Assembly (NCBI GenBank): GCA_040758595.1 | Contig: JBFLVJ010000003.1 | Location: forward strand, 20,721 to 84,720 | Direction: 5' to 3' | Source: Candidatus Micrarchaeota archaeon | GTDB taxonomy: Archaea > Micrarchaeota > Micrarchaeia > Anstonellales > Bilamarchaeaceae | DNA: 64,000 bases | Part shown: one piece after another, positions 1 through 64,000 of the stretch | How positions within the stretch are numbered: position 1 is the stretch's first letter | Layout: every line of letters begins with the position of its first letter | Made by a program: the position numbers and the translations under genes | Notes under the pieces: model-generated | The model's input: the letters and a program-made list of their open reading frames with translations, nothing else | Databases searched by the model: none | Told to the model about the DNA's origin: nothing

Positions 1-1052
1 GCGCTTTAGGCCTCGCCACTCCGACCGCGATCATGGTCGGGACGGGCAAGGGCGCCGGCAACGGCATACTGATTCGGAACGGCGCGGTGCTCGAGAAGGT
101 GGAGAGCATAGGCGCCATCGCGTTCGACAAGACCGGCACGATAACAATAGGCAAGCCGGAGGTGGTCGCAGTCAACGCGTCGGCCAAGGACGCGCTCGAG
201 ATGGCTTACAGCCTGGAGAAAGGCAGCGAGCATCCTCTAGCAGAAGCGTTCGTGAGATACGCTGAAAGAAAGGGGGTGAAGAAAGCGCAGAAGGTCACTG
301 GGTTCTCAGCGGTACCTGGCAAGGGCATCACCGGAAAGATAAACGGGAAAGAATGCGCGCTCGGGAACACGAAGCTGGTGAAGGAATCTTCGGCACCGGC
401 CCAGCTCCTCGCATGGAAGAGGTCCATGGAAGAGAAAGGCAGCACCGTGATGCTGCTTTCGGTCGCCGGCAAGGCCATCGCGGGATTCGCGGTCTCGGAC
501 AGGATACGCGCTGATTCCAAAGAGGCGATAGCCCGGCTCAAGCGCATGGGCTTGAAGACCTACATGATAACCGGGGACAACGAGCGGGTGGCGGCAGCGG
601 TGGCCAAGGAGGCCGGGATCGACCGATACTTCGCGGATGTGCTCCCGGAAGAGAAGGCGCACCTGGTGGAGAAACTGAAGAAGCAAGGCACGGTGGCCAT
701 GGTGGGCGACGGCATAAACGACGCCCCGGCGCTCGCGGTATCAGACCTGGGGATAGCGATGGGCTCAGGCACCGACATCGCCATAGAGACCGGCGACATC
801 ATCCTGATGCGGAGCACGCTCACGGACGTGCCAAGGGCGATAGAGCTGTCGAAAGCCACGATGGCCAAGATAAAGCAGAACCTGTTCTGGGCGCTGATAT
901 ACAATATCGTCGGGATACCGGTCGCTGCCGGCGTGCTCTATATCCCCTTCGGGATACTGCTATCTCCGATGATTGCCGGAGGGGCGATGGCGCTCAGTTC
1001 GGTCTCGGTGGTCACGAACTCCATACTGTTAGGAAGATCGAAATTGAGGTGA
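1..1052 (+). CDS. Heavy-metal translocating P-type ATPase, C-terminal fragment (5' end lies outside the window)
   Basis: The translation contains the P-type phosphorylation motif DKTGTIT, the hinge motif MVGDGINDAPALA and C-terminal TM helices. The reading frame is open to position 1, so the gene is N-terminally truncated by the window edge. Cu versus Zn/Cd specificity cannot be decided without the N-terminal CPx region. Confidence 0.85.
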   Translation, partial: ALGLATPTAIMVGTGKGAGNGILIRNGAVLEKVESIGAIAFDKTGTITIGKPEVVAVNASAKDALEMAYSLEKGSEHPLAEAFVRYAERKGVKKAQKVTGFSAVPGKGITGKINGKECALGNTKLVKESSAPAQLLAWKRSMEEKGSTVMLLSVAGKAIAGFAVSDRIRADSKEAIARLKRMGLKTYMITGDNERVAAAVAKEAGIDRYFADVLPEEKAHLVEKLKKQGTVAMVGDGINDAPALAVSDLGIAMGSGTDIAIETGDIILMRSTLTDVPRAIELSKATMAKIKQNLFWALIYNIVGIPVAAGVLYIPFGILLSPMIAGGAMALSSVSVVTNSILLGRSKLR

Positions 1053-1053
1053 A

Positions 1054-1536
1054 ATGATGAGATTGCAATTGATATCCTTAGTGTTATTGCTGGCTCTCGG
1101 CTGCGTGGCCACTGGGCAGTCCGGAGAGGCCCCGCAAGCGGGCGCAGCGCCAATCCCGGCCGAGGAGGCGCAGGGCGGCTTGGCCGCTGCGGATTCGATA
1201 ACCATCCCGCTCTCTGAGATCGACAGCACGGTCCGGTTCTACACATTCGAGGCGGATGGGGCTACCGTGAGGTTCTTCGCTGTCATGGGCTCGGATGGGG
1301 GGGTGCGCACGGCGTTCGACGCCTGCGAGGTCTGCTATCGCGCCGGGAAGGGTTATTCCCAATCCGGAAGCGATGTGGTCTGCAACAACTGCGGGTTGAG
1401 GTTCAAGATAGACGAACTGGGCACGAAGAACCGCGGGAGCGGCTGCTGGCCCGCATACCTGCCGCACCAGCTCGAGGGCGATGCCATCGTGATAAAGAAG
1501 AGCGATCTCGAAGCCGGAGCGTACCTGTTCCCATGA
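1054..1536 (+). CDS. Putative secreted lipoprotein with a C-terminal Cys4 zinc-ribbon-like domain (DUF2318-like?)
   Basis: N-terminal signal peptide with a lipobox-like LALGC. The C-terminus carries C-x2-C ... C-x2-C (CEVCYRAG...CNNCGLRF). It starts 2 nt after the ATPase stop, which suggests co-transcription with the metal pump. Confidence 0.4.
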   Translation: MMRLQLISLVLLLALGCVATGQSGEAPQAGAAPIPAEEAQGGLAAADSITIPLSEIDSTVRFYTFEADGATVRFFAVMGSDGGVRTAFDACEVCYRAGKGYSQSGSDVVCNNCGLRFKIDELGTKNRGSGCWPAYLPHQLEGDAIVIKKSDLEAGAYLFP

Positions 1537-1596
1537 CAGCTGACCCATCATCTGGTATTATAAACCAAAAAATCGGAGTCGCAATCAGGTGATCTC

Positions 1597-2028
1597 ATGA
1601 ATGCAACAAAGCTCATGGGCATCGTGCTCGGTGTCATCGGAGTCGCTCTGATGGTCGGCGGCATCTATCTTGCGATGTCTTACATGGGAGCGATAGTCAA
1701 CGTGATGATCGGCTTCGTGGCGACAAACGGCAGCGCCATGGCGAACTGCGGAGTGACCGTCCCGGAGGAGCTAGTCCAGCTCAAGGACCAGGTCGCGACC
1801 ACGATCCTGCCTGGGGTCTATCTCGGAATCCCGCTCGCGGTGATTGTGATATCCCTGGTGATGTTCACGGGAGGGTACTTCTACGGCAAAGGCGCCCTCC
1901 AGGACCAGATGCAGCGTGAGAAACGGCATAAGGAAGAGGTGGAGCAGGAAGTCGAGAAGCGCGTGATGAAGAGGGGCGCGAAGACGCCTGCCGGACCAGA
2001 AGAGCGGGAGATGGAAGGGGAGGAATGA
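1597..2028 (+). CDS. Hypothetical small membrane protein with an acidic Glu-rich C-terminus
   Basis: Three predicted TM segments and a charged EE-rich tail. No recognisable catalytic motif. Confidence 0.3.
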   Translation: MNATKLMGIVLGVIGVALMVGGIYLAMSYMGAIVNVMIGFVATNGSAMANCGVTVPEELVQLKDQVATTILPGVYLGIPLAVIVISLVMFTGGYFYGKGALQDQMQREKRHKEEVEQEVEKRVMKRGAKTPAGPEEREMEGEE

Positions 2029-2063
2029 ACCCATTCCCATCATTTTTGTTTTTCCACGGTTTT

Positions 2064-2378
2064 TCAGATAATCCCTTGCAGCCAGCTCAAATCTATGACG
2101 AGCGCAAGGGGCAGCACGGCGAAATGGAGCAGGCCCACTAGCAGGAAGTTGCCCTTCCTTCCGAACATGCTTCCGCTGAGCTCAGGTATCGGGCCGATGC
2201 TTTGGTGATAGAAGAGCCAGAACCCTAGGTTCATCAGCCCGCCGCCTGCCAAAGGTATCATTATGCTCTGCGGGATGGGTGCTCCGGCCAATGCGCAATA
2301 AAGGAGAGCCGATGCGAGCGGGAGCGTCAAGGCGATGGTGTTGGCGACCGCCCGGCCTTTGGAGACCATCTTGACCAT
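2064..2378 (-). CDS. Hypothetical small membrane protein
   Basis: 104-aa ORF with 2-3 hydrophobic helices. Codon usage matches its neighbours. Confidence 0.3.
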   Translation of the reverse strand: MVKMVSKGRAVANTIALTLPLASALLYCALAGAPIPQSIMIPLAGGGLMNLGFWLFYHQSIGPIPELSGSMFGRKGNFLLVGLLHFAVLPLALVIDLSWLQGII

Positions 2379-2395
2379 TCGGATGCGGTCCTGCG

Positions 2396-2671
2396 CTAGA
2401 CTCCCTTGGGATCGAGGGATTGCTTTATCTCATCAAGTATGTCCATGACGCAAGTGCGGTTGGACTTGCCCTGTATCCTGTCGAAAAGGTCGCTCAGCTC
2501 CTGGACGTCCGAGGCTATCTGGTACTCGGTCAATAATTCGTTGTTTATCGTGAATTTGACGTTTTTCCCGAATTTCAAGAAGTTCACCTGGATATCTATT
2601 GTGCGGCAAAGCTTATATATGCCCCCCATTTTCCCCGATAAAAGATAACCATGATGCCCCATGGATGCCAT
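2396..2671 (-). CDS. Hypothetical protein
   Basis: 91-aa ORF. The sequence is of lower GC and carries no motif I recognise. Confidence 0.2.
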   Translation of the reverse strand: MASMGHHGYLLSGKMGGIYKLCRTIDIQVNFLKFGKNVKFTINNELLTEYQIASDVQELSDLFDRIQGKSNRTCVMDILDEIKQSLDPKGV

Positions 2672-2889
2672 ATCCAGCCCATTTAGGAGCGGCGCGTCTG
2701 TTTTATAAAACCCGGTTCAGTTATCAACCTGATGCTCACGTGGGAGCTCTGGTTCGCTATAGTGCCCGGCCTGATATCGTCCCTTTATGGGATTGAGCAC
2801 TTCAGCGCAGAGATACAGCGGGCGATACTATAAGCTGAATTCAGGGAAGGCAAGATGAGCGTGTTGGATCTGGACCAGCTGTCCAGAGA

Positions 2890-3525
2890 CTAAAACCTTA
2901 GCAGGAATGTCGTGCGATAGAGGCGCTTGCCCTCGCTGGTCCCAACCAGCTTCTTGGTTATCAGCGCTTTGATACCCAAATCGCTAAGAAGCGCCACTAC
3001 CGCCTTCGAGCTGCCGACGAATATGTCGAGGCCGCCCTCCTTCTCTTCCTCTTTGGCGATGAACGTCTTCCTGGACAGCCTCTTCACGAACATCACGGCA
3101 TGGCCCCGGACCTTCAAGGGATCCCCCCTCAGCTGGACGATGCCCTCGAAATAGCCGCCGCTCATCCTCGAGCACTGCTGGCAGATGGTCCTCTTCATCT
3201 CCAGCGATATGGTCCGCTCTACCTCCAGCCCGCTCTCCTTCATGATGAATGCGGCGCTCTGAGTGTCAGGGTCGTAAGCGCCGCTCTCGAAGGCCCCTTT
3301 GCATTTGCTTATTATGAAATCGGATATCGCCTTCTTGCCGCCTTCGATCCACTCTCCCCTGATGCGCATCTTCCCGCAGCGGACGCACTCTTCGAACTCC
3401 ATCTTCCTGGGGCACTCCAGCTTGACCGGATAGCAGTCTATGCAGAAGGCCTCGATGAACCTGACGTTGTCGCTGCTTCGCCCGCATTTGGGGCAGATGA
3501 GGGATGACATATCGTTTAAAACCAT
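2890..3525 (-). CDS. NMD3-family protein (archaeal homolog of the 60S export adaptor), N-terminal multi-CxxC zinc-binding domain
   Basis: CPKCG ... CIDC ... C...CVRCG cysteine pairs sit at the N-terminus. They are followed by a basic OB-like region, the pattern typical of short archaeal NMD3. Confidence 0.45.
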   Translation of the reverse strand: MVLNDMSSLICPKCGRSSDNVRFIEAFCIDCYPVKLECPRKMEFEECVRCGKMRIRGEWIEGGKKAISDFIISKCKGAFESGAYDPDTQSAAFIMKESGLEVERTISLEMKRTICQQCSRMSGGYFEGIVQLRGDPLKVRGHAVMFVKRLSRKTFIAKEEEKEGGLDIFVGSSKAVVALLSDLGIKALITKKLVGTSEGKRLYRTTFLLRF

Positions 3526-3546
3526 TGAGAATGATATTAAAAATCG

Positions 3547-5307
3547 ATGACCAAGAACATCAACCGGGCAGTGAATCTCACATCCTATTTCATCACGCTC
3601 CCCCCTGCCTCGTACATCCTGCTGGCTATCGTGGTCCTAGGAGCCGTTTTCGGCCTTCTCGTGAATCTAGGCTCGCTCAAACCCGGGGAGACGGCTATAG
3701 CCGACGGGCTGATGCTCCTCACCTTGCCTGCGCTGCTGTCTGCCACGGTAATCAAGCTGCTGGTGCGGAGAATGCCCTTCCGGAGGATAGCGGCTACCGC
3801 GCTGGCAGGAGAAGCGGTCTATTCCGTCGCCTACCTCCTGAGCATGCTGCTCACAGGAGTCAACGAGATCTGGGGCCAGATGGTCCTGCTCGTGGGCTCA
3901 GCCATCGTATTCGTGCTATGGTATGTCATAGCCCGCTTCGTGTTCATACTGAAATACCGTTCGGTGCTGTTCGCCATGCTCCAGCTGCTGTTCTATCTGA
4001 TATTCCTGCTGAGCAACCAGGCGCTATACGTCTCGGATGAACCGATACTGGATGTGGCCCTCAAGTTCTATCTCTCTTCATTCGTCCTGCTCGTGGCCCT
4101 GGTGCTTTTCTTCTTCATAATAAACGCGCCGATGAAGAAGAATCTTGGTCTGAGCAGCACGGATGCGCTCTCGCATGTGTTCAACCAGTGGCTCTACCAC
4201 AACAAAGACCTGGAGAAGGTGTTCGAGCAAGTGGGCGAAGACGCCAAGACCACTCTTTGCGTGGCCGGCTTCAGGATGGAGAATGGCACCGTATTCTTCG
4301 TGACCCCTAACGTGCATTTCGGCCCCTTCGGCAACCTAGGGGGCAGCGAGTTCTCGCACCTCATCGCGGAGCGGATAGACGCAAAATACGGCTCCAAGAC
4401 CTTCGTCTTCCATGGGACCGCCACCCATGACCTGAATCCGGTCTCTAGCGAGCAGATATCCAAGATCCTTGCCGGGTTCGATTCGTCTCTAGAAGAAGCC
4501 AGATTCAGGAAGGCCAAGGCGGGATTGTCGCTGGGCGCCGAGATGGAGTGCAAAGCACAGGCCCTTCTGCTGGATCGGTCCGGGATAATCTCACTGAGCC
4601 GGGCCCCTGAAGTCACCGAAGACATCAACCTGGGGCTTGGACTCTCCCTCCTAGCCGAGGCCGAGAAGAGACTGGATTCGGCCATGGTCATAGACCAGCA
4701 CAACGCCGAGACCGGCGACATCACCAGTTTCGAGCCGGGAAGCCAGATCGGCTATCGGTACATGAGGGCGATACAGGATGCGCTCTCCAAGAAGCCCGCC
4801 ATGAAACCATTGAAGCTGGGGGTTTCCTCCAGCGATTCCAAATCACCCGTCATAGGGAAAGCCGGCATCAAGGTAGCTGTATTCGGCACCGAACCGGAAT
4901 ATGTGGTGGTGCTGATAGATTCCAATGGAGTCACACCCGGATTCAAGGAGCGGATAGATGCCGAGGTCTCCGCGGTCGGCAAGAAGCTCGGCCGTGATTT
5001 CGTTGCCGGGGTGTTCACCACCGACACCCACCAGACCAACATGGTCCGGGGAGTGCTCAATCCTCTCAAGGAAGAAGGGGATACCCTCAGACTGATATCC
5101 GAAGCATGCGAGGAAGCGGCCTCATGCATGAAGGAAGCGGAATTCTTCCAAAACACCAGGTGGTTCGACATCAAGGTCCTGGGCGCCAAGCAGTCCATAG
5201 AGGTAATATCGACCGTCAATTCCATAGTGGCTGTCGCGAAGATAACCTTCCCGCTTATCCTCCTGGGCGGGGTCCTTCTGCTCATAGCATTGGCGACCCG
5301 CATCTGA
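3547..5307 (+). CDS. Large polytopic membrane protein with a C-terminal soluble domain (DUF2070-like archaeal family)
   Basis: About 6 N-terminal TM helices are followed by a ~350-aa soluble domain and a final TM segment. The size and architecture match archaeal DUF2070 proteins. The assignment is from memory only. Confidence 0.35.
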   Translation: MTKNINRAVNLTSYFITLPPASYILLAIVVLGAVFGLLVNLGSLKPGETAIADGLMLLTLPALLSATVIKLLVRRMPFRRIAATALAGEAVYSVAYLLSMLLTGVNEIWGQMVLLVGSAIVFVLWYVIARFVFILKYRSVLFAMLQLLFYLIFLLSNQALYVSDEPILDVALKFYLSSFVLLVALVLFFFIINAPMKKNLGLSSTDALSHVFNQWLYHNKDLEKVFEQVGEDAKTTLCVAGFRMENGTVFFVTPNVHFGPFGNLGGSEFSHLIAERIDAKYGSKTFVFHGTATHDLNPVSSEQISKILAGFDSSLEEARFRKAKAGLSLGAEMECKAQALLLDRSGIISLSRAPEVTEDINLGLGLSLLAEAEKRLDSAMVIDQHNAETGDITSFEPGSQIGYRYMRAIQDALSKKPAMKPLKLGVSSSDSKSPVIGKAGIKVAVFGTEPEYVVVLIDSNGVTPGFKERIDAEVSAVGKKLGRDFVAGVFTTDTHQTNMVRGVLNPLKEEGDTLRLISEACEEAASCMKEAEFFQNTRWFDIKVLGAKQSIEVISTVNSIVAVAKITFPLILLGGVLLLIALATRI

Positions 5308-5342
5308 TAGCGTTTCCATCCGCGGCTGATCCACGGCCTTAA

Positions 5343-6179
5343 TCAGGTCCCCAGCACCATCCGAAGGACATCCCGTATCCCCGGGGCGAACCCCATTATC
5401 ATCAGGGCCAGCGCGATGAATCGCATATCCTCGGCATCCAGCTCCTTCTCCGACCTGAGCACATGGACCGCCAGGAAGGCTATCCCGACCTTGACCAGGT
5501 AGAACAGAAAGAATGTCCCGAACAGCTCTCCGATGAAGCCGCCAACGACATGCTGCTCGAAGTAATGGATGCCTGTCATCTGGGAGAAGTAGTCAATGAC
5601 GAAGAAGGTGGCCGCCCCGTCCAGGGCCTGGCCGCCGACTATCCCCATCGATATATAGTCCTTATAGAGCATCCAGGCGACATAAGCCGGGATGGCGCCG
5701 AGCAGGAGAACCGGGAAAGCGTATATCGCGTACTGCATGAAAGGCAGCAGCAGGAGGAAATGCGGCAGCCATAATGCCAGGCCCACATAGGGGAGCAACT
5801 CCATCCTCTTGGCCCGCTCGAGCAGGAGCACCGAAGATAGGAACAGGCCCGCTGTGAGGATATATATCCCCGGGGAGACAGTGAGGTAGCCGTAATCCCA
5901 GAGGTGGCTATCCAGCATGAACTGATGGATGGGAGAGACCGCCTGGAAGACCCCGCCGTCTATCGAATCTGTCACCACCCTGACCGTGGAGCCGAATAAG
6001 ACGAATGAGAGCACTCCCCCCATGAACCGGTCATCGATCATGATCCGGCCTTTCATGTATCTGTATATGAGATAGACCGCAGCGATGGCGATCAACGCAT
6101 AGACGGCCGTGTTCACGATGTTGTACCCGCTCCTCTCCCATATCGGGCGGACAAAGTAATCGTATATAAATTTTTCCAT
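5343..6179 (-). CDS. Polytopic membrane protein (DUF63-like archaeal family)
   Basis: Multi-TM protein. The ORF is open to 6299, but the likely start is the internal MEKFIYDYF at 6179, because the longer form would overlap the convergent Rpp21 gene. Confidence 0.4.
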   Translation of the reverse strand: MEKFIYDYFVRPIWERSGYNIVNTAVYALIAIAAVYLIYRYMKGRIMIDDRFMGGVLSFVLFGSTVRVVTDSIDGGVFQAVSPIHQFMLDSHLWDYGYLTVSPGIYILTAGLFLSSVLLLERAKRMELLPYVGLALWLPHFLLLLPFMQYAIYAFPVLLLGAIPAYVAWMLYKDYISMGIVGGQALDGAATFFVIDYFSQMTGIHYFEQHVVGGFIGELFGTFFLFYLVKVGIAFLAVHVLRSEKELDAEDMRFIALALMIMGFAPGIRDVLRMVLGT

Positions 6180-6192
6180 CGAACCAACTTGC

Positions 6193-6489
6193 ATGCATAG
6201 TAAGCGGAAAACCATTATAAAGTCCAGCGTAATCACCTCGATACGCAAGCTCCTGGACCAGGCCCGGAAAGCCGCATCCAAGAGCCCGGCGAGGTCCAAG
6301 CGCTACGTGGACATGGCTTTCGACCTGCTCAAGAAGAACAAGGTCCGGCTCCCCAAGGAGCTTCGCAACAGCTTCTGCCGCAAATGCCATCTCATCTGGA
6401 TACCTGCCAAGACAATGACCGCCTACTATGACAAGAAGAACGACTGTCTCCGGGTCAGGTGCCGCTGCGGAGCGACAAAGCGCCTTTAG
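6193..6489 (+). CDS. rnp4: RNase P protein subunit Rpp21/Rpr2 (zinc-ribbon)
   Basis: Basic N-terminal helix, then C-x2-C ... C-x-C (FCRKCHLIWIP...CLRVRCRCG) at the C-terminus. This is the Rpr2 zinc-ribbon fold at ~100 aa. Confidence 0.55.
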   Translation: MHSKRKTIIKSSVITSIRKLLDQARKAASKSPARSKRYVDMAFDLLKKNKVRLPKELRNSFCRKCHLIWIPAKTMTAYYDKKNDCLRVRCRCGATKRL

Positions 6490-7511
6490 CTATCCTTTTT
6501 AATGAAACCGGGCAAGGTCATATCATGGAGCTATACCCACACATAATGCCTTCGCTCTCCGAGGTGGAGCGGCTGATGGAATCCGCCCTCTTGAGCGAAG
6601 ATCCGCGCATCTACGGCATGCTCCCCCCGTTCATCAAGCGGGGCGGCAAGCGCATCCGGCCCGCCATGTGCCTGCTCTCATGCGGGGCGGTCGGCGGCAA
6701 GGCACAGTCCGCCCTGGAGACCGCGGCCATCATCGAGCTGTTCCACAATTTCACCCTCATTCATGATGATATCGAGGACGGGGCGCAGTTCAGGCGGGGC
6801 GAGCCGGCGCTCCACGTCTCCTGCGGAATGCCGGTGGCGCTCAATTCCGGGGACGCGCTCTATACTCTCCTGTGGAAGCGGCTGGTGACCATGGACCTCG
6901 AGCCGAAGAGGCTGCTCAGGCTCCAAGGCATGTGCGCCGAAGCGTTCAAGCGGGTCGTGGACGGGCAGGGCGTCGAGATATCATGGATACAGGACGGCAG
7001 GTTCGATGTATCTGAAAGCGACTATCTTGGGATGATAGACGGGAAGACATCCGCCCTCATGGGCCTCTCCTGCGAAGCCGGCGCATATCTCGGCGATGCC
7101 AAGCCCGGGACCTGCAAACCGCTCCGCGATTACGGGGAGATGCTCGGAGCGGCCTTCCAGATACATGACGACGTGCTGAACCTGACCGGCGATTTCTCTA
7201 AATATCAGAAGGAGATCGGCGGGGACATCTCTGAGGGGAAGCGGACGCTGATGGTCGTGCACTGCCTGGAGAATGCGCCCGAGGCCGAGAGGAACGAGCT
7301 GAAATCCATACTCTCTTCGCACACCCAGGAGAAAAGGAAGATACAGAAGGCGATCTCCATACTTGAGAAGCATGGTTCCATAGATTTCGCGAGGGAGCGG
7401 GCATCATCGCTCATAGCAGATGCCAGATCATCCCTTTCGGGGCTGCCTTCATCGGAGGACCGCACCGCGCTGGAGCGCATAGCCGCCTATGCCGTGGCCC
7501 GCGAGAAGTGA
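6459..7511 (+). CDS. idsA: Short-chain (E)-polyprenyl diphosphate synthase, likely geranylgeranyl diphosphate synthase
   Basis: First DDxxD motif LIHDDIEDG and second motif QIHDDVLNLTGD are present, in trans-IPPS architecture. The likely true start is MELYPH at 6525, because the longer ORF overlaps the Rpp21 stop. Confidence 0.8.
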   Translation: MPLRSDKAPLAILFNETGQGHIMELYPHIMPSLSEVERLMESALLSEDPRIYGMLPPFIKRGGKRIRPAMCLLSCGAVGGKAQSALETAAIIELFHNFTLIHDDIEDGAQFRRGEPALHVSCGMPVALNSGDALYTLLWKRLVTMDLEPKRLLRLQGMCAEAFKRVVDGQGVEISWIQDGRFDVSESDYLGMIDGKTSALMGLSCEAGAYLGDAKPGTCKPLRDYGEMLGAAFQIHDDVLNLTGDFSKYQKEIGGDISEGKRTLMVVHCLENAPEAERNELKSILSSHTQEKRKIQKAISILEKHGSIDFARERASSLIADARSSLSGLPSSEDRTALERIAAYAVAREK

Positions 7512-7547
7512 GAAAAGTATTTAAACCGATGATGCAATGTATCATCG

Positions 7548-9653
7548 ATGACCTCCCAAAAATCCGTCGTAGGCCTATTGTTATTGATTGGCATGCTCTC
7601 CGCAGCATTCAATCCAGCCGATTACCTGTATCCGTCTGAGACCAATGTCACCGTCTCCTATGTGAATTTCACGGATAGCGGGCACTCATATTCCATCGTG
7701 AAGCTCAACAACGTGGACACGTTCCTGCTAGAAGACCTGGAGGTGGTGACTGAGCAGTCGCAGATAGAGGACATCCTGTACACATACTACGTGAAGGAGC
7801 ACTATCCCTCCGATGACGAGCTGGACGAGCTCATCTCATTGATCAAAAAGTTCAACGACAGCAGGAACGATGGCTACGACTTCAAGAACAAGGAGGAGTA
7901 CGTCTGCAGGAACGACGTCCTGCTATCCAACGGGAAGATAATCATATCCGGCGAGAAGGTGATATGCCGTGATGAAGCATCCTGCGAGAAGAACGCGATG
8001 CTGCTCTTCTCGGTCTATGGGGAGGGCCTGGCCCTCGGCTCCATAGACGCCATCAGCGAGCCGCTCATGGATTTCACGCCCTCGAGCCTGAAGATGGACG
8101 AGTACCTGGGCAACTACATGGAGAAGCTCAGCGACCTCAACGAGGACAACCTCGCTGACACGCTCGAATACATAAGCGACACATCGGAAGAGCTGGTGCC
8201 GCTGTCAGAGAAGATAGAATCGACTATCTTCAGGACGCCACGCCTCAACGATACCGATGACAAGGAGGAATGCTATCTGGAATGCTGGGCCATCTGCCCA
8301 TCATTCGACCTCGACCAGGATGCTGCCGAAGACCTCCATGACCTGGCAGAGGACCTCACGCAGAAAGTCGGCCCGCTGGGCGGCTATGAGTCCGCCGCCT
8401 CGGACGTATTCAGCCGGACCGCGGAGCGCCTCGATTATGTCAAGGGCGAGGACCAGGCGACATACTACACCACGACATTCAGGCCGCTGAACATCAGCGG
8501 CACCAGGGCCATCGCAGACGCAGAGGACGCCGTGCGCCATGTGAAGAACAACTCGCTATCCGCTAAACTGGACCAGCTGAAATCGCTCCACGTTACAATC
8601 CCCGAGGACATAGGCAACAGGAACTTCACCACCATCGAGGCCGACATGTCGGAATATGGAGGCCTGGTGGCCGAGGTCCAGAGCGGGGCCGACTTCCTGC
8701 TCTCGATATACAACTCCACACTGGAGGAGAAGAACCGGGCCAATGGCATGATATTCGTGCTCCAGAGCAAGGACCTGGACCCGGTATCTGTCAAGTCGCT
8801 CCACCTGGTGGAGAACAAGACCGAGGACCTGGGCATCCAGTTCCATGACGGGCTCACATTGACACAGCTCGAAGAGCTCAAAGAGAAGTATGGTCTCGTG
8901 GCCGATGAGGCGGAAGAGCTGCTCATGACCGAGAGCGAGACTCCGGCGACGCGTGTCCTGCTCCTTTTCAGGGGCTTCGCCAGAAGGATCAACACGGGAA
9001 TCGCGGAAGTGGCGGACCAGACGGACGTCATAAGCAGGTCAGAGATCCCGGAGAACCCCATGAACCTGGGCCTCTTCTCCCTTGCTGTGTTCCTTTCCCT
9101 GTCATCCATGGCCCTCTTGGCATTCCTGTTCGTGCTGGGCAACGGCCGTTTCCCGGTGCCAAAGACGACCCATATGCTGGGCGCCGCGTTCGCGGTGGTC
9201 CTGCTGATGATACTTCTGTTCAGCCTCTTCATGTATGTGTTCCTCGGGAAGACATCGACCGATGCGAGCCTCCCTGAATTCATCAATGATCTCAACGGCA
9301 GGCACTCGACTTCGATAATGCTCGATCTCAGGGACGCTTCCCTCTCCGATGCCGATGCCATGCGCGCATGCGCTTCCGAGCTGGCATCCTCTTTCGAGGA
9401 CAAGAACAAGACCTGGACCATGTACACCATAACCCCGAGCACATGCACCCAGACAGCCAGCGACGGCTACCAGGGCGCGATGAGCGCAGACGACTGCATC
9501 GGGGAAGTGGACGCTTCGGATTCTTCGTTCGTTCTGGGTTATTCTCCGACCAACGAGGAGCCGCGTTTCTCTGTCATTTACACAAACAGGGCTGAGATAA
9601 AGGCGAACACGGATTATTATGAATCCTGCCCGCTTGTGGCCCTTTTCAGCTGA
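7548..9653 (+). CDS. Large acidic secreted/surface protein with a C-terminal TM region (hypothetical)
   Basis: N-terminal signal peptide, a ~480-aa acidic ectodomain with many N-x-S/T sequons, two TM helices near residues 500-560, and a Cys-containing C-terminal domain. Confidence 0.4.
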   Translation: MTSQKSVVGLLLLIGMLSAAFNPADYLYPSETNVTVSYVNFTDSGHSYSIVKLNNVDTFLLEDLEVVTEQSQIEDILYTYYVKEHYPSDDELDELISLIKKFNDSRNDGYDFKNKEEYVCRNDVLLSNGKIIISGEKVICRDEASCEKNAMLLFSVYGEGLALGSIDAISEPLMDFTPSSLKMDEYLGNYMEKLSDLNEDNLADTLEYISDTSEELVPLSEKIESTIFRTPRLNDTDDKEECYLECWAICPSFDLDQDAAEDLHDLAEDLTQKVGPLGGYESAASDVFSRTAERLDYVKGEDQATYYTTTFRPLNISGTRAIADAEDAVRHVKNNSLSAKLDQLKSLHVTIPEDIGNRNFTTIEADMSEYGGLVAEVQSGADFLLSIYNSTLEEKNRANGMIFVLQSKDLDPVSVKSLHLVENKTEDLGIQFHDGLTLTQLEELKEKYGLVADEAEELLMTESETPATRVLLLFRGFARRINTGIAEVADQTDVISRSEIPENPMNLGLFSLAVFLSLSSMALLAFLFVLGNGRFPVPKTTHMLGAAFAVVLLMILLFSLFMYVFLGKTSTDASLPEFINDLNGRHSTSIMLDLRDASLSDADAMRACASELASSFEDKNKTWTMYTITPSTCTQTASDGYQGAMSADDCIGEVDASDSSFVLGYSPTNEEPRFSVIYTNRAEIKANTDYYESCPLVALFS

Positions 9654-9658
9654 TTACG

Positions 9659-10315
9659 ATGGCTAAAAATAAGAAGACCAAGAAGGCCGCTCTGAAGGCG
9701 CCTCCGGCAAAGCAGGCGCCCCAAGCGGCAGAGCAGGAGGAGATAGTCTTCGAGAAGGCCGAACCTTTCGGGTCGGCCACCGAGGAGCCGGCCATGCCAC
9801 AAGAGCCGCTTGAGACTCCGGCGGCACAGCTCCGGAAGAAGGATGGCAACTCGCTCATCAAGATGCTCGCTGTGGGCGCGATATTCATAATCGCCATGGC
9901 GATGGCATACCACTTCTTCGTCCTCGCGGCGCAGGCTTTCGCTCCAGGCACGAAGGTGGACAAGGCCACATTCGAAGGCATACTCGATGATGCCCAGAAG
10001 GTATATATAGTCATGGACGTGCGCGGCCTGACCGATGCGCAGATGAGCAACAACGTGATGCAGTGCGGCGTGGATTTCGCAGCCAGCACCTATCTGGGCG
10101 GCAAGGTCCGCATCCCAATATCCCTCGGGAACGAAGGCTGCGTGACGCCTGCAGGACCCACCCCGGTGGCTGACTGCTTCTCCATGCTCGCAGACGGCAC
10201 GACCCTGTACATACGCGGCGGGGAAAGCGCACCCCAGTACTACAGCAACGGCATGGTCGTCTATATCGGGAAGGATTACCAGTTGGGTAGCTGTTCGATA
10301 AAGCTAGCGCAGTGA
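9659..10315 (+). CDS. Membrane-anchored hypothetical protein (Lys/Ala/Pro-rich N-terminus, single TM, Cys-containing ectodomain)
   Basis: MAKNKKTKKAALKAPPAKQAP is a low-complexity N-terminus, followed by one TM helix. It lies 6 nt after the preceding gene. Confidence 0.35.
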   Translation: MAKNKKTKKAALKAPPAKQAPQAAEQEEIVFEKAEPFGSATEEPAMPQEPLETPAAQLRKKDGNSLIKMLAVGAIFIIAMAMAYHFFVLAAQAFAPGTKVDKATFEGILDDAQKVYIVMDVRGLTDAQMSNNVMQCGVDFAASTYLGGKVRIPISLGNEGCVTPAGPTPVADCFSMLADGTTLYIRGGESAPQYYSNGMVVYIGKDYQLGSCSIKLAQ

Positions 10316-10332
10316 GGCCAGCGCTCCTTTCT

Positions 10333-11538
10333 TCATCTCATCTTATACCTTAAGAAAGCCCCTATGCCGCCGAATCCGGTGAAGAACTGGTTCCCTTCCA
10401 CCGTGTTGGTGGAGACTATCTCCAGTGGTATCTCCGCCGCGCGGGCCAGTTCGCTCAAGTCGTCAAGGAGCAGCTCTTTCTTCTGGAGCTTCATCTGGCC
10501 GTTGCATTTCAGGCATGGGATGCTGTCGGCCGGCTCCTCCCGGGATATCTTCCTCTCTTCAGCGCCGCAGGATTGGCAGGTGTAATGGCCGCTCATGTGC
10601 TCGAGGCCCTCTGATATCAAGACCTTCTCGGCCTGGCGGCTCTCGATGGCTGATCGCACCTGCTTCTCGCCGTAGGTGGCAAGGCCGTCGCTGACGACCT
10701 CCTTGATGAACCTGTCTATCAGTATCTTTTCCTTGATGGCTTCCTGCTCAGCGAGTATGGTTTCGCTCTTGGAGAGGACCTCACGGACGCCGTACTCGTC
10801 GGTATACCCGGTGTCCACGACCCCCAGCACCTTTATCTGGTAGTTGAATGGCTTCATCTTCATGAAGAACTCCTTGGTCGGGCCCGGCCCGCCGACTATG
10901 ACCGCCTTGACGCGGTTCAGGAAGGCCTCGTCCATCGCCTCCCCGACTCTCTTGTAGTATAGCTCTATCTGCTCTTCGATGAGCCGCTCGTACCTCCTAG
11001 CCGACTGGCCTCCCTTCCTTATCTTGGCATGGGCTGTCGAGTTGAGCCTGTGGACCACCCGGATGTTGGTCCCCTTGACTATCGCCAGAGTGGCTTCCCG
11101 TCCGTCCAGGACGACCACTCCATACGTATCGGTGGCTCCGAGCATGTCCCGGAGCGGATCGAGGAAGAAGCGGCTGTCGCACCGGTATGCTCCGATGTTC
11201 AGTGGTTCCGGGGGCTCGATCGCGAAGAGCTCGATGTCGGTCTTGGCCGGATTGTCCGAGATATTCCCTGCGAAGACCGCTATGCCGTTGGCCGGGGCCT
11301 TCTTGTAGAGCTTGAAATGATTGAGTATCCTCTCCAATGCTCCAAGGACGTTGAGCTTGGTGGATTTGGATTTTATATTGCTGGCCTGGCTCATCTCCTC
11401 CCTCAGCTTGTTGCCCATCTCGTGTATGGGCGAGCCTGAAGGCACATAAACCGAAATCAGCTCGGTCCCGCTGCCTCTATATCCTTCGAGCTGGCGGAGC
11501 TGTCTCTTCAAGTGATATGTCTTCTCTGAATCGGCCAT
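10333..11538 (-). CDS. prf1: Peptide chain release factor aRF1
   Basis: GGQ motif (GGQSARRYERL), an NIKS-like region (NIKSKST) and a C-terminal Zn-ribbon CxxC...CxxC, in ~400 aa. Confidence 0.9.
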   Translation of the reverse strand: MADSEKTYHLKRQLRQLEGYRGSGTELISVYVPSGSPIHEMGNKLREEMSQASNIKSKSTKLNVLGALERILNHFKLYKKAPANGIAVFAGNISDNPAKTDIELFAIEPPEPLNIGAYRCDSRFFLDPLRDMLGATDTYGVVVLDGREATLAIVKGTNIRVVHRLNSTAHAKIRKGGQSARRYERLIEEQIELYYKRVGEAMDEAFLNRVKAVIVGGPGPTKEFFMKMKPFNYQIKVLGVVDTGYTDEYGVREVLSKSETILAEQEAIKEKILIDRFIKEVVSDGLATYGEKQVRSAIESRQAEKVLISEGLEHMSGHYTCQSCGAEERKISREEPADSIPCLKCNGQMKLQKKELLLDDLSELARAAEIPLEIVSTNTVEGNQFFTGFGGIGAFLRYKMR

Positions 11539-11542
11539 CTTC

Positions 11543-11980
11543 TCACTGCTTGAGCTTCTCTTTGAAATCCCGGAGCTTCGACGCGAGCGCCGGGTCGCTG
11601 ATGGCGAGCATCTGGACCGCCAGTAGGGCTGCGTTCTTGCCCATGCCTATCCCTACGCATGCCACGGGCACGTTCGGGGGCATCTGGGCTATCGAGAGCA
11701 GGGAATCCAGGCCGCCGACCGCAGCTTCCACAGGAACGCCGATGACCGGCTTGACGGTGTGGGATGCGATGACTCCTGGGAGGGCGGCGCTCAGGCCGGC
11801 TATCCCTATGAAAATCTCGGCGCTGCTCTCCTTGACCAGCTTCCCCACTTTCTCGGGATTGCGGTGGGCAGATGCCACCTCGTGCTTATAAGGCACGCCG
11901 AAAGCGTCCAGCACCTCGGTGACTTTGGCGACTATATCGCTGTCGCTCTTGCTTCCTGCCAGAACAAGGACTTTTTCCAT
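11543..11980 (-). CDS. purE: N5-carboxyaminoimidazole ribonucleotide mutase PurE
   Basis: The N-terminus KVLVLAGSKSD and the overall ~145-aa PurE fold signature are present. Confidence 0.85.
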   Translation of the reverse strand: MEKVLVLAGSKSDSDIVAKVTEVLDAFGVPYKHEVASAHRNPEKVGKLVKESSAEIFIGIAGLSAALPGVIASHTVKPVIGVPVEAAVGGLDSLLSIAQMPPNVPVACVGIGMGKNAALLAVQMLAISDPALASKLRDFKEKLKQ

Positions 11981-12021
11981 ATAAGATTCTCCCGCCCAAT
12001 GTTTAAATTATATTAGGGAGG

Positions 12022-12615
12022 TCACTTCAGCAGCCTGACGCTTCCGTCCGAGAAGTGGTACATCGCCCCGACGAGCTTCGTTTTGCCGCTTTCGACCGCC
12101 TTCCTTGTTATCTCGCTCTTCTCCATGATCTCAACGATTACGGCCTTGACGTTCGCCTCGGCGCATTTCATCACGTCCGCTGCCTTGTCGTCCGTCCTCT
12201 TGACGCCTGCGATCGCGGGCTCTATCTTCTCCATTATCGCCGTTATGTTACCTTCCCTATGCTTGTCATACGCTGCTGTCACCGCCCCGCACTTCTCGTG
12301 GCCGAGGACCACGACCACCGGCGTGTGCAGGTGGGCCACAGCGTACTCTATAGAGCCGATAGCTATCGCATCCACCACATTGCCTGCGCTAATCACGGTG
12401 AATATGTCCCCGAGGCCGACATCGAACGTGTACTCAGGCACCATCCTAGAGTCGGAGCAGCACACGACCGTCGCGAACGGCTTCTGACCTCCCTTCAGCT
12501 CTTCTCTCCTCGCCGCGAACGTCTTGTGCACCATCTTGTCTTCCAAGAACCTCTTGTTCCCTTCCATCAATCTGTCCATAGCCTGTTTCGGGTCCATCGA
12601 ATCAGCTCCTGACAT
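12022..12615 (-). CDS. Beta-class carbonic anhydrase
   Basis: CSDSR and HEKCGAV zinc-ligand motifs are present, at ~197 aa. Confidence 0.8.
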   Translation of the reverse strand: MSGADSMDPKQAMDRLMEGNKRFLEDKMVHKTFAARREELKGGQKPFATVVCCSDSRMVPEYTFDVGLGDIFTVISAGNVVDAIAIGSIEYAVAHLHTPVVVVLGHEKCGAVTAAYDKHREGNITAIMEKIEPAIAGVKRTDDKAADVMKCAEANVKAVIVEIMEKSEITRKAVESGKTKLVGAMYHFSDGSVRLLK

Positions 12616-12708
12616 CTCAGCAGATCAGCATCAGACAATCGGCTAGAACATTTAAAAAAACGTGGGAACTCGCTGCGTTTTTAAACAGTTCTACTCTCTT
12701 ATATCTTC

Positions 12709-13854
12709 ATGGCCAACCACACAACTCAGAAACCCCCAAAGGAAGCCATCGCTCGATCGAAGAAACCCGTTTTCCCGGCAGGTCTACTTCTTTCAACGAG
12801 CAGGCTCGTGAATCTTCGAAAGAAGCACACAGAAGGGGTCCTCTCAGCCGAGGAATCCGAGGCATTTATACTCGCCGGGAACGCAGGCCATGCAGCCGCA
12901 GTCAAGGAGGCGTCCATGAGCCCCCGCGAGAGGTTCGAGAAGATAAAGGCTGGAGAAGCAGATTACCTGATAATCCGCTGCTCTGACGCCCGCGTCCACA
13001 AGAGCGATTCCGAGACCGACTCGCTGGTCGGCATGCATGTCTATATTGCTGGCAACGTCGTGCCTGGAGGCCATACCGTCTCCCAGGAAGAGCTGGTAGA
13101 TGCGCTCTCGCTTCTCCGCCCGGGCGGGGTGGTCGTCGTCGAAGGCCACTGCCACTGCGGTGCGGTCGCAGAATGCGTGAAATGGACCGCTAACGGGAAG
13201 GGCCGCACCGGAAGCGAACCCCTGGACCACCTCCTCCAGGAGATAGTCGGAAGCACCCCTGAAAGCAACGCGATGGGGCAGCACGAGAAGCTCCGCAAGG
13301 TGGCCCAGCTGCTGGACAAACAGGTCGTCTGCATGATGTACGACTGGGACCGCGGAACCATCGATGTCCTCGACAAGGGCAGCTCGGACCTGGTGCAGCT
13401 CCTCTCGGATTCGTTCGCGCTCCAGCACAAGAAGGCCGACCCGGACGGAAAACTCGGGCAGAAGATAGCGAAGCAGAAACCCCACGCGATAGCTATCGCA
13501 TACTCCCAGCTCCCCTTCAGTGTCAGCACCATAACCAGAGCAGAGCAGAACGAGATATTCAACACCACCGGTTCCGAAGGCGGGCTGGACGACTTCGATG
13601 CCGCATCAATACTCTATGCGGTTTCCCACCTGAAGGTCAGGCACATCCCGTTCATCGCCCCCCTCACCGGAGGGAAGCCGGGCAAGGTCAGCAAGATGTT
13701 CGACAAATGGGAGGCAGACCTGCGTGCGATGACCGTGGACGGCGAACCGATGATGGCGAAAATGCTGGATTCGGGCGAACTGAAGATCAGCCGCCTGGGC
13801 TATGATCTCGACACCGGCGTCCTAAAAACCCTCGGGAAGAGCACAGGCATTTAA
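12709..13854 (+). CDS. Beta-carbonic-anhydrase-like N-terminal domain fused to a ~200-aa uncharacterised C-terminal extension
   Basis: RCSDAR and GHCHCGAV preserve the Cys/Asp/Arg and His-x-x-Cys ligand pattern. It is divergently transcribed from the canonical beta-CA. Confidence 0.5.
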   Translation: MANHTTQKPPKEAIARSKKPVFPAGLLLSTSRLVNLRKKHTEGVLSAEESEAFILAGNAGHAAAVKEASMSPRERFEKIKAGEADYLIIRCSDARVHKSDSETDSLVGMHVYIAGNVVPGGHTVSQEELVDALSLLRPGGVVVVEGHCHCGAVAECVKWTANGKGRTGSEPLDHLLQEIVGSTPESNAMGQHEKLRKVAQLLDKQVVCMMYDWDRGTIDVLDKGSSDLVQLLSDSFALQHKKADPDGKLGQKIAKQKPHAIAIAYSQLPFSVSTITRAEQNEIFNTTGSEGGLDDFDAASILYAVSHLKVRHIPFIAPLTGGKPGKVSKMFDKWEADLRAMTVDGEPMMAKMLDSGELKISRLGYDLDTGVLKTLGKSTGI

Positions 13855-13934
13855 ACTCTTTATCCCCTTCTTCTATGTGGATGTTCGGGAGAGCGGGTTT
13901 TCCGTTCTGGGTCCTGTGTCTCGGGCGTTGCGCT

Positions 13935-13961
13935 CGAAACACGGAACCCGAAACACGGAAC
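13935..13961. repeat. Tandem direct repeat CGAAACACGGAAC x2 within a motif-rich intergenic region upstream of glmS
   Basis: Read directly: cgaaacacggaacc-cgaaacacggaaca. It is flanked by ggagaccgg x2 and GGGTTTT/GGTCTCG-type motifs that recur near the tRNAs. Confidence 0.5.
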
Positions 13962-14023
13962 ACTGAACCCGGAGACCGGGGGCTGGAGACCGGAAACCGT
14001 TTTCTCGAAACAGGTGAATCCTG

Positions 14024-15760
14024 ATGTGCGGCATCATCGGCTATGTAGGCCCGGGCAAGGCCTCAGAGGTCTTGACCGAAGGGCTCAAGCGCCTCGAATA
14101 CCGGGGATACGATTCAGTGGGCATAGCCGTGCTCAATGACAGGAAACTGGAGCTCAAGAAGGACAAGGGCATGGTGGGCGAGGTCTCGGATGCCATGGGC
14201 TTCACAGCGATGGATGGGAACATCGGCCTGGGGCACACCCGTTGGGCGACCCACGGGGCGGTCTGCAAGGAGAATGCGCACCCTCATGCCGATTGCGGCG
14301 GCAATATAGTCCTGGCTCACAATGGCGTGATCGAGAATTTCTCCGTCTTGAAGGAAAGGCTGGCCGCCTCAGGGCACAGGTTCGTTTCCGACACCGATTC
14401 AGAGATAATCGCCCATCTGATAGAAGAGAACGCGAAAAGCCAGCCGCTCCTCAAAGCGTTCCTGAAATCGCTCCGCGAGCTGGAGGGCTCATATGCCATC
14501 GTCGCGGTGAGCGCCGCTGACGGAGAGGAGAAGCTCTTCGTCGCCAGGAAGAACAGCCCCCTTGTCATAGGGGTGGGCAAAGGCGAGATGCTCTGCGCAT
14601 CAGACATCCCGGCGATGCTCAGATACACCCGCACCTTCGTCCCTCTCCAGGAAGGCGATGCGGCCGTGCTGACAAGAAGCGGATATAAGGTCTATTCGCT
14701 TGAGGGCACCGAGGTGGAACGGAAACAGATCACTGTGGACTGGGACGACGATGTGGCCCAGAAGGGCGGATACCCGCATTTCATGCTCAAGGAGATAATG
14801 GACCAGAAGCATTTCATCAACGAGAGCCTGGCTGCGGATGTGGATGCGGCTAAGGCGCTCATCGACAAGCACGAGCGGATAGATATCATAGCGGCAGGGA
14901 CATCCTACCATGCCGGCCTATTGTTCTCATATCTTCTCCAGAAGATGGGGAAGGCCGCCCAGACGTTCGTGGCGAGCGACTATCCGTTCATAACCCAGCC
15001 CGACGTGAAAACGCTCATAATTGGTGTGAGCCAGAGCGGCGAGACGGCCGATGTGCTCCAGGCTTTCCGTTATGCGGATAAGAACAAGAAGATCGTCCTG
15101 GTCAACACCATGAGCTCTTCCATAACCGGTCTCTCGGACTGCGTCGTATACATGAATGCCGGGCCGGAAGTCGGCGTGGCTGCCACGAAGACATTCACCT
15201 GCACGCTGGCCGTGATGCTGAAAATCATCTTTGGGAAAGAGAGGCTCAAGGGCCTCTCGGCCCTTGTCGAAGCCATGCTGGCCCAGGAGAACGAGATAAA
15301 GAAGCTCGCCCAGGTGCTGGCACCGAAACAGGATGCATTCTTCCTGGGCCGGGGGGTGAGCTTTCCCATGGCCTACGAAGCATCGCACAAATTCAAGGAG
15401 ATAACATATGTCCATTCAGAGGCATATCCCGGCGGCGAACTCAAGCACGGGGCGCTGAGCCTGGTGGAGGATGGTTTCCCTGTCATTGTGCTTGCGCCCA
15501 GGGACGAGAGCATCCAGAAACTATTCGGCAACATCAAGGAAGTGAAAGCCCGCGGAGGGGTCATCTTCAGCGTCACCGATGATCCTGAGGTCAAGAAAGA
15601 GAGCGAGTTCCATATAAATATCCCGGAAGGGATCGATCCGATACTATATCCGATAGCCCTCATAGTCCCGCTGCACCTGCTAGCCTATCATACCAGCGTG
15701 CTGAGGGGCATAAACCCTGACCGTCCGAGGAACCTTGCGAAAACGGTCACTGTAGAATAG
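14024..15760 (+). CDS. glmS: Glutamine--fructose-6-phosphate aminotransferase (isomerising)
   Basis: MCGIIGY Ntn-glutaminase start followed by two SIS domains, ~578 aa. Confidence 0.9.
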   Translation: MCGIIGYVGPGKASEVLTEGLKRLEYRGYDSVGIAVLNDRKLELKKDKGMVGEVSDAMGFTAMDGNIGLGHTRWATHGAVCKENAHPHADCGGNIVLAHNGVIENFSVLKERLAASGHRFVSDTDSEIIAHLIEENAKSQPLLKAFLKSLRELEGSYAIVAVSAADGEEKLFVARKNSPLVIGVGKGEMLCASDIPAMLRYTRTFVPLQEGDAAVLTRSGYKVYSLEGTEVERKQITVDWDDDVAQKGGYPHFMLKEIMDQKHFINESLAADVDAAKALIDKHERIDIIAAGTSYHAGLLFSYLLQKMGKAAQTFVASDYPFITQPDVKTLIIGVSQSGETADVLQAFRYADKNKKIVLVNTMSSSITGLSDCVVYMNAGPEVGVAATKTFTCTLAVMLKIIFGKERLKGLSALVEAMLAQENEIKKLAQVLAPKQDAFFLGRGVSFPMAYEASHKFKEITYVHSEAYPGGELKHGALSLVEDGFPVIVLAPRDESIQKLFGNIKEVKARGGVIFSVTDDPEVKKESEFHINIPEGIDPILYPIALIVPLHLLAYHTSVLRGINPDRPRNLAKTVTVE

Positions 15761-17416
15761 CTACTTCTTCTTCGCGAACCTCTGCTTGAGCAGCCTGGTC
15801 CAGAGGACCCAGAAGCTCGCGAGGAGCAGGACGATGCCTATCCCCAGGTAGAGCGGGCTTATGCCGCTGGAGTTGACGGTTATGTTAACCGTCGCATCCC
15901 TGAAGCCTATCTTCTTCACGCTCACCTGATAGTTGCCGGCTTCGTTTATGGTGGTGGTGTAGTTCTTGTCGGACTGGCTGGAAACGCTGTCGAAAGAGAT
16001 GCCGAACCGGTTCACCGGAGATCCGTCATCCCCGTCGTTGACGTAGATGGTGAACGGCTGGCCTTCGACTATATCGGGCGATACGGTGACCACCAGGTCG
16101 CTGAGGGCGGCCGTCGGATTGTGCGTTATCGTCACTGTGGTATGGGTCTGGCCCATCTCGCTGCCCCCCGCATCCGCCACCTGGCATGATATGGTGTTCA
16201 ACCCGGAGACGAGGCTCTTGGATGGGTCCACATAATACACCCAGTCGACCTGGCCGGTATCGGCTTCCATCCATTCTCCGCTATTTATCCTGACCATGAT
16301 CTTGGCGCTGCCAGCCTCTGAGACGTACTTCCCGCGCACTTCGACCTCTTTGCGTCCTGCCTCATCCCCCTCCAGCGGGCTGGTGATGGAGCATGCCCTC
16401 TCTGTGCTGTAAGCGTATGCCCGGCCGTCTCCGGCTCCGAAAACGACCCTGTTCTGGTAGAAGAGCGGCGACCCTGCGGCTCCGGTTGCAGAGCCTTTCC
16501 AGACTATCTCGCCGCTGCTCTTCGACATCGCATACACATTCTGGTCGGTGCTGCCCACGAACACGACATCCCCACCACCCATGATGCCTGATTCAGGCTG
16601 TGATATGACGGCTAGCTGGGTCTGGGAGCTCCATCTGGGTTTACCGCTCCCGGCGTCAAGGGCATATGTGTTTCCGTCATTGCCTCCGAAATACACCACA
16701 CCGTCTTGCACGAGCGGGGTGCCGCCAACCCAGCTCTTCGTTCTGAAATCCCAAAGTTCGAGGCCGTTGTTGACAGAGAATGCGTGCATCCGGTCATCCA
16801 GGCCGCCCACGTAGACGACTCCGTCTTCTATGACCGGCTTCGATATCCAGAAGACGCCGTCGTAGATGCGGGCCCTCCATTGTATGGCGCCTGTCTGCGT
16901 CATCTTGACAAGTTCGTCGTCTTTGCCGAAAATGATGAAGTCCGCTCCTGCGGCCGGCGCAGTGAGCACCGAGTCGTTGAAGGACATGAGCCTGGACCTC
17001 AATGTCCCGCCTTTCTCCAGGGCATAGACTCCGTTGTTGGCCGTCACGAATATGGTGTTCGATGTTATGCCGATCCCGTATATCCTGCTGACATTCGTCT
17101 CCTTGGGCCTGAGGTCGGCCACCCACTGGACCGCTCCACCGGCGCCTATCTTTGCCACCTTGCCTTCGTCGACCGGGACATATATGGCGTTGTCCGCCAT
17201 CATCGGATCGCCGGGCGTACCGCCTACCGAGGCCTGCCATCTCTTGGCCCCGGTGGCGGGATCGAGAGCATAGACATTGCCGTCGTCTGATGCGACCACC
17301 ACCAGGTTCTGGTAGATGACCGGTTTGGCGCTTATCGGGCCGTCGGTCCCGAACTGCCAGAGAAGAGAAGCGAAAGATAAGGAGATAAGGGCCAGGAGAA
17401 AGAACGCCTTCTTCAT
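15761..17416 (-). CDS. PQQ-like beta-propeller repeat surface protein with signal peptide and C-terminal TM anchor
   Basis: It contains multiple repeats of the form 'NG.VYAL/A.D/A.SG...W' (PQQ/BamB-like blades), an N-terminal signal peptide and a C-terminal hydrophobic helix followed by a KKK tail. Confidence 0.6.
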   Translation of the reverse strand: MKKAFFLLALISLSFASLLWQFGTDGPISAKPVIYQNLVVVASDDGNVYALDPATGAKRWQASVGGTPGDPMMADNAIYVPVDEGKVAKIGAGGAVQWVADLRPKETNVSRIYGIGITSNTIFVTANNGVYALEKGGTLRSRLMSFNDSVLTAPAAGADFIIFGKDDELVKMTQTGAIQWRARIYDGVFWISKPVIEDGVVYVGGLDDRMHAFSVNNGLELWDFRTKSWVGGTPLVQDGVVYFGGNDGNTYALDAGSGKPRWSSQTQLAVISQPESGIMGGGDVVFVGSTDQNVYAMSKSSGEIVWKGSATGAAGSPLFYQNRVVFGAGDGRAYAYSTERACSITSPLEGDEAGRKEVEVRGKYVSEAGSAKIMVRINSGEWMEADTGQVDWVYYVDPSKSLVSGLNTISCQVADAGGSEMGQTHTTVTITHNPTAALSDLVVTVSPDIVEGQPFTIYVNDGDDGSPVNRFGISFDSVSSQSDKNYTTTINEAGNYQVSVKKIGFRDATVNITVNSSGISPLYLGIGIVLLLASFWVLWTRLLKQRFAKKK

Positions 17417-17420
17417 GATT

Positions 17421-17891
17421 TCAGCCTTTGAGGAGAGAGTCGTGCTTTCCCTGCTCCACTTCCTGAATCATGTCCTTCGCATTCTTGCCATCGATAGTGA
17501 TTCCCATGCTTACGCATGTCCCCATTACCTCTTTAAGCGTTTCCTTGACGTTCCTCCCTAGCGAATTCGGCTTTGATTTCGCAATGCCTACTAGCTTGGA
17601 GAGGGGGATGTTACCGGCCGGAGCCTCGCGGTTGCCGGCGCCCTTCTCGACGCCCGCCTCCTTCTTCACTATCTCGGAAGTGGGCGGAGAGCCGACTTCC
17701 ACAGTGAATGTCTTGGTTCCAGGATCCACATTGACGGTCACCGGGACCTTCATGCCTGAAAAGGCCTTGGTCATCTCGTTTATCTTGGCCACTACCTGGC
17801 CTATGTTGACTCCCATGGGTGCCAGAGCGGGCGCCAGCGGCGGCCCGGGGGTGGCTTTCCCGCCTTCCACTACGACATTTATCGTCTTCAT
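17421..17891 (-). CDS. rpl11: 50S ribosomal protein L11
   Basis: Contains PPLGPALAP-like PGPPLAPALAPMGVNI and the conserved L11 N-terminal domain, ~156 aa. Confidence 0.85.
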   Translation of the reverse strand: MKTINVVVEGGKATPGPPLAPALAPMGVNIGQVVAKINEMTKAFSGMKVPVTVNVDPGTKTFTVEVGSPPTSEIVKKEAGVEKGAGNREAPAGNIPLSKLVGIAKSKPNSLGRNVKETLKEVMGTCVSMGITIDGKNAKDMIQEVEQGKHDSLLKG

Positions 17892-17989
17892 TTAGATACC
17901 TCTCGCGCGGGTCTATGCCCCGCAGTGCTGTCACTGAATAGCGCTATTCATGATTCAGCTTCTTGTTTTTAAAGATATAGTTTCCAATT

Positions 17990-18733
17990 GTGGGCATGGA
18001 GGACGACCTTTCCAGGACATTCCGATACGCGGCCGATTTCTATCTCAAGAGGCTCAATATCATAATCATCTTCTCCATACCCTTTGTCCTGGCATTCCTC
18101 ATCCCGGTCCTTGTCCCAGCGCCTACCTATACCGCCCTGGGCGGTGTGTTCCTCAGGACCGGGAGCTTCCCGGAACTGGACATCCTGGACATCGTCATCA
18201 CCGTCGTGGCGTATGCCCTGGCTGTATTCATCATCTCGGACACGCTGGTCAATATCAACATCGTCATCCGCTCGAAGAGGACTCTCACCAGCATCAGGCA
18301 CGAAGTCATATCCGCCATGGGCACCTACGGGACCCGTATCTTCTATATCTATACTATGGCCCTCCTGCTGATGCTGATAGTGCAGCTCATGACTTACGAC
18401 AATCCGCTCCAGCCTTGGTTATACCCGATATTCACGCTCGTGGTCTCCGGCCTGCTCTTCTTCGTCCCGCCCGCCGTTGTGATAGACAACTCCGACACCC
18501 CGACCGCCATCAGGCGCTCGGCAGCTATGGCCATCAGGAACCCGCATCTTGTCCTCCTTTGGGTCCTGCTATCCCTCTTCTGCCTATCTGCGCTGAAGCT
18601 GGTGGCCGACATCATCTTCTCCAGCCCGTTCTCGGGCTACTTCGTCCTTTTGATAAACTCGTTGATACTGCTCCCGTTCCTGACCGTCCTGCAGACACAG
18701 ATGTACATGGAGAAATATCCGCTCGCAAGGTAG
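17990..18733 (+). CDS. Hypothetical polytopic membrane protein
   Basis: About 6 TM helices. The alternative 17950..18822 frame is the GC-rich shadow of this ORF. Confidence 0.4.
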   Translation: MGMEDDLSRTFRYAADFYLKRLNIIIIFSIPFVLAFLIPVLVPAPTYTALGGVFLRTGSFPELDILDIVITVVAYALAVFIISDTLVNINIVIRSKRTLTSIRHEVISAMGTYGTRIFYIYTMALLLMLIVQLMTYDNPLQPWLYPIFTLVVSGLLFFVPPAVVIDNSDTPTAIRRSAAMAIRNPHLVLLWVLLSLFCLSALKLVADIIFSSPFSGYFVLLINSLILLPFLTVLQTQMYMEKYPLAR

Positions 18734-18739
18734 GCAAAC

Positions 18740-19738
18740 ATGGCAAAGGAGCAGAACAACCAGACAGAATCACGCAAGAAAGAGCACGTCGACCTGGTGG
18801 TGTCGAAAGCGGCCCAGTATGAGCGCAGCTCTGGCCTCGAGAAGGTCAATTTCGTCCACAACGCGCTTCCGGAATTATCTCTCGAGTCCGTGGACCTCTC
18901 CTGCAAGTTCCTCGGTAAAGAGATGAGATACCCCCTCCTGATAACCGGCATGACCGGCGGCTATGCCGATGCCGAGAGCATAAACAAGTCGCTGGCCGCG
19001 GCGGCGCAGAAGCACGGTCTGGCATTCGGCGTGGGGTCCCAGAGGGCGATGATCGAGAATCCTGATCTGGCCAAGACATACGCGGTCCGGGATGTGGCGC
19101 CAGACATCCCGCTCCTGGCAAACATAGGGGCCTTCCAGCTCAAGAACTACGATTTCGAGCAGATCGAGTCGCTTGTCAGCAACATCGATGCCGATGCGCT
19201 GGCAGTCCATCTCAACTCCCTCCAGGAGGTCATACAGGCCGAGGGGGACACCGATTTCAGCGGGGTGCTGGATGCCATCAGACGCACCTGCGACAAGCTC
19301 TCGGTCCCTGTAGTCGTCAAGGAGACCGGGGCCGGCATCAGCCAGGAGGTGGCGCTCAAGCTCAAGGAAGCCGGCGCGGCATGTATAGACGTGGCCGGAG
19401 CAGGAGGGACGTCCTGGAGCCAGGTGGAATATCTGCGTTCCCAGGGGGTTCCTGGTTTCGAGAACTGGGGCATACCGACCCTCGATTGCATCATCCAGTG
19501 CAGAGGGGTGCTCCCGATAATCGCCAGCGGCGGCATCCGCGACGGCATAGAGGCCGCCAAATGCATCGCCCTCGGGGCGGACATCGCCGGGGCGGCATTC
19601 CCCTTCATAAAAGCGCTCAAGGAGGATGCCCTCGAGGACTACATCGTCCTCATAGGGAAGCAGATGAAGATATGCGCCTACCTGACGGGGTCTTCGACGA
19701 TAGCAGAGCTCAAGAAGGCCAAACTGCTTATCTCGTAG
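18740..19738 (+). CDS. fni: Isopentenyl-diphosphate delta-isomerase, type 2 (FMN-dependent)
   Basis: TIM-barrel FMN oxidoreductase-like sequence with the conserved pattern GMTGG ... VVKETGAGIS ... IASGGIRDG, typical of IDI-2. It starts 7 nt after the preceding gene. Confidence 0.75.
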   Translation: MAKEQNNQTESRKKEHVDLVVSKAAQYERSSGLEKVNFVHNALPELSLESVDLSCKFLGKEMRYPLLITGMTGGYADAESINKSLAAAAQKHGLAFGVGSQRAMIENPDLAKTYAVRDVAPDIPLLANIGAFQLKNYDFEQIESLVSNIDADALAVHLNSLQEVIQAEGDTDFSGVLDAIRRTCDKLSVPVVVKETGAGISQEVALKLKEAGAACIDVAGAGGTSWSQVEYLRSQGVPGFENWGIPTLDCIIQCRGVLPIIASGGIRDGIEAAKCIALGADIAGAAFPFIKALKEDALEDYIVLIGKQMKICAYLTGSSTIAELKKAKLLIS

Positions 19739-19863
19739 TCCGTTACACCCTTTTTTAAGCATTCTTTCCCCTAGATTAGTCTAATTCCCACCGTGCCAGC
19801 CCAACGGCTAGCCGACATAGGGAAACGGATATGTTTAAATAGTGTTTTAGACAGTGTATATGC

Positions 19864-21273
19864 ATGGTTATGATGGAGAGAACCGCCAAGAAGGACCTCC
19901 CGTCCGTTAACGCGAGCGTCCAAAGGGCAAGACTGTTCTACGGCCGCTGCAAGGCCGATGCCTATTATGACCACTCCCGCAGGGTGCTCACCAGAGCGCG
20001 CGCGGCGGGCATAGTCGAAGGCACGGTGATCCTCGATCCTAAACAGGATGAGGAGCGCAGGCGCGCCAACCACGTCCTGACCGAGCTCTGCCTCTACCAT
20101 CCGGTCTCGCCAGCCATGTTCGGTTCCCGTCCCCACCCAGAGCTTCCCCTTGCGCTTCGGGACAAGGAGATACTCAAGGAGCTGGAGATATTCGGCGGGC
20201 TGACCATGCTGGATCAGACAGGCTCTCCGACCACGTGCTATTCCAGCCTGCTCAACGGGGGCGGACGCCCGCCTCTGGCGCTTCTCGTGAAGCTGGCTGA
20301 TTATGCGGTCACGCATGATACCGAAGACATGATCGGCGGTCTCATCGACCCGGGACAGGCCTCCATATTCCGTGCGTATGCTTCCAGGGCACATGCCTAC
20401 GACTCAATGAAGAACGAGGCGCGGGCCGGAGAGGCCATCTGGGCGCCGATGGCAGAGCTTTTCGGTTATCCTTCCCTTGCAGGAAAGATCATGGGGCATG
20501 CATACCGCATAAACCACCCCGACATATACGCCCACATCACGAGCACTATGGCGGACGAGCTCTTCCAGACGCGGCTTGCATTCACTCAGGGCATGATGAA
20601 GGAGATGGCCCGCGTCATCAAGGCGAACCTCAGGGCATACGGTTTCGACGCAGACGTGACGCTAAGGCTCCAGAAGAGCGAGGGCAAGATAATGCGGAAA
20701 GTGTTCCGCATGATAAATAGCGATTTATGGCGGGGGTTCGAGGATATGGAGCGCCAGAACCGGCACGCGAGATATCTGGGCAAGGAAGAGCCGCACAAGC
20801 AGATCCCCGAGCCGACAGCAGAGCGTATATCGGAACATGTCCGCGCCTCCATCAAAGGATTCGATTTCACCCGCCTCAGCGACTGGGTCGCGGGCAGGGT
20901 CGTCCTGAAGAGGTTCAGGGGGAAAAGGCTGGAAGGCAGCGATGGTACGGAGTTCTATCTAGCAGAAACCATCATAACCCAGTCCATCGAGATGCAGAGA
21001 ATAATGCTCCAAGGCCTCGAATTCACGAAGGAGGTCCACCGCGGGAACTACAATGCCTACCACTTCGACATGTATGACGGCGCCCCGGAAAAAAGGGAGG
21101 CTGCCAAGAGACCGCTCAGGACGGAATGGCAGCTCAAGACCGAGGAATGGCACCGTGTAGCAGAGCAGGGCCAGGCCGCCCACTACTATTACCTCGGCGG
21201 CGATCGCGAGTTCATCGACCAGATAAGGCAGAGATACTACGAGATCATACACGGGCACAACGGCAGGCACTAG
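19864..21273 (+). CDS. Hypothetical protein with a possible HD-type phosphohydrolase region (RelA/SpoT-hydrolase-like?)
   Basis: Weak resemblance only: LADYAVTHDTEDMIGGLID recalls the HD..ED motif of RSH hydrolase domains. There is no confident synthetase motif. Assigned by eye. Confidence 0.3.
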   Translation: MVMMERTAKKDLPSVNASVQRARLFYGRCKADAYYDHSRRVLTRARAAGIVEGTVILDPKQDEERRRANHVLTELCLYHPVSPAMFGSRPHPELPLALRDKEILKELEIFGGLTMLDQTGSPTTCYSSLLNGGGRPPLALLVKLADYAVTHDTEDMIGGLIDPGQASIFRAYASRAHAYDSMKNEARAGEAIWAPMAELFGYPSLAGKIMGHAYRINHPDIYAHITSTMADELFQTRLAFTQGMMKEMARVIKANLRAYGFDADVTLRLQKSEGKIMRKVFRMINSDLWRGFEDMERQNRHARYLGKEEPHKQIPEPTAERISEHVRASIKGFDFTRLSDWVAGRVVLKRFRGKRLEGSDGTEFYLAETIITQSIEMQRIMLQGLEFTKEVHRGNYNAYHFDMYDGAPEKREAAKRPLRTEWQLKTEEWHRVAEQGQAAHYYYLGGDREFIDQIRQRYYEIIHGHNGRH

Positions 21274-21761
21274 ACCTCGCCGAATTCAGTCAGCCGGCTC
21301 ACCACATTGAGGACGACGTTGGTGTTGGTCCTCACAACTTCTTCCATGGCGAGTATCTTCTTGACGGTCGCGCTCAATTCGCTCCTGCTTTTGCACATGA
21401 GGATGACTAGGGCGTCGTATTCACCTGTCGTGTCCCATACCGCGCCCACGTGGGGCATCTGGGATATCCTCTTTTCGACTGTGAGCAGATCATCTCCTGA
21501 GATGCGAACCTCTACAATCGCCATGAACTCGAACCCGAGTTTGGAATAGTCGAAATTGGCGGTATATCCGCGGATGACTCCGGCGCTCTCAAGCCGCCTC
21601 GTCCTTTCGATGACGGCCGCCGGGCTGAGGCCTATCGCCTTGGCCAGTTCCCGATATGATCGTCTGGAATCTGCTTTGAGCTCCAGGAGGATGCGCCTGT
21701 CGGTCTCATCCAGGTCCATCTGTTCGGTCTTGGAAGGTTTGCGGGCCATGATTCCTGACAA
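21270..21761 (-). CDS. Lrp/AsnC family transcriptional regulator
   Basis: N-terminal HTH (DETDRRILLELKADSRRSYRELAKAIGLSPAAVIERTRRLE) plus a C-terminal RAM domain. Confidence 0.75.
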   Translation of the reverse strand: MSGIMARKPSKTEQMDLDETDRRILLELKADSRRSYRELAKAIGLSPAAVIERTRRLESAGVIRGYTANFDYSKLGFEFMAIVEVRISGDDLLTVEKRISQMPHVGAVWDTTGEYDALVILMCKSRSELSATVKKILAMEEVVRTNTNVVLNVVSRLTEFGEV

Positions 21762-21865
21762 ATGTAAAGAAAATATTTAAAGTTATCCATACTATGTTTG
21801 GAAAAATATCGAAAAACTATAAATATGATTCTGCCCCTCATCAAGACACACAGGAGGTCAGTACC

Positions 21866-23191
21866 ATGGCTGAGGAGATTTTCGAGCGGATGGAGAAGGA
21901 TGGAGTGAGGTTCGTTAGCCTGCAGTTCTCGGACCTGTTCGGGACCGTGAAGAGCGTCGTCATCCCGGCGAAGAATTTCGACACCGCCATGGAGCACGGC
22001 GCCTGGTTCGACGGCTCATCTGTCGAGGGCTTCGCGAGGATACACGAATCTGACATGTACCTAAAGCCCGACTTATCGACTTATGCGCTCGTTCCATGGC
22101 TGGATGCCGATCATGGCAAGACCGCCCGATTCATCTGCGATGTCTATGATCCGGACGGGGCGCCCTTCAAGGGGGATCCCAGGAACATACTCAAGAAGAC
22201 GCTGGAAGAGGCAAAGGCCATGGGCTTCGACTACAACACCGGTCCTGAGATGGAGTTCTTCCTGTTCTCCAAGGAGAACGGCACGCCCAAGCCGCTGCCC
22301 CACGATAAGGGAGGCTATTTCGATTTCACGTCCGACCAGGCCTACAATATCCGCAAGGAGATGAACGTCGCCCTGGAATCGTTCGGCATCAACGTTGAAG
22401 CATCGCATCATGAGGTAGCTGTCGGCCAGCACGAGATAGATTTCAAGTACGACAACGCCCTGAAGGCGGCGGACTCCGCGGCCACCCTCCGTGTCGTGCT
22501 CAAGGCCATCGCCCAGAGGCACGGCCTTCACGCCACGTTCATGGCAAAGCCCATCCCGGGCATAAACGGCAGCGGCATGCACGTCAACCAGAGCCTGTTC
22601 AGGGACGGGCAGAACGCTTTCTATGACGCATCTGACAAGTACGGACTCTCCAGGACCGCATACTCGTTCATAGCAGGGCAGCTCGCGCACATCACTGCAT
22701 TGTCCGCTATCCTTTCGCCCACCGTCAACTCATACAAGCGGCTCGTTCCGGGCTACGAGGCGCCTGTTTATATCTCATGGGCGAGGAGGAACCGCTCGGC
22801 CCTCGTCCGCATCCCCCGCATATCGGCCGGGAGGCCGAACAGCACCCGCATCGAGCTCCGCTGCCCGGACCCGACCACTAACATCTACCTCGCGTTCGCG
22901 GTGATGCTCAGGGCCGGCCTCGACGGCATCAGGAATGGCATGTCGCCTCCGGCGCCGGTGGAGGAGAACCTCTTCCATATCGACGAGAAGCGGATGGGCG
23001 AGCTCGGCATCAGGACGCTGCCGCACTCGCTCGGGGACGCTCTGAAGGAGATGCAGGGCAGCCAGCTCGTGAAGGACACCCTGGGCGAATATTCGTTCAC
23101 CAGGTATCTGGAAGCCAAGCGCAAGGAATGGGATTCGTTCAGGCTTTCGGTGTCCCAGTGGGAGCTGGACCGCTACCTGGAGAGATATTGA
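21866..23191 (+). CDS. glnA: Glutamine synthetase type I
   Basis: GS beta-grasp and catalytic domain motifs are present. Start chosen at the ATG at 21866, which is preceded by GGAGGT 7 nt upstream. The longer ORF from 21794 is unlikely. Confidence 0.9.
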   Translation: MAEEIFERMEKDGVRFVSLQFSDLFGTVKSVVIPAKNFDTAMEHGAWFDGSSVEGFARIHESDMYLKPDLSTYALVPWLDADHGKTARFICDVYDPDGAPFKGDPRNILKKTLEEAKAMGFDYNTGPEMEFFLFSKENGTPKPLPHDKGGYFDFTSDQAYNIRKEMNVALESFGINVEASHHEVAVGQHEIDFKYDNALKAADSAATLRVVLKAIAQRHGLHATFMAKPIPGINGSGMHVNQSLFRDGQNAFYDASDKYGLSRTAYSFIAGQLAHITALSAILSPTVNSYKRLVPGYEAPVYISWARRNRSALVRIPRISAGRPNSTRIELRCPDPTTNIYLAFAVMLRAGLDGIRNGMSPPAPVEENLFHIDEKRMGELGIRTLPHSLGDALKEMQGSQLVKDTLGEYSFTRYLEAKRKEWDSFRLSVSQWELDRYLERY

Positions 23192-23474
23192 GAAGAAGAA
23201 AGCCGGGTAAGGGAGATGTCCTCCCTGTTCCCGATTGTGGGTCGGGGATTTGAACCCCTCTACTCCGCTTTATGCCTTATCATCAGCCGAAGCCTCAGAA
23301 AAGCGGACTGCAGGCGGATGCATAACCGATCTGCCAACCCGGCTTTCAAAAAGCTGGGTGCTTTGAACGGAATGACGTTCAAACCGAACCCGGCTTTCAA
23401 AGAAAGCCGCGCCTCCTGGGCGAGTAGTCGTCCAAAGGAACTCGGCTTCCGTCCTTTTCAATACGGGATTGCTT

Positions 23475-23484
23475 TTTTAAACAA
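23475..23484 (+). promoter_or_regulatory. Archaeal TATA-like box (TTTTTTAAAC) about 26 nt upstream of tRNA-Lys
   Basis: An AT-rich TATA-like element at the expected archaeal distance from the mature tRNA 5' end. Confidence 0.4.
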
Positions 23485-23505
23485 TAGCAGGCAACTAAAC
23501 TCAAG

Positions 23506-23701
23506 GGCTCATAGCTCAGCTTGGTAGAGCGTCGGACTTTTACTGTCTCCGGTCTCGGGTTTCCGACAGAACGATGTATCGTTCTGTGGACCAGAGAAAT
23601 GCCCGGCATTTCTCCCGGTCCGGTTTCGTTAACGGAACCGGGAACGGGAAACTGGAAACACAAGAGATCCGCAGGTCGAGGGTTCGAATCCCTCTGAGCC
23701 C
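23506..23701 (+). tRNA. tRNA-Lys (anticodon UUU) interrupted by a 122-nt intron at canonical position 37/38 (intron 23544-23665). No encoded CCA
   Basis: 5' exon GGGCTCATAGCTCAGCTTGGTAGAGCGTCGGACTTTTA and 3' exon ATCCGCAGGTCGAGGGTTCGAATCCCTCTGAGCCCG. The acceptor stem GGGCTCA/TGAGCCC, D-stem GCTC/GAGC and T-arm GAGGG-TTCGAAT-CCCTC are all perfect. The intron contains several perfect hairpins. Confidence 0.8.
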
Positions 23702-23798
23702 GTTTTTGCTTCCGGTCTCCAGTTCCCGGTTTCGAGTTCTGGGTTTCGTGTTCCGGCTCCCGTCGTGACGCAGATTTTAAACGCTTTCCAGAGAAGAG

Positions 23799-24071
23799 AT
23801 GATTATGTCAGTAGTCCGAAGATTGGTCCTTGACGTGCTCGTCCCATTGAACATCCCATCCTCAGACATAGCCATGAAGCTCTCCAAGCTACACGGCGTG
23901 GACGGCGTCGACCTGCTCATAACCGCGGTCGAGCACACTGTCGAGAAGGCCAAGATAACCATGGAGGGCGATGACATCAACCTCGATAGCGTCAAGAAGC
24001 TCCTCGACAAATCCGGCGCATCCCTTCAGGGCATCGACCGCATCACATGCGGCAAGAGGTTAGTCGGCTGA
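23799..24071 (+). CDS. Small hypothetical protein (~90 aa)
   Basis: Its stop overlaps the downstream start (TGATG at 24069-24073), which indicates translational coupling with the membrane protein. Confidence 0.35.
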   Translation: MIMSVVRRLVLDVLVPLNIPSSDIAMKLSKLHGVDGVDLLITAVEHTVEKAKITMEGDDINLDSVKKLLDKSGASLQGIDRITCGKRLVG

Positions 24072-24655
24072 TGCTGTCATTCATCAAACCCCATGCCGAG
24101 CGCTTCGAATACTACGATACAGTCACCGGCATGAGCAAGATAATCCGGCGCTACTTCGTGATGAATTCCTTCGACGGAGCACTCACTATGTTCGGGCTTC
24201 TGCTCGGCTCTTACATCGCAGAGGTGACCGAGCCCGCCCTCATCATCTCCATCGGTATCGGCACCGCGATAGCCATGGGTTTCTCCGGGCTTACCGGTGC
24301 GCTTTTCACAGAGCGCGCCGAGCGTGTGCGGGAGCTCAAGAAGATGGAGCGCGCCCTCCAAAGGAAGCTGGACGACACCGACTACAAGAAGGCCTATGAT
24401 TTCGCCACGCTCGTGACTGCGGGCGTGAATGCGTCCTCCCCGCTCTTCACCGCGCTCATTCTGTTATCGCCATTCGTGTTCAGCGCCATGCCGGATGCAT
24501 ACTACATGTCGTTCGGCCTCTCGCTGTCGTTGTTCTTCCTGCTCGGTATCTATATAGGACATATCGCGAAAGAGCGCCTTGTGCTCACCGGGCTGAAGTT
24601 CCTCGGCGCAGGCGTTCTCTGCCTGGCGCTCATCCTTCTCCTCGGCCAGATATGA
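24071..24655 (+). CDS. Membrane protein, possibly VIT1/CCC1-like (iron/manganese transporter family)
   Basis: NSFDGALTMFGLLLG resembles the N/DG-L/V-xS/T motif of the VIT family, in a 5-TM architecture. Start taken at 24071 (coupled). The ORF is open from 24047. Confidence 0.35.
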   Translation: MLSFIKPHAERFEYYDTVTGMSKIIRRYFVMNSFDGALTMFGLLLGSYIAEVTEPALIISIGIGTAIAMGFSGLTGALFTERAERVRELKKMERALQRKLDDTDYKKAYDFATLVTAGVNASSPLFTALILLSPFVFSAMPDAYYMSFGLSLSLFFLLGIYIGHIAKERLVLTGLKFLGAGVLCLALILLLGQI

Positions 24656-24664
24656 CCGAGCATG

Positions 24665-24698
24665 TTAGACGTTTGTCTAATGTTAGACACTCGTCTAA
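24665..24698. promoter_or_regulatory. Two tandem palindromic sites TTAGAC-N4-GTCTAA (operator-like)
   Basis: ttagacgtttgtctaa (24665-24680) and ttagacactcgtctaa (24683-24698) are both perfect inverted repeats of the same half-site. A TATA-like tttataaata follows at ~24712. Confidence 0.45.
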
Positions 24699-24996
24699 CT
24701 ACTTGGTATAATCTTTATAAATAACAAAAGCCCGATATCATATGCACTCGGGTATTCTGGGTGTGTGACGGTGACCGATTCGGGTCGCAACGGTTCTTGA
24801 CTGAGGGCTTTTCCCCTGAGGGCTCGCCCCGAGACCGCTTGCCTGGACCGATCGATTGTCCGATTCAGCATTGACCTGCTGCCCTTGAAAGCGGCGGATC
24901 ACGCTGGCCCAGACCTAGATGTTCGGGGTGGCGCCGAAATGGGCGTTTCCCCGAAGCCCTGGTGCAGAAAAAATCTTCTTCTTAGTGTGAATCATA

Positions 24997-25242
24997 TCAG
25001 CCGCATCGGTATGCGATGCAGACGAGTCCCGTCTGACAGTCGTTGTCGATTTCACAGCTCTCTCCTGCTTTCCCTTTGAATGAATCAGATGTAAGCTCAT
25101 CCAAAGCCGCCGTCCTCTTCTCTATGCTCGCGCTCGTGTCCTTCGCGGTCCCCATCAGCTGGGTCGCCGCTATCCCCACTATCGCCAGCACCACTACGAC
25201 CATTATCAGCATCTCCGCTGAAAGCTGTCCCTTCATGTCCAT
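24997..25242 (-). CDS. Archaeal type IV pilin-like protein (class III signal peptide)
   Basis: MDMKGQLSAEMLIMVVVVLAIVGIAAT has K-G-Q followed by a hydrophobic stretch, the prepilin peptidase (PibD/FlaK)-type motif. The small mature domain has a C-terminal Cys cluster (CEIDNDCQTGLVCIAYRCG). Confidence 0.6.
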   Translation of the reverse strand: MDMKGQLSAEMLIMVVVVLAIVGIAATQLMGTAKDTSASIEKRTAALDELTSDSFKGKAGESCEIDNDCQTGLVCIAYRCG

Positions 25243-25597
25243 TCACCTCGTAATCAGGAATCTCGGGTTCAGGGAGCCCCATCTCCCTCCTTCTGGCCCG
25301 CGCTCGCAGATATTCTGCAAGCCTCTCTTCTGGCTCCGGCTCCCGATCCCTTTCGAAAAGAGGGAAATGGGCAAGCATGGCCGAGAGCTTCTCATGGTGC
25401 GGGGACAGCCTTATGAAGAACTGCCGGAAACTTCCCAAGCCAAGCCTGCTCATTTCATCCCCCGTCATTGCATGGTTTTTGCTGGCTATATATAATTTAT
25501 GAAAAATTCACTGTGGCTAGCCATAACTTAGCTCGTCAATTCTGTGCGCTCTCGGCATTGGAAAACCGTTTAATGCTGATGTTATAGATTATCATCC

Positions 25598-26890
25598 ATG
25601 GCGGGGAGACAAGCTCGATTGAAGGGTGAACTGAAGCAGCAGAGGGCGAGAGGACGTGCCGATAGCTTTCAGGAGGCGAAAGGGCTCCAAGAAGGGCTCT
25701 CCAGGAGGAGCGGCGCTTTCGCTCTGGGGCGTGACGAGAACGGCAATCCACAAGAGAGCCGTCTGCCGGGTTCTTTCAAGATGGTCTTGGACCGTTGGTA
25801 CGTGAGCATGCCCTTCAAGCGCGAGGACCGCTCGATTTTGGATAGGCCCTGGCCGGATGCCGAAGCGGCCATCAAGAAGGGCGATGTCCCCCGCTCGAAG
25901 CTGCGCGTGGAGACGCACATCATACTCGCGGTCAGGATGCTAAAGCATGTGCGCCAGGGCTACCAGGAAGAGCTCGAGCGCACCGATGATCTGATCGAGA
26001 GGCTGGAGCGCGCGGATCTCGCTCTCACCATATCTGATACGAAATACTCTGATCCCACCATCCGCTCGGCCATATCGGCTTTGAAGGAAGCCGATGCCGA
26101 ACTCGCCAGGAAGCAGGTCGCGATAAAGAAGCTGGTCTCCCGAGGAAGGATGGCGAAGATGGTCTCGATGCTTGAGGGGGCCCTCAAACTCCCAGAGGAG
26201 AGCAGGGCTATGGAGGTCGGGCGAGCATGCGCGGTCCTCGTCTCGGTCATAAACCGCCTCGGCCAATGGCGCGACAAGCAGGTGGGGAACCTCATGGAAT
26301 ACAACCTCCAGAAGGAGTGCTCCTTGCGGGTGGAAAGGGACAGATGGCTTTTCGGCTATCTCACCCGGCTGGCCGAGGATACCGCGCAGATGCACTGGTA
26401 CTGGGCGATGGACGGGGACAAGGTCTCGGTTCTTGACGAGATAGATCGCATGCTAAGATCCAACGTCCCGAAAGAGCAGATTCTTTCGTTCATGACCGAG
26501 AACCACCACCTCTTCCGGGTCGCGGGAAGGAAGAGGGATGCGGCCGAGCGATATGTCGCCATCTGCGAAGAGGGCATCCAGCCGACCGTGGGCATAAACA
26601 TCGATTACATGATAGGCCACTATGCATGGCTCTACCGCTATGTCCGGGACGATGAGATGCCCAAGGCCGCGAGTAAGATATCCCACCTCAGGCTTTTCGT
26701 GAACGCCAACAAGCCCACATATGTGATGGATGAGCTCTCCAAGAATCCCGATGGCTATCTGGGAGATGTCATCAGGCCGATGCGCGAAGGGGTGGATGCG
26801 TTCGAATCCGGCGTCATACCGGTGGCCCGGGAATGGTTCAAGGACGCCGTGGATTCCCTCAGGCAGTTCGTCTACCCGTCCAGGCGATGA
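25598..26890 (+). CDS. Hypothetical soluble protein (~370-430 aa), no recognisable domain
   Basis: Long ORF with consistent codon usage. The start is uncertain; the internal MVLDRWYV is plausible. Confidence 0.4.
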
Positions 26891-27306
26891 TGATGAAATC
26901 CAAGACAGAGTACCTCCACCTGAGGACCGAGAAGAAGATAGATATCGTACGCATCACCGACGAGGTGGAGCGGGTGGTGCGCGAGAGCGGGGTCAAGGAA
27001 GGCCTGGTGCTGGTCAATCCTATGCACATCACCGCTGCTGTCGTGGTGAATGACAACGAATCCGGCCTCCACATCGATTACCTGCGCATCCTCGACAAGC
27101 TCGTCCCCTACAAGGCGGACTACCGGCACAACGACACCGGCGAGGACAATGCGGCTGCGCATATCTGGAGGCAGCTCATGGGCCACCAGGTGGTGCTTCC
27201 CATCACGAAAGGGGAGCTGGATTTCGGCACCTGGGAGCAGATATTCTATTTCGAGTTCGACGGCCAGAGGGACAAGCGGATACTCGTCAAAGTGATAGGT
27301 GAATAA
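26887..27306 (+). CDS. YjbQ/UPF0047 family protein (secondary thiamine-phosphate synthase-like)
   Basis: The [15 protein letters not shown] ... [13 protein letters not shown] pattern is characteristic of YjbQ. Its start overlaps the upstream stop (ATGATGATGA). Confidence 0.65.
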
Positions 27307-28062
27307 TCAGCACTCGAAGAAATCAGATATCCTCTGCTGGCCCTCTTTTTTCGTCTGCGTCTGCCAGCCCTTCTCACGAAGCCATCTCCTCCTCTCTTTA
27401 TGGTCCGGGATGGCTTTCTCGACAAGCCCCCAGAACCTCGGGCCGTGGCTGCGGTACCTGGTATGGGCCAATTCATGCACGATGACGTAATCCAGTATCT
27501 CGTTCGGGAGCATGAGCAGCCTGAAACTGAGGCTGATGTCGTTCCTCGGGGAGCAGCTCCCCCACCTGGAGGTGTTGTCCCGCATGCTTATCTTCCCTAG
27601 CGATGCTTGGAAATGCCTCTCGTTGAGCGTTTTCACGCGCTCCTCCAGTTCAGGCATCACGGCTTCCACGATGCGTCTTTTCGCATGCGCGGATGCGAGT
27701 TTTGCTTTATCAGGGTGCCTTTCCTCTACCCTGATTTCAACGACCCCGTCCTTGGACACCCTGCTTCCGAAAGCGTCCGAAGGGACGAATCTTATGGCGA
27801 ACCGCCTGCCAAGTGCATGCACCATCTGGCCGTGTGAGAGCTCGATCTTGCTGTTGTTGCCTGGCTTCCATCTGCCCTTCTCGATGGAGCGGACCGCTCT
27901 CTTCAGCAGGTCCTCGGCAGATCTTTTCCTCTCGGAGACGGGCCATCTTGAGGGGATGCTTATCGCGATCCTATCCCCCCTAAGCCTCGCCCAGGCGTTC
28001 CTGTTCTTGCTGAGGCTCAGGATTATCGAGAACGTCCTGCCGTTTATCTCCATTTGGTCCAC
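27307..28062 (-). CDS. YgjP/DUF45-type metal-dependent hydrolase (M48-like zincin)
   Basis: VIVHELAHTRYRSHGPRFW is the HExxH plus downstream H/F-W signature of YgjP-like proteins. Confidence 0.65.
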   Translation of the reverse strand: MDQMEINGRTFSIILSLSKNRNAWARLRGDRIAISIPSRWPVSERKRSAEDLLKRAVRSIEKGRWKPGNNSKIELSHGQMVHALGRRFAIRFVPSDAFGSRVSKDGVVEIRVEERHPDKAKLASAHAKRRIVEAVMPELEERVKTLNERHFQASLGKISMRDNTSRWGSCSPRNDISLSFRLLMLPNEILDYVIVHELAHTRYRSHGPRFWGLVEKAIPDHKERRRWLREKGWQTQTKKEGQQRISDFFEC

Positions 28063-28106
28063 AGCTGGATTGGAGCGTGAGATATTTTAATCCCTGATAC
28101 GGAATC

Positions 28107-29309
28107 TTGTTGCCTCCTAGGCAGGATATCATGAAAACCAAACACTCAGAATCAGAGCGGAAAGAGCTTCTGGCGACACATCTGCTTTATTCATTCATAG
28201 CTGCAGCCCTGGCGCTCATCGTCCCCCTTTACCTACTCCAGATGGAGGTAGATATCGCGATGGTCGGGCTCATCCTCTCGGTCGGACCCTTGACTTTCAT
28301 GACCGTGAGGATTTTCTTCGCTGCGATAGCCGATGATGTCGGAACGAAAGCGATAACCATGGTCTATTCGGTATCCAACATCCTGGCCGTCCTCCTCTAT
28401 CTTCTCGTTCTATCCCCGCTAGGATTCGCATCGGCTACGCTGGCTGAGGGCGTGAGGACATCGGGATTCTGGGCGGTTGCCAGGACGCAGACGATGGAAT
28501 TCAACGGTCGCCACCGCCGCGCCGATGAGCTCGCGATGTATTCCAACGTACGCCAGCTCGGGGACGGCCTCGGGCGGCTCCTGGCAGGCGTCCTGCTCGC
28601 CTACTTCGCATTCCAGGGCTCGTTCCTGCTGGTGCTCGCGCTATCCGCCGCCCTTTTGGGGCTTGCCCTGCTGTCGAGGGAATCGAACAGCGGCCCCATG
28701 AGGCTGGATGGCCATCTGCTCAAAAGGATATTCAAGCGCCGGGATGCCAGCTTCTGGCAGGCCGCATTGCTCCAGCTCTCTGTCTGGGTGCCGTTCAACA
28801 TGCTGATGGCATTCCTGCTTCCGCTTTATCTGGTGAGCGCTCTAGGCATGGACTACCTTGAGGTCGGTGCCATACTAGCCCTGCTCTCCATATGCACCGC
28901 AGCGGTCACATTCATCATGATGCGGCTCAGGTTCAGCAAGAAGGCCCTTCTTGTCCTGACCGCTCTCAATGCCCCCATCCTGATGATAATCCCGTTCACG
29001 CATGTCCTCACTATCCCGATGATGGCCATGCTCGCGATAGGTATGGGTTGCGGCAACATAATCGGGGAATACCTCCTGACGGACCAGATGGTTCGCCATA
29101 AAGGCATGTCGACCAATATCGGAGTGATATATGTCCCGAGCAAGATAGCGGAATTCCTCTTCCTGTCGCTGGGGGGCCTGACAATCGCCGGCTTCGGGTT
29201 CACCCCGCTTTTCTTCGTCTTGGCCGGGCTTCTCATCCTTTTCGCATTGCTGGGCATGAAGTTCATATCCCATCACCCAGTACGCACGCTCCCGCCCCGT
29301 GTCAGATAG
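28107..29309 (+). CDS. MFS transporter (12 TM)
   Basis: Two 6-TM halves with an R/K-rich central loop (MEFNGRHRRADE). Confidence 0.6.
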   Translation: MLPPRQDIMKTKHSESERKELLATHLLYSFIAAALALIVPLYLLQMEVDIAMVGLILSVGPLTFMTVRIFFAAIADDVGTKAITMVYSVSNILAVLLYLLVLSPLGFASATLAEGVRTSGFWAVARTQTMEFNGRHRRADELAMYSNVRQLGDGLGRLLAGVLLAYFAFQGSFLLVLALSAALLGLALLSRESNSGPMRLDGHLLKRIFKRRDASFWQAALLQLSVWVPFNMLMAFLLPLYLVSALGMDYLEVGAILALLSICTAAVTFIMMRLRFSKKALLVLTALNAPILMIIPFTHVLTIPMMAMLAIGMGCGNIIGEYLLTDQMVRHKGMSTNIGVIYVPSKIAEFLFLSLGGLTIAGFGFTPLFFVLAGLLILFALLGMKFISHHPVRTLPPRVR

Positions 29310-29344
29310 CTCGGTAATATAATTTTTTCCGGCGCAATCTCATC

Positions 29345-29617
29345 ATGAGATTCGAGGAGAAGATAGCCGGGGGGAAGCTTGTCTGCATCGAAATCTCCGC
29401 CACGGGGGGCCGGGTGGTCTCGGCATCCATCACCGGGGATTTCTTTCTCCATCCAGAGGAACGGATAAACGCGATGGAATCGGCCCTCATAGGGGTGCAG
29501 CTCGAGGAGAGCGAGGATTCGGTGGCGGTCATTCTGGAGCATGCGCTCGGGGATGGGCAGCTGATAGGTGCGAGCGTGCGAGATCTGGCGAGGATATTCA
29601 GGAGGGCGGTATCATGA
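29345..29617 (+). CDS. lplB: Lipoate-protein ligase accessory subunit LplB (stand-alone LplA C-terminal domain)
   Basis: A 90-aa protein immediately upstream of the LplA catalytic subunit and overlapping it by 4 nt. This split arrangement is known in Thermoplasma. Confidence 0.5.
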   Translation: MRFEEKIAGGKLVCIEISATGGRVVSASITGDFFLHPEERINAMESALIGVQLEESEDSVAVILEHALGDGQLIGASVRDLARIFRRAVS

Positions 29618-30357
29618 GATGGCGCGTCATAGCCTTCTCGGAGAACGACGCTTTCATGAACATGGCCATAGACGAGGCGGTGAGCGAATCGGTCAGGGCG
29701 GGCGGCCCGCCGACAATCAGGTTCTACGGCTGGAACCCCAGCGCCGTATCGATAGGTTATTTCCAGTGCCTCAACAAGGAGGCCGATTCCGAGCGGTGCG
29801 CACTGGAAGGCGTGGACATAGTCCGCAGGCGGACCGGCGGCGGGGCGGTCTATCACGACCGGATGGGCGAAGTCACATACAGCGTCATCGGGAAGGAAGA
29901 GTTATTCCCCAAAGACATAATCGCTTCCTACAAGCTGATATGCGGGTGGGTGATGGATTCGCTCGCCCTCATCGAGATCAAATCAGAGTTCAAGCCGATC
30001 AATGATATCCTAGTCGGCGGGAAGAAGATCTCGGGCAACGCGCAGACGAGGCGGGGCGGGGTCCTGCTCCAGCACGGAACCATCCTCTACGAGGTCGATG
30101 CCGAGCGGATGTTCTCATTGCTCAAGGTCCCGGATGAGAAGATAAAGGACAAGATGATAGCCACCGTGAAAGAGCGCGTGACCTCGGTCAGCCAGCAGAG
30201 GATAGTCCCGCGGGAGCTGCTATCGGAGGCCCTCCTAGCAGGTTTCACGCGTAACAAAGAATTCTTCGAGGGAGAGCTGAACGCCGAAGAGCTCTCCATG
30301 GCGAAATCACTGGTGGAGAGCCGCTACCGCCATCCGGACTGGAACCTCATGCGCTGA
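29614..30357 (+). CDS. lplA: Lipoate-protein ligase A, catalytic subunit
   Basis: The BPL/LPL catalytic motif RRTGGGAVYHD and the lipoyl-AMP binding lysine region KKISGNAQ are present. Confidence 0.75.
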   Translation: MRWRVIAFSENDAFMNMAIDEAVSESVRAGGPPTIRFYGWNPSAVSIGYFQCLNKEADSERCALEGVDIVRRRTGGGAVYHDRMGEVTYSVIGKEELFPKDIIASYKLICGWVMDSLALIEIKSEFKPINDILVGGKKISGNAQTRRGGVLLQHGTILYEVDAERMFSLLKVPDEKIKDKMIATVKERVTSVSQQRIVPRELLSEALLAGFTRNKEFFEGELNAEELSMAKSLVESRYRHPDWNLMR

Positions 30358-30399
30358 AGCCCGCGTTCATTTTTTAAAACCCCTGCCTGAAACCTCATC

Positions 30400-32646
30400 A
30401 TGAAGACGCTAAGATTCCTCATCATGCTCCTCGCAGCGGTTTCCATGGCTTTCGCGGCCACCGATGACGAAAGGGCCATCAAGGTCCTCAAGAGCGCGGC
30501 CGGGCAGCTCGGCTGGTCCGATGCCATATCCACAGACGAGGACGACAACCTCGGCTCCGGCATAACATACACCATCTCGCCCATGGGGACCGGCAGCGAC
30601 GAGGATTTCCACGGCTCGATAACCGTTTTCTCGACCGATCAGGAGCCCGGGTTCTGGATCGGTTTCCTGGACGAGCAGCTGGACATGGATCGCAGCAGCT
30701 ATCAGGGCAGGGACGCGGTCATCAGCCGCTATGGCGAGAACTGCAATCCGACAGGACTGGTGAAGGTCATCAATGATATGGTGGTCGGCATATTCGAGAG
30801 CATGTTCGGCGAGTCCGATGAGGAGAACTGCGTTACCATGCACGGCGCGGTGATCTGGTCATGCGGCAAATACATGTTCGCCTCCAACGATGCCCGCTCT
30901 GACGAGGGCGGGGAGGAGGATGCCATCGCGGCCGCCCTTTACGCAGCGGCGCAGGAGGAAGGCCTTTGCGAATACGGGGACACGCTGGTCGTCATGGTGC
31001 AGACGCCTGACTCGGCAGGCTCGGACAGGCTCACCGAGCAGGTCACGCTCGCCCAGAAGGTCAACGAATATTACGGCGTCGTCTCATACGGCCAGTACCC
31101 GCCGTTCAAGTTCAGCTTCAAGGACGCGGACGGCACTAGAGGCCAGAACGACTGGCATACCCTCCAGACCACTATGGCCACGTTCAGGGGGGACGGGAAC
31201 AAGTTCGGGAACTTCGAGGAGGAGGCGGTCAAGGCCGTGTTCGACGGCACCGATGTGCCACAGGACCTCTATTTCGAGAGGATAGTGTTCGTCTATTCCG
31301 GGGCTCCATGGCAGACCGACCGCTCCAAGCCGTTCTATGACGCCTGCGATTGGAAGAAGGACAGCGACTATATCGAGGCGGACGCAACCCAGGGGAAGCG
31401 CAAGATATACTCCAAGAACTTCATCTTTTTGAGCGAGCAGAGCGCGCTCGGCCAGTGGGCCCACGAGTTCGGCCACTCGCTCCCCTCCAGATATACCGCC
31501 AGCGCTCCCAGGGATTTCGGCAGGATAGACGACCGCTACAGCTATGCTCCTTACCAGTATGGCGAGATATCCGACTGGGGGCTGATGGGCTATGGGGTGT
31601 GGTGGCCCAACGACGCCACTTCGCCGGTCCACATGTCGTCCTTCTCCAAGCAATCCGCGAAGTGGCTGGAATACGCATCCGCGTCCATCAATCAGACCTA
31701 TGTCATAACATCGCTAGAAGACATGCAGAAGGGCGACACCATACTCAGACTGGACGATCCACTCTCCGCTGACGCGGAGCACTATTATATCATCGAGGCG
31801 CGGGACCCGACGGCTTTCTTCGGAGCGCCGGAATCCGGCGTGGTAATATACAAAGTCGGCAAGAATGCCGGCTACCATACGGTCAACGCCCTCGCTCCCC
31901 AGACCGCGAGGACGAGCGCCACGAACGCGAAAGGCCGGAGCTACCAGCTTCCAACCCTCTATGATTCCGCAGGGGTAGGTTCTGTATACATAGATGTGCC
32001 GGCCAACTTCAAGGTCACCCTGCTGAGAGAAGGGGACAAATCATCCACTGTCAAGATAGAGGAGTTCTCCCCGGTGAATCTCGTAGGTGCGACCATCGGT
32101 GCCATCGGCGCCGGACTCGGAGCGCTCCCGGGCGTGAGCCCGGGCGTGAACGCCCCGCCTCCTGATTCCAAAGGGCCGAAGCCCGACATCGATCTCCATG
32201 CCTATGACTCGGCAGGCAACCATGTCGGTATGGACTACCAGATCGGAGAATATGAGATAGACATCCCGGGCGCCATAGCCTCTGGGGACCTTGCGGACGA
32301 TTCCGAGTGGATATTCGTCCCTGAGGGCACCGATGTGAGGTATGAAGTGTCGGCCTATGACATGCAGCGGTTCCTCGCAGAGAACCCTGCGTTCGTTTCT
32401 GTGGCGAAACCGCAGGAATACACCGCCACTGCCGTGAAGTTCGATTCCAAGGGCGAGCGCTACGAAGCCGACCTCGGCACCGGCTCTGCCGCTGCCGGCC
32501 AGACGGTCCAGGTCAGGAGCCCTGCCGATCCATCGCTCCAGTACGTCCAGAGAGATGTTTCCGGTTTCGGGAACAACAGCATCTGTCCGCTGGTGCCTGC
32601 ATCGGTGCTGGGCATCCTGCTGCTGGCCGCCCGGAAAAAATCGTGA
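30400..32646 (+). CDS. Secreted zinc metalloprotease (HExxH; M6/InhA-like) with a C-terminal membrane anchor
   Basis: Signal peptide. WAHEFGHSLPSRY resembles the InhA HEFGH..P..Y motif. A Gly-rich linker is followed by the C-terminal SGFGNNSICPLVPASVLGILLLAARKKS, which is a PGF-CTERM-like TM plus basic tail. Confidence 0.5.
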   Translation: MKTLRFLIMLLAAVSMAFAATDDERAIKVLKSAAGQLGWSDAISTDEDDNLGSGITYTISPMGTGSDEDFHGSITVFSTDQEPGFWIGFLDEQLDMDRSSYQGRDAVISRYGENCNPTGLVKVINDMVVGIFESMFGESDEENCVTMHGAVIWSCGKYMFASNDARSDEGGEEDAIAAALYAAAQEEGLCEYGDTLVVMVQTPDSAGSDRLTEQVTLAQKVNEYYGVVSYGQYPPFKFSFKDADGTRGQNDWHTLQTTMATFRGDGNKFGNFEEEAVKAVFDGTDVPQDLYFERIVFVYSGAPWQTDRSKPFYDACDWKKDSDYIEADATQGKRKIYSKNFIFLSEQSALGQWAHEFGHSLPSRYTASAPRDFGRIDDRYSYAPYQYGEISDWGLMGYGVWWPNDATSPVHMSSFSKQSAKWLEYASASINQTYVITSLEDMQKGDTILRLDDPLSADAEHYYIIEARDPTAFFGAPESGVVIYKVGKNAGYHTVNALAPQTARTSATNAKGRSYQLPTLYDSAGVGSVYIDVPANFKVTLLREGDKSSTVKIEEFSPVNLVGATIGAIGAGLGALPGVSPGVNAPPPDSKGPKPDIDLHAYDSAGNHVGMDYQIGEYEIDIPGAIASGDLADDSEWIFVPEGTDVRYEVSAYDMQRFLAENPAFVSVAKPQEYTATAVKFDSKGERYEADLGTGSAAAGQTVQVRSPADPSLQYVQRDVSGFGNNSICPLVPASVLGILLLAARKKS

Positions 32647-32667
32647 TGCGACGGGGCCGGCTCTTTG

Positions 32668-33783
32668 TCAGAGCCTCTTCACTCCGTCTTTGCTGAGGAC
32701 CAGTTCTATCCTCTCCAGCCTGATGCCAGCATCCTTTCCTATCTGCGCTATCCGTCCGGCGAGTTGCCCTTCATCGGCGCCCCTCTTGACAATGAAAGCC
32801 AGGCTGTCATAGCCGCCAGCTCCCGGGCATCTTCCGGCGACGATCCCGTCCAGCTTCTCGGCTTCGTCTATGGTGATGGTGAGCTCTTTCGGCTCTATGG
32901 GGTCGAAATCAGCGAGCTTCTCCACTTCGGCGCTGAGGCGCCGTTGGATCTCTCTCGCCTTGCGCATCCCCTTCCGGACCATCCCTCCATCTCCTGCTAA
33001 GATGCCATCGAACACCAGCTCCTCCGCCTCGGCCTGCCTGGAAACCATCCGCGCGTAATCGCCGGGCTTCGCTTCCTTGAACCTGCCCATCGCCTTGATG
33101 GCTCCGATGGTCCTGGTGCGGGAGCCTCTTATGTTGAATGCGAGGATGCCGTAATCGCCCATGGAGAACGGCTCCACTTCCATGCCCGGCCAGTCGCTTT
33201 CGACGAGCGAGACGATATGCCTGTCGAAAGCATCCCCTCCCGCCCTATTGAGCGATATCGCTCTCTCACCGAATCTCCGGTATCTGATGGTGCCGAAGAC
33301 AGAGCAGGCGACATCGAATCCGGCCCCGGTCTTTTTGGTGGAGAGGTAGTTAGCTATCTGCGAGACCTTATGCACAACATTCATGTCTTCGATGCCGTGC
33401 CAGCCGAGGACAGCAGCTACGATGGCGACGGTGGAGGCTGCCGAGCTGCCAAGGCCGCTCTTCTCCCTCCTGTTCCCGAAGATGAGGCTGTTCCTGGTCT
33501 CTATCGTGACCGGCTTGAGCACGACACATTTCCCTCTCAGATAGGATAGCGCGGCCATGAAGGCGCATGATGAGCTGTCCCTGCAGTCCGCGAGCCTGCC
33601 CTCAGGATCGATATTCCTGTCGATGGAGAATTGCCTGGAGACCACCCTGAAGCCGCCCTCTCTGCACTCGGCGCTGACGCCCAACCCCATGCGGTCCTCA
33701 ACCGCGATGCTGAGCGCGGGATAATCATCAAGAACCGAATAGCCACCAAGAAGGAGTATCTTCCCTGGCGCGCTGAATCTCAT
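32668..33783 (-). CDS. GHMP kinase, phosphomevalonate-kinase-like (candidate mevalonate-3-phosphate 5-kinase of the Thermoplasma-type pathway)
   Basis: The N-terminus SAPGKILLLGGYSVLD matches the ERG8-type PMK motif. The GHMP ATP-binding loop is SGLGSSAAS. Confidence 0.55.
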   Translation of the reverse strand: MRFSAPGKILLLGGYSVLDDYPALSIAVEDRMGLGVSAECREGGFRVVSRQFSIDRNIDPEGRLADCRDSSSCAFMAALSYLRGKCVVLKPVTIETRNSLIFGNRREKSGLGSSAASTVAIVAAVLGWHGIEDMNVVHKVSQIANYLSTKKTGAGFDVACSVFGTIRYRRFGERAISLNRAGGDAFDRHIVSLVESDWPGMEVEPFSMGDYGILAFNIRGSRTRTIGAIKAMGRFKEAKPGDYARMVSRQAEAEELVFDGILAGDGGMVRKGMRKAREIQRRLSAEVEKLADFDPIEPKELTITIDEAEKLDGIVAGRCPGAGGYDSLAFIVKRGADEGQLAGRIAQIGKDAGIRLERIELVLSKDGVKRL

Positions 33784-33791
33784 AGGAAACC

Positions 33792-34862
33792 TCAGATGAG
33801 CCTGGCTCCGGGTCCGAGCGTGGTCGCTATCAGGGCATCAGGGCCCAGCAGCTCCCCGAGCGTTTCTGACACCTCTTTCCCGTGCTTATTGAGCGTGAAC
33901 ACGACCGCGTTCGGTCCTGCATCGAATGTGTATGCCGCCTTAGCCTCGCCATCATTCATCGAGCGCACGGCCCGGATTATCTTACGGCTGGTCTCATCCA
34001 GGTAATGGAGCGGAGGCTTCGTGCTCTCGCATATCCTGTGCAGGCTGTCGCTGGACTCCATTATCAGCGGGGCGAGGGCTTCGAAGTCCTTCTCCCGGAC
34101 GGCTTCTATCATCCGCCTCCTGGTTTCGCCTTCCTCACGCTCCACCCACGATGCGTAGTTTGGCGAGCTCTCCACGCTGCTCTTCATCCCGCCCCTGCTC
34201 TTGACCTTCTTCTCCTCTTCCTTCACCTTGCAGTATATCAGTGTGAAATCCCGCCAGTGGCGGTATCCGAAGAGGCTTTTCGCGCTGCTGCTGAAGACGG
34301 CCTCTTCCAGCTCGCTCTCCGAGAGCGATGCAGGGCTCCTTCTGTCATCGAAATCCAGCCCGCGTCTCCACTCCACGAACCCGCCATCAGAAGGCATGCT
34401 CCTGGCGGCAGAGCCCGAGCCAAGCCTCGCAAGTACCGAGAGCCGTCCGTCATCGTCCTTTATCGGGGCGAACTCATCGAGTTCCCCGGCCATGGCTTTG
34501 GCCAGCGCCGCGAAGCCGCTGGCAGAACTGGCGAACCCGGCCGCGGTCGGGAAATTGTTGGAGCTCTCTATCTCATAGTCGTAATCCAGCACGAACGGGT
34601 AGAACCTCCCCACCCTGGCCAAGAAATCCAGTAGGTAGCTGTGCTCCGGCCTCCCGGCAGGCATACCCTTCCCGTTGAGGGAGAACGCTATCGCGCTGCT
34701 ATCGCCCTTCTTCCTCTCTGCCAGGACCTCTGTCCTGGTCTCAAGGCCCTTCGGGGTGAACGAGAGGCTGCTCTTGGTGGGGATGAAGTACTCTTCCCAC
34801 GCCGGATTCTTCCCCCAATATTTCAGTATGGCGATATTGGTGGGCGCTATGGCGATTGTCAT
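33792..34862 (-). CDS. Diphosphomevalonate decarboxylase family protein (mevalonate 3-kinase or bisphosphomevalonate decarboxylase type)
   Basis: NIAILKYWGK and the GFASSASGFAAL motif identify the MVD family. It is adjacent to the PMK-like kinase. Confidence 0.65.
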   Translation of the reverse strand: MTIAIAPTNIAILKYWGKNPAWEEYFIPTKSSLSFTPKGLETRTEVLAERKKGDSSAIAFSLNGKGMPAGRPEHSYLLDFLARVGRFYPFVLDYDYEIESSNNFPTAAGFASSASGFAALAKAMAGELDEFAPIKDDDGRLSVLARLGSGSAARSMPSDGGFVEWRRGLDFDDRRSPASLSESELEEAVFSSSAKSLFGYRHWRDFTLIYCKVKEEEKKVKSRGGMKSSVESSPNYASWVEREEGETRRRMIEAVREKDFEALAPLIMESSDSLHRICESTKPPLHYLDETSRKIIRAVRSMNDGEAKAAYTFDAGPNAVVFTLNKHGKEVSETLGELLGPDALIATTLGPGARLI

Positions 34863-36055
34863 TTGATTATCCCAAGCTCCTTGCCGACCTTCTCTATCTT
34901 ATCGATGGCGGTATCAAGATCCTCCATCGAATGCTCGGCGGTTATCATGGTCCTTATCCTGGCCTTGTCCTTGGCCACCATCGGGAACACGATGGGCAGG
35001 GCATAGACGCCTTCCTCGAAGAGCCTGATGCTCATCTGCCTGGCCTTGCCGGCGTCATAGGTCATCACAGGGGTTATCGGCGTCTCGCTGTTCCCGGTGT
35101 CGAATCCTAGCTCCTTGAGCCTCTTCTTGTAGTATCTCGTGTTCTCCCAGAGCTTCTTGACGAGCGCGTCGCTCTCTGAGAGGAGCTCCAGCGAGGCGAT
35201 GGATGCGGCAACTGTGGCCGGTCCGTGCGAGCCTGTCAATAGCCATGTCCTGGACTTGTTGAGCAGGAACTCCTTGTTGGTCTTCGATGTGGCTATCAGG
35301 CCGCCCATGGTGCCGAACGCTTTCGAGAAGGTGCCCATCTCGAAATCCACCCTGCCTTCGAGCTTGAAGTGGTTGACTATCCCGCGTCCGTGCGAACCGA
35401 GCACTCCATCCCCGTGCGCGTCATCCACGTAGGTGACCGCATCGTACCGCTCTGCCAGCTCCACTATCCTGTCCAACGGAGCGATGTCCCCGTCCATCGA
35501 GAACACGCCGTCGGTAACGATGAGGGTGCGGCCCGGCTTCTCGGCCCTGGCCGCTATCTCCTTCAGCCTCGCTTCCAGGTCGCCGGTGTCGTTGTGCTTG
35601 TAAATCAGCCTCTCGGCCTTGCTCAGCCTCAGGCCGTCTATTATGGAGCCGTGGTTGAGCTCATCGGATATCACCACATCGCCCGCCCTGAGCAATGCCG
35701 GCAGCGCCCCGCTGTTGGCTGTGAAGCCCGTATTATAGTAAAGAGCGTCTTCTGTGTGCTTGAACTTCGCTATGAGCTCCTCCAGCCTGATGTGGAGGTC
35801 CATGGTGCCTGCTATCGGCCTGACCGACCCGCTTCCGGCCCCGTACTTCTCTACAGCCGCTATGGCCGCCTTTTTCAGCCTCTCGTGGTTCGCGAGCCCC
35901 AGGTAGTTGTTGGAGCAGAGCATTATCACCTTCTTGTGATCTATGCTCGTCCTGGCGGCAGATGCGCCATTGAGCGTCTTCGGCTTCCAGAGCAGGTTCT
36001 GCTGGTCCAATGCTTCGAGCTCCTGCTTCAGCTCTGCCTCTAGCTTCCTGTTCAT
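34859..36055 (-). CDS. kbl: Glycine C-acetyltransferase (2-amino-3-ketobutyrate CoA ligase) / 8-amino-7-oxononanoate synthase family, PLP-dependent
   Basis: Class-II aminotransferase fold with a conserved Lys region (FSKAFG). It is divergently paired with threonine dehydrogenase. Confidence 0.7.
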   Translation of the reverse strand: MNRKLEAELKQELEALDQQNLLWKPKTLNGASAARTSIDHKKVIMLCSNNYLGLANHERLKKAAIAAVEKYGAGSGSVRPIAGTMDLHIRLEELIAKFKHTEDALYYNTGFTANSGALPALLRAGDVVISDELNHGSIIDGLRLSKAERLIYKHNDTGDLEARLKEIAARAEKPGRTLIVTDGVFSMDGDIAPLDRIVELAERYDAVTYVDDAHGDGVLGSHGRGIVNHFKLEGRVDFEMGTFSKAFGTMGGLIATSKTNKEFLLNKSRTWLLTGSHGPATVAASIASLELLSESDALVKKLWENTRYYKKRLKELGFDTGNSETPITPVMTYDAGKARQMSIRLFEEGVYALPIVFPMVAKDKARIRTMITAEHSMEDLDTAIDKIEKVGKELGIIK

Positions 36056-36169
36056 GCAAAATCACCTGTAAAATCTTCATTCTGCCGGTTTTAAACCCTG
36101 TCTTTTCTCTCGTGGGATTCCGTCTAATGTCGTAATAGTTAGTGGGGATTAGCGCATTTTAAAATCCCT

Positions 36170-37228
36170 TTGCCGCTTTTGATTGGCATGGAAAAGATGC
36201 AGTCAGTCTGGAAGACCACTTCAGGGGAGGGGCTCGAGATAAAGGAGGCCCCGGTACCCAAGATAAAAGACAACGAGGTCCTCATCAAGGTCAAGGCGAC
36301 CTCCATCTGCGGCACCGACATCCACATCTACAAGTGGGATGCCTGGGCCCAGCAGAGGATCGGCAAGAACATACCGTATATCTTCGGCCATGAGGTCTCT
36401 GGAGAGATCGTCGAGATGGGAAAGGACGTGAAAGGGCTCTCTATCGGCGACCATGTCTCTGCCGAGACGCACATATCCTGCGGCTACTGCCAGCAGTGCA
36501 AGACCGGCCAGGAGCACATCTGCCAGAACGTCAAGATACTGGGCGTGGACACCAACGGCACCTTCGCGGAATATCTCGCCCTGCCATACAGGAACGCCTG
36601 GGTCAACGACAAGAAGATCCCCCACTGGGTGGCAACGGCCCAGGAGCCTTTGGGCAATGCCGTCCACACCGTCTTCGACGGCGAAGTGGCCGGCAAGACC
36701 GTGACGGTCTTCGGCATGGGCCCTATCGGCGTCTGCGCGGTGAAGCTCTGCAAGCTCGCAGGGGCCGACAAGGTCATCGCGGTGGATCACCATGAAGGCA
36801 GGCTCAGGTTCGGCAAGGATTTCGGCGCCGACATCACTATACAGAGCGGCGACGGGAAAGATGTGCGCAAACAGATACTGGACGCCACCGATGGCTTCGG
36901 GGCCGACGTGTTCCTTGAGATGGCCGGAGCGCCTGCGGCGATGCAGGACGGCCTGGCGACACTCAAGGCCGGTGGAAGGGCGTCTATACTGGGCGTATTC
37001 CCGAAGCCGTTCGAAGTGGACGTCACCAACGACATCGTGTTCAAGGGCATAAGACTGGGCGGCATCAACGGAAGGAAGATGTTCGACACCTGGTACAAGG
37101 CCAAATCGTTCCTGCCAAAGATGGGCCTGGAGAAGCTGGTCACCCACAGGATGAAGCTCAGCGAGATCGAGAAAGGGTTCGACGTCCTGTTGAGGCGCGA
37201 AGGGATGAAGGTCGTCCTGGAGCCATAG
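36170..37228 (+). CDS. tdh: L-threonine 3-dehydrogenase (Zn-dependent MDR family)
   Basis: The GHEVSGEIVEMG catalytic zinc motif, the structural zinc Cys cluster CGYCQQC and the Rossmann motif GMGPIG are present. Confidence 0.75.
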   Translation: MPLLIGMEKMQSVWKTTSGEGLEIKEAPVPKIKDNEVLIKVKATSICGTDIHIYKWDAWAQQRIGKNIPYIFGHEVSGEIVEMGKDVKGLSIGDHVSAETHISCGYCQQCKTGQEHICQNVKILGVDTNGTFAEYLALPYRNAWVNDKKIPHWVATAQEPLGNAVHTVFDGEVAGKTVTVFGMGPIGVCAVKLCKLAGADKVIAVDHHEGRLRFGKDFGADITIQSGDGKDVRKQILDATDGFGADVFLEMAGAPAAMQDGLATLKAGGRASILGVFPKPFEVDVTNDIVFKGIRLGGINGRKMFDTWYKAKSFLPKMGLEKLVTHRMKLSEIEKGFDVLLRREGMKVVLEP

Positions 37229-38264
37229 AGTGGTAGGTGCCTCTTTTCCCTCGCTTTACTGGCGGCAAGGGCTCTCCCTCGCTCAGAATGTCCTTCTTTT
37301 TGTGAAATGCTACCGATTCGGCCATCTGCCGATAGAACCTAGCCGCCTCCTTCTTGCGCTGCTTTGCCTCGTTTTTATCATCTGCCTCGGCCACGAACCG
37401 GCGCAGCGTTCCCTCGATATCATCCATGGGTATCTCGCTGTTCGAAGCCAGGTTCCGCAATGTCACCTGCGCCATGTATCTCTTCTGGAGCGATGGGGAT
37501 AGGAGCGCTTCCATCACTGGAGGCACCGCCTTCGGGCCTAATCTCGGCAAGGATCTGGATGCTTCATCAACTACCCTGTTCTCAGGGTCATCGAGCATCC
37601 CTATCAGCGCATCTATGGCCCGTTCATCATCGAATGTGCCCAGCTCCCTCGCGATGTTCGCCTTGGCCCACATCATCTGTCCTGGGATGGACGCGATTAT
37701 CGCCGGGAGCGGGTCGCAGCGGAGCTTCTTCAACGCCGCGAAAGCGGCGTCCACCACGCAGCTCCTCCCCGCGCTGCCGTCATTGGTGTCACCGATCCGT
37801 TTTATCAGCGCATCCATGGCGGCAGGGTCTCCGATTTTACCCAGTAGCGTCACCGCTATCTCGCGTATGTTGCTGTGGATGCTGTCCGTGGATTCCATCA
37901 AAGGCCCGACCGCCCCCTTGCCCATCGCCAGGATGTCATCATCGCGTTTCAGCATGAGCAGGCAGAGCACCCGGTCATTATCATCCAGGCCATCGAACTC
38001 CCTGTTGAAGAAATGCTTCGCTGAAGCTTCTCCTATGAAGTAATGCGGGTCTCTCAGGAGCGGCCTGAACTTGCCGGATGCCTTCGGGTCATCTATCCTT
38101 GAGAGGATGTCTATGCAGTCTATGTTTCCCCTCCTTATCTGTTCGACCAGCGGAGAGAGCGCTGATGCCCCGAGCGCGGCGAGCCTGTCTTTGGTTTCCT
38201 GGCTGACAAACGGCTCCAGCTTCTTTATCAGCCTCTTCGCTCTCCACTCCCCGAACCAGCTCAT
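37158..38264 (-). CDS. HEAT-repeat protein A (PBS-lyase-type HEAT repeats) with a basic C-terminal tail
   Basis: Repeated AIDALIxxLxDxxxxVRxxA units. The C-terminus is ...ILSEGEPLPPVKRGKRGTY.... It is the last gene of the HEAT/AAA/vWA operon. Confidence 0.6.
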   Translation of the reverse strand: MSWFGEWRAKRLIKKLEPFVSQETKDRLAALGASALSPLVEQIRRGNIDCIDILSRIDDPKASGKFRPLLRDPHYFIGEASAKHFFNREFDGLDDNDRVLCLLMLKRDDDILAMGKGAVGPLMESTDSIHSNIREIAVTLLGKIGDPAAMDALIKRIGDTNDGSAGRSCVVDAAFAALKKLRCDPLPAIIASIPGQMMWAKANIARELGTFDDERAIDALIGMLDDPENRVVDEASRSLPRLGPKAVPPVMEALLSPSLQKRYMAQVTLRNLASNSEIPMDDIEGTLRRFVAEADDKNEAKQRKKEAARFYRQMAESVAFHKKKDILSEGEPLPPVKRGKRGTYHSMAPGRPSSLRASTGRRTLSRSR

Positions 38265-38704
38265 CTGACTACCTTCCTGTATATATCCGGCCAGTTCTTT
38301 CCGGTCTTTCTGGGCGCCTTCACGGTACCTTCGGCAAGCATGCCATCCACCGGCATCAATGGCCTTTTCGAGCCGCTAAAAACCTTCGCTATCTTCATAT
38401 AAGTCAGCGTCGCCCAGCCTATCGCATCCTGAACCTCATTCCCAGTCCCCGAACCCTTCACTTCGCTACAGTATCCTCTCAGCGTTTCTGCAATCCTTGG
38501 AAGGTCGATATCAGAAGATTCGGCTAGTCTGATTAGCAGCCAAGCAGCCGTGACCGCGACCCCTTCATCGTTATCCCTCAAGGTTTCTATCAAGGCAGGC
38601 ACAACCCTGGCGCCCTCCATCCCGGCGAGCCTCCTGGCAGCATCTCTTCTTTCTGCGGCATCCTGGCTTTTCAGCTGTGCTATCAGCCGCTCGACGTTAT
38701 CCAT
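38261..38704 (-). CDS. HEAT-repeat protein B with the conserved C-terminal tail motif
   Basis: Contains ERRDAARRLAGMEGARVVPALIETLRDNDEGV HEAT units. The tail is DGMLAEGTVKAPRKTGK. It overlaps neighbours by 4 and 8 nt. Confidence 0.6.
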   Translation of the reverse strand: MDNVERLIAQLKSQDAAERRDAARRLAGMEGARVVPALIETLRDNDEGVAVTAAWLLIRLAESSDIDLPRIAETLRGYCSEVKGSGTGNEVQDAIGWATLTYMKIAKVFSGSKRPLMPVDGMLAEGTVKAPRKTGKNWPDIYRKVVR

Positions 38705-39428
38705 AAACGACCCTCAATACCCTGTACGTCCGTGGCTTCCGGGGCGCCTTCACGGTTCCTTCGGACAGGACTCCACCCCTAGAGAGCCGCTTCTTCCTCT
38801 CAGCGACCTTGGCCGCGATGTCCCGATATATCTCTCCGATTGACATGCGCACCTCCTCACGCTCGTCTTTAGATGCATCCGAAGCCCACCCATTCAGAGC
38901 TTCCCCAACATCATCAAGCGGGATATCGTGCTTTTGCGCCAGCGTCATGAGCGCCCTGGAGGCTATCCAGGGGAGCGCGTTCTTTCCGTTGCCCAGAGCC
39001 TCTATGAACACCGGCACGGCCCTGGCCCCGAACTTCAGCAGGCCCTCCTTGGCTTCGTTCTGGACATCCATGCTCTCATCGCCCATCGCCTCTGCCAGCG
39101 CCGGGATGGCTTTCTCGTCTTTCATGGCGCCCAGTGCCTTGACCAAGGCTATTTTGACTTCACTATCCTCCTCCTTTTCCAGCGCCGCTATCAATCCCGG
39201 GACAGCGCTCTTGTCGCGCATAGTCCGCAAGGCGTTGGCGGCGGTGCTCCTGACATCGAAAGACGGATCCGATAGCGCGGCTACAAGGTCCGGTATGGTC
39301 TCCGGATCGCATATCTGGCCCAAGCGCCGGGCAGCGCTCCGTCTCGCCTTCGGGTTCGGATGCGTTCTAATATCCATCACATGGGCACGTGTCTCATCAT
39401 CCATTGCGTACCCTCCTTCTTCCGGCAT
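38697..39428 (-). CDS. HEAT-repeat protein C with the conserved C-terminal tail motif
   Basis: About 5 HEAT units. The tail is RGGVLSEGTVKAPRKPRTYRVLRVVYG. Confidence 0.6.
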   Translation of the reverse strand: MPEEGGYAMDDETRAHVMDIRTHPNPKARRSAARRLGQICDPETIPDLVAALSDPSFDVRSTAANALRTMRDKSAVPGLIAALEKEEDSEVKIALVKALGAMKDEKAIPALAEAMGDESMDVQNEAKEGLLKFGARAVPVFIEALGNGKNALPWIASRALMTLAQKHDIPLDDVGEALNGWASDASKDEREEVRMSIGEIYRDIAAKVAERKKRLSRGGVLSEGTVKAPRKPRTYRVLRVVYG

Positions 39429-39936
39429 GATACATGGCCGGTTTCTTCGGCGGCTTCACGGTCCCTTTGGAAAGGAGCCCGCCCTTCGGCATGCCCGCTT
39501 TCCTGGTATTTGCTGCCCTCAAGTATATCTCAAGAGCGAATTCGTGCGCGAGTTTGGCGGTCTCAGCACCCTCCTCTCGTCTCACCACATCGACGAATCT
39601 TTTCAGCGGCCCAGCAATCTTTGCCGGATCGATATCGCCGTTTCCGGCGAGCGTTGAAACGATATCCATGATGACCACCCTGGATTCCTTCTCGCAGTCT
39701 TGCAAGGCATCTATTAGGGATGGCAAGGCTTCGCTGCTTCCGAGATTCCTCAGCACCTGTATGGCGCTGTCCCTCACTTCCCGGTCCGGGTCCTTCAGAA
39801 GAGCCGCTATGGCAAGCACTACCTCTTTATCCTCCCTGCTCCCGAGTCTCTCCAATGCCCGGATGGCGAAAATCCTCACATGTTTATCAGGATCGTTCAG
39901 GACTTTGAAATTGATGTCTTCATCCATGCATCTCAC
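39397..39936 (-). CDS. HEAT-repeat protein D with the conserved C-terminal tail motif
   Basis: HEAT units. The tail is KGGLLSKGTVKPPKKPAMYHAGRRRVRNG. Its start overlaps the vWA gene stop by 4 nt. Confidence 0.6.
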   Translation of the reverse strand: MRCMDEDINFKVLNDPDKHVRIFAIRALERLGSREDKEVVLAIAALLKDPDREVRDSAIQVLRNLGSSEALPSLIDALQDCEKESRVVIMDIVSTLAGNGDIDPAKIAGPLKRFVDVVRREEGAETAKLAHEFALEIYLRAANTRKAGMPKGGLLSKGTVKPPKKPAMYHAGRRRVRNG

Positions 39937-42212
39937 CTCAGCTTGTTCGCCATCCTCCGGTAATATCTCTCGAAGAAATGGTGCAGCCTGCCGTCCGCCA
40001 CATCCCTCTTGGAGACTATCAGATAGTTGCCTATCCCGAAAATCCGGTCGAAATACGGCATCATCTTCGTTTCCGGGAACTCCGGGCTGGTTATCCCGAT
40101 GCCGAACACCTTTACCCGGTCGCGCTTCCAGGCTTCGTCCACTGCCCGGGCGGCATCCTCAAGAGGGGACTTCCCCACGTTGGCCTCTCCATCGGTTATC
40201 AGGAACACCTGCTTGTGGCCCTTGTGCCTGATCCCCCGCTCCTTCATCCTGAAGCACATGTGGCGCAGCGGCCCTCCTACGGGTGTGCCTCCGCCGGCAT
40301 CGCTGCCCCGTATCTCATTATCCTGCGCCCCTTTCATGAGTATGAACTCTTCGGTATCCCCGGATGTGAATCCAGCCACGATAAGAGGGTCCTTGAGCGT
40401 CATGCTGGCGAGCCCCAGGATGCCGCAAGCCTGGAGTATCTCCCCTCGCATGTCTAGGGTGGAGTCGCTCAGGTCGATGAGCACTCCGGTGGCGACATCC
40501 CTCTCTTCATAGATGACGCGCGAATGGTAATCCCTGCCCGGGTTCCTCCCGTTCCGCACTTCTCTCATATACTCATCGAAGAGCTCGGGATCGACATCTC
40601 CGTCCTCAAGCCCTCTCACCAACATACCCTCTTTCGGGGCGAATTTCTTGAATATGGTCCTGATGCGCAAGGCCTCGGCCTCATCTATGAGGATGGGTTC
40701 TCCCTCTGCCTTGTTCTCTATTATCACATGCTCGGCTTTGGTCAGCTTCTCCCCGTCCCAGCCGTCGTAGCTGAACCTCTCGCCGCCCGGCTTGGTCTCA
40801 TCGCCGGTTCCATCCTTGGGCTCGCCTTGCTTCGGCTCCTGCTTCTTCGGTTTCGAGAAGATGCTCGGCCGGCCGGTCCTCGGTTCGGTATCGGATTCGC
40901 GGATGGAGAGCGGGAGGGAGGAGAGCGATCTTTTGAGTCCTTCGCCCTCCTTCCTGGCCCTCCGTTCGATCACAGTGTACGCCTTTATCGCGGCGTTCAT
41001 GGACGCGGTTCCGTCGGTATCCATCCCCCTTTCCATGGCATCGACATGTCCCGAGATGGAGGTGAAATCCTCTCTTATCCCTTCAGGCACTTCGTTCCTG
41101 GTCCTTCCTGCTATCGAGTACTGGAGGGTCGCTTCCAGCAGGCATCCGATGTCCTCTCCCTCGAGCGCCGCCCTCCTCTCGAAAAGCATGTCCGAGTTTC
41201 TTGCGTATGTGTTCCGCAATCCGGAAAGGTATTCCATGTTGTTCTGGTCCACCCTCCCGTCATCGATCCAGTTGTGCAGGCGGTAGAGCAGTTCGGGGAA
41301 CTCCACGAGCCTGCCGATATCCTCGAAATTGCGTATCTCTAAAGTCTCACCGCCTTTGGCTACCCGGATCACCACTCCGTCGTCATATCGCCTGCATCCC
41401 TGGTACTGCGCACCGAACGATCCGTAATCGAACACGTCCGGATGCATGTTGATGTCGAATGTCCTCCATTTGTGGTGGCCAACTTCGTGCCAGAAAGAGA
41501 CCAGGTAATCCTCCATGTTGGTCTCCCTCTCTTCCCAGGTGCCCACGTACGGGGCGATTGTCACCACGCCCTCCCTGTTGGTGGAGAAACTCCTGTCACT
41601 ACCTATCTCCACGACAGCATCGCCGCCTATCTCCATCTTGGCAAGCGCCCCGAAACCGAACTTTATCATGGCTTCCTCTGCCATCACGACCGAGGCATCC
41701 CATTCCTTGAGGTAGGTCTCGAACATGTCGTCGAAAATCAAAGCGGCTATCATCGATTCTTCGTCGTATTCGTTGAGCTCGTCGACGAACGGCTTCCAGA
41801 ATATGTTCTTGCCCATCACCGGAAGGTACTTGGATAGGAACAGGTCGCATGCGATATCGGAATGGAAATCCTCCACGGCCCTGCGCAGCTGGAACGCCCT
41901 CCAGTTGTCGTGCGAAAGCACCTGGGCCGCGTGCTTGAGCAGTTTCTCGGTGGTGAGCACCATGCCTGAAGAAGAAGCGTGCTGGAGCGCGGCCAGGTAT
42001 TCACGCAGGGTGGCCGAAGAATCGGTCGGGCTCCTGGAAGCGAGCTTCTCAAGGTCGGAGGCTGAGAGCTTCAGCTTCGGCACGGCGGCGCTGAGCATGG
42101 CCAGCAGGCCTTCTGCGCTCCGAGGTATCTCGTCCGGCTCCAGCTTCAGCCTGGCCGGTGGAGCCTTGCCGCCTAGTTCGGAGGGCTTCTTCGTCTTCCT
42201 CCGTGTCCCCAT
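39933..42212 (-). CDS. von Willebrand factor A domain protein, CbbO/NorD-like partner of the AAA+ ATPase (759 aa)
   Basis: The C-terminal vWA/MIDAS region is VFLITDGEANVG ... VKVFGIGI. The size matches CbbO. It sits directly downstream of the MoxR-class ATPase. An internal HEVGHHKW (HExxH) motif is noted. Confidence 0.6.
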   Translation of the reverse strand: MGTRRKTKKPSELGGKAPPARLKLEPDEIPRSAEGLLAMLSAAVPKLKLSASDLEKLASRSPTDSSATLREYLAALQHASSSGMVLTTEKLLKHAAQVLSHDNWRAFQLRRAVEDFHSDIACDLFLSKYLPVMGKNIFWKPFVDELNEYDEESMIAALIFDDMFETYLKEWDASVVMAEEAMIKFGFGALAKMEIGGDAVVEIGSDRSFSTNREGVVTIAPYVGTWEERETNMEDYLVSFWHEVGHHKWRTFDINMHPDVFDYGSFGAQYQGCRRYDDGVVIRVAKGGETLEIRNFEDIGRLVEFPELLYRLHNWIDDGRVDQNNMEYLSGLRNTYARNSDMLFERRAALEGEDIGCLLEATLQYSIAGRTRNEVPEGIREDFTSISGHVDAMERGMDTDGTASMNAAIKAYTVIERRARKEGEGLKRSLSSLPLSIRESDTEPRTGRPSIFSKPKKQEPKQGEPKDGTGDETKPGGERFSYDGWDGEKLTKAEHVIIENKAEGEPILIDEAEALRIRTIFKKFAPKEGMLVRGLEDGDVDPELFDEYMREVRNGRNPGRDYHSRVIYEERDVATGVLIDLSDSTLDMRGEILQACGILGLASMTLKDPLIVAGFTSGDTEEFILMKGAQDNEIRGSDAGGGTPVGGPLRHMCFRMKERGIRHKGHKQVFLITDGEANVGKSPLEDAARAVDEAWKRDRVKVFGIGITSPEFPETKMMPYFDRIFGIGNYLIVSKRDVADGRLHHFFERYYRRMANKLR

Positions 42213-42216
42213 CGCG

Positions 42217-43260
42217 CTAACCCCTTATGCCGTAGACGTCTGATGCCATCGTGGAAAGGGCGTTGACGGTCTCTCCGAAATCGGTCGTCATGGCGTTGAA
42301 GATGACCTGCCTTGCCGCATCTCCCGGGGAGAGCCCGGCGTTTATCGCCCTGACCGCGTTCACCAGCACCCTCGGAGAAGGCGCTTCGCTCAGATTGAGG
42401 AGCATGTTGCGCAGCCTGGCCTTTATCTGGACGGCATCGCTGTCGGTGGCCGGGATGGAGCTCCTTCTCTGCTGCTCCAGGAACACCCTGCAGAGTGATG
42501 CGCACATGGTGCATATCTTCTCCGCGCTCTTTGCGTCATTGACATCCCCCACATTCGCTCTCACGATGTCGAGGAGCCTTCCGGCATCGGTCACCATCTC
42601 CAGCTCTATGGTCGCGAGCCTCTGCCTCATGGCCGGGGATATCCTGTCGATGCCTCCGTCATAATACGGGTTGAGCGCGAACACCACCACCGTCTCTGGG
42701 TTCAGCCTATATACCTCGCCCACACCCAGGTGGTCGCTGAGGTTGACCTCCCTTTCGTTGACAAGCGGGTAGAACAGGCCGTCCATGTCTCTCCTGAGCT
42801 TGTGCAGCTCATCGATGAAAAGCACCACTGGTTCCCCGGACAGCCCGGCGACTGAGATGTTCGAGGGCCTGAACTGCTGGAAATGCGATGTGGTCGCTTC
42901 TCCCTCCTCCTTCAGCGTGACCACGAACATGTCGGTGCGGCCCATCATCTTGGTCTCGGTCTTGTCCGGATCGCAGGTGGTATAAAGGAAGGGCAGCCCC
43001 CACTTCTGGGCCATCCTTCGCACCAGCATGCTCTTGCCCACGCCTGTCGGCCCGACCAGCAGAACGGCGTTCCTGGTCTTGCGATAGACCTCCATGGCGG
43101 ACTCCTCGTTCTTCTGCTGGATGTAATCGATTTTCGGTTCCGGCTGGATTATCCTATCCTTGAGGCTCTCCACGAGGCTCTCTTTCCTCGGTATATATAT
43201 CCCGTTCTTCCCCCTCACATGGCCGTTTATCCGCTTCGGCGCTACTACTGTCGCTGGCAT
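42217..43260 (-). CDS. MoxR/CbbQ/NorQ-class AAA+ ATPase (AAA_5)
   Basis: Walker A is LLVGPTGVGKS and Walker B is VVLFIDELHK. It is a single AAA module of ~347 aa in the typical pairing with a vWA protein. Confidence 0.7.
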   Translation of the reverse strand: MPATVVAPKRINGHVRGKNGIYIPRKESLVESLKDRIIQPEPKIDYIQQKNEESAMEVYRKTRNAVLLVGPTGVGKSMLVRRMAQKWGLPFLYTTCDPDKTETKMMGRTDMFVVTLKEEGEATTSHFQQFRPSNISVAGLSGEPVVLFIDELHKLRRDMDGLFYPLVNEREVNLSDHLGVGEVYRLNPETVVVFALNPYYDGGIDRISPAMRQRLATIELEMVTDAGRLLDIVRANVGDVNDAKSAEKICTMCASLCRVFLEQQRRSSIPATDSDAVQIKARLRNMLLNLSEAPSPRVLVNAVRAINAGLSPGDAARQVIFNAMTTDFGETVNALSTMASDVYGIRG

Positions 43261-43275
43261 GGATTGTTCACCAGG

Positions 43276-43304
43276 ATAAAGAGTGTTTGGAAGTGTTTAT
43301 AAAT
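43276..43304 (-). promoter_or_regulatory. Promoter element copy 2 (ATAAAGAGTGTTTGGAAGTGTTTATAAAT, contains a TATA box) upstream of the AAA+ ATPase gene
   Basis: 27/29 identical to the element at 44711-44739. A TTTATAAA TATA-like box lies ~35 nt upstream of the ATG at 43260 on the minus strand. Confidence 0.55.
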
Positions 43305-43318
43305 GTGATTATTGACGG

Positions 43319-44035
43319 TTATTGGCGTGCTACTCTAAGGGCCCCCTTCGCGCTCCTGTAAATCACCTTCTTCGGTGGTTTTATCCTGCCTTCGAGCAGC
43401 ACCCCGTCCATCTGCTTGGATTTGGCGATACTATTCGCTATCGTCATATACGAAAACATGGCATCGCCCTTAAGCTCCCCCTTTTTTGCCAGATCTTTTT
43501 CTGCTTCATAGGCTGCCTTGAGCCGTCTTCGGGCTACGGAGAGGTCGACTTCAATGCCATCCTCGGCCATCGATCCAAGCACGCAGGCGATCGGGAACTG
43601 GATATCAGGGTAACGGAGAGCCTCCAATGAAGCATCCACAGCGAGCTCTCCGAGTTCCTTAAGTGCAGAAATCAAATATGCTTCTTGAAAGTCGCGATCG
43701 CTCTCCCGCAACAGCTGGATTATGCGCGGAATCAGGCTACTGTCGCCGGATTTTTTTATCATTTTCACAGCAATGGTGCGTACTTCCCATTCTGGATCTA
43801 TCAATGCCAGCACAAACTCAGGCAATATCCTGGGATCGGATAATTTTGACAACGCTATGGCCGAATTCGCCCTGACCCAAGGGTCGATATCCCGTAGATT
43901 TTTGATGAGCTGTTCCACTGCACGGGGACCTCCAATTTTTCCCAATCTGACGGCCGCGCGTACTTTTACAGCACGTTCGGTCTCGGATAATGGCATGGTG
44001 TTGAGCTGATTGATACAATAGTCTATTTCATCCAT
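43319..44035 (-). CDS. HEAT-repeat protein E with the conserved C-terminal tail motif
   Basis: HEAT units. The tail is MDGVLLEGRIKPPKKVIYRSAKGALRVARQ. Confidence 0.6.
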   Translation of the reverse strand: MDEIDYCINQLNTMPLSETERAVKVRAAVRLGKIGGPRAVEQLIKNLRDIDPWVRANSAIALSKLSDPRILPEFVLALIDPEWEVRTIAVKMIKKSGDSSLIPRIIQLLRESDRDFQEAYLISALKELGELAVDASLEALRYPDIQFPIACVLGSMAEDGIEVDLSVARRRLKAAYEAEKDLAKKGELKGDAMFSYMTIANSIAKSKQMDGVLLEGRIKPPKKVIYRSAKGALRVARQ

Positions 44036-44047
44036 GGAAAGCCCTCA

Positions 44048-44698
44048 TCATCTTCTGAGTCGCCTCCTTTCCTTGGCCTTCCCGTCATATCCGCGCGGCT
44101 TGGGCACGGTCCCGCCAGACAGGACCCCGCCATTCTGCATTTTCTGAGATACTGCTTTCGCTATCTTGAGATACGCCTCTTTTGCATCTTCCCTGGCCGA
44201 TGCATATTCCTCGCTGGTGCCGCTCATCTTCACGGAGAACGCACGCTTCCCGAGTGAATCCTCGACCGCGGAAAGGTCGATTTCAGCTATCTGAGCGAGT
44301 TTGAAGAGAGCTTCAGCAGCGTGCCATCGCACCCCGTCATCCTCATCTCTGAGGGCGCCGATAAGCGCAGGGACGGGACGGCTATCCTTCATCTCGCCGA
44401 GCGACTCCGCAGCCGCACTCCTGAAACCTGCTTCCCTGTCCCCGAGCATCTCGATCAGCGCCGGCACCGCTCTGGAGAACAGCTCGTTCTCTCCGCTCTT
44501 CTCAGCGATCCATCCTATGGCTATGGCGGCCTTCCACCTAGCATCCGGATTGTCGCTTTCCAACGCATCCAAAAGGCGGGGCACTGCCGGCACGCCTATA
44601 TCTGCCAAATCGCTGACGGCCACCCGCCATCCGTTCTTGCATGATTTGGATATAATCCTCCTCACCCTGAGGTCGGCCAGCCATTCGGTGATGCTCAT
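44048..44698 (-). CDS. HEAT-repeat protein F with the conserved C-terminal tail motif
   Basis: HEAT units (PALIEMLGDREAGFRSAAAESLGEM ...). The tail is NGGVLSGGTVPKPRGYDGKAKERRRLRR. Confidence 0.6.
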   Translation of the reverse strand: MSITEWLADLRVRRIISKSCKNGWRVAVSDLADIGVPAVPRLLDALESDNPDARWKAAIAIGWIAEKSGENELFSRAVPALIEMLGDREAGFRSAAAESLGEMKDSRPVPALIGALRDEDDGVRWHAAEALFKLAQIAEIDLSAVEDSLGKRAFSVKMSGTSEEYASAREDAKEAYLKIAKAVSQKMQNGGVLSGGTVPKPRGYDGKAKERRRLRR

Positions 44699-44710
44699 AC
44701 AATCTCGATT

Positions 44711-44739
44711 ATAAAGAGTGTTTAGAAGTGATTATAAAT
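44711..44739 (-). promoter_or_regulatory. Promoter element copy 1 (ATAAAGAGTGTTTAGAAGTGATTATAAAT) upstream of HEAT-repeat gene F
   Basis: It has the same 29-nt element as at 43276-43304, with the TATA box ~37 nt upstream of the ATG at 44698. Confidence 0.55.
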
Positions 44740-44758
44740 AAATTTATTAGGAGCCAAG

Positions 44759-45214
44759 TCAGGGACTCTTGAAGATGCCGCCCTCGACCTCTTCCACGCC
44801 CACGACTTCCTTGAATTCCAGCGGGTGGAAGCTGTTGCCCTCCCATATCACGAGCACTTTGTTCCTGGACACCTTGGCGGCGAATATCACTTCCTCTCGC
44901 GAAGATAGGCGTTTCCCCAGCTCCTCCATCGCCCTCTCGCCCATCCCGGATAGCAGGTAATCCTTGACGCTGAGGAATGCGGTCTTGAGCTCCCCCGTCC
45001 GCTCTTTCCCTAGGACAAGGTTGAATCCCTTGATCACGCCCTCCTTCTTCATCTTGTTGAACCTGAGGTATGCGGTCGGCTTGGGGATGCCTATCATATC
45101 TGCCACTGTGGAGAGCGGGGTGCTGGCATCCTTCTTGAGTATCTCGATTATCTGTCTGTCTATCTCGTCCATCTGATTACCCTTTCCTGGAGGGGGCATA
45201 CGATAGTCTTTCAA
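44759..45214 (-). CDS. Lrp/AsnC-family transcriptional regulator (HTH + RAM domain)
   Basis: EIDRQIIEILKKDASTPLSTVADMIGIPKPTAYLRFNKMKKEGVIKG is an Lrp-type HTH. It lies directly upstream of, and co-directional with, the HEAT/AAA/vWA operon. Confidence 0.65.
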   Translation of the reverse strand: MKDYRMPPPGKGNQMDEIDRQIIEILKKDASTPLSTVADMIGIPKPTAYLRFNKMKKEGVIKGFNLVLGKERTGELKTAFLSVKDYLLSGMGERAMEELGKRLSSREEVIFAAKVSRNKVLVIWEGNSFHPLEFKEVVGVEEVEGGIFKSP

Positions 45215-45289
45215 TTTGATAACATTTATAACAATAATGAAATAATTACAAAAAAACTAGAATATCTATATCTGATTTGAGGTGGGAAG

Positions 45290-46018
45290 ATGAAAGCGGT
45301 CCAGTTCCAGTCTCTGGAACCTATCCTGAAAGGCGGGATACCCGAGGGCGACCAGATACTGGTCTCAGGGCCTCCGGGTTCCGGTAAGAGCATACTCAGC
45401 ATGCAGTTCATACATGAGGGCGTCAAGAAAGGGGAGAGCGGCGTCTTCTTCACCCTGGACAGCGAGCGGCAGTATCTCATCGACCAGATGAAGAACGCCG
45501 GCATACCTGTCGATAAGCTCATCGAGCAGGGAAAGATGGATATCATCGAACTCGACCCCACGGATATCTACGTGCTCCTGGACGAGATGAAAAAGCACAT
45601 AGAGAGGCTCGGGGCGAAGAGGATGGCCCTGGACTCGCTCTCTATACTATACGTCTATTGCGGTTCCTACCGCAACCTCCCGGAGGACCTCATCGCGTTC
45701 CTGGAGAAGACCGACTACCGGCCGCCCATAACGCTCGGCGATTCGGTGAAGAAGCAGATGCTCTACAGCATCATGACGCAGATAAGGCATCTCGGATGCA
45801 CAACGCTGCTCATCTCAGAGCTGCAGAGGGAATCCCAATGGTTCTCCAGGGATACCATCAGCGAGTTCGCCTGCGACGGCATAATCCTGCTCGATTACCA
45901 CGCGCTCGGTCCCGCGGTCACGCGCACCATGACCATAGTCAAGATGAGGCGCAGCGACTACAGCGAGGGCGTCCACGAATTCAAGATAACGAAGAACGGC
46001 ATCGAGCTCTCAGCCTAG
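45290..46018 (+). CDS. KaiC-like RecA-superfamily ATPase (single-domain)
   Basis: Walker A is SGPPGSGKS. The KaiC/RadA-paralog architecture is present at ~240 aa. Confidence 0.7.
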   Translation: MKAVQFQSLEPILKGGIPEGDQILVSGPPGSGKSILSMQFIHEGVKKGESGVFFTLDSERQYLIDQMKNAGIPVDKLIEQGKMDIIELDPTDIYVLLDEMKKHIERLGAKRMALDSLSILYVYCGSYRNLPEDLIAFLEKTDYRPPITLGDSVKKQMLYSIMTQIRHLGCTTLLISELQRESQWFSRDTISEFACDGIILLDYHALGPAVTRTMTIVKMRRSDYSEGVHEFKITKNGIELSA

Positions 46019-46593
46019 GGTCTCTCGACGAATTCGAAGATGCAGGCATCGGTCAGCCCGGTGGCCTTGCAGCTTTTCTCCACTGACGAGTATCGCTTCT
46101 TATAGAATGATTCCAGCACGCCCTCCATGACCCCGCGGACATAGTGGCATGCCGGCTTGCCGCACTTTCCGCGCGTCTTGAGCATCTCGAGCGCGATGGG
46201 AGAGTTGGCGGTGCTCAACACCACCTTCTTCCCGTTGTCCACCATCTCCACTATCTTTATGTCTCCCATACCGGTGAATTTCAGTATCTCCCTTCCCATC
46301 TCGAGCGACGGGTCTCCGGTAGTGGAGAGCCGCTGGAAGACCGTTCTCAGTTCAGCTTTCCGCGCCATGTATCTTTGGGAGCCGGTGGCGGTCTGATATA
46401 TCCCCATCTCGTGCATCACCCGCCCCGCGGCTTCCTCACCCATATCCTCGCTCAGCCTTTCGTGGAACCTGATGAGGACCTCTGCGGGCATGATGACCAT
46501 CGTACGGTCCAGTATGCTTATGGTCCCGTTCTCCATCCTCAGCATCTTGGTCGCGACGAGTTTCGACAGCATCTCTATGCTCAAGACAAACAC
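46015..46593 (-). CDS. V4R (4-vinyl reductase) domain protein
   Basis: GKPACHYVRGVMEGVLESF matches the conserved Cys-His...G..G V4R core, in ~190 aa. Confidence 0.45.
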   Translation of the reverse strand: MFVLSIEMLSKLVATKMLRMENGTISILDRTMVIMPAEVLIRFHERLSEDMGEEAAGRVMHEMGIYQTATGSQRYMARKAELRTVFQRLSTTGDPSLEMGREILKFTGMGDIKIVEMVDNGKKVVLSTANSPIALEMLKTRGKCGKPACHYVRGVMEGVLESFYKKRYSSVEKSCKATGLTDACIFEFVERP

Positions 46594-47432
46594 CAGCCTA
46601 TCATCTGGAGCAGCAATATGTATCTAAAGTTCTTAAGGATGAGCGATGCGGTCGCAGGGAGCGGGCTTGAGAGCAGTTTGGATGCGAAATGGTACCTGAG
46701 CGCTCCGGCCACAAGGTAGATGGCCAGGAAGAGCGTCGATAAACCGAGGAAATACCAGGGCACCCAGACGAGAAGCAGGGGCAGGCAGAACCCGATGAAG
46801 GTTATCCGCGCCGCCTTCTCCGGCGTGAAGACTATGGGGAGCGTCCTCATGCCCATCTCCCGGTCTCCTTGCACGTCTTTGTAGTCCTTTATCGAGAACG
46901 CTGGGATCTCGGTCAGGTACATGAACGCGGCTATGAGCACTATCTTCAGGCCGAGCCCCTGGAAGAGCAGGTACCCGGATACCAGAGGTATCACTATGTG
47001 GGTGGTCACCAGCGTGGCATAAGAGAGGTACCACCTGGATTTGGTCTGGGTGGAATACACTACCCCCAGTATGATGTAGAGAATATTCACGGCAATAAGC
47101 ATCGGGGAAGCGAGGGCGGCGAACACGAATCCAAGCGCTATCAGGAACAGCATGAGGGCCCAGGCGGAACGCACTTTGATGGAGCCGCAGGCCAGAGGCC
47201 GCTCCGGCGCGTTTGTCCTGTCGCCTTCGATGTCCTGGAGATTATTGACGATGGCCTGGGACATATAGGTGCAGAGTATCATGGGCGCCCCGAGAAGCGC
47301 CACCCTAAGATCGAATGTCCCGCTAAGGAGGACCCCTGCGGTGAAAGACACACAGGAGGCGAACGCTCGATTAGGCATGGTTATCTCTAATATGTCCCGG
47401 ATGGTCCGCTGGATAGAGGCAGTGTCCCCCAT
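46581..47432 (-). CDS. UbiA-family prenyltransferase (candidate digeranylgeranylglyceryl phosphate synthase)
   Basis: Polytopic TM protein with Asp-rich motifs NNLQDIEGD and DYKDVQGD. Confidence 0.6.
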   Translation of the reverse strand: MGDTASIQRTIRDILEITMPNRAFASCVSFTAGVLLSGTFDLRVALLGAPMILCTYMSQAIVNNLQDIEGDRTNAPERPLACGSIKVRSAWALMLFLIALGFVFAALASPMLIAVNILYIILGVVYSTQTKSRWYLSYATLVTTHIVIPLVSGYLLFQGLGLKIVLIAAFMYLTEIPAFSIKDYKDVQGDREMGMRTLPIVFTPEKAARITFIGFCLPLLLVWVPWYFLGLSTLFLAIYLVAGALRYHFASKLLSSPLPATASLILKNFRYILLLQMIGWCLS

Positions 47433-47441
47433 GCCATCACC

Positions 47442-48197
47442 TCACCTGGGCTTGTGGGCGTAATCCACCTTCTCGAAGCCGGGATAGACCATCTTCAGGG
47501 CGCTGAAAGGCTTGTTCTGATACTCCTCGATGATGTGGGCCGTCATGGCGAGCGACCTGCTCATGAGGAAGAAGGCCGGCCCGAAGGACGGGTCCTTGAA
47601 CCCGAGGTCCAGGAGTATGGCGCCGTTTATCCCATCGATATTCCCGTAGATGCCTTTCTCCTTGTTGAGTATGGACTCTATCCTCTCGAATTTCTTCATC
47701 GCATCGCCCCGGAGGCCGAGCGAATGGTATATCTCTTTGAGGATCGGCGGCCTCGGGTCCTTTCTGAGGATGGGGTGGCCGAAGCCGGGTATCTTCCCGG
47801 AGGTTTTGAGTTTTTCGAGGACATGCCCCTCCAGCTCCTCGAGCCCCACGCTCGAATAGAGCTCCATGATGCTCTGTATGGCCGATGTGTGGGCCGGGCC
47901 GCCCGAGCAGAATCCGGCCGAGAGGCATTGCGCCATCGGCGCCCGGGTGGTTGCGGCGAGCCTCGCCGAGAATATCGTCGGGACAGTGATGTTCCAGCCG
48001 CCGCAGAAGCTTACCAGGACAGCGTTCAGCATCTTCTTCTCGTTCTTCGACGGCTTCTTATGGATCCAGGCATGGAATATGGTCTCCACAAAATCAGAGT
48101 TCTTGACTAATTCTAGAAGATTCTTATCCCGGATGTATAAAATTTCTTTATCTATGTCAACCCAATCCACCGCACTCTCTAGTGCCCCTGAATCCAT
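47442..48197 (-). CDS. Citrate synthase-like protein, short form (citryl-CoA lyase-like)
   Basis: GFGHPILRKDPR resembles the citrate synthase catalytic His motif GFGHRVY. At ~250 aa it is too short for a full CS but matches the CCL-type size. Confidence 0.45.
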   Translation of the reverse strand: MDSGALESAVDWVDIDKEILYIRDKNLLELVKNSDFVETIFHAWIHKKPSKNEKKMLNAVLVSFCGGWNITVPTIFSARLAATTRAPMAQCLSAGFCSGGPAHTSAIQSIMELYSSVGLEELEGHVLEKLKTSGKIPGFGHPILRKDPRPPILKEIYHSLGLRGDAMKKFERIESILNKEKGIYGNIDGINGAILLDLGFKDPSFGPAFFLMSRSLAMTAHIIEEYQNKPFSALKMVYPGFEKVDYAHKPR

Positions 48198-48371
48198 CGC
48201 TATCCCCCCGCACCGCCGTTATCTAAAGAAAAAATCCCCCTATTCAGCAGCCGGATACACATTATACTTTTTTAAGTCTTTCGGCTATTTTCATATAATT
48301 TATATAAATTGATGATAAAAAATCTATAGAAATGGCATATTCTTTAAAACTCTCTCCGGCACATCCAGTCC

Positions 48372-49286
48372 ATGGGCGGTTTCAGGACTCGGGATCAACA
48401 TCGATGTTCTGCATCGGATGGGGGCAGATCCCCTGGACTGGCCGCCCTCCCTAATCAACCGCGCAGGAGGGGCCGGCCGCCCTCTTCTTTCGAGAAGCGT
48501 ATCCTGCTGGAGCCATATTCCTGCCCGGCATGCGGCTTCGGGAACAATCCATCCGAAGCAGAGCCCCAATCCGCAGGACAGCTCGCCCATCTGTCCAAAG
48601 CTCGCATCATCGCCTCCCTCTCCCTGGGTACGGTGCATGACGTAAAAAACTCTCTGACCGCCGTCATAGGCAACCTTCATCTGATGGATGTGATCCTCTC
48701 AAAGCTGGAATTGTCGCCCGAGATAAGGGCTGAATTGGATGCTATGCTCGGGGATATGGAGGTGAGCTCCCGATCCGCACTGGACACCTGCGGAAGGCTC
48801 GAGAGGCTCGGATCAGGGAAAAAGACGAAACTGCGTGTCTGGCTTCGGGAGCTGGTGGATTCAACATTCGAGCTGGCAAAACACCCGATCCGCCAATCCG
48901 AGGCGCTTGAGAAGAAGAGGGTCGTGGTGGTCAACCGCGTCCCCCCTCAAATCGCATTAGAGACAGTTCCGCAGGAGCTTCAGATGGCCATGCTCAATAT
49001 AGTGCTCAACTCGGTCAAACACGGCATCCCTCCAGGTTCCAGGGGGACCGTCAGCGCGGATGCCTCCCGGGAAGACGGCCATGTGGACATCAGCATATCC
49101 AATGACGGCGTGCCCATACCACCGAGGCTTCTTCCATCTCTTTTCAAATCTCCATTGTCATCGGATTGCGAGAGCGGCCTCGGATTATACATCTCGGCGA
49201 TGAGCATAGCCGAGCTGGGCGGCACGATATCCTGCATCAGCGATGCTAAGGGCACCGAATTCAAGATAAGGATGCCTGCGCACTAA
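48372..49286 (+). CDS. Sensor histidine kinase (HisKA + HATPase_c), no adjacent response regulator
   Basis: H-box HDVKNSLTAVIGNL, an N-box around NSVKHG and a G-box GLGLYIS are present. The true start is uncertain; the ORF is open from 48372. Confidence 0.6.
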   Translation: MGGFRTRDQHRCSASDGGRSPGLAALPNQPRRRGRPPSSFEKRILLEPYSCPACGFGNNPSEAEPQSAGQLAHLSKARIIASLSLGTVHDVKNSLTAVIGNLHLMDVILSKLELSPEIRAELDAMLGDMEVSSRSALDTCGRLERLGSGKKTKLRVWLRELVDSTFELAKHPIRQSEALEKKRVVVVNRVPPQIALETVPQELQMAMLNIVLNSVKHGIPPGSRGTVSADASREDGHVDISISNDGVPIPPRLLPSLFKSPLSSDCESGLGLYISAMSIAELGGTISCISDAKGTEFKIRMPAH

Positions 49287-50704
49287 CCCTTCTTCTGCTT
49301 GTAGATATGTATCGCCCTTCCCAGGGCCTCTTCGCATGCCTCGGCTACCGATTCCGGGAGGGTGGGGTGCGCGTGTATCGTGATCGCCAGATCCTCGAGC
49401 ATGGCGCCCATCTCGAGCGCCAATGCGCCTTCTGCTATGAGGTCCTCGGCTCCAGGGCCTATGATATGCATCCCGAGCAGCAGGCCGCTCTTATCCGCAA
49501 CGACCTTGACGAACCCTTCGGTCTCGCCGAGAATCCTTGCTTTCCCTGAGGCAGAGAACGGCATCTTCCCGATCACGATGTCATGCCCGCCGGCCTTGGC
49601 CTGCTCCTCGGTCATGCCTACGCTCGCCATCGTCGGATTGGAGAATACCACCATCGGCACAGCCACATTGTCGAATGCGCTCTTCTGCCCTGCGATTGTC
49701 TCGGCGGCCACTTTGCCCTCACGGAATGCCTTGTGGGCCAGCTGGGGTCCAGGGACCGCGTCGCCGACCGCGAATATGTCCGGCTCCGAAGTCCTCATCT
49801 GATGATCGACCGCGATGCGGCCGTCCTTGAGCGCAATCCTTGTGTTCTGCAGGCCGAGCCCTTCGAAAGACACCTCTCGCCCTATAGCTATGAGCAGCCT
49901 GTCGAATCCAACTGCGCTCTCTCCATCAGGACCCTTCACTATCGCCTTCCCTTCCTTGGCGCTCACCACATCGCTCTTGAATAGCACCTGCCCGCCCATA
50001 TCATTTATCCTCTTGGCGAGCAGCGCGCTCATCTCAGGCTCCAGGCTCTTCACCAGCCTCTCTCCGCGGTATATTATCGTGACCTTGGAGCCCAGGCCCA
50101 GGAACATGCAGGCCATCTCCACCGCTATGTACCCCCCACCCACTATGGCGATGCGCTTTGGTACCTCTCTGAGAGATAGCGCGTCATCCGAGTCTATAAT
50201 CTGGTCGTGGTCGAACGGGATTGTGGGGTGCGCTTTCACCACCGTGCCGGTGGCGATGACCGCCTTGTTGAACTCGAAAGCGCGGCCGCCGCTGTCGCTA
50301 TGGACGCCGATCCTGCGTGCGGATTCGAAAGAGGCGTCGCCTTTCACCACCTCGACCCCGTTCATCCTCAGGAGCATCTTGACCCCGTCTCGCATCCTCT
50401 CCACGATGCCCTCTTTCCACTGCTGGGTCTTGCTGAAATCCAGCTTCACCTCGGCTTCCAGGCCCATGGCCTTGGCGATCCCCATCTGCCTCCTCATCTC
50501 GGATGCGTGGATGAGCGCCTTGGTCGGTATGCAGCCCACGTTGGTGCATACGCCGCCCAGCTCGCCCTTCTCGACGAGCACGACCTGCATGCCCAGCTTC
50601 GCCGCCCGGATGGCCGCGGTGTATCCGCCCGGCCCGCCGCCGATGACGACGACGTCGGTCTTTGTCGCGAGTTCTCCCATTACCATGCAACTTTCCCCCA
50701 GCAA
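49283..50704 (-). CDS. lpdA: Dihydrolipoyl dehydrogenase (E3)
   Basis: The FAD motif VVVIGGGPGGY and the redox disulfide GGVCTNVGCIPTK are present. The probable start is MGELATK near 50680. Confidence 0.85.
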   Translation of the reverse strand: MLGESCMVMGELATKTDVVVIGGGPGGYTAAIRAAKLGMQVVLVEKGELGGVCTNVGCIPTKALIHASEMRRQMGIAKAMGLEAEVKLDFSKTQQWKEGIVERMRDGVKMLLRMNGVEVVKGDASFESARRIGVHSDSGGRAFEFNKAVIATGTVVKAHPTIPFDHDQIIDSDDALSLREVPKRIAIVGGGYIAVEMACMFLGLGSKVTIIYRGERLVKSLEPEMSALLAKRINDMGGQVLFKSDVVSAKEGKAIVKGPDGESAVGFDRLLIAIGREVSFEGLGLQNTRIALKDGRIAVDHQMRTSEPDIFAVGDAVPGPQLAHKAFREGKVAAETIAGQKSAFDNVAVPMVVFSNPTMASVGMTEEQAKAGGHDIVIGKMPFSASGKARILGETEGFVKVVADKSGLLLGMHIIGPGAEDLIAEGALALEMGAMLEDLAITIHAHPTLPESVAEACEEALGRAIHIYKQKKG

Positions 50705-50755
50705 TCCTCATGATAAAGTTTCATCAAACTTCCTGAGTCCATACTCCAGCCTCTT

Positions 50756-52486
50756 TCACTTCCTTTTCGCGAGCTCCCTCTCGATCCTATCGACCGGATA
50801 AGTATTAAGAATGTCCCTGGCCTCCAGCCAGCCCCTCCTCGCCTGGTCCACGGCATACCTCATGTAGCGCAGGTGGCTCCTGTCATGCGCGTCGGTGGAC
50901 ACCGTGAACCGGCATCCGGCTTCCTTGGCCGCCTTTATGTGCGCGTCCTTCAGATCCAGCCTCGTCGGGAATCCGTCTATCTCGAGGAAGGTGCCCGTGC
51001 TCTTGCACACATCGAACAGCTTCTCCATGTCGAGCTTGTATGGCTCCCTCTGGTTTATCACCCGCCCTGTCGGGTGGGCCAGCGCGTGTATCGGATAGCC
51101 TTCTATCGCATCGCATATCCGTTTGGTCATCTCATTCTCCGGGCTGTTGAATCCGCTGTGGACCGCCGCGAGCACGAAGTCGAGCCCCTCCAGCGTTTTC
51201 CTTGAAAGCGCGAGCTTCCCGTCCTTGGTGATGTCCACCTCGGTCCCCTTGAATATCCGTATGCCGTGCTTCTCGTTCAGGCGCTCTATCTCCTTGCCCT
51301 GCTCTGCCAGCCTTTTCTCATTGAGCGCGTTCGCCACCGGAAGCGCGCTCCCTCCGTGGTCTGTTATGGCCACGAAACAATATCCCATATCGCTCGCCGC
51401 TTTGGCCATCTCCTCGACAGAGCCGTTGCCGTCGCTCCATGCGGTCTGGGTCTGGAGATCCCCTCTGACATCCTTCAGCTCCACCAGGTGCGGCAGCTTC
51501 CTTTTGGCCGCGGCTTCTATCTCGCCGGTATTCTCCCTCAGCTCGGGTTCGATGTGCTGCAGTCCCAGCCTCCCGTAGATCTCCTCCTCGCTCTTTCCCG
51601 CCACCAGCTTCTTGCCTTTGATGGTGAAGAGGCCGTACTCGCTGAGCGTCAGGCCCTTCTTGTTGGCGAGCCTTCTTAGCACCACGTTGTGCTCCTTGCT
51701 ACCGCTGAAATACTGGAGCGCGCTGCCGAACTCCCTCTCCTCCAGCACCCGGAAATCCACATGCATGCCGTTGTCCAGCGTCACCGCAGACCTCGTCTTC
51801 CCATGGGCGAGCATGTCCTTCACTTCCGGCATCCCGGCCACGAGGCGCATGACCTCTTCCGGCCGTGAGGATATTATCAGGAAGTCCAGGTCGCCGACGG
51901 TCTCCTTCCTCCTCCGGTAGCTGCCGGCTATCTCCACCTTCCTGACCGACTTCATCTCGGCTATCCGGGATTTTATCTCCTCTGCGAGAGGCTCCACGCT
52001 GCCGAGGAGGAACCTCGCCTCTCCTTTCCTGGCGAGGGCGACACCCTTCAGCATGCTCTTCTCCACGGCCTTCCCCAGACCCTTGACCTTGCTTATCTTT
52101 CCGGCCTTGGCGGCATTTTCTAGCCCCTTGAGGTCCTTGATGCCGAGCTTGTCATAGAGCAGTTTGATGCGTTTCGGGCCGAGCCCCTGGACGGCCATCA
52201 GCTCCTCTATCTTGAGCGGGAACTCTTTCTTGAGCCTCTCGTAGTACTCCAGCCTGCCGGTCTTGATGAGCTCTTCTATCTTCAGTGCTATGTGCTTGCC
52301 GATGCCCGGAAGCTCTTCAAGCCCCTTGACGCCGTCCCGGGCATACAGCCCGGATACCTCTTCGGAAAGCGTCTCCACGGTCCTGGCCGCCTTCTCATAG
52401 GCCCTGGGCTTGAACCGCACCTCCTGCATCTCCAGCAGCTGCGCGACTGCATACAGCACCTTCGCTATGTCGGCGTTCCGCATCAT
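50756..52486 (-). CDS. polX: DNA polymerase X family protein with C-terminal PHP phosphoesterase domain
   Basis: Pol-beta-like N-terminus (HhH, GIGK.IA.KI) and C-terminal PHP histidine motifs (HTHS-type: DLHVHS-like HAHPTGR, DAHD). Confidence 0.75.
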   Translation of the reverse strand: MMRNADIAKVLYAVAQLLEMQEVRFKPRAYEKAARTVETLSEEVSGLYARDGVKGLEELPGIGKHIALKIEELIKTGRLEYYERLKKEFPLKIEELMAVQGLGPKRIKLLYDKLGIKDLKGLENAAKAGKISKVKGLGKAVEKSMLKGVALARKGEARFLLGSVEPLAEEIKSRIAEMKSVRKVEIAGSYRRRKETVGDLDFLIISSRPEEVMRLVAGMPEVKDMLAHGKTRSAVTLDNGMHVDFRVLEEREFGSALQYFSGSKEHNVVLRRLANKKGLTLSEYGLFTIKGKKLVAGKSEEEIYGRLGLQHIEPELRENTGEIEAAAKRKLPHLVELKDVRGDLQTQTAWSDGNGSVEEMAKAASDMGYCFVAITDHGGSALPVANALNEKRLAEQGKEIERLNEKHGIRIFKGTEVDITKDGKLALSRKTLEGLDFVLAAVHSGFNSPENEMTKRICDAIEGYPIHALAHPTGRVINQREPYKLDMEKLFDVCKSTGTFLEIDGFPTRLDLKDAHIKAAKEAGCRFTVSTDAHDRSHLRYMRYAVDQARRGWLEARDILNTYPVDRIERELAKRK

Positions 52487-53835
52487 ATCATATCAACGAG
52501 CATCAGATCCGGGTCCTCGAGGTGTCTCATCACCGTGTTCATGAATTCGGTGGCCTCGGCCCCGTCAGCCACGCGGTGGTCGAAGCAGAGCGAGATGCCC
52601 ATTATCTTCCTCGGCTTGACCTTCCCGCCGACCATCGTCGGCATCTCCTTTATCCTGTGGACCCCCATTATCGCTATCTCGGGCGGGTTGATTATGGGCG
52701 TGGAGTACATGCCCCCGACGCTTCCGACATTGGTTATGCTGAAGGTGCCGCCCCGTATCTCGTCAAGGGTAAGCTTCCTCTCCTTGGCCTTTGCGGCCAG
52801 GTGCTCTATCTCTTGGGCGATCTCGATTATCGAGCGCCGGTCCACATCCTTGATGACCGGGACCATGAGGCCTTCGGGTGTGTTGACCGCGATGCCGATA
52901 TTGTGCTTCGCCCTTATCACGAGCTCGCCCGCGCCCTCATCGAAGTTCGCGTTGAACCTCGGGAACTCCTTCAAGGCTATGGCGCACGCCTTCACGATGA
53001 AGGAGAGATATGTCAGCTTCACGCCTTTGGAGGCGAAGTTCTTCTTCTCCTTCTCCCGGACTATCGATAGCTTCGTGATATCCACGAAGTCCATGCCGCA
53101 TGCGTGCGGGATGTGCGTCTTGGAATAGGTCATCCTCTCTGCGATGACCTTTCTTAGCCTGGTGAGGGGGACGTGCTTGTCGCCCTCTTCGGATGCGACC
53201 GGCATCGGAGGGCTTGCAGTCCGGCCGGAGATGACCGCCCCTGCACCGGCAGTCTCGGTCCCTGAGGTCCCCGGTCCCGGGGTTTCGGGTTTTGCGGTTC
53301 CGGGGCCTGCGCCCTTCGCTCTGGCAAGATCCCCCTCGGTTATCCTGCCCCCGGGCCCGGTTCCCTCCACCTTTGTGATGTCCATGCCCATCTCGCGGGC
53401 GTGCTTCCTCGTGGCCGGTGTCGCGAGCACGCGGCCGGCAGGCAAAGGCGTTCTGGGTCCCGGGGTCTCGGGTTTCGTTGTTCCGGGTTGCGCGGCAAGC
53501 GGAGCTGGTCTGGCGGCTCCGGGTTCCGGAGTTTTGGGTTTTGTTGTTTTAGGTCTAGGTGTTGCGGGTTCAGCAGCTGCCGCGCTCTCTCCGGCAGCGC
53601 CTATGACCACGAGCACCTCGCCGACCTTGACCACGTCGCCTTCCTTGAATCCGACCTTGAGTACCGTGCCCGAAGAGGGCGATGGCATCTCCACGATCGC
53701 CTTGTCGGTCTCTATCTCGGCCAGCACCTGGTCGGCCTTGACCGGATCTCCCTCTTTCACATGCCATTTCACTATGGTGCCTTCGTTGATACCTTCGCCC
53801 ACATCCGGAAACCTGAATTCTGTCGCGATATCCAT
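52483..53835 (-). CDS. Dihydrolipoamide acyltransferase (E2) with N-terminal lipoyl domain and Pro/Thr-rich repeated linkers
   Basis: Lipoyl-lysine motif EIETDKA, then repeated linkers (TTKPETPGPRTP / TAKPETPGPGTSGTE). The E3-binding domain and the catalytic DHRVADG are present. Confidence 0.85.
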   Translation of the reverse strand: MDIATEFRFPDVGEGINEGTIVKWHVKEGDPVKADQVLAEIETDKAIVEMPSPSSGTVLKVGFKEGDVVKVGEVLVVIGAAGESAAAAEPATPRPKTTKPKTPEPGAARPAPLAAQPGTTKPETPGPRTPLPAGRVLATPATRKHAREMGMDITKVEGTGPGGRITEGDLARAKGAGPGTAKPETPGPGTSGTETAGAGAVISGRTASPPMPVASEEGDKHVPLTRLRKVIAERMTYSKTHIPHACGMDFVDITKLSIVREKEKKNFASKGVKLTYLSFIVKACAIALKEFPRFNANFDEGAGELVIRAKHNIGIAVNTPEGLMVPVIKDVDRRSIIEIAQEIEHLAAKAKERKLTLDEIRGGTFSITNVGSVGGMYSTPIINPPEIAIMGVHRIKEMPTMVGGKVKPRKIMGISLCFDHRVADGAEATEFMNTVMRHLEDPDLMLVDMI

Positions 53836-53841
53836 TCCCCC

Positions 53842-54816
53842 CTAGAAGCGGGCAGTCTCGATGATGCCCTGCAGTATCCTCCTTTTATCCGGGAAATAAT
53901 GATCCTCGGTCTTCGGGTACGGGATGTTGATGTCCCAGCCTGTGACCCTCTTTATCGGAGCCTCGAGGCTCAGCAAGGCCTTCTCGGCTATCCTCGCCGA
54001 TATCTCAGCCCCGAACCCAAGCGTCTTGGGCGCCTCGTGCACGATGACGCACCTGCCGGTCTTCTCCACCGAACCGAGCACGGTCTCCCAGTCGCACGGG
54101 GAGAGCGTCCTCAGGTCCACATGCTCCACAGAGATGCCCTGCTGCCCTGCCTCTACGACCGCGTCCTTGCTGACGTGCGTCATCGCTCCCCATGATATGA
54201 GCGTTATGTCTCCCCCTTCCTTGAGCACATTCGCCTTCCCGATGGGGACCGTGTATCTCTCTTCCGGCACCTCCTCCTTGAATGCGCGATAGAGCCTCTT
54301 GGGCTCGAAGTAGAGCACCGGGTCCTCTTCCTCCAGCGCTGATGCGAGGAGGCCTTTCGCATCATAAGGTGATGAGGGGTAGACGAGCTTCAGGCCGGGC
54401 ATGTGGAGGTATATGCTCTCCGCGCTCTCGCCATGGTGCTCGAGCGCTCGTATCCCCCCGCTGCAAGGCAGACGGAGGACCATGGGCACCGTGAAAGCGC
54501 CCCTCGTCCGGTAGCGCAGCCTCGAGGCGTGCTGGATCACCTGGTGGTAGGCCTGGTAATCGAAACCCTGGAACTGTATCTCAGGGACCGCGCGGACGCC
54601 CATGGCCGCCATGCCTATGGCAGTCCCCACGATGCCGTTCTCGGATAGCGGGGTGTCGATCACACGTTCGCCGCCGAACTTCGCGAACAGGCCTTCGGTC
54701 ACCCTGAATACCCCGCCGTCCACGCCGACATCCTCTCCGAGCACCACTATGGAAGCATCGCGCTCCATCTCCTGCTTGAGGCAGGCGTTTATGGCCTCGA
54801 CCATGTTCATCTTCAT
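53842..54816 (-). CDS. 2-oxoacid dehydrogenase E1 component beta subunit
   Basis: Transketolase-like C-terminal fold. It sits directly between the E1 alpha and E2 genes. Confidence 0.85.
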   Translation of the reverse strand: MKMNMVEAINACLKQEMERDASIVVLGEDVGVDGGVFRVTEGLFAKFGGERVIDTPLSENGIVGTAIGMAAMGVRAVPEIQFQGFDYQAYHQVIQHASRLRYRTRGAFTVPMVLRLPCSGGIRALEHHGESAESIYLHMPGLKLVYPSSPYDAKGLLASALEEEDPVLYFEPKRLYRAFKEEVPEERYTVPIGKANVLKEGGDITLISWGAMTHVSKDAVVEAGQQGISVEHVDLRTLSPCDWETVLGSVEKTGRCVIVHEAPKTLGFGAEISARIAEKALLSLEAPIKRVTGWDINIPYPKTEDHYFPDKRRILQGIIETARF

Positions 54817-54868
54817 TGAAAACCCTCTCTGCTCTTCTCAGTGGGGTTTTCCATCCCCATCATCTGCT

Positions 54869-55927
54869 TCACTTGAAACATTCCTCCATCTGCTCTTCAT
54901 GGTCCTTGGTCATGGATGCGAAGTTGTATCTGAACATGTCTCTAGGATCGGGCTTGAAGGCCTCGGCCTTGGCGATGGCGTCATCTATCTTCTTGAGCGC
55001 TCCATCCGCGACCTCTTTCTCGTAATCCTCGCTCCAGATCCCCTTGCCCTTCAGGTAAATCTTGAAACGTTCGATGGGGTCGCGCTCGGTCCAGTATGCC
55101 AGCTCCTTCTCGGTCCGGTATTTCTTCGGGTCGTCCGCCGTGGTGTGGGGCCCCATCCTGTAGGTGATGCACTCCACCACCCGCGGGCCTTTGCCGGCGC
55201 GCGCCTCATCGGCGGCCTCCTTGACCGCCTTGTAGACCGCGAGCACATCGTTGCCGTCCACCTGGACGCCTGTGAATCCGTAGGCGAGGGCCTTCTGCGC
55301 CAGCGTCTTGGATGCGGTCTGGTCTTTCCTGGGCACAGATATCGCCCAGCCGTTATTGGAGATTATGAAAACACAGGGGGCGTTCCACACTCCGGCGAAA
55401 TTCATCGCGTCGTGGAAATCGCCCTCGCTTGTGGCCCCGTCTCCGCAGAACGCGATGAACGCATTCTTCCCCCCTCTCAGCCTCGACGCGTATGCCGCCC
55501 CGACCGCATGGGGGAGGTGGCTCGCTATCGGCACGGCATATGGGAATACCCTCGCCTGTTTGTCCAGCTTGAGCCCTTCCTCCACGCCCATCCAGTTGAG
55601 GTTGACCTGCTCAAGCGGGCCTCCCCTCAGATGGTATACCCAGTACTCTCTGTAGGTGGGGAACAGCCAATCCTCTTTGATGGATGCGAATGCCGCGCCC
55701 ACCCCGACGGCTTCCTGGCCCTGAAGGGGGGCATATGTGTACATCCTTCCGGTCCTTTGGAGCACGAGATTCTTCTTGTCCCAGTGCCTGGCCAGGACCA
55801 TGCTCCGGTACATCCTGTCGAGCGTCTCTTTCTTGAGCTTGGGCTCCAGCTTCTCGTCCACGTTGCCGTCCTTGTCGAGGACCTGCATATAATCGACTTT
55901 CCCCTCGAAAGCTGTCGTTATCGGCAT
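54869..55927 (-). CDS. 2-oxoacid dehydrogenase E1 component alpha subunit (TPP-binding)
   Basis: The TPP motif GDGATSEGDFHDAMNFAG and the phosphorylation-loop-like YRMGPHTTADD are present. Confidence 0.85.
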   Translation of the reverse strand: MPITTAFEGKVDYMQVLDKDGNVDEKLEPKLKKETLDRMYRSMVLARHWDKKNLVLQRTGRMYTYAPLQGQEAVGVGAAFASIKEDWLFPTYREYWVYHLRGGPLEQVNLNWMGVEEGLKLDKQARVFPYAVPIASHLPHAVGAAYASRLRGGKNAFIAFCGDGATSEGDFHDAMNFAGVWNAPCVFIISNNGWAISVPRKDQTASKTLAQKALAYGFTGVQVDGNDVLAVYKAVKEAADEARAGKGPRVVECITYRMGPHTTADDPKKYRTEKELAYWTERDPIERFKIYLKGKGIWSEDYEKEVADGALKKIDDAIAKAEAFKPDPRDMFRYNFASMTKDHEEQMEECFK

Positions 55928-56224
55928 AAGGCTCGATAACGATACTTAGAGTAATATTATAAGAGTTAGGGCAAGCCACCCCTCGACTTCTTCTGGCATA
56001 CCGGGAATGCGTGATGGTTTCCTGTTTCCAGTCTCCGGTTGTTGCGCACCACTCCCTCTCTTCCCACCCAGCAGTTTCAGGCATCCGACCAAGGCTTCCG
56101 TCGCTCAGCATCCTGGAGAGGTGCGTCCTCGCCTTCCGCCGAATCTCCGGATCAGGACAGCGTTCAAGCATCCCCAGCTTCTCCCCGGCCGGGTTTTGTT
56201 TATCTCTGCCCGGTATTTATAAAG

Positions 56225-56306
56225 GCTGAAAGTATATTTTCATAGTATTTAAATGAAATGCCAAATTCATATATCTATTTAAATATGCTGAAAGTATACT
56301 TTCATA
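56225..56306 (+). promoter_or_regulatory. Duplicated palindrome GCTGAAAGTATAYTTTCATA (x2), each paired with TATTTAAAT. Copy 2 abuts the ATG of the downstream ATPase gene
   Basis: Copies lie at 56225-56244 and 56287-56306. The core TGAAAGTATACTTTCA is a perfect 16-nt palindrome. TATA-like TATTTAAAT boxes lie at 56246-56254 and 56276-56284. Confidence 0.55.
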
Positions 56307-57418
56307 TGTATCTCACGCGCGAAGAAGAGCACGACCTGATGGGGCTTCTGGACTGGAAAGAGGCTATCGCTCTCATAGGGCCGAGGCGGGCCGGCAAGAC
56401 GACGCTGGCGCTCCGCATGCTGGATATCTGGAAGTCCAGGGGTGGGGAAGGCCGTTATCTGGATCTGGAGGCTATCGGGAGCCCTTCCACCCCTGCCGAT
56501 CTGCTCAAAGAGATGACCTCTCTTCCTGAGGGCGGTCTCATGGTCCTGGACGAGGTGCAGGTCGTGCCTGGCTGGGTGAAAGCGGTTCGCCAGGAAGCAG
56601 AGCGCAAGAAAAGGCGCCTCATGATAACCGGCTCAAGCGCATCCATGCTTTCCAAGGAGATATCCTCTTCATTGGGCGGAAGGGCGATACCGGAACGGGT
56701 GCTGACGCTCTCCTACCGCGATGCGAGGGCATGGGGGCTGAAGTCCCTGAAGCAGTATATGGATGTCGGCGGATATCCTGAGTGCGTGCTGAGGCCTGAT
56801 GACGCCTCCAGGCTCCACAAGCTCTATCTGGAGCTGACGGTACTGCGGGATGTGGCGGCCAGGAAAGGGATACGGGAAACCAAACCGCTTTCAGACCTGG
56901 CGCTGCTCGCTCTATCTGAACCCGGCAAGATGCTGGCATCAAAGAAGACCTCCTCCATGCTGGGCATAAGCCAGCCCACGTTTCGCTCGTTTCTGGATGC
57001 GCTCAATGACGCATATCTGATATTGTCAGTGCCCCCTTTTATGCGGTCTCCGCGGCAGAGGCTGGTATCGGAGGCCAAGCATTACGCCTATGACACCGGA
57101 TTGCAGAAATCTGTGAGCATCTCCACCGAGGATGACGCCGGACGCAGGCTCGAGAATGTGGTGGCTATAGAGCTCGTCAGGCGGGGGTATTCCTTGTCTT
57201 ATCTGAAGGCCGATGGCGCTGAATGCGATTTCATAGCACAGAAGGCAGGCGCAGAGACGCTCGCCGTCCAGGTGTGGGGCGGAGAAGGCGGGATCCCTGA
57301 GAGGGAATCAGCCGGGCTGAAGGCCGGGATGGAAGCCGCCAGGGCCAAAGGCCTGGTCCTCGGATTGGAAAATGCCGCCGGTGTGAAGAAGATAGACGAT
57401 TGGCTGCTGGAGCGGTAA
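56306..57418 (+). CDS. AAA-domain ATPase of the archaeal COG1373/DUF4143-like family
   Basis: Walker A is GPRRAGKTT and Walker B is LMVLDEVQ. The C-terminal domain is typical of this family. Start chosen at the ATG at 56306 (leaderless position after TATA); the ORF is open from 56258. Confidence 0.55.
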   Translation: MYLTREEEHDLMGLLDWKEAIALIGPRRAGKTTLALRMLDIWKSRGGEGRYLDLEAIGSPSTPADLLKEMTSLPEGGLMVLDEVQVVPGWVKAVRQEAERKKRRLMITGSSASMLSKEISSSLGGRAIPERVLTLSYRDARAWGLKSLKQYMDVGGYPECVLRPDDASRLHKLYLELTVLRDVAARKGIRETKPLSDLALLALSEPGKMLASKKTSSMLGISQPTFRSFLDALNDAYLILSVPPFMRSPRQRLVSEAKHYAYDTGLQKSVSISTEDDAGRRLENVVAIELVRRGYSLSYLKADGAECDFIAQKAGAETLAVQVWGGEGGIPERESAGLKAGMEAARAKGLVLGLENAAGVKKIDDWLLER

Positions 57419-57434
57419 ACCTGGCTACTCTATT

Positions 57435-58301
57435 CTATCGCAGTTGTCCTTTCATGAACGGCTCAGCGGCCTTGTAGGAGCTCCTCACGAGCGGGCCGGA
57501 AGCCACATGCGTGAATCCCAGCGAATAGGCGAGCGTTTCGTATTCCTTGAAGCGTTCCGGCCTCACATATTCGGCCACCGGGAAATGGGCCTTGCTGGGA
57601 GCCAGGTATTGCCCCATCGTGACAAGCTCCACGCCGGCTTCACGCAGATCCCGGAGCGTCTGCTCCACTTCCTCTGCGCTCTCGCCCATGCCGACCATCA
57701 ATCCGGATTTCACGACCGCCTTGCCCCCAGACAGTTTCCCGAACATCCGCAGGACAGCCAGCGACTGCCTGTAGCCCGCCCGCGTATCCCTCACGGCAGG
57801 CGTCAGTCTTTCCACGGTCTCGACATTGTGCGACAGCACATCCGCTCCGGACATCGCCACAATCCCCACGGCCTTCCCGTCGCCCTGGAAATCCGGCACC
57901 AGTATCTCCACAATCAGATTAGGCATCTTTTCCTTGAGCGCCTTCACGCAAGAAGCGATGTGTCCAGCCCCGCCATCGGGCAGGTCATCCCGCGTGACCG
58001 ATGTCACCACGACGTACCTGAGGCCGAGCGTCGAGACCGCATCGGCTAGTTTCGCAGGTTCATCAGGATCGAGAGGGGGCGGCTTGGACATGGTCTTGAC
58101 CGCGCAGAATCTGCATCCTCGTGTGCAGCGCTCCCCCATCACCATGAAGGTGGCTGTGCCGGCAGCCCAGCATTCGCTCCGGTTCGGGCAGTGGGCGCTC
58201 TGGCAGACCGAATGCAGCTTGAGTCTTTTCATCATGGCGGCGATGGCGCTGGACTTGTCGTTCTCGATGTGCCTTATCTTCAGCCAGTCCGGCAGTGCCA
58301 T
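57435..58301 (-). CDS. lipA: Lipoyl synthase (radical SAM)
   Basis: The auxiliary cluster motif is CPNRSECW and the radical-SAM cluster motif is CTRGCRFC. Confidence 0.85.
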   Translation of the reverse strand: MALPDWLKIRHIENDKSSAIAAMMKRLKLHSVCQSAHCPNRSECWAAGTATFMVMGERCTRGCRFCAVKTMSKPPPLDPDEPAKLADAVSTLGLRYVVVTSVTRDDLPDGGAGHIASCVKALKEKMPNLIVEILVPDFQGDGKAVGIVAMSGADVLSHNVETVERLTPAVRDTRAGYRQSLAVLRMFGKLSGGKAVVKSGLMVGMGESAEEVEQTLRDLREAGVELVTMGQYLAPSKAHFPVAEYVRPERFKEYETLAYSLGFTHVASGPLVRSSYKAAEPFMKGQLR

Positions 58302-58326
58302 GAGGATAAGAAAGAAAAGAATGTTT

Positions 58327-59016
58327 TTAGGCCCTTCTGGATGGCTGAGGGGTCTGCGGGCGCCTCATGGACGGCAACTGGATGACATCAGCCATCTTCA
58401 TCGGCGCCTTGATGCTGGCGGCCATCTCCAGAGGCATCATCTTGGCCATGGTTTCCTTGGCGGCTTTCCTCGCTTTCGGGACGCCCTCTTTTTCCAGCAG
58501 CCTCAGGAAGTCCATATGGCTAGGGGTGTCTTGCATCTGCTTGAGCAGGCTGCGGAAACCCTTGCAGTCATATGTTGACATCTCGGCCATGAATATCTTG
58601 GCCCCCTGGTCTGTGAAATTGCCTCTGCACAGCAGCGTTGCGGCATCATCTACCAGTCTCTGGATGGAGACCATATCCTCGGTCTTGCCGAACGCCTGGA
58701 GCACGATGACCGCGACCTTCTTCATGTTGCTCTCCCAGCTCTCGCCGACATCCACGCCCCTCCTCTTGAGCAGGGAGCTGAGTATCGAAATCCGGTGCTC
58801 TACCTTATCGTATAGAAGCAGCCTAACATCATCAGGCGGAGCCATCCTCTCGGCGATCTCTCCGAGGACATAGTCCATCCTGTCGTAGGCGGCCACGAGG
58901 CCCTTCTCGTCCCGGGCATTGAGCAACATCTCGCGTGTGCCTTTGGCAAGCACCGCATTGGCCTCCCTCCAGAAGGCCCGTTCATCGAAGCCGGCAAGCG
59001 GCATATTCCCGTCCAT
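58327..59016 (-). CDS. Hypothetical protein
   Basis: 229-aa ORF with coherent codon usage and no recognisable motif. Confidence 0.35.
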   Translation of the reverse strand: MDGNMPLAGFDERAFWREANAVLAKGTREMLLNARDEKGLVAAYDRMDYVLGEIAERMAPPDDVRLLLYDKVEHRISILSSLLKRRGVDVGESWESNMKKVAVIVLQAFGKTEDMVSIQRLVDDAATLLCRGNFTDQGAKIFMAEMSTYDCKGFRSLLKQMQDTPSHMDFLRLLEKEGVPKARKAAKETMAKMMPLEMAASIKAPMKMADVIQLPSMRRPQTPQPSRRA

Positions 59017-59207
59017 TCGTCCACCCCCGATATCGGACGGATATCAGCGTTTTTGGGACTACATCTAACAGGGTCGATTTTATATACGTTTCGAAAAAGT
59101 GTGGTGAAAAATGCATGGATTTCGGCTTTTAACGACACGGAAACACACAATTCTCTCGGCAAGGCGTCATTTTCACGACGAAAACCTGGAAAAACAGTGG
59201 AAAACCA

Positions 59208-59417
59208 CTAAGCGCTCTTCCCGGACATAATGTCCGGTTCCTTCCCGGCCCAGACCTCGTAGAGGTTCATCCCGCCCTGGGAGCGCTTGATTATCGTCGT
59301 CGTATATCCCTTCATCTCGTACTGCTGGGCCACCCGCTCGGCTTCCTCGATGCTCTGGGTCCTGGCGACGAGGGCCATGGCGGGCGTCTTCCCTATCGTC
59401 CGGTCCGGCCTTTCCAT
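59208..59417 (-). CDS. Small hypothetical protein (69 aa)
   Basis: Short ORF in an otherwise empty ~450-nt gap. Weak. Confidence 0.2.
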   Translation of the reverse strand: MERPDRTIGKTPAMALVARTQSIEEAERVAQQYEMKGYTTTIIKRSQGGMNLYEVWAGKEPDIMSGKSA

Positions 59418-59476
59418 GCTATCGTCTTTCCTGCTATTGATGTATTTTTTCTAATCGGGGCGCAACTTTTTATGCC

Positions 59477-60553
59477 TTGTCAGGAAATGATTGGTTTATG
59501 AATGGTGCAGCGACGGCTAAAAAACGCATAACTCCCAGGGAACTGAGATCGATAAGGGCACCTCCTGGTGTCCGCGACTTACAGCCAATCCTTGCGATGG
59601 CCCCGTTGCTCGAGGAGATGATGGGGGTGGGCGTCGGCCTGTCCATCAGGCAGGGGGCGGCAGGACAGAGCGATCAGGTCTACCTCTCCCCTAGATATCA
59701 GGAGCTCATGGGTGAGCCGACAATCCCTCTCCTGGAGGATACCATATCCATGCAGATCGGCGATTCGGTGCTGAACCTGAGGCTGCTGAGCCCCGATGAC
59801 CAGCCTGAGAAGCTTGATCGGCTGGCCAAGATGGCCATGGTCGGTGAAGTATCCGTCGGGCTGGCCCACGACATAAGGAATGTACTGACCATCATCATGG
59901 GCAACCTGGACCTCATCAGGAGAAGCGTGCCTGATGCAAAGGGCATATCCTATGGCAATCGGAATGCGGCTGATTTCATCGCAGACATGGATGATGCCAT
60001 CGCGATGGGCATGAGCATGTGCCGTAGGATAGAGGAGCTCGGGTCGACGAGGCGGGAACTGTCTACCGAGGATCTCTCGGCAATCGTGCAGTCGGTCGTC
60101 AACACGGTCAACAATCGCATAAAGAACGCGCCTGGGGGCGAGGGCGCCCTCAAGATAACCAATCTGGCCACAGATACTATCTTCGTAAGAGTGGTTTCGG
60201 CCGAAGTGCAGATGGCGATGCTCAACATACTGTTCAACGCTATCCGCTACTGCGGGACCCCTGACGGGAAGGGGCACATCATCATAGCTTCGGAGTCGTA
60301 TGCTTCACATTCGGTGCTCTCCATCTGGAACAACGGCCCGCCCATACCTCCGCAGGTTCAGGAGGGGCTGCTCAAGAGACCTCTCGCATCCGCGACCGTC
60401 CATGGCTATGGGCTCTACACCGCGGCATCGAACCTCGAGAGCTTCGGGGTCGAGCTGAGCTTCACGTCGGGCGAAGATGGCACCGAATTCCGGATGAGAT
60501 TCCCGAGGCCAGAGCGGCGGAAGCCAGAAGGGCCGGCTCCTGCTTCTGAATGA
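59477..60553 (+). CDS. Sensor histidine kinase (paralog of 48372-49286), no adjacent response regulator
   Basis: H-box HDIRNVLTIIMGNLDL, an N-box near NAIRYCG and a G-box YGLYTAA. The C-terminal layout is similar to the other kinase. Confidence 0.55.
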   Translation: MSGNDWFMNGAATAKKRITPRELRSIRAPPGVRDLQPILAMAPLLEEMMGVGVGLSIRQGAAGQSDQVYLSPRYQELMGEPTIPLLEDTISMQIGDSVLNLRLLSPDDQPEKLDRLAKMAMVGEVSVGLAHDIRNVLTIIMGNLDLIRRSVPDAKGISYGNRNAADFIADMDDAIAMGMSMCRRIEELGSTRRELSTEDLSAIVQSVVNTVNNRIKNAPGGEGALKITNLATDTIFVRVVSAEVQMAMLNILFNAIRYCGTPDGKGHIIIASESYASHSVLSIWNNGPPIPPQVQEGLLKRPLASATVHGYGLYTAASNLESFGVELSFTSGEDGTEFRMRFPRPERRKPEGPAPASE

Positions 60554-60681
60554 ACCCATGACACAAAACCCAGAACTCGAAACAAATGGAAAGTGGTGCT
60601 GTCGTGGCATCGCTGCGCTCGCTCCTTCCCTATCTTTCCTGAGCCCAAACCCAAGACTGGAAACTGGAGACGAATGAAAGA

Positions 60682-60905
60682 TGGGGCCGCCGAGATTTGA
60701 ACTCAGATCAAGGCCTTTTCCTGAAACCGATGGCTTTTACTGCCTCAGGGCTTTCCATGAAAGCTTTGCCCTTGGCTATGCAGAAGTCAAAGGTTTCACC
60801 CGAAGGCCCCAGTCTACCAGGGAAGCTGCGTTCCGGGTTTTCTGTTTTGGGTTCTGAAATCAAAACCCGAAACTCGAGACCCGAGACGCTTTAGCCCACG
60901 GCCCC
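60682..60905 (-). tRNA. Intron-containing tRNA on the minus strand (tentatively tRNA-Pro, anticodon CGG), probably with two introns
   Basis: On the minus strand, 5' GGGGCCG pairs perfectly with 3' CGGCCCC followed by discriminator A, 224 nt apart. The T-arm CTGAG-TTCAAAT-CTCGG is perfect. A candidate anticodon stem-loop GGGCC-TTCGGG|intron|A-GGCCT places an ~84-nt intron at 37/38. About 70 extra nt in the D-arm region imply a second intron that I could not resolve by eye. Confidence 0.5.
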
Positions 60906-61031
60906 TTGAAAATCGCAAAACTATCTCCACACAGTCTCCCCATGCTTCGATGAGAACCACTAGCACAGCAGTCCCCATTGTCTTGCGTTTCTTAGATATT
61001 GGATAACGATTCTCATTTTAAATGATGGCTC

Positions 61032-61826
61032 TCAGCCACTTGGCCTCAGAATTTCAGGGTCTACACTACAGACAATCGTTATCTCAGTGTTTTTCAAGAG
61101 ATCGTTCTCCCTAACAATTTGTCTAATCGCCCCCTTCACCCGTTTTTGCTGTTTACGATTGAGGGATGACCATTTGACAGGATATTCCTTTTTGCCATCA
61201 CCCGGGAAAATGATGTGATCCACAGAAAGAAGTCGGTCCATCCTGCTCGCATTTCTATGATACACATTCAAAATGGGCAGTAACATGTCCATGTTCCTCT
61301 TTAAGTAATTCTTTACTCTTGCCCCCAGTCCGCGTTTACCCATGGCTCGCTCGTAGCTTTCCCGCACCCTCCTGCTTATATGCGCTCTTTGTAGCCGGTG
61401 CAGCTCGTTCAAGGCTCTATGGATGTTGACATACGCTTTACTCATCAATAGCTCATAAGCTTCTCTCGTGGTTTTGTTTCCCTCCGGAGCAAAAACCTCC
61501 CTCTCGAGCCCATAGATAACCATGTTTTCCCTCTCGATGCTGTAGTCTCTCGAGTATCTATTTATCAGACTGAAGTTCTGGATTACGCGACTAGGTACGC
61601 CACTCTGGGCTCTCTTAGTTAGCTTGTACTCCTTCTCCTCCTTCCTGACGAACCCTTTCTCCTGTAGCTTCTTCAATTTCCTGTGGAGTTCAGATACCGA
61701 AATCCTATAACCATGAACCCCCTTTATATATCGGATAATCCCGGGCCAATCCTTCTCCCCGCTCATAAGTGCATCGAGAATCTGGGGCATATTCCTCGTT
61801 CTAAGAAGTCCTGCTATCTCTTCCAT
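61032..61826 (-). CDS. Hypothetical protein with N-terminal winged-helix-like region, in the low-GC island
   Basis: 264-aa ORF. The N-terminus (ILDALMSGEKDWPGIIRYIKGVHGYRISVSELHRKLKKLQEKGFVRKEE) looks like a wHTH (PadR/MarR-like). GC is ~43% against the ~60% background. Confidence 0.35.
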   Translation of the reverse strand: MEEIAGLLRTRNMPQILDALMSGEKDWPGIIRYIKGVHGYRISVSELHRKLKKLQEKGFVRKEEKEYKLTKRAQSGVPSRVIQNFSLINRYSRDYSIERENMVIYGLEREVFAPEGNKTTREAYELLMSKAYVNIHRALNELHRLQRAHISRRVRESYERAMGKRGLGARVKNYLKRNMDMLLPILNVYHRNASRMDRLLSVDHIIFPGDGKKEYPVKWSSLNRKQQKRVKGAIRQIVRENDLLKNTEITIVCSVDPEILRPSG

Positions 61827-61896
61827 CTTATATCTCCACTTCCATTTTGGTAGTATAATTTATGAAGAGAAAATCCTTAAAAGGTTATATACGGCT

Positions 61897-62346
61897 GTGG
61901 CCGGAGGTAATGTTATGGGGTGTGAAAAGGTTACGTCCATCTTGCCAAAAAATTTCTTGGCGGTCGCTTTCGCTCACTGTTATAAACTCACACACACATC
62001 ACATATCTCAACGGAGAGTGTTATGCGTTTATACGTGGTTTGCCGGAAGTGTAATACAAAGATTTACTTCAGGAGCGAAGCAAAGACGCGTCACGAGCTG
62101 CCCCATCATTTTGAGTTGAGCTGTAATGTCCTCCTCTGCAGGCACAAGGAAATCTACACTCCTGGGGATGTAATCGCAGAGCCGAATCTATCTGCCTCTT
62201 CTGGAGCACTTCTTGGCGGTCTCATAGGCTTGGTGGGCGGACCCGAGGGTGCCATCATCTGTGGGATTCTAGGGGCAGGGATAGGGGAAAAGATAGAACG
62301 GGATGAACACGAAGCTGTCAGACGCTTCAATGAGGTGCAAGCCTGA
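61897..62346 (+). CDS. Hypothetical protein with CxxC...C..C zinc-ribbon-like N-terminus and a Gly-zipper C-terminus (low-GC island)
   Basis: CRKCNTKIYF ... CNVLLCRH, then GALLGGLIGLVGGPEGAIICGILGAGIG. Confidence 0.3.
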   Translation: MAGGNVMGCEKVTSILPKNFLAVAFAHCYKLTHTSHISTESVMRLYVVCRKCNTKIYFRSEAKTRHELPHHFELSCNVLLCRHKEIYTPGDVIAEPNLSASSGALLGGLIGLVGGPEGAIICGILGAGIGEKIERDEHEAVRRFNEVQA

Positions 62347-62681
62347 TGGGACTTCCGGTTATAGACCCCCTCGTTTTTTTCCCATTCCTTCTCCCGTTAT
62401 TCTACTCTGTATGGCGACTTTATGGAGCTGGTTTTAGACTTACTGCACAGCTCGCGATAGATGTTCTTGCCCGGAGCATCGCCGTTGCCACTGCGATTTC
62501 GTACTCGTTTGTCATTATTTCAAGTAACCTCCCGGCGGAAATAAACCTGGATGTGTGGCTCACACCACTTCCTCTAACCATCGTGGGCAGTGTTCTCCTT
62601 GTGGCATATGTCTGCAGGGATTTGAAGAACACACTTGATGTTCACCTCAAAGAGCCAAAAGAGGTCAAAACACAGAAATGA
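62346..62681 (+). CDS. Small hypothetical membrane protein (low-GC island)
   Basis: Three hydrophobic helices. Start and stop overlap the upstream gene (ATGA at 62343-62349). Confidence 0.3.
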   Translation: MGLPVIDPLVFFPFLLPLFYSVWRLYGAGFRLTAQLAIDVLARSIAVATAISYSFVIISSNLPAEINLDVWLTPLPLTIVGSVLLVAYVCRDLKNTLDVHLKEPKEVKTQK

Positions 62682-62723
62682 ACTGGCGATGGCGGGCGCC
62701 ACCTAACTACGGGACCCGTCAGT

Positions 62724-64000
62724 TTAGCCCCTCGATCTCCAGAATGCCAAACCTACAACCATGGCAAATGCTGTGGCCAAAGCAACTCTAAATATAGCCT
62801 CAAAGCTCATTAGGTCTATTCGTATCGTTTTCAAGCCGGCAAACTCCTGCCCCGCCTCATCTGCCATTGATTTAGCTGAGATGTATCGTTGCTCTCGAAA
62901 TAGTTGGTCGGCCTCATCAAGATTTTCGGCAGCTTCTCTTTGTTTTAGCTCGTATTCTTGGGAGAGCAGGATATTAACCCACTGTTGTTCGTACCTGGCG
63001 CTTGCGTTTTGAAGGGCATCTTCCGCATTTTTCCGATGTGCCATGAGGTATACGTTCGTGTTCTTTGCATCCATTGCCGCCCATTGCCTTTTGTCCCGGA
63101 GATACTCTGTTCCGGCCTCGAGTGTGCTGAATATGTTCCCCCGTCTCCTTGAAAATCCGCTACAGTCACCCTCCTTTAGACCATCCTTGAAGAGGCTGAC
63201 TGTTGTCGTTATCATGTCATCCTTGCCCGCGGCATTCACCAATTCTTCATTTATGCTGGCCCAGACCAGAGACATGTTGCTAAAGGTCCTTCTGTCTTTG
63301 GTTACAGCAGTTCCGATTTCGGAACCTGCTGACGCATACTCATAGTATGCCGCTCCAGCACTATCACCGACAACACAGGCCGCTAATTCAGCGACCTCTA
63401 GAACTGGCTGTGCTTCGTTCAGGATATTTATGCCAGTTACATACCCTCGCACTGTCTTTGTAGCCTGCCGGCTCCAGCCATAGGGTTCAAGCTTTTCCAG
63501 CAATGGGGGCAAGACAGAACCATGTTCTTCAACCTGTCTGTTGGCCTCGTGGTTAAGGAAAGAATCCAAGGTATCGGTTATGCCCGAGAGCATGCCGCAG
63601 CTCTCGCTTGCAATCTTTTCTAGGTCATAGCACTCGTACATCAAGAGGTACTGGTCTGAAATACGGCTGACTTCTAAATCCGAAACAAGACCATGTCCCT
63701 CAAACAGGTCGGTTAGTAGGTTCTCATCCTCAATAATCCTGCAATCTGACGCGACAATAAGCCTATGATCCCCACCATCGTCAGTGGGCATTATGACACT
63801 GTATTTCTTCTCGTTGAAATAGAATTGCTCCGGTCTATATCCCCAATGATACTCCGTTGTGTCGTACTCCACGTACAAATCCTTGAGACTTGTGCAATCT
63901 GTCAAGAGGGTGGCTGCAGGCCGATCTGCACGTTCCTTGTCAGATCCCACTCCCAGACCTGCTATTACGAAGATGGCCAGTACAATGAGAACCCCTATCG
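62724..64000 (-). CDS. Hypothetical membrane-anchored protein, N-terminus outside the window (low-GC island)
   Basis: The frame stays open upstream of the annotated start through a hydrophobic helix (...IGVLIVLAIFVIAGLGVGSD) to the window edge. There is a C-terminal TM (FRVALATAFAMVVGLAFW). Confidence 0.35.
   Translation of the reverse strand, partial: IGVLIVLAIFVIAGLGVGSDKERADRPAATLLTDCTSLKDLYVEYDTTEYHWGYRPEQFYFNEKKYSVIMPTDDGGDHRLIVASDCRIIEDENLLTDLFEGHGLVSDLEVSRISDQYLLMYECYDLEKIASESCGMLSGITDTLDSFLNHEANRQVEEHGSVLPPLLEKLEPYGWSRQATKTVRGYVTGINILNEAQPVLEVAELAACVVGDSAGAAYYEYASAGSEIGTAVTKDRRTFSNMSLVWASINEELVNAAGKDDMITTTVSLFKDGLKEGDCSGFSRRRGNIFSTLEAGTEYLRDKRQWAAMDAKNTNVYLMAHRKNAEDALQNASARYEQQWVNILLSQEYELKQREAAENLDEADQLFREQRYISAKSMADEAGQEFAGLKTIRIDLMSFEAIFRVALATAFAMVVGLAFWRSRG

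Follow-up and report, generated by a model that had tools for sequence, protein, structure and literature searches.

A tRNA-Pro(CGG) gene interrupted by two introns lies on the minus strand of the window, the 64-kb stretch of DNA from Candidatus Micrarchaeota archaeon that was analysed as a whole. Splice-aware alignment divides its 224 nucleotides into three exons, with one intron in the D-loop and the other at the canonical position 37/38 (Table 1). Read along the minus strand from 60905 to 60682, the gene starts with GGGGCCGUG and finishes with GAGUUCAAAUCUCGGCGGCCCCA. A Logan contig and contigs of the NCBI MAG GCA_049322935.1 match the window at 100% identity, the locus included (Logan contig L001, MAG contig L126), and a neighbouring kinase with 100% identity is assigned by NCBI to Candidatus Micrarchaeota archaeon. 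The original prediction, made from the letters of this DNA and given in tRNA sense, had the 224-nt coordinates exactly right, and the parts it named are present: the acceptor halves GGGGCCG and CGGCCCC with the discriminator A, and an anticodon arm GGGCC-UUCGGG|A-GGCCU with the anticodon CGG. The T arm, CUGAG-UUCAAAU-CUCGG, is likewise there, with one U·G pair where it had been called perfect. The intron at 37/38 was placed correctly and measures 82 nt rather than about 84 nt, and the extra sequence of the 5' half, estimated at about 70 nt and taken to imply a second intron in the D-arm region, corresponds to a 69-nt D-loop insert that the profile alignment described below puts at 15/16, with BHB geometry at both junctions. 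Both introns form long hairpins; that of intron 1 is imperfect, and its 5' arm is made of about five heptads (GNGUYUC), within which Tandem Repeats Finder (TRF) reports a period-7 array at 60865-60887.

Table 1. Positions in the window of the tRNA genes, splice-site elements, heptad motif copies and associated features.
Feature	Position	Strand	Description
tRNA-Pro(CGG) gene, whole	60682..60905	minus	224 nt; CCA not encoded; T-rich trailer after the gene
Exon 1	60891..60905	minus	GGGGCCGUGGGCUAA, 15 nt; tRNA positions 1-15 (acceptor 5' strand, U8, G9, D-stem 5' strand GGCU, A14, A15)
Intron 1	60822..60890	minus	69 nt; D-loop, between 15/16
Exon 2	60799..60821	minus	CCUGGUAGACUGGGGCCUUCGGG, 23 nt; remaining D-loop, D-stem 3' strand GACU, G26, anticodon stem 5' strand, loop to G37
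Anticodon CGG	60800-60802	minus	within exon 2
Intron 2	60717..60798	minus	82 nt; canonical 37/38
Exon 3	60682..60716	minus	AGGCCUUGAUCUGAGUUCAAAUCUCGGCGGCCCCA, 35 nt; A38, anticodon stem 3' strand, 4-nt variable loop, T arm, acceptor 3' strand, A73
BHB 1, helix H	60893..60896 / 60824-60827	minus	GGCU (D-stem 5' strand) / AGCU; 4/4 pairs
BHB 1, bulges	60890-60892; 60821-60823	minus	AAA; UCC
BHB 1, inner helix	60886-60889 / 60828-60831	minus	GCGU / ACGC; 4 bp
BHB 2, helix H	60801..60804 / 60719-60722	minus	UUCG / AGGA; 3/4 pairs and one G·A
BHB 2, bulges	60798-60800; 60716-60718	minus	GGU; AAA
BHB 2, inner helix	60792-60797 / 60723-60728	minus	GAAACC / GGUUUC; 6 bp
tRNA-Pro trailer	60566..60664	minus	motif copies at 60647-60664 and 60566-60583
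Nearest TATA-like box of tRNA-Pro	61016..61023	minus	ATTTAAAA; about 112-118 nt upstream of the mature 5' end
tRNA-Cys(GCA)	23201-23343	minus	38-nt intron at 37/38 (23270-23307); 34-nt T-loop intron at 58/59 (23216-23249)
tRNA-Lys(UUU)	23505-23702	plus	124-nt intron at 37/38; BHB '||||xx/|||x/|||x||'; TATA box -31..-24
Copies of motif GTTTCGAGTTCTGGGTTT	13937-13954, 23729-23746, 60566-60583, 60647-60664, 60863-60880		

The junctions were placed by comparison with homologous genes. A scan of the 3' end of the gene against one genome per species recovered over 120 archaeal loci, of which almost all are tRNA-Pro genes; the 22 nt of exon 3 that precede A73 (GAGUUCAAAUCUCGGCGGCCCC) recur in the tRNA-Pro of over 120 genomes of archaea. 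A profile of 65 unique intron-less archaeal tRNA-Pro sequences (74 columns) was aligned to the 224-nt sequence with up to two free long gaps, and the junctions chosen were 15|85 and 107|190 of the precursor, which correspond to tRNA positions 15/16 and 37/38. The score was 90.8 bits with two introns versus 67.7 bits with one; a third intron was rejected, as it would gain only 3.9 bits with no intron penalty applied. When the interior was dinucleotide-shuffled and both ends were kept fixed, the best two-intron score had a mean of 71.5 ± 5.1 bits, compared with the real 90.8, and a score at or above the real one was reached by none of 1000 shuffles in one run and by 1 of 400 in an earlier one. 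BHB-like geometry at both of the profile-chosen junctions appeared in 0 of the 1000 shuffles, at one junction or more in 2.7% and at neither in 97.3%. Several parses drawn by hand were also discarded, namely those with a D-stem GUCU/AGAC or GGUC and a micro-intron of 9-15 nt, and a reading as tRNA-Arg(UCG): none has support from the profile alignment, and they leave either unexplained nucleotides or a variable loop of 3 nt.

The spliced product is a 73-mer, GGGGCCGUGGGCUAACCUGGUAGACUGGGGCCUUCGGGAGGCCUUGAUCUGAGUUCAAAUCUCGGCGGCCCCA, which has the conserved nucleotides U8, A14, G18G19, A21, U33, G37, the T-loop UUCAAAU and A73. It is called as tRNA-Pro(cgg) by ARAGORN, while no call is made on the precursor or on the precursor with intron 2 alone removed; this acceptance is weak evidence, the predictor being permissive here. 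It accepts 166 of 216 alternative D-arm deletions as well as 20% of the best-spliced shuffled controls and was therefore dropped as a discriminator between junctions; the case for the gene rests on homology and on the structure of the splice sites. Running ARAGORN with a lowered threshold was of no use, since it returned 196 “genes” in the 64 kb.

For the splice sites, we used a BHB geometry in which each strand consists of a 4-nt helix strand followed by a 3-nt bulge, with cleavage after the second bulge nucleotide. Both junctions have a helix H of at least three pairs out of four, an inner helix of at least 3 bp and the exact 3-4-3 register, which together define a relaxed BHB. At the first of them, helix H is fully paired and the outer helix consists of one base pair, G9-C (pattern '|xx|xx / |||| / ||||x|'). 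With an outer helix of only 1 bp the motif is not a strict hBHBh' but a relaxed, HBh'-like BHB. The intron 2 junction is a near-strict hBHBh' motif, whose outer helix is the anticodon stem (six pairs counted; pattern '|||||| / |||x / ||||||'); in the two remaining tRNA genes of the window, the helices H of the 37/38 introns are of the same 3-of-4 style. A loose BHB scan over all position pairs was set aside, the many matches that it gave being uninformative by themselves because of the low-complexity heptads. The precursor has a predicted minimum free energy of -96.0 kcal/mol (z = -4.4), much better than its shuffles. As a reservation, the fold containing both BHB motifs, at -86.2, lies 9.8 kcal/mol above this optimum. 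Bulges are penalised in nearest-neighbour energy models, and the motif is bound and stabilised by the enzyme.

The spliced sequence also agrees with that of related tRNAs. Its nucleotides 1-22 are identical to those of tRNA-Pro(CGG) from Micrarchaeota SKW311, a gene without a D-loop intron and with a 37/38 intron of 139 nt, and both its D-stem (GGCU/GACU) and its variable loop (UGAU) equal those of a Micrarchaeaceae tRNA-Pro (contig L009). In the mature D-stem there is a single Watson-Crick pair, together with two G·U and one C·A, whereas the 5' strand of the D-stem forms three Watson-Crick pairs and one G·U with intron 1. This better pairing with the intron than with the mature partner suggests that the D-arm would form only after removal of intron 1. 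The SKW311 gene (L033, 4716-4927, plus strand) has a 19-nt direct repeat, GCAGAAACCCCTTCGCAAA, inside its intron.

Among the loci collected, a tRNA-Pro gene of Nanoarchaeota archaeon AUK188 (L076, about 3710-3971, plus strand) shares the 15/16 intron site, and there too the 5' strand of the D-stem serves as helix H (4/4), with an outer helix of 1 bp. It differs in having three predicted inserts (53, 60 and 69 nt; the two junctions other than 15/16 are placed roughly by the profile alignment), with unrelated sequences, and its 15/16 intron is not an orthologous one. A Hadarchaeota tRNA-Pro (contig L108) also combines a D-arm intron with a canonical one at 37/38. In ten MAGs of Methanobacteriaceae or Methanobacterium and one labelled Methanomicrobiales, the anticodon-loop region of tRNA-Pro holds a single large AT-rich insert (50-145 nt) whose ends are conserved (…CAGCCAUUGAA … GGGGAUGGUCA…ACACCGGAACGCUGG); the profile alignment split each of these inserts artificially.

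An orthologue with the D-loop intron was found neither in a metagenome scan nor among the kinase-neighbour relatives, in a search with the upstream ORF or in scans of viral contigs, and BHB 1 is consequently without covariation support. The metagenome pattern, exon1-N(41-101)-CCTGGTA, had one match, which was judged to be due to chance. The adjacent histidine kinase has homologues (49-52% and 35% identity) on contigs that lack this tRNA, and the viral-contig scans for exon 2 and exon 1 returned nothing or non-tRNA matches. Five IMG/VR contigs have in common the stretch GGGGCCGTGGGCTAAAT[GA]AAAA… followed by a short hairpin, and none of them has a T-loop within 300 nt of it; the stretch probably represents the conserved end of a gene (…G A V G stop) and a terminator rather than a tRNA fragment.

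All three tRNA genes of the window are interrupted. In tRNA-Cys, the T-loop intron at 58/59 has a strict BHB ('|||x||/||||/||||x|'), and the product of splicing, a 71-mer, carries U73 and a perfectly paired acceptor stem. An earlier placement of this second insert at 65/66, between T-stem and acceptor, has no BHB and was replaced; the misplacement is explained by the start of the intron, which mimics the 3' strand of the T-arm. For comparison, tRNA-Cys of ARMAN-2 has an intron at 59/60 (PMC3239211). Directly upstream of tRNA-Cys, at about 23344-23392 on the minus strand, a 15-nt direct repeat (TTTGAAAGCCGGGTT) copies the 5' end of the tRNA. The piece between the repeats reads GCCGGGU, an 8-bp hairpin (UUUGAACG...CGUUCAAA), ACCCAGC, U and UUUU. 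These elements correspond to a stem of acceptor type (one mismatch), a lone hairpin, a discriminator U and a run of T, and the piece may be a partial duplication or a remnant that resembles a mini-tRNA. The sole TATA-like box for tRNA-Cys lies upstream of this piece, at -138.

Two of these genes escape default tRNA finders. With default settings ARAGORN detected no tRNA anywhere in the 64-kb window, and at the Rfam gathering threshold tRNA-Lys was the only one found, with nothing at tRNA-Pro and with tRNA-Cys missed by both. Below the gathering threshold, Rfam gives a 14-bit partial tRNA match at the tRNA-Pro locus along with spurious miRNA-like hairpins. The intron option of ARAGORN does find tRNA-Lys, with the intron misplaced and the gene called tRNA-Leu(aag); in the Rfam alignment its anticodon loop is CUUUUA.

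With the division into exons and introns, the BHB geometry, the relatedness of the spliced product and the lineage of the host shown by the data above, the region 60682-60905 is very probably a functional tRNA-Pro(CGG) gene with two protein-spliced BHB-type introns. By analogy with published work on related organisms, from which transcription, cleavage, ligation and the type of enzyme are taken, the 224-nt region would be transcribed as part of a precursor, in which the 5' strand of the D-stem (GGCU) and the 3' end of intron 1 (AGCU) would form the 4-bp helix of the relaxed, HBh'-like BHB, with cleavage sites in the 3-nt bulges after A15 and before C16. Nucleotides 32-35 would pair with the 3' end of intron 2 to give the near-canonical hBHBh', to be cleaved after G37 and before A38. 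All four sites would be cut by the archaeal splicing endonuclease, expected to be of the ε2 type with broad specificity in this lineage, after which an RtcB-type ligase would join the three exons into the 73-nt tRNA, with CCA added post-transcriptionally. Since the other two tRNA genes of the window carry BHB introns, the organism must splice such genes. No EndA catalytic signature was found in the 64-kb window by a motif-only scan, which is a weak test. Also counting against the model are the single-pair outer helix of BHB 1, the G·A mismatch in H of BHB 2, the energy gap between the double-BHB fold and the predicted optimum, and the absence of a TATA box at the usual -25/-30, the nearest being about 115 nt upstream. 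The inserts, at 69 and 82 nt, showed no group I or group II intron core, only weak miRNA-like hairpin matches being returned by Rfam at E≤10, and neither of them has a C box or an Rfam match that would indicate a C/D-box sRNA.

Three other explanations were considered, to which together we assign only a small share of the probability; they are disfavoured by the exact BHB register, the intact exons, the lack of a duplicated tRNA segment and the interruption of all tRNA genes in the window. The first and least improbable, itself improbable, is that of a decaying pseudogene, in which the D-loop of a normal or single-intron tRNA-Pro was hit by a genome-specific repeat hairpin, the insert stays in place and the locus yields no functional tRNA. 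Such a reading would suit the minimal outer helix of BHB 1, but the insert sits in the exact 3-4-3 register with H 4/4 and a 4-bp inner helix, which the shuffles do not reproduce. Other Micrarchaeota tRNA-Pro genes have no D-loop intron, and against this stands the Nanoarchaeota tRNA-Pro with the same site and architecture. The heptad motif of intron 1 does occur in DNA that is not intronic (the tRNA trailers and one intergenic region), a promoter is missing at the usual distance, and CCG codons could be covered by a tRNA-Pro(UGG); however, every exon position is still consensus-like, as the profile score indicates, and the other tRNA genes of the window are interrupted in the same way.

Less probable still is that both introns are real and that intron 1 has other junctions, for example those of the adjacent register 14|86 or of 20|86, which would alter the mature D-loop. 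Both registers have H 4/4 (patterns 'xx|xxx/||||/x||||x' and '||||xx/||||/|xx|x|', respectively) and give products accepted by ARAGORN, but 15|85 is the optimum of the profile alignment and the only junction that yields AACCUGGUA, the D-loop of the intron-less Micrarchaeota relatives. A D-loop of 13 nt would result from 20|86, while 14|86 has two G·U pairs in H and a mismatch beside the bulge.

The third explanation concerns the DNA flanking the gene. Immediately 5' of tRNA-Pro lies a low-GC island of 3.4 kb (about 60950-64000 in the window, 2300-5600 in L126; GC 0.44-0.51 vs 0.57), whose ORFs have no Pfam matches; the only one compared with a protein set, of 264 aa (61032-61826), found nothing but itself among 5.8 billion clustered proteins. 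Two contigs of the NCBI MAG divide this stretch between them, and one of them ends about 2 kb from the tRNA, at window position ~58667 in a 229-aa gene (58327-59016). It is very unlikely that the locus is a remnant of integration (att), with part of a tRNA duplicated at the edge of this island, which begins about 50 nt upstream: the drop in GC directly 5' of the gene and the unmatched ORFs would suit it, but the tRNA gene is whole, none of its segments of at least 12 nt recurs in the 11.9 kb spanning the island, and the island has no att-like repeat and no integrase domain.

Returning to the spliced tRNA-Pro gene, the sequence of intron 1 has a counterpart elsewhere in the window. The motif GTTTCGAGTTCTGGGTTT, with up to three mismatches, occurs five times versus 0.02 expected: once in an intergenic region (13937), once in the tRNA-Lys trailer, twice in the tRNA-Pro trailer and once in intron 1. 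The arrays have a 7-nt periodicity (GNGTYTC), and the region of the trailer copy at 60566-60583 is identical at 22 of 23 positions to the stretch 23729-23751 of the tRNA-Lys trailer. A comparison set of 0.94 Mb from other archaeal loci, several of them from Micrarchaeota, contains no copy of the motif. The suggestion that the introns contain a motif family seen in other intergenic regions thus stands for the motif itself, intron 1 included, but not for the introns as such: BLAST finds no significant similarity between them and the rest of the window, nor any likeness of one intron to the other. Heptad-like matches at 53240-53580 lie inside an E2 acyltransferase gene and were set aside as coding; the linker regions of such enzymes are expected to encode repeats of this kind. 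The intergenic region 13880-14023 (plus strand), between two genes on the same strand, contains a long hairpin and heptad repeats (GRAACMC), with a sense fold of -67.5 kcal/mol (z = -4.1), and may be a structured 5' UTR or a terminator element.

We regard it as a speculative and rather unlikely idea that intron 1 is a recent acquisition from a genome-specific hairpin element of heptad repeats (GNGUYUC arrays). If true, the locus would capture the gain of a BHB intron from a dispersed repeat, the donor element being still recognisable outside the tRNAs, and would be analogous to the intron transposition proposed for Thermoproteales. Summaries of the work on that order describe up to three introns per tRNA at non-canonical sites, with sequence shared between introns taken as a sign of recent gain (PMC4090602, PMC4033280; Sugahara 2008, Fujishima 2010). 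By comparison, the present case belongs to another phylum, and the shared sequence is a short heptad motif that is also found outside introns. The motif is at any rate a small, testable lead on the source of non-canonical introns.

The closest known system is that of ARMAN-2 (Candidatus Micrarchaeum acidiphilum), from the same phylum, in which 56% of the tRNA genes are disrupted and the ε2 endonuclease cleaves strict and relaxed BHB motifs (PMC3239211), as well as a BHL-type substrate according to a structure paper from 2025 (PMC12397907). Multiple BHB or relaxed-BHB introns per tRNA are found in both organisms, and the D-arm of ARMAN-2 tRNA-Pro(CGG) has one Watson-Crick pair, as here (PMC3239211); the processing enzyme expected here is likewise a broad-specificity ε2 EndA. 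The view that multi-intron tRNAs are uncommon accordingly holds for archaea in general but not for Micrarchaeota, given the ARMAN-2 figure and the three interrupted genes out of three in the window. The pre-tRNA-Pro(GGG) of ARMAN-2 also has two introns (Fujishima et al. 2011, PMC3239211), but these are in the T-loop (53/54 and 59/60), whereas the non-canonical intron here is at D-loop position 15/16, and the introns, of 69 and 82 nt, are both long.

The combination of a canonical and a D-loop intron has a precedent in pre-tRNA-Glu(UUC) of Methanopyrus kandleri, whose 37/38 intron and relaxed HBh' D-loop intron are spliced in vitro (PMC5829648). The D-loop motif is of the same relaxed type as the one proposed here, and excision by a broad-specificity EndA has been demonstrated in vitro for M. 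kandleri (PMC5829648); the D-loop intron of M. kandleri is at 20b/21 rather than 15/16, and its host is a euryarchaeon with an (αβ)2 enzyme (PMC5829648). A BHB intron in the D-loop is also present in pre-tRNA-Thr2(UGU) of Aeropyrum pernix, where its maturation in vivo has been shown experimentally and its cleavage in vitro is slower than that of a 37/38 intron (PMC3241643). That tRNA differs in having a single intron, in a crenarchaeon whose (αβ)2 EndA has a Crenarchaea-specific loop (PMC3241643).

In view of the disrupted tRNAs of ARMAN-2, the cleavage of relaxed BHB motifs by ε2 and the splicing in vitro of a double-intron tRNA from M. kandleri, the locus belongs to a known kind, and with a two-intron layout already known from the Micrarchaeota lineage it is a tidy but ordinary example. 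It adds to the Micrarchaeota set a case that combines D-loop 15/16 and 37/38 introns, both of them unusually long, and offers a substrate on which the tolerance of an ε2-type endonuclease for a BHB with a single-bp outer helix could be tested. Its main value is as a substrate for relaxed-BHB recognition and as a warning for the annotation of DPANN genomes: since the standard tools miss interrupted tRNA genes of this window, the tRNA inventories, completeness estimates and codon-capacity inferences made for DPANN MAGs without BHB-aware predictors will be understated.

Follow-up and report, generated by a model that had tools for sequence, protein, structure and literature searches.

What is the stretch of low-GC DNA that abuts an intron-containing tRNA gene in this genome of Candidatus Micrarchaeota, and how did it get there? 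The initial annotation had suggested an integrated element or genomic island with a possible integrase beyond position 64000; a GC drop beside a tRNA gene alone does not indicate an integrated element. The window, i.e., the whole 64,000 nt that were analysed, was extended with an identical public contig (L001), and the 7 kb past the window end were read. Low GC next to the tRNA gene was confirmed, with 0.477 at 60906–64000 vs 0.573 at positions 1–60681 (z = −7.0; all other 3,095-bp windows of the 71-kb extended sequence were at or above 0.531). The annotated fall from ~60% to ~42–45% overstates the drop, as only a single 500-bp window of the block goes down to 0.442 and 62000–64000 lies at 0.48–0.51. 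The block does reach the window end, as had been noted, and runs ~430 bp past it, then stops at the ilvE stop codon (window-equivalent position ~64432), where GC is back to 0.56–0.58. The features of the locus are as follows.

59498–60553, plus strand: histidine kinase (HK) gene, on the 3′ side of the tRNA and outside the islet, host-like GC.
60682–60905, minus strand (5′ end 60905, 3′ end 60682): tRNA-Pro(CGG) gene with two introns, from exon alignment to orthologues, ARAGORN after editing, and fold.
60891–60905, 60799–60821 and 60682–60716, minus strand: tRNA-Pro exons.
60822–60890, minus strand: D-loop intron, 69 nt, at position 15/16.
60717–60798, minus strand: anticodon-loop intron at position 37/38, 82 nt by alignment and 85 nt by ARAGORN.
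60906–64000, no strand: in-window part of the low-GC islet, from GC, GC at third codon positions (GC3) and absence in the relative L082.
60906 to ~64432 (L001 6649–10175): whole islet, ~3.5 kb, five ORFs.
61032–61826, minus strand: 264-aa orphan with a winged-helix-like N terminus, from sub-threshold winged helix-turn-helix (wHTH) matches.
61915–62346, plus strand: 143-aa orphan (149 aa from a GTG at 61897) with a CxxC...Cx5C motif and a glycine zipper.
62346–62681, plus strand: 111-aa small membrane protein with three hydrophobic segments.
62724–64000 in the window, minus strand, start codon 40 nt outside at window-equivalent 64040: 438-aa protein, from ORF translation and transmembrane (TM) segments.
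Fifth islet ORF: 52 aa.

Codon usage had been proposed as a check, and it marks the block as foreign. GC3 is 0.47–0.55 in the islet ORFs vs 0.73 ± 0.08 in 63 background ORFs, and all five lie 2.2–3.2 SD under the background mean. Synonymous codon use is strongly shifted (Phe TTT 0.43 vs 0.08; Cys TGT 0.53 vs 0.09), and the GC change points match the ilvE stop codon on one side and the tRNA on the other. The block thus has the atypical GC and codon usage of genomic islands. Classical genomic islands are larger than 10 kb and carry mobility genes and flanking repeats; with 3.5 kb and neither of these, the block qualifies only as a “genomic islet”.

The tRNA gene is real, and its annotated coordinates were exact, although ARAGORN did not call it on the unedited sequence and Rfam did not at the gathering threshold (a partial match to tRNA at 60682–60746 reached only 14.4 bits). 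After in-silico deletion of ~60 nt from the D region, ARAGORN calls a tRNA-Pro(CGG) with an 85-nt anticodon-loop intron. The three exons correspond base for base to intronless tRNA-Pro(CGG) orthologues at the syntenic position in three related loci (L004, L007, L018) and also match 13 further tRNA-Pro genes. In the minimum free energy fold of the pre-tRNA (−96 kcal/mol, z = −4.4), both introns form long hairpins. Internal loops mark the exon-intron junctions, where a strict 3-4-3 bulge-helix-bulge (BHB) is not resolved. Ca. Micrarchaeum has a splicing endonuclease of the broad-specificity epsilon2 type (PMC3488258). The minus-strand orientation of the tRNA gene places the low-GC block against its 5′ (promoter) side instead of the 3′ end, and the argument from tRNA 3′ ends as integration sites does not apply in the form in which it had been made.

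The four annotated ORFs exist and are hypothetical. Their labels hold weakly: the CxxC motif, the three hydrophobic segments and the TM segments are seen, whereas the wHTH and glycine zipper matches are sub-threshold. Nearest to the tRNA 5′ end, 126 nt from it to the stop codon, is the 264-aa gene; it shares the tRNA's strand and is divergent from the next two genes. Its sub-threshold wHTH matches (Pfam, PADLOC, NCBIfam) fall at residues 40–74, the PADLOC similarity being to Csa3/CARF-associated wH domains; PADLOC found no defence system in the islet. The 143-aa protein combines a zinc-ribbon-like N terminus with a hydrophobic glycine-zipper C terminus. The start of the 111-aa gene overlaps the stop codon of the 143-aa gene (ATGA), suggesting that the two may form an operon. 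No family matches were found for the 111-aa protein (Pfam, PHROGs, NCBIfam, PADLOC). In the 438-aa protein, TM segments at residues 4–36 and 410–434 enclose a mostly helical, coiled-coil-rich ectodomain. As judged from these sequence features, the gene set looks like a cassette of a regulator and envelope proteins.

Searches of 5.8e9 proteins returned self-matches alone for the 264-, 143- and 438-aa proteins (by word-indexed search for the latter). Full HMMER identified five remote relatives of the 438-aa protein (E 1.7e-26 to 1e-3), and the contigs of the four with DNA have a GC content of 0.34–0.40, which suggests a low-GC donor. Genes like that of the 264-aa protein were looked for near these remote homologues and none was found, nor did the 264-aa protein match in a PDB sequence search. 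IMG/VR, scanned with the 264-aa and 438-aa proteins, held no relatives, and blastn of the whole islet against INPHARED phages and PLSDB plasmids gave no match. Single-sequence AlphaFold2 models had pLDDT values of 39 (264 aa) and 38 (438 aa), too poor for fold searches.

Comparison with insert-free relatives, also proposed initially, was informative. The closest relative found, L082 (85% amino acid identity in ilvE), has an empty site with the order ilvE, 32-bp spacer, tRNA-Pro(CGG) and HK homologue. Nucleotide homology between L001 and L082 ends 2 nt past the ilvE stop codon and restarts in the tRNA. The block is present here and missing in a relative, as expected of a genomic island; L082, in which the one empty site was seen, is a different species-level relative. 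An HK gene between tRNA-Pro and a conserved 69-aa gene occurs only in this lineage and in L082, and an exact look-up of the HK protein for islet-free strain variants returned only the same two contigs. Composition, rather than a phylogeny, points to gain here and not loss in L082.

The gap between ilvE and tRNA-Pro is a variable slot for accessory genes across Micrarchaeota: in 17 loci it measures between 32 bp and 8.2 kb, and its contents are unrelated. None of the islet ORFs is shared with these 17 loci, and homologues of the islet genes were absent from ~30 related loci. Low-GC inserts occupy the slot also at L007 and L011. Most relatives carry ordinary cellular genes with host-like GC there (OpuA transporter, polyprenyl synthase/UbiA, carbonic anhydrase), so that the variability of the slot needs no site-specific integration.

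Signs of mobility were sought on both sides of the window end. Neither a recombinase nor an integrase was found among the five ORFs and an alternative 83-aa ORF (Pfam, PHROGs, NCBIfam, PADLOC, E ≤ 1). The islet ORFs encode no transposase or Cas1, and the islet has no terminal inverted repeats. The attC-like repeat family that an integron or CALIN cassette array would have between its genes is missing. The integrase that might have lain beyond 64000 was likewise not there, since the block ends at ilvE and only housekeeping genes follow in the 7 kb past the window (glutaredoxin, ABCE1, HEAT, ferritin, DEAD helicase).

The proposed attL/attR duplication was searched with blastn-short and Smith-Waterman, comparing the 5′ and 3′ parts of the tRNA with the ilvE-side border and using L007 as positive control. 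It did not materialise at the far border: the best empirical p value for a tRNA duplicate was 0.035, rising to 0.11–0.15 with longer queries, vs p < 1/4000 for the control. The best candidate is a 29/44 colinear match containing the exact 8-mer CAAGGGGC. This 8-nt direct repeat near both borders is the only exact repeat there and the only candidate for a target-site duplication. Another direct repeat, 17/20 (L001 7924 vs 10167) and overlapping the tRNA 5′ end, was rejected as an att site; one copy of it falls within the coding sequence of the 438-aa protein, and the 11 nt at its core that match exactly are no more than chance would give (E = 0.48). On the HK side, the tRNA 3′ end and trailer are partly duplicated (window ~60561–60696), which was first read as an att scar. 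At least five other lineages have a similar tRNA-3′-end-like element 55–100 nt past the 3′ end of tRNA-Pro, so that a structured element under conservation is no less probable.

The positive control is itself instructive. In the same slot, L007 (“Ca. ainarchaeum sp.” STA_33) has its own 6-kb low-GC island (GC 0.45 vs 0.605). This island is flanked by an exact 15-nt repeat of the tRNA 5′ end (positions 1–15) and by a second version of the upstream flank that matches at 18/23 positions (Smith-Waterman score 46 vs a background maximum of 32). No integrase is recognisable in that island, and the mechanism there is thus read from the repeats alone. Both inserts lie at the 5′ end of tRNA-Pro(CGG), show a GC dip, lack a recognisable integrase and consist of small orphan genes, among them genes for Zn-finger proteins and for membrane or secreted ones. 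The L007 island differs in having kept the tRNA 5′-end repeats and the duplicated upstream flank, in a 34-nt intergenic repeat present in five copies, and in having no gene in common with the islet.

Taken together, the block is very probably a foreign, immobile islet. Given its foreign composition, tRNA adjacency, hypothetical genes and absence in L082, the initial label of a genomic island was loosely right; that of an intact integrated element was not. Three observations had been named beforehand as jointly speaking against the label. Two, the absence of att duplications and that of mobility genes, are indeed what we found; the third, the same genes at this locus in all relatives, is not. 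A winged-helix regulator, divergent from an operon for the Zn-ribbon/glycine-zipper and three-TM proteins and followed by the 438-aa protein and the 52-aa ORF, would have come from a low-GC donor, and the likeliest way in for this DNA is an integration event in the 5′ portion of tRNA-Pro like the one suggested for L007. An integrase and a displaced tRNA fragment would later have been lost, leaving “captured” genes behind. The islet is then possibly the decayed remnant of an element that targeted tRNA 5′ ends. Besides L007, a precedent in Caldiarchaeum (below) speaks for the 5′-tRNA route, as does the D-loop intron, found here but not in the island-free L082. That intron occurs also in L012, L014 and L086, where no GC anomaly lies upstream, and its association with the islet may be coincidental. 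To this full account, foreign islet and 5′-tRNA route together, we give tentative preference.

Its foremost competitor is entry without any integrase, either by illegitimate or microhomology-mediated recombination or by homologous recombination in the ilvE and tRNA flanks with a Micrarchaeota-like donor, no mobile element ever being involved. Flexible genomic islands are exchanged by homologous recombination in conserved flanks, and the flanks here could serve as such anchors. An integrase and a significant att repeat are both absent, the 8-mer at the borders has the length of a microhomology, and the host-GC accessory genes of most relatives indicate a turnover of the slot that is not tied to mobile elements. 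Against this, tRNA-5′-directed insertion took place at exactly the same site in L007, and an orphan regulator with small membrane proteins is typical cargo of mobile elements. Moreover, the protein searches revealed no donor genome with the cassette, and the ilvE 3′ end lacks a donor-like GC patch. We consider this route possible but somewhat doubtful.

It is unlikely that the genes are native, i.e., fast-evolving and lineage-specific, with a low GC content due to weak expression or relaxed selection, and were deleted in L082. Membrane proteins that evolve rapidly are common in DPANN genomes, the indel might have run in either direction, and the archaeal “dark matter island” concept (PMC4158269) fits such clusters. 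The depressed GC3 of all five ORFs and the change points at the ilvE stop codon and the tRNA argue otherwise, as do the lack of homologues in the related loci and the low GC of the readable contigs from relatives of the 438-aa protein.

Rather improbable, too, is that the slot serves a family of Micrarchaeota (DPANN) integrative elements as attachment site, the tRNA 5′ end and promoter being targeted by a recombinase unrelated to known families. The 264-aa protein would then be placed like the integrases of pNOB8-type elements, next to the reconstituted tRNA and in its orientation, and the element would also have brought along the D-loop intron that this genome has and L082 lacks. This proposal leans on L007 with its intact tRNA 5′-end repeats around a 6-kb island and no recognisable integrase.

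A virus, plasmid or integrative element that is still whole or nearly so, with an integrase past the window end and attL/attR from the tRNA 3′ end, would fit the low GC, the neighbouring tRNA and the hypothetical genes. It is very improbable: unless the contig is misassembled, it is refuted by the extended sequence, in which the block ends after 430 bp with no integrase within 7 kb, by the position on the tRNA's 5′ side and by the missing att duplication. Scarcely credible is a chimera of assembly or binning that brought in a low-GC piece from another organism; the metagenomic origin and the abrupt GC change would suit it, yet islet genes are found in two separately deposited assemblies (locus-tag prefixes AB1295_ and ACOY58_), the second contig crosses both junctions with zero mismatches to the window in 3,500 nt compared, and both junctions sit in short intergenic spacers beside intact genes, hence the islet is not an artefact.

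Among the closest described systems is the tRNA-Thr(GGU) locus of Caldiarchaeum subterraneum. There, a distance of 1.8 kb separates a two-intron tRNA from a tRNA 5′ fragment on its upstream side, and a mobile element was proposed to integrate at the tRNA 5′ terminus and to deliver the extra intron; according to the authors, either terminus can be used as attachment site, the 5′-side case being the one described (Sugahara et al. 2012, PMC3293823). Both inserts lie just 5′ of an archaeal tRNA with two introns and are missing from a close variant that has one intron fewer. The islet differs in that neither a clear tRNA 5′ fragment nor a putative DNA recombinase by the tRNA was found, and the extra intron is at 15/16 instead of 24/25. 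With pNOB8- and SSV-type elements and “gene capture” it shares tRNA-adjacent foreign DNA, atypical composition and orphan genes, and such elements can lose mobility and stay as captured genes (PMC8371274, PMC3293823). It borders a tRNA gene as they do, but at the 5′ end, lacks a tyrosine recombinase, whole or partitioned, and attL/attR direct repeats, and at 3.5 kb is far smaller. As a lineage-specific cluster of atypical composition at a conserved variable position by a tRNA, made up of genes that are orphans or else fast-evolving and of narrow distribution, it also resembles genomic islets, flexible genomic islands and “dark matter islands” (PMC4158269, PMC2718499). These are descriptive categories, not mechanisms, and in size the islet falls at the lowest end of their range.

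Taken by itself the islet is fairly ordinary, another small piece of foreign DNA by a tRNA, and the regulator and several membrane proteins that it encodes are orphans yet to be studied. A limited literature search returned no description of mobile elements in Micrarchaeota. To our knowledge, few other cases of entry on the 5′ side of archaeal tRNA genes exist. The locus documents a conserved variable slot between ilvE and tRNA-Pro across Micrarchaeota (DPANN) and, together with L007, suggests that foreign DNA can enter archaeal genomes on the 5′ side of a tRNA gene. The present genome, with island and D-loop intron, and L082, with an empty site and no D-loop intron, form a pair that bears on the ideas of intron delivery to tRNA genes by mobile elements and of introns shielding tRNA genes from integration.

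The low-GC block between tRNA-Pro(CGG) and ilvE (hereafter the islet) has a GC content of 0.477 at 60906-64000 vs 0.573 at 1-60681; within the extended 71-kb sequence this corresponds to z = -7.0, and the remaining 3,095-bp windows are all at 0.531 or higher. The change in composition reported in the initial annotation is therefore real, but the drop from 60% to 42-45% given there was too large, as a single 500-bp window reaches 0.442 and 62000-64000 lies at 0.48-0.51. The four ORFs listed for the block are present as described. Their GC3 is 0.47-0.55 vs 0.73 +/- 0.08 in 63 background ORFs, and synonymous codon use is shifted relative to background (Phe TTT 0.43 vs 0.08; Ile ATT 0.32 vs 0.06; Cys TGT 0.53 vs 0.09). 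Elsewhere in the window, a 238-aa ORF at 43319-44035 (minus strand, GC3 0.54), located in the mildly GC-depressed 43-46 kb region (GC ~0.54), may be another small foreign gene.

The extension came from L001, a 12.4-kb contig of a second MAG assembly annotated as "Candidatus Micrarchaeota archaeon" and found via the exact 264-aa protein. Its reverse complement shows 0 mismatches to the last 3,500 nt of the window, the stretch compared, and runs 7,080 bp beyond 64000. The far border of the islet is the stop codon of an ilvE-like class-IV aminotransferase gene (window-equivalent ~64432), followed by genes for a glutaredoxin, ABCE1, a HEAT-repeat protein, ferritin, a second glutaredoxin and a DEAD-box helicase, with host-like GC throughout. 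As the low-GC block stops at ilvE, the whole islet measures ~3.5 kb. It contains the four ORFs and one further ORF of 52 aa. Searches with Pfam, PHROGs, NCBIfam and PADLOC (E <= 1) detected no integrase or other mobility gene in it, and the 7 kb of sequence past 64000 likewise contains no integrase. The tRNA gene and the four ORFs are arranged as follows:

60905 to 60682, minus strand: tRNA-Pro(CGG) with two introns, 69 nt in the D-loop (after position 15) and 82-85 nt at 37/38
61032-61826, minus strand: 264-aa ORF
61915-62346, plus strand: 143-aa ORF
62346-62681, plus strand: 111-aa ORF
62724-64040, minus strand: 438-aa ORF

At 60682-60905, ARAGORN called no tRNA with or without intron mode, and no Rfam match reached the gathering threshold, the only trace being a 14.4-bit fragment (60682-60746, minus strand). 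On the minus strand, the acceptor stem is perfect (GGGGCCG/CGGCCCC+A), and a T arm (CTGAG-TTCAAAT-CTCGG) and an anticodon arm with CGG are also present; in-silico deletion of ~60 nt in the D region yields an ARAGORN tRNA-Pro(CGG) with an 85-nt anticodon-loop intron, and in the alignment the three exons match base for base the intronless tRNA-Pro(CGG) genes of relatives at the syntenic position. These results together define the gene as 60905 to 60682 on the minus strand. Folding of the pre-tRNA beats shuffles (z = -4.4), each intron forming a long hairpin. The initial coordinates were exact, but it is the 5' end of the gene that adjoins the block.

Several features of this gene and its surroundings were observed besides. 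The D-loop intron (69 nt, 60822-60890) is homologous almost end to end to 60612-60673, just downstream of the same tRNA (Smith-Waterman score 34, p = 0.0005), and the motif GTYTCSAGTTnnnGGGTTTTG occurs in three copies within 350 nt (including 60564-60583) and is absent from the rest of the window. Homologous D-loop introns are carried by the relative loci L014 and L086; in the latter, the orthologous tRNA-Pro(CGG) (13358-13637) apparently has a third intron, in the T-loop, besides those in the D-loop and at 37/38, and the T-loop intron shares its sequence motif with the D-loop intron. The 37/38 intron (window 60717-60798) is homologous across Micrarchaeota (0-127 nt; L002, L009, L096, L014 and others). 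Its long forms in L002 and L009 contain box C/D-like motifs (CTGATGG, CCTGAG, TTGATGAAAC), which suggests a putative intron-encoded guide RNA, degenerate in the window copy. The tRNA 3' end and trailer are partly duplicated ~70 nt downstream (window 60561-60696, p < 1/2000 in L001). At least five other lineages have, at a distance of 55-100 nt past tRNA-Pro(CGG), a "GGGG-hairpin-(N)CCCCA-T-rich" element that resembles the 3' end of this tRNA itself; sites of this kind are L082 1823-1930 and the sequence following tRNA-Pro in L005, L007, L086 and L012. Such elements could be scars of an old att site or, alternatively, a conserved RNA resembling a minihelix. The sole Rfam tRNA call in the window (23505-23702, plus strand, 52 bits), a tRNA-Leu according to ARAGORN in intron mode, has an anticodon-loop intron of ~122-125 nt; the tRNA genes of this genome seem as a rule to have long introns.

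Anchored on ilvE, the comparison drew on 80 loci of species-representative genomes and another 80 of metagenomic origin. The gene order in Micrarchaeota is DEAD - Grx - ABCE1 - Grx - ilvE - gap - tRNA-Pro(CGG) - 69-aa gene - (229-aa gene) - lipA. We located the tRNA in 17 loci; in all of them it shares the strand of ilvE and its 5' end faces the gap, whose length ranges from 32 bp to 8.2 kb. Most relatives have ordinary accessory genes of host GC there, such as an OpuA-type transporter, a polyprenyl synthase with UbiA, an LMF1-like protein or carbonic anhydrase. An all-against-all comparison of 117 gap proteins revealed no relatives of the islet ORFs, and few families at all were common to different gaps. 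In L082, the closest relative found (ilvE identity 85% at the protein and 78.5% at the nucleotide level), the site is empty: the ilvE stop is followed by a 32-bp spacer, a tRNA-Pro(CGG) gene whose only intron is 35 nt long, and a histidine kinase homologue. DNA homology between L001 and L082 ends 2 nt past the ilvE stop and restarts inside the tRNA. Compared with this nearest relative, the islet is thus an indel, located in a group-wide variable slot. On the other side of the tRNA, a histidine kinase gene (59498-60553, plus strand) separates it from the conserved 69-aa gene only in the window's genome and L082, the distance being about 25-110 nt in other Micrarchaeota loci with both features; this gene represents an additional insertion specific to the lineage, older than the islet, on the tRNA 3' side and with host-like GC.

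Among 5.8 billion proteins, the 264-, 143- and 438-aa proteins matched only themselves. When 1.84 billion representatives were scanned in full with HMMER, the 438-aa protein had five remote relatives (best identity 38%), and the four with readable DNA lie on short metagenomic contigs with GC 0.34-0.40. Their neighbours include a DUF87/HAS-barrel ATPase for one relative and a ubiquitin-like/E2/JAB-E1 cluster for another. On the metagenome contig L164 (1447-4365, GC 0.38), a remote homologue (E = 1e-3) of the 438-aa protein immediately precedes a Multi_ubiq / Prok-E2_E / JAB-E1 fusion cluster, a type of ubiquitin-like conjugation system linked to anti-phage defence. The islet had no matches in IMG/VR, phage and plasmid collections, and no defence, toxin or viral hallmark was detected. 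Residues 40-74 of the 264-aa protein form a winged-helix-like motif with below-threshold matches to numerous wHTH families of archaea (MCM_C, HTH_45, PadR, Csa3-wH, Sso10a and Lrs14); its gene is divergent from a putative two-gene operon predicted to encode a Zn-ribbon/glycine-zipper protein and a three-TM protein, with overlapping stop and start codons. The 438-aa protein has a TM segment at either end and a helical, coiled-coil-rich middle. Most simply, these genes might constitute a locally regulated envelope or membrane module.

Searching 71 kb for a second copy of the tRNA 5' exon with upstream flank, of the 3' part with trailer, or of the spliced tRNA gave nothing meaningful. Against the 392-bp ilvE-side border, Smith-Waterman alignment found a 29/44 colinear match with the exact 8-mer CAAGGGGC at L001 6774 and 10173, at an empirical p = 0.035 vs random same-genome segments and 0.11-0.15 with longer queries, so an att duplication of tRNA sequence is not borne out. 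The same test scored 46 (background maximum 32) in L007 ("Ca. ainarchaeum sp." STA_33), which has an unrelated 6-kb island in the same slot (GC 0.45 vs 0.605). At the left border of this island, the 15 nt of tRNA positions 1-15 recur exactly (GGGGTCATGGGCTAA), together with another, truncated tRNA-like copy and a copy of the tRNA upstream flank that matches at 18/23; the right border is the intact tRNA (L007 3078-3184 and 9070-9121). L007 thus bears the marks of an insertion within the 5' portion of this tRNA gene. The L007 island has no recognisable integrase, and its repeat signature was not seen at a convincing level in the window's islet. The L007 island also holds five copies of a 34-nt repeat, ATCNCCTCCCGATAAGTCTAAAATCCTTGGGAAC (5364, 6692, 7279, 8181 and 8529), mostly just upstream of gene starts, which could be a shared promoter or cassette-boundary element.

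We firmly regard the block as a genomic islet that was acquired horizontally, is immobile today and occupies a variable slot, and not as an intact integrated element. From the initial proposal, the foreign islet remains; the integrated element with an integrase past the window and the location at the tRNA 3' end do not. We favour entry by integration at the tRNA 5' region, after which the recombinase would have been lost and the displaced tRNA fragment would have decayed. This preference rests on the findings in L007, on an islet border exactly at the promoter side of the tRNA, on a cargo of orphan regulator and membrane proteins, and on a published parallel: a two-intron tRNA of Caldiarchaeum is preceded, at a distance of 1.8 kb, by a 5' fragment of tRNA-Thr, and an element was proposed to have brought the extra intron (PMC3293823). 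This intron-delivery model fits the window's genome, which has island and D-loop intron, and L082, which has neither. Against this route, L012, L014 and L086 have a D-loop intron too, with normal upstream GC, and a recombinase is recognisable neither here nor in L007. At 0.48, the islet GC is intermediate, the host having 0.57 and the putative donors 0.34-0.40; partial amelioration, and with it an age sufficient for att decay, would be consistent with this value. Recombination that needed no integrase, into a slot that is plastic in general, is almost as probable as integration at the tRNA 5' region. Native fast-evolving genes are unlikely. So is an assembly chimera, since genes of the islet are present in two assemblies (locus-tag prefixes AB1295_ and ACOY58_), the contig of the second extending across both junctions. 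More unusual than the acquired islet itself are the side findings at the tRNA-Pro locus, namely the 5'-end repeats in L007 and the homology between intron and trailer.
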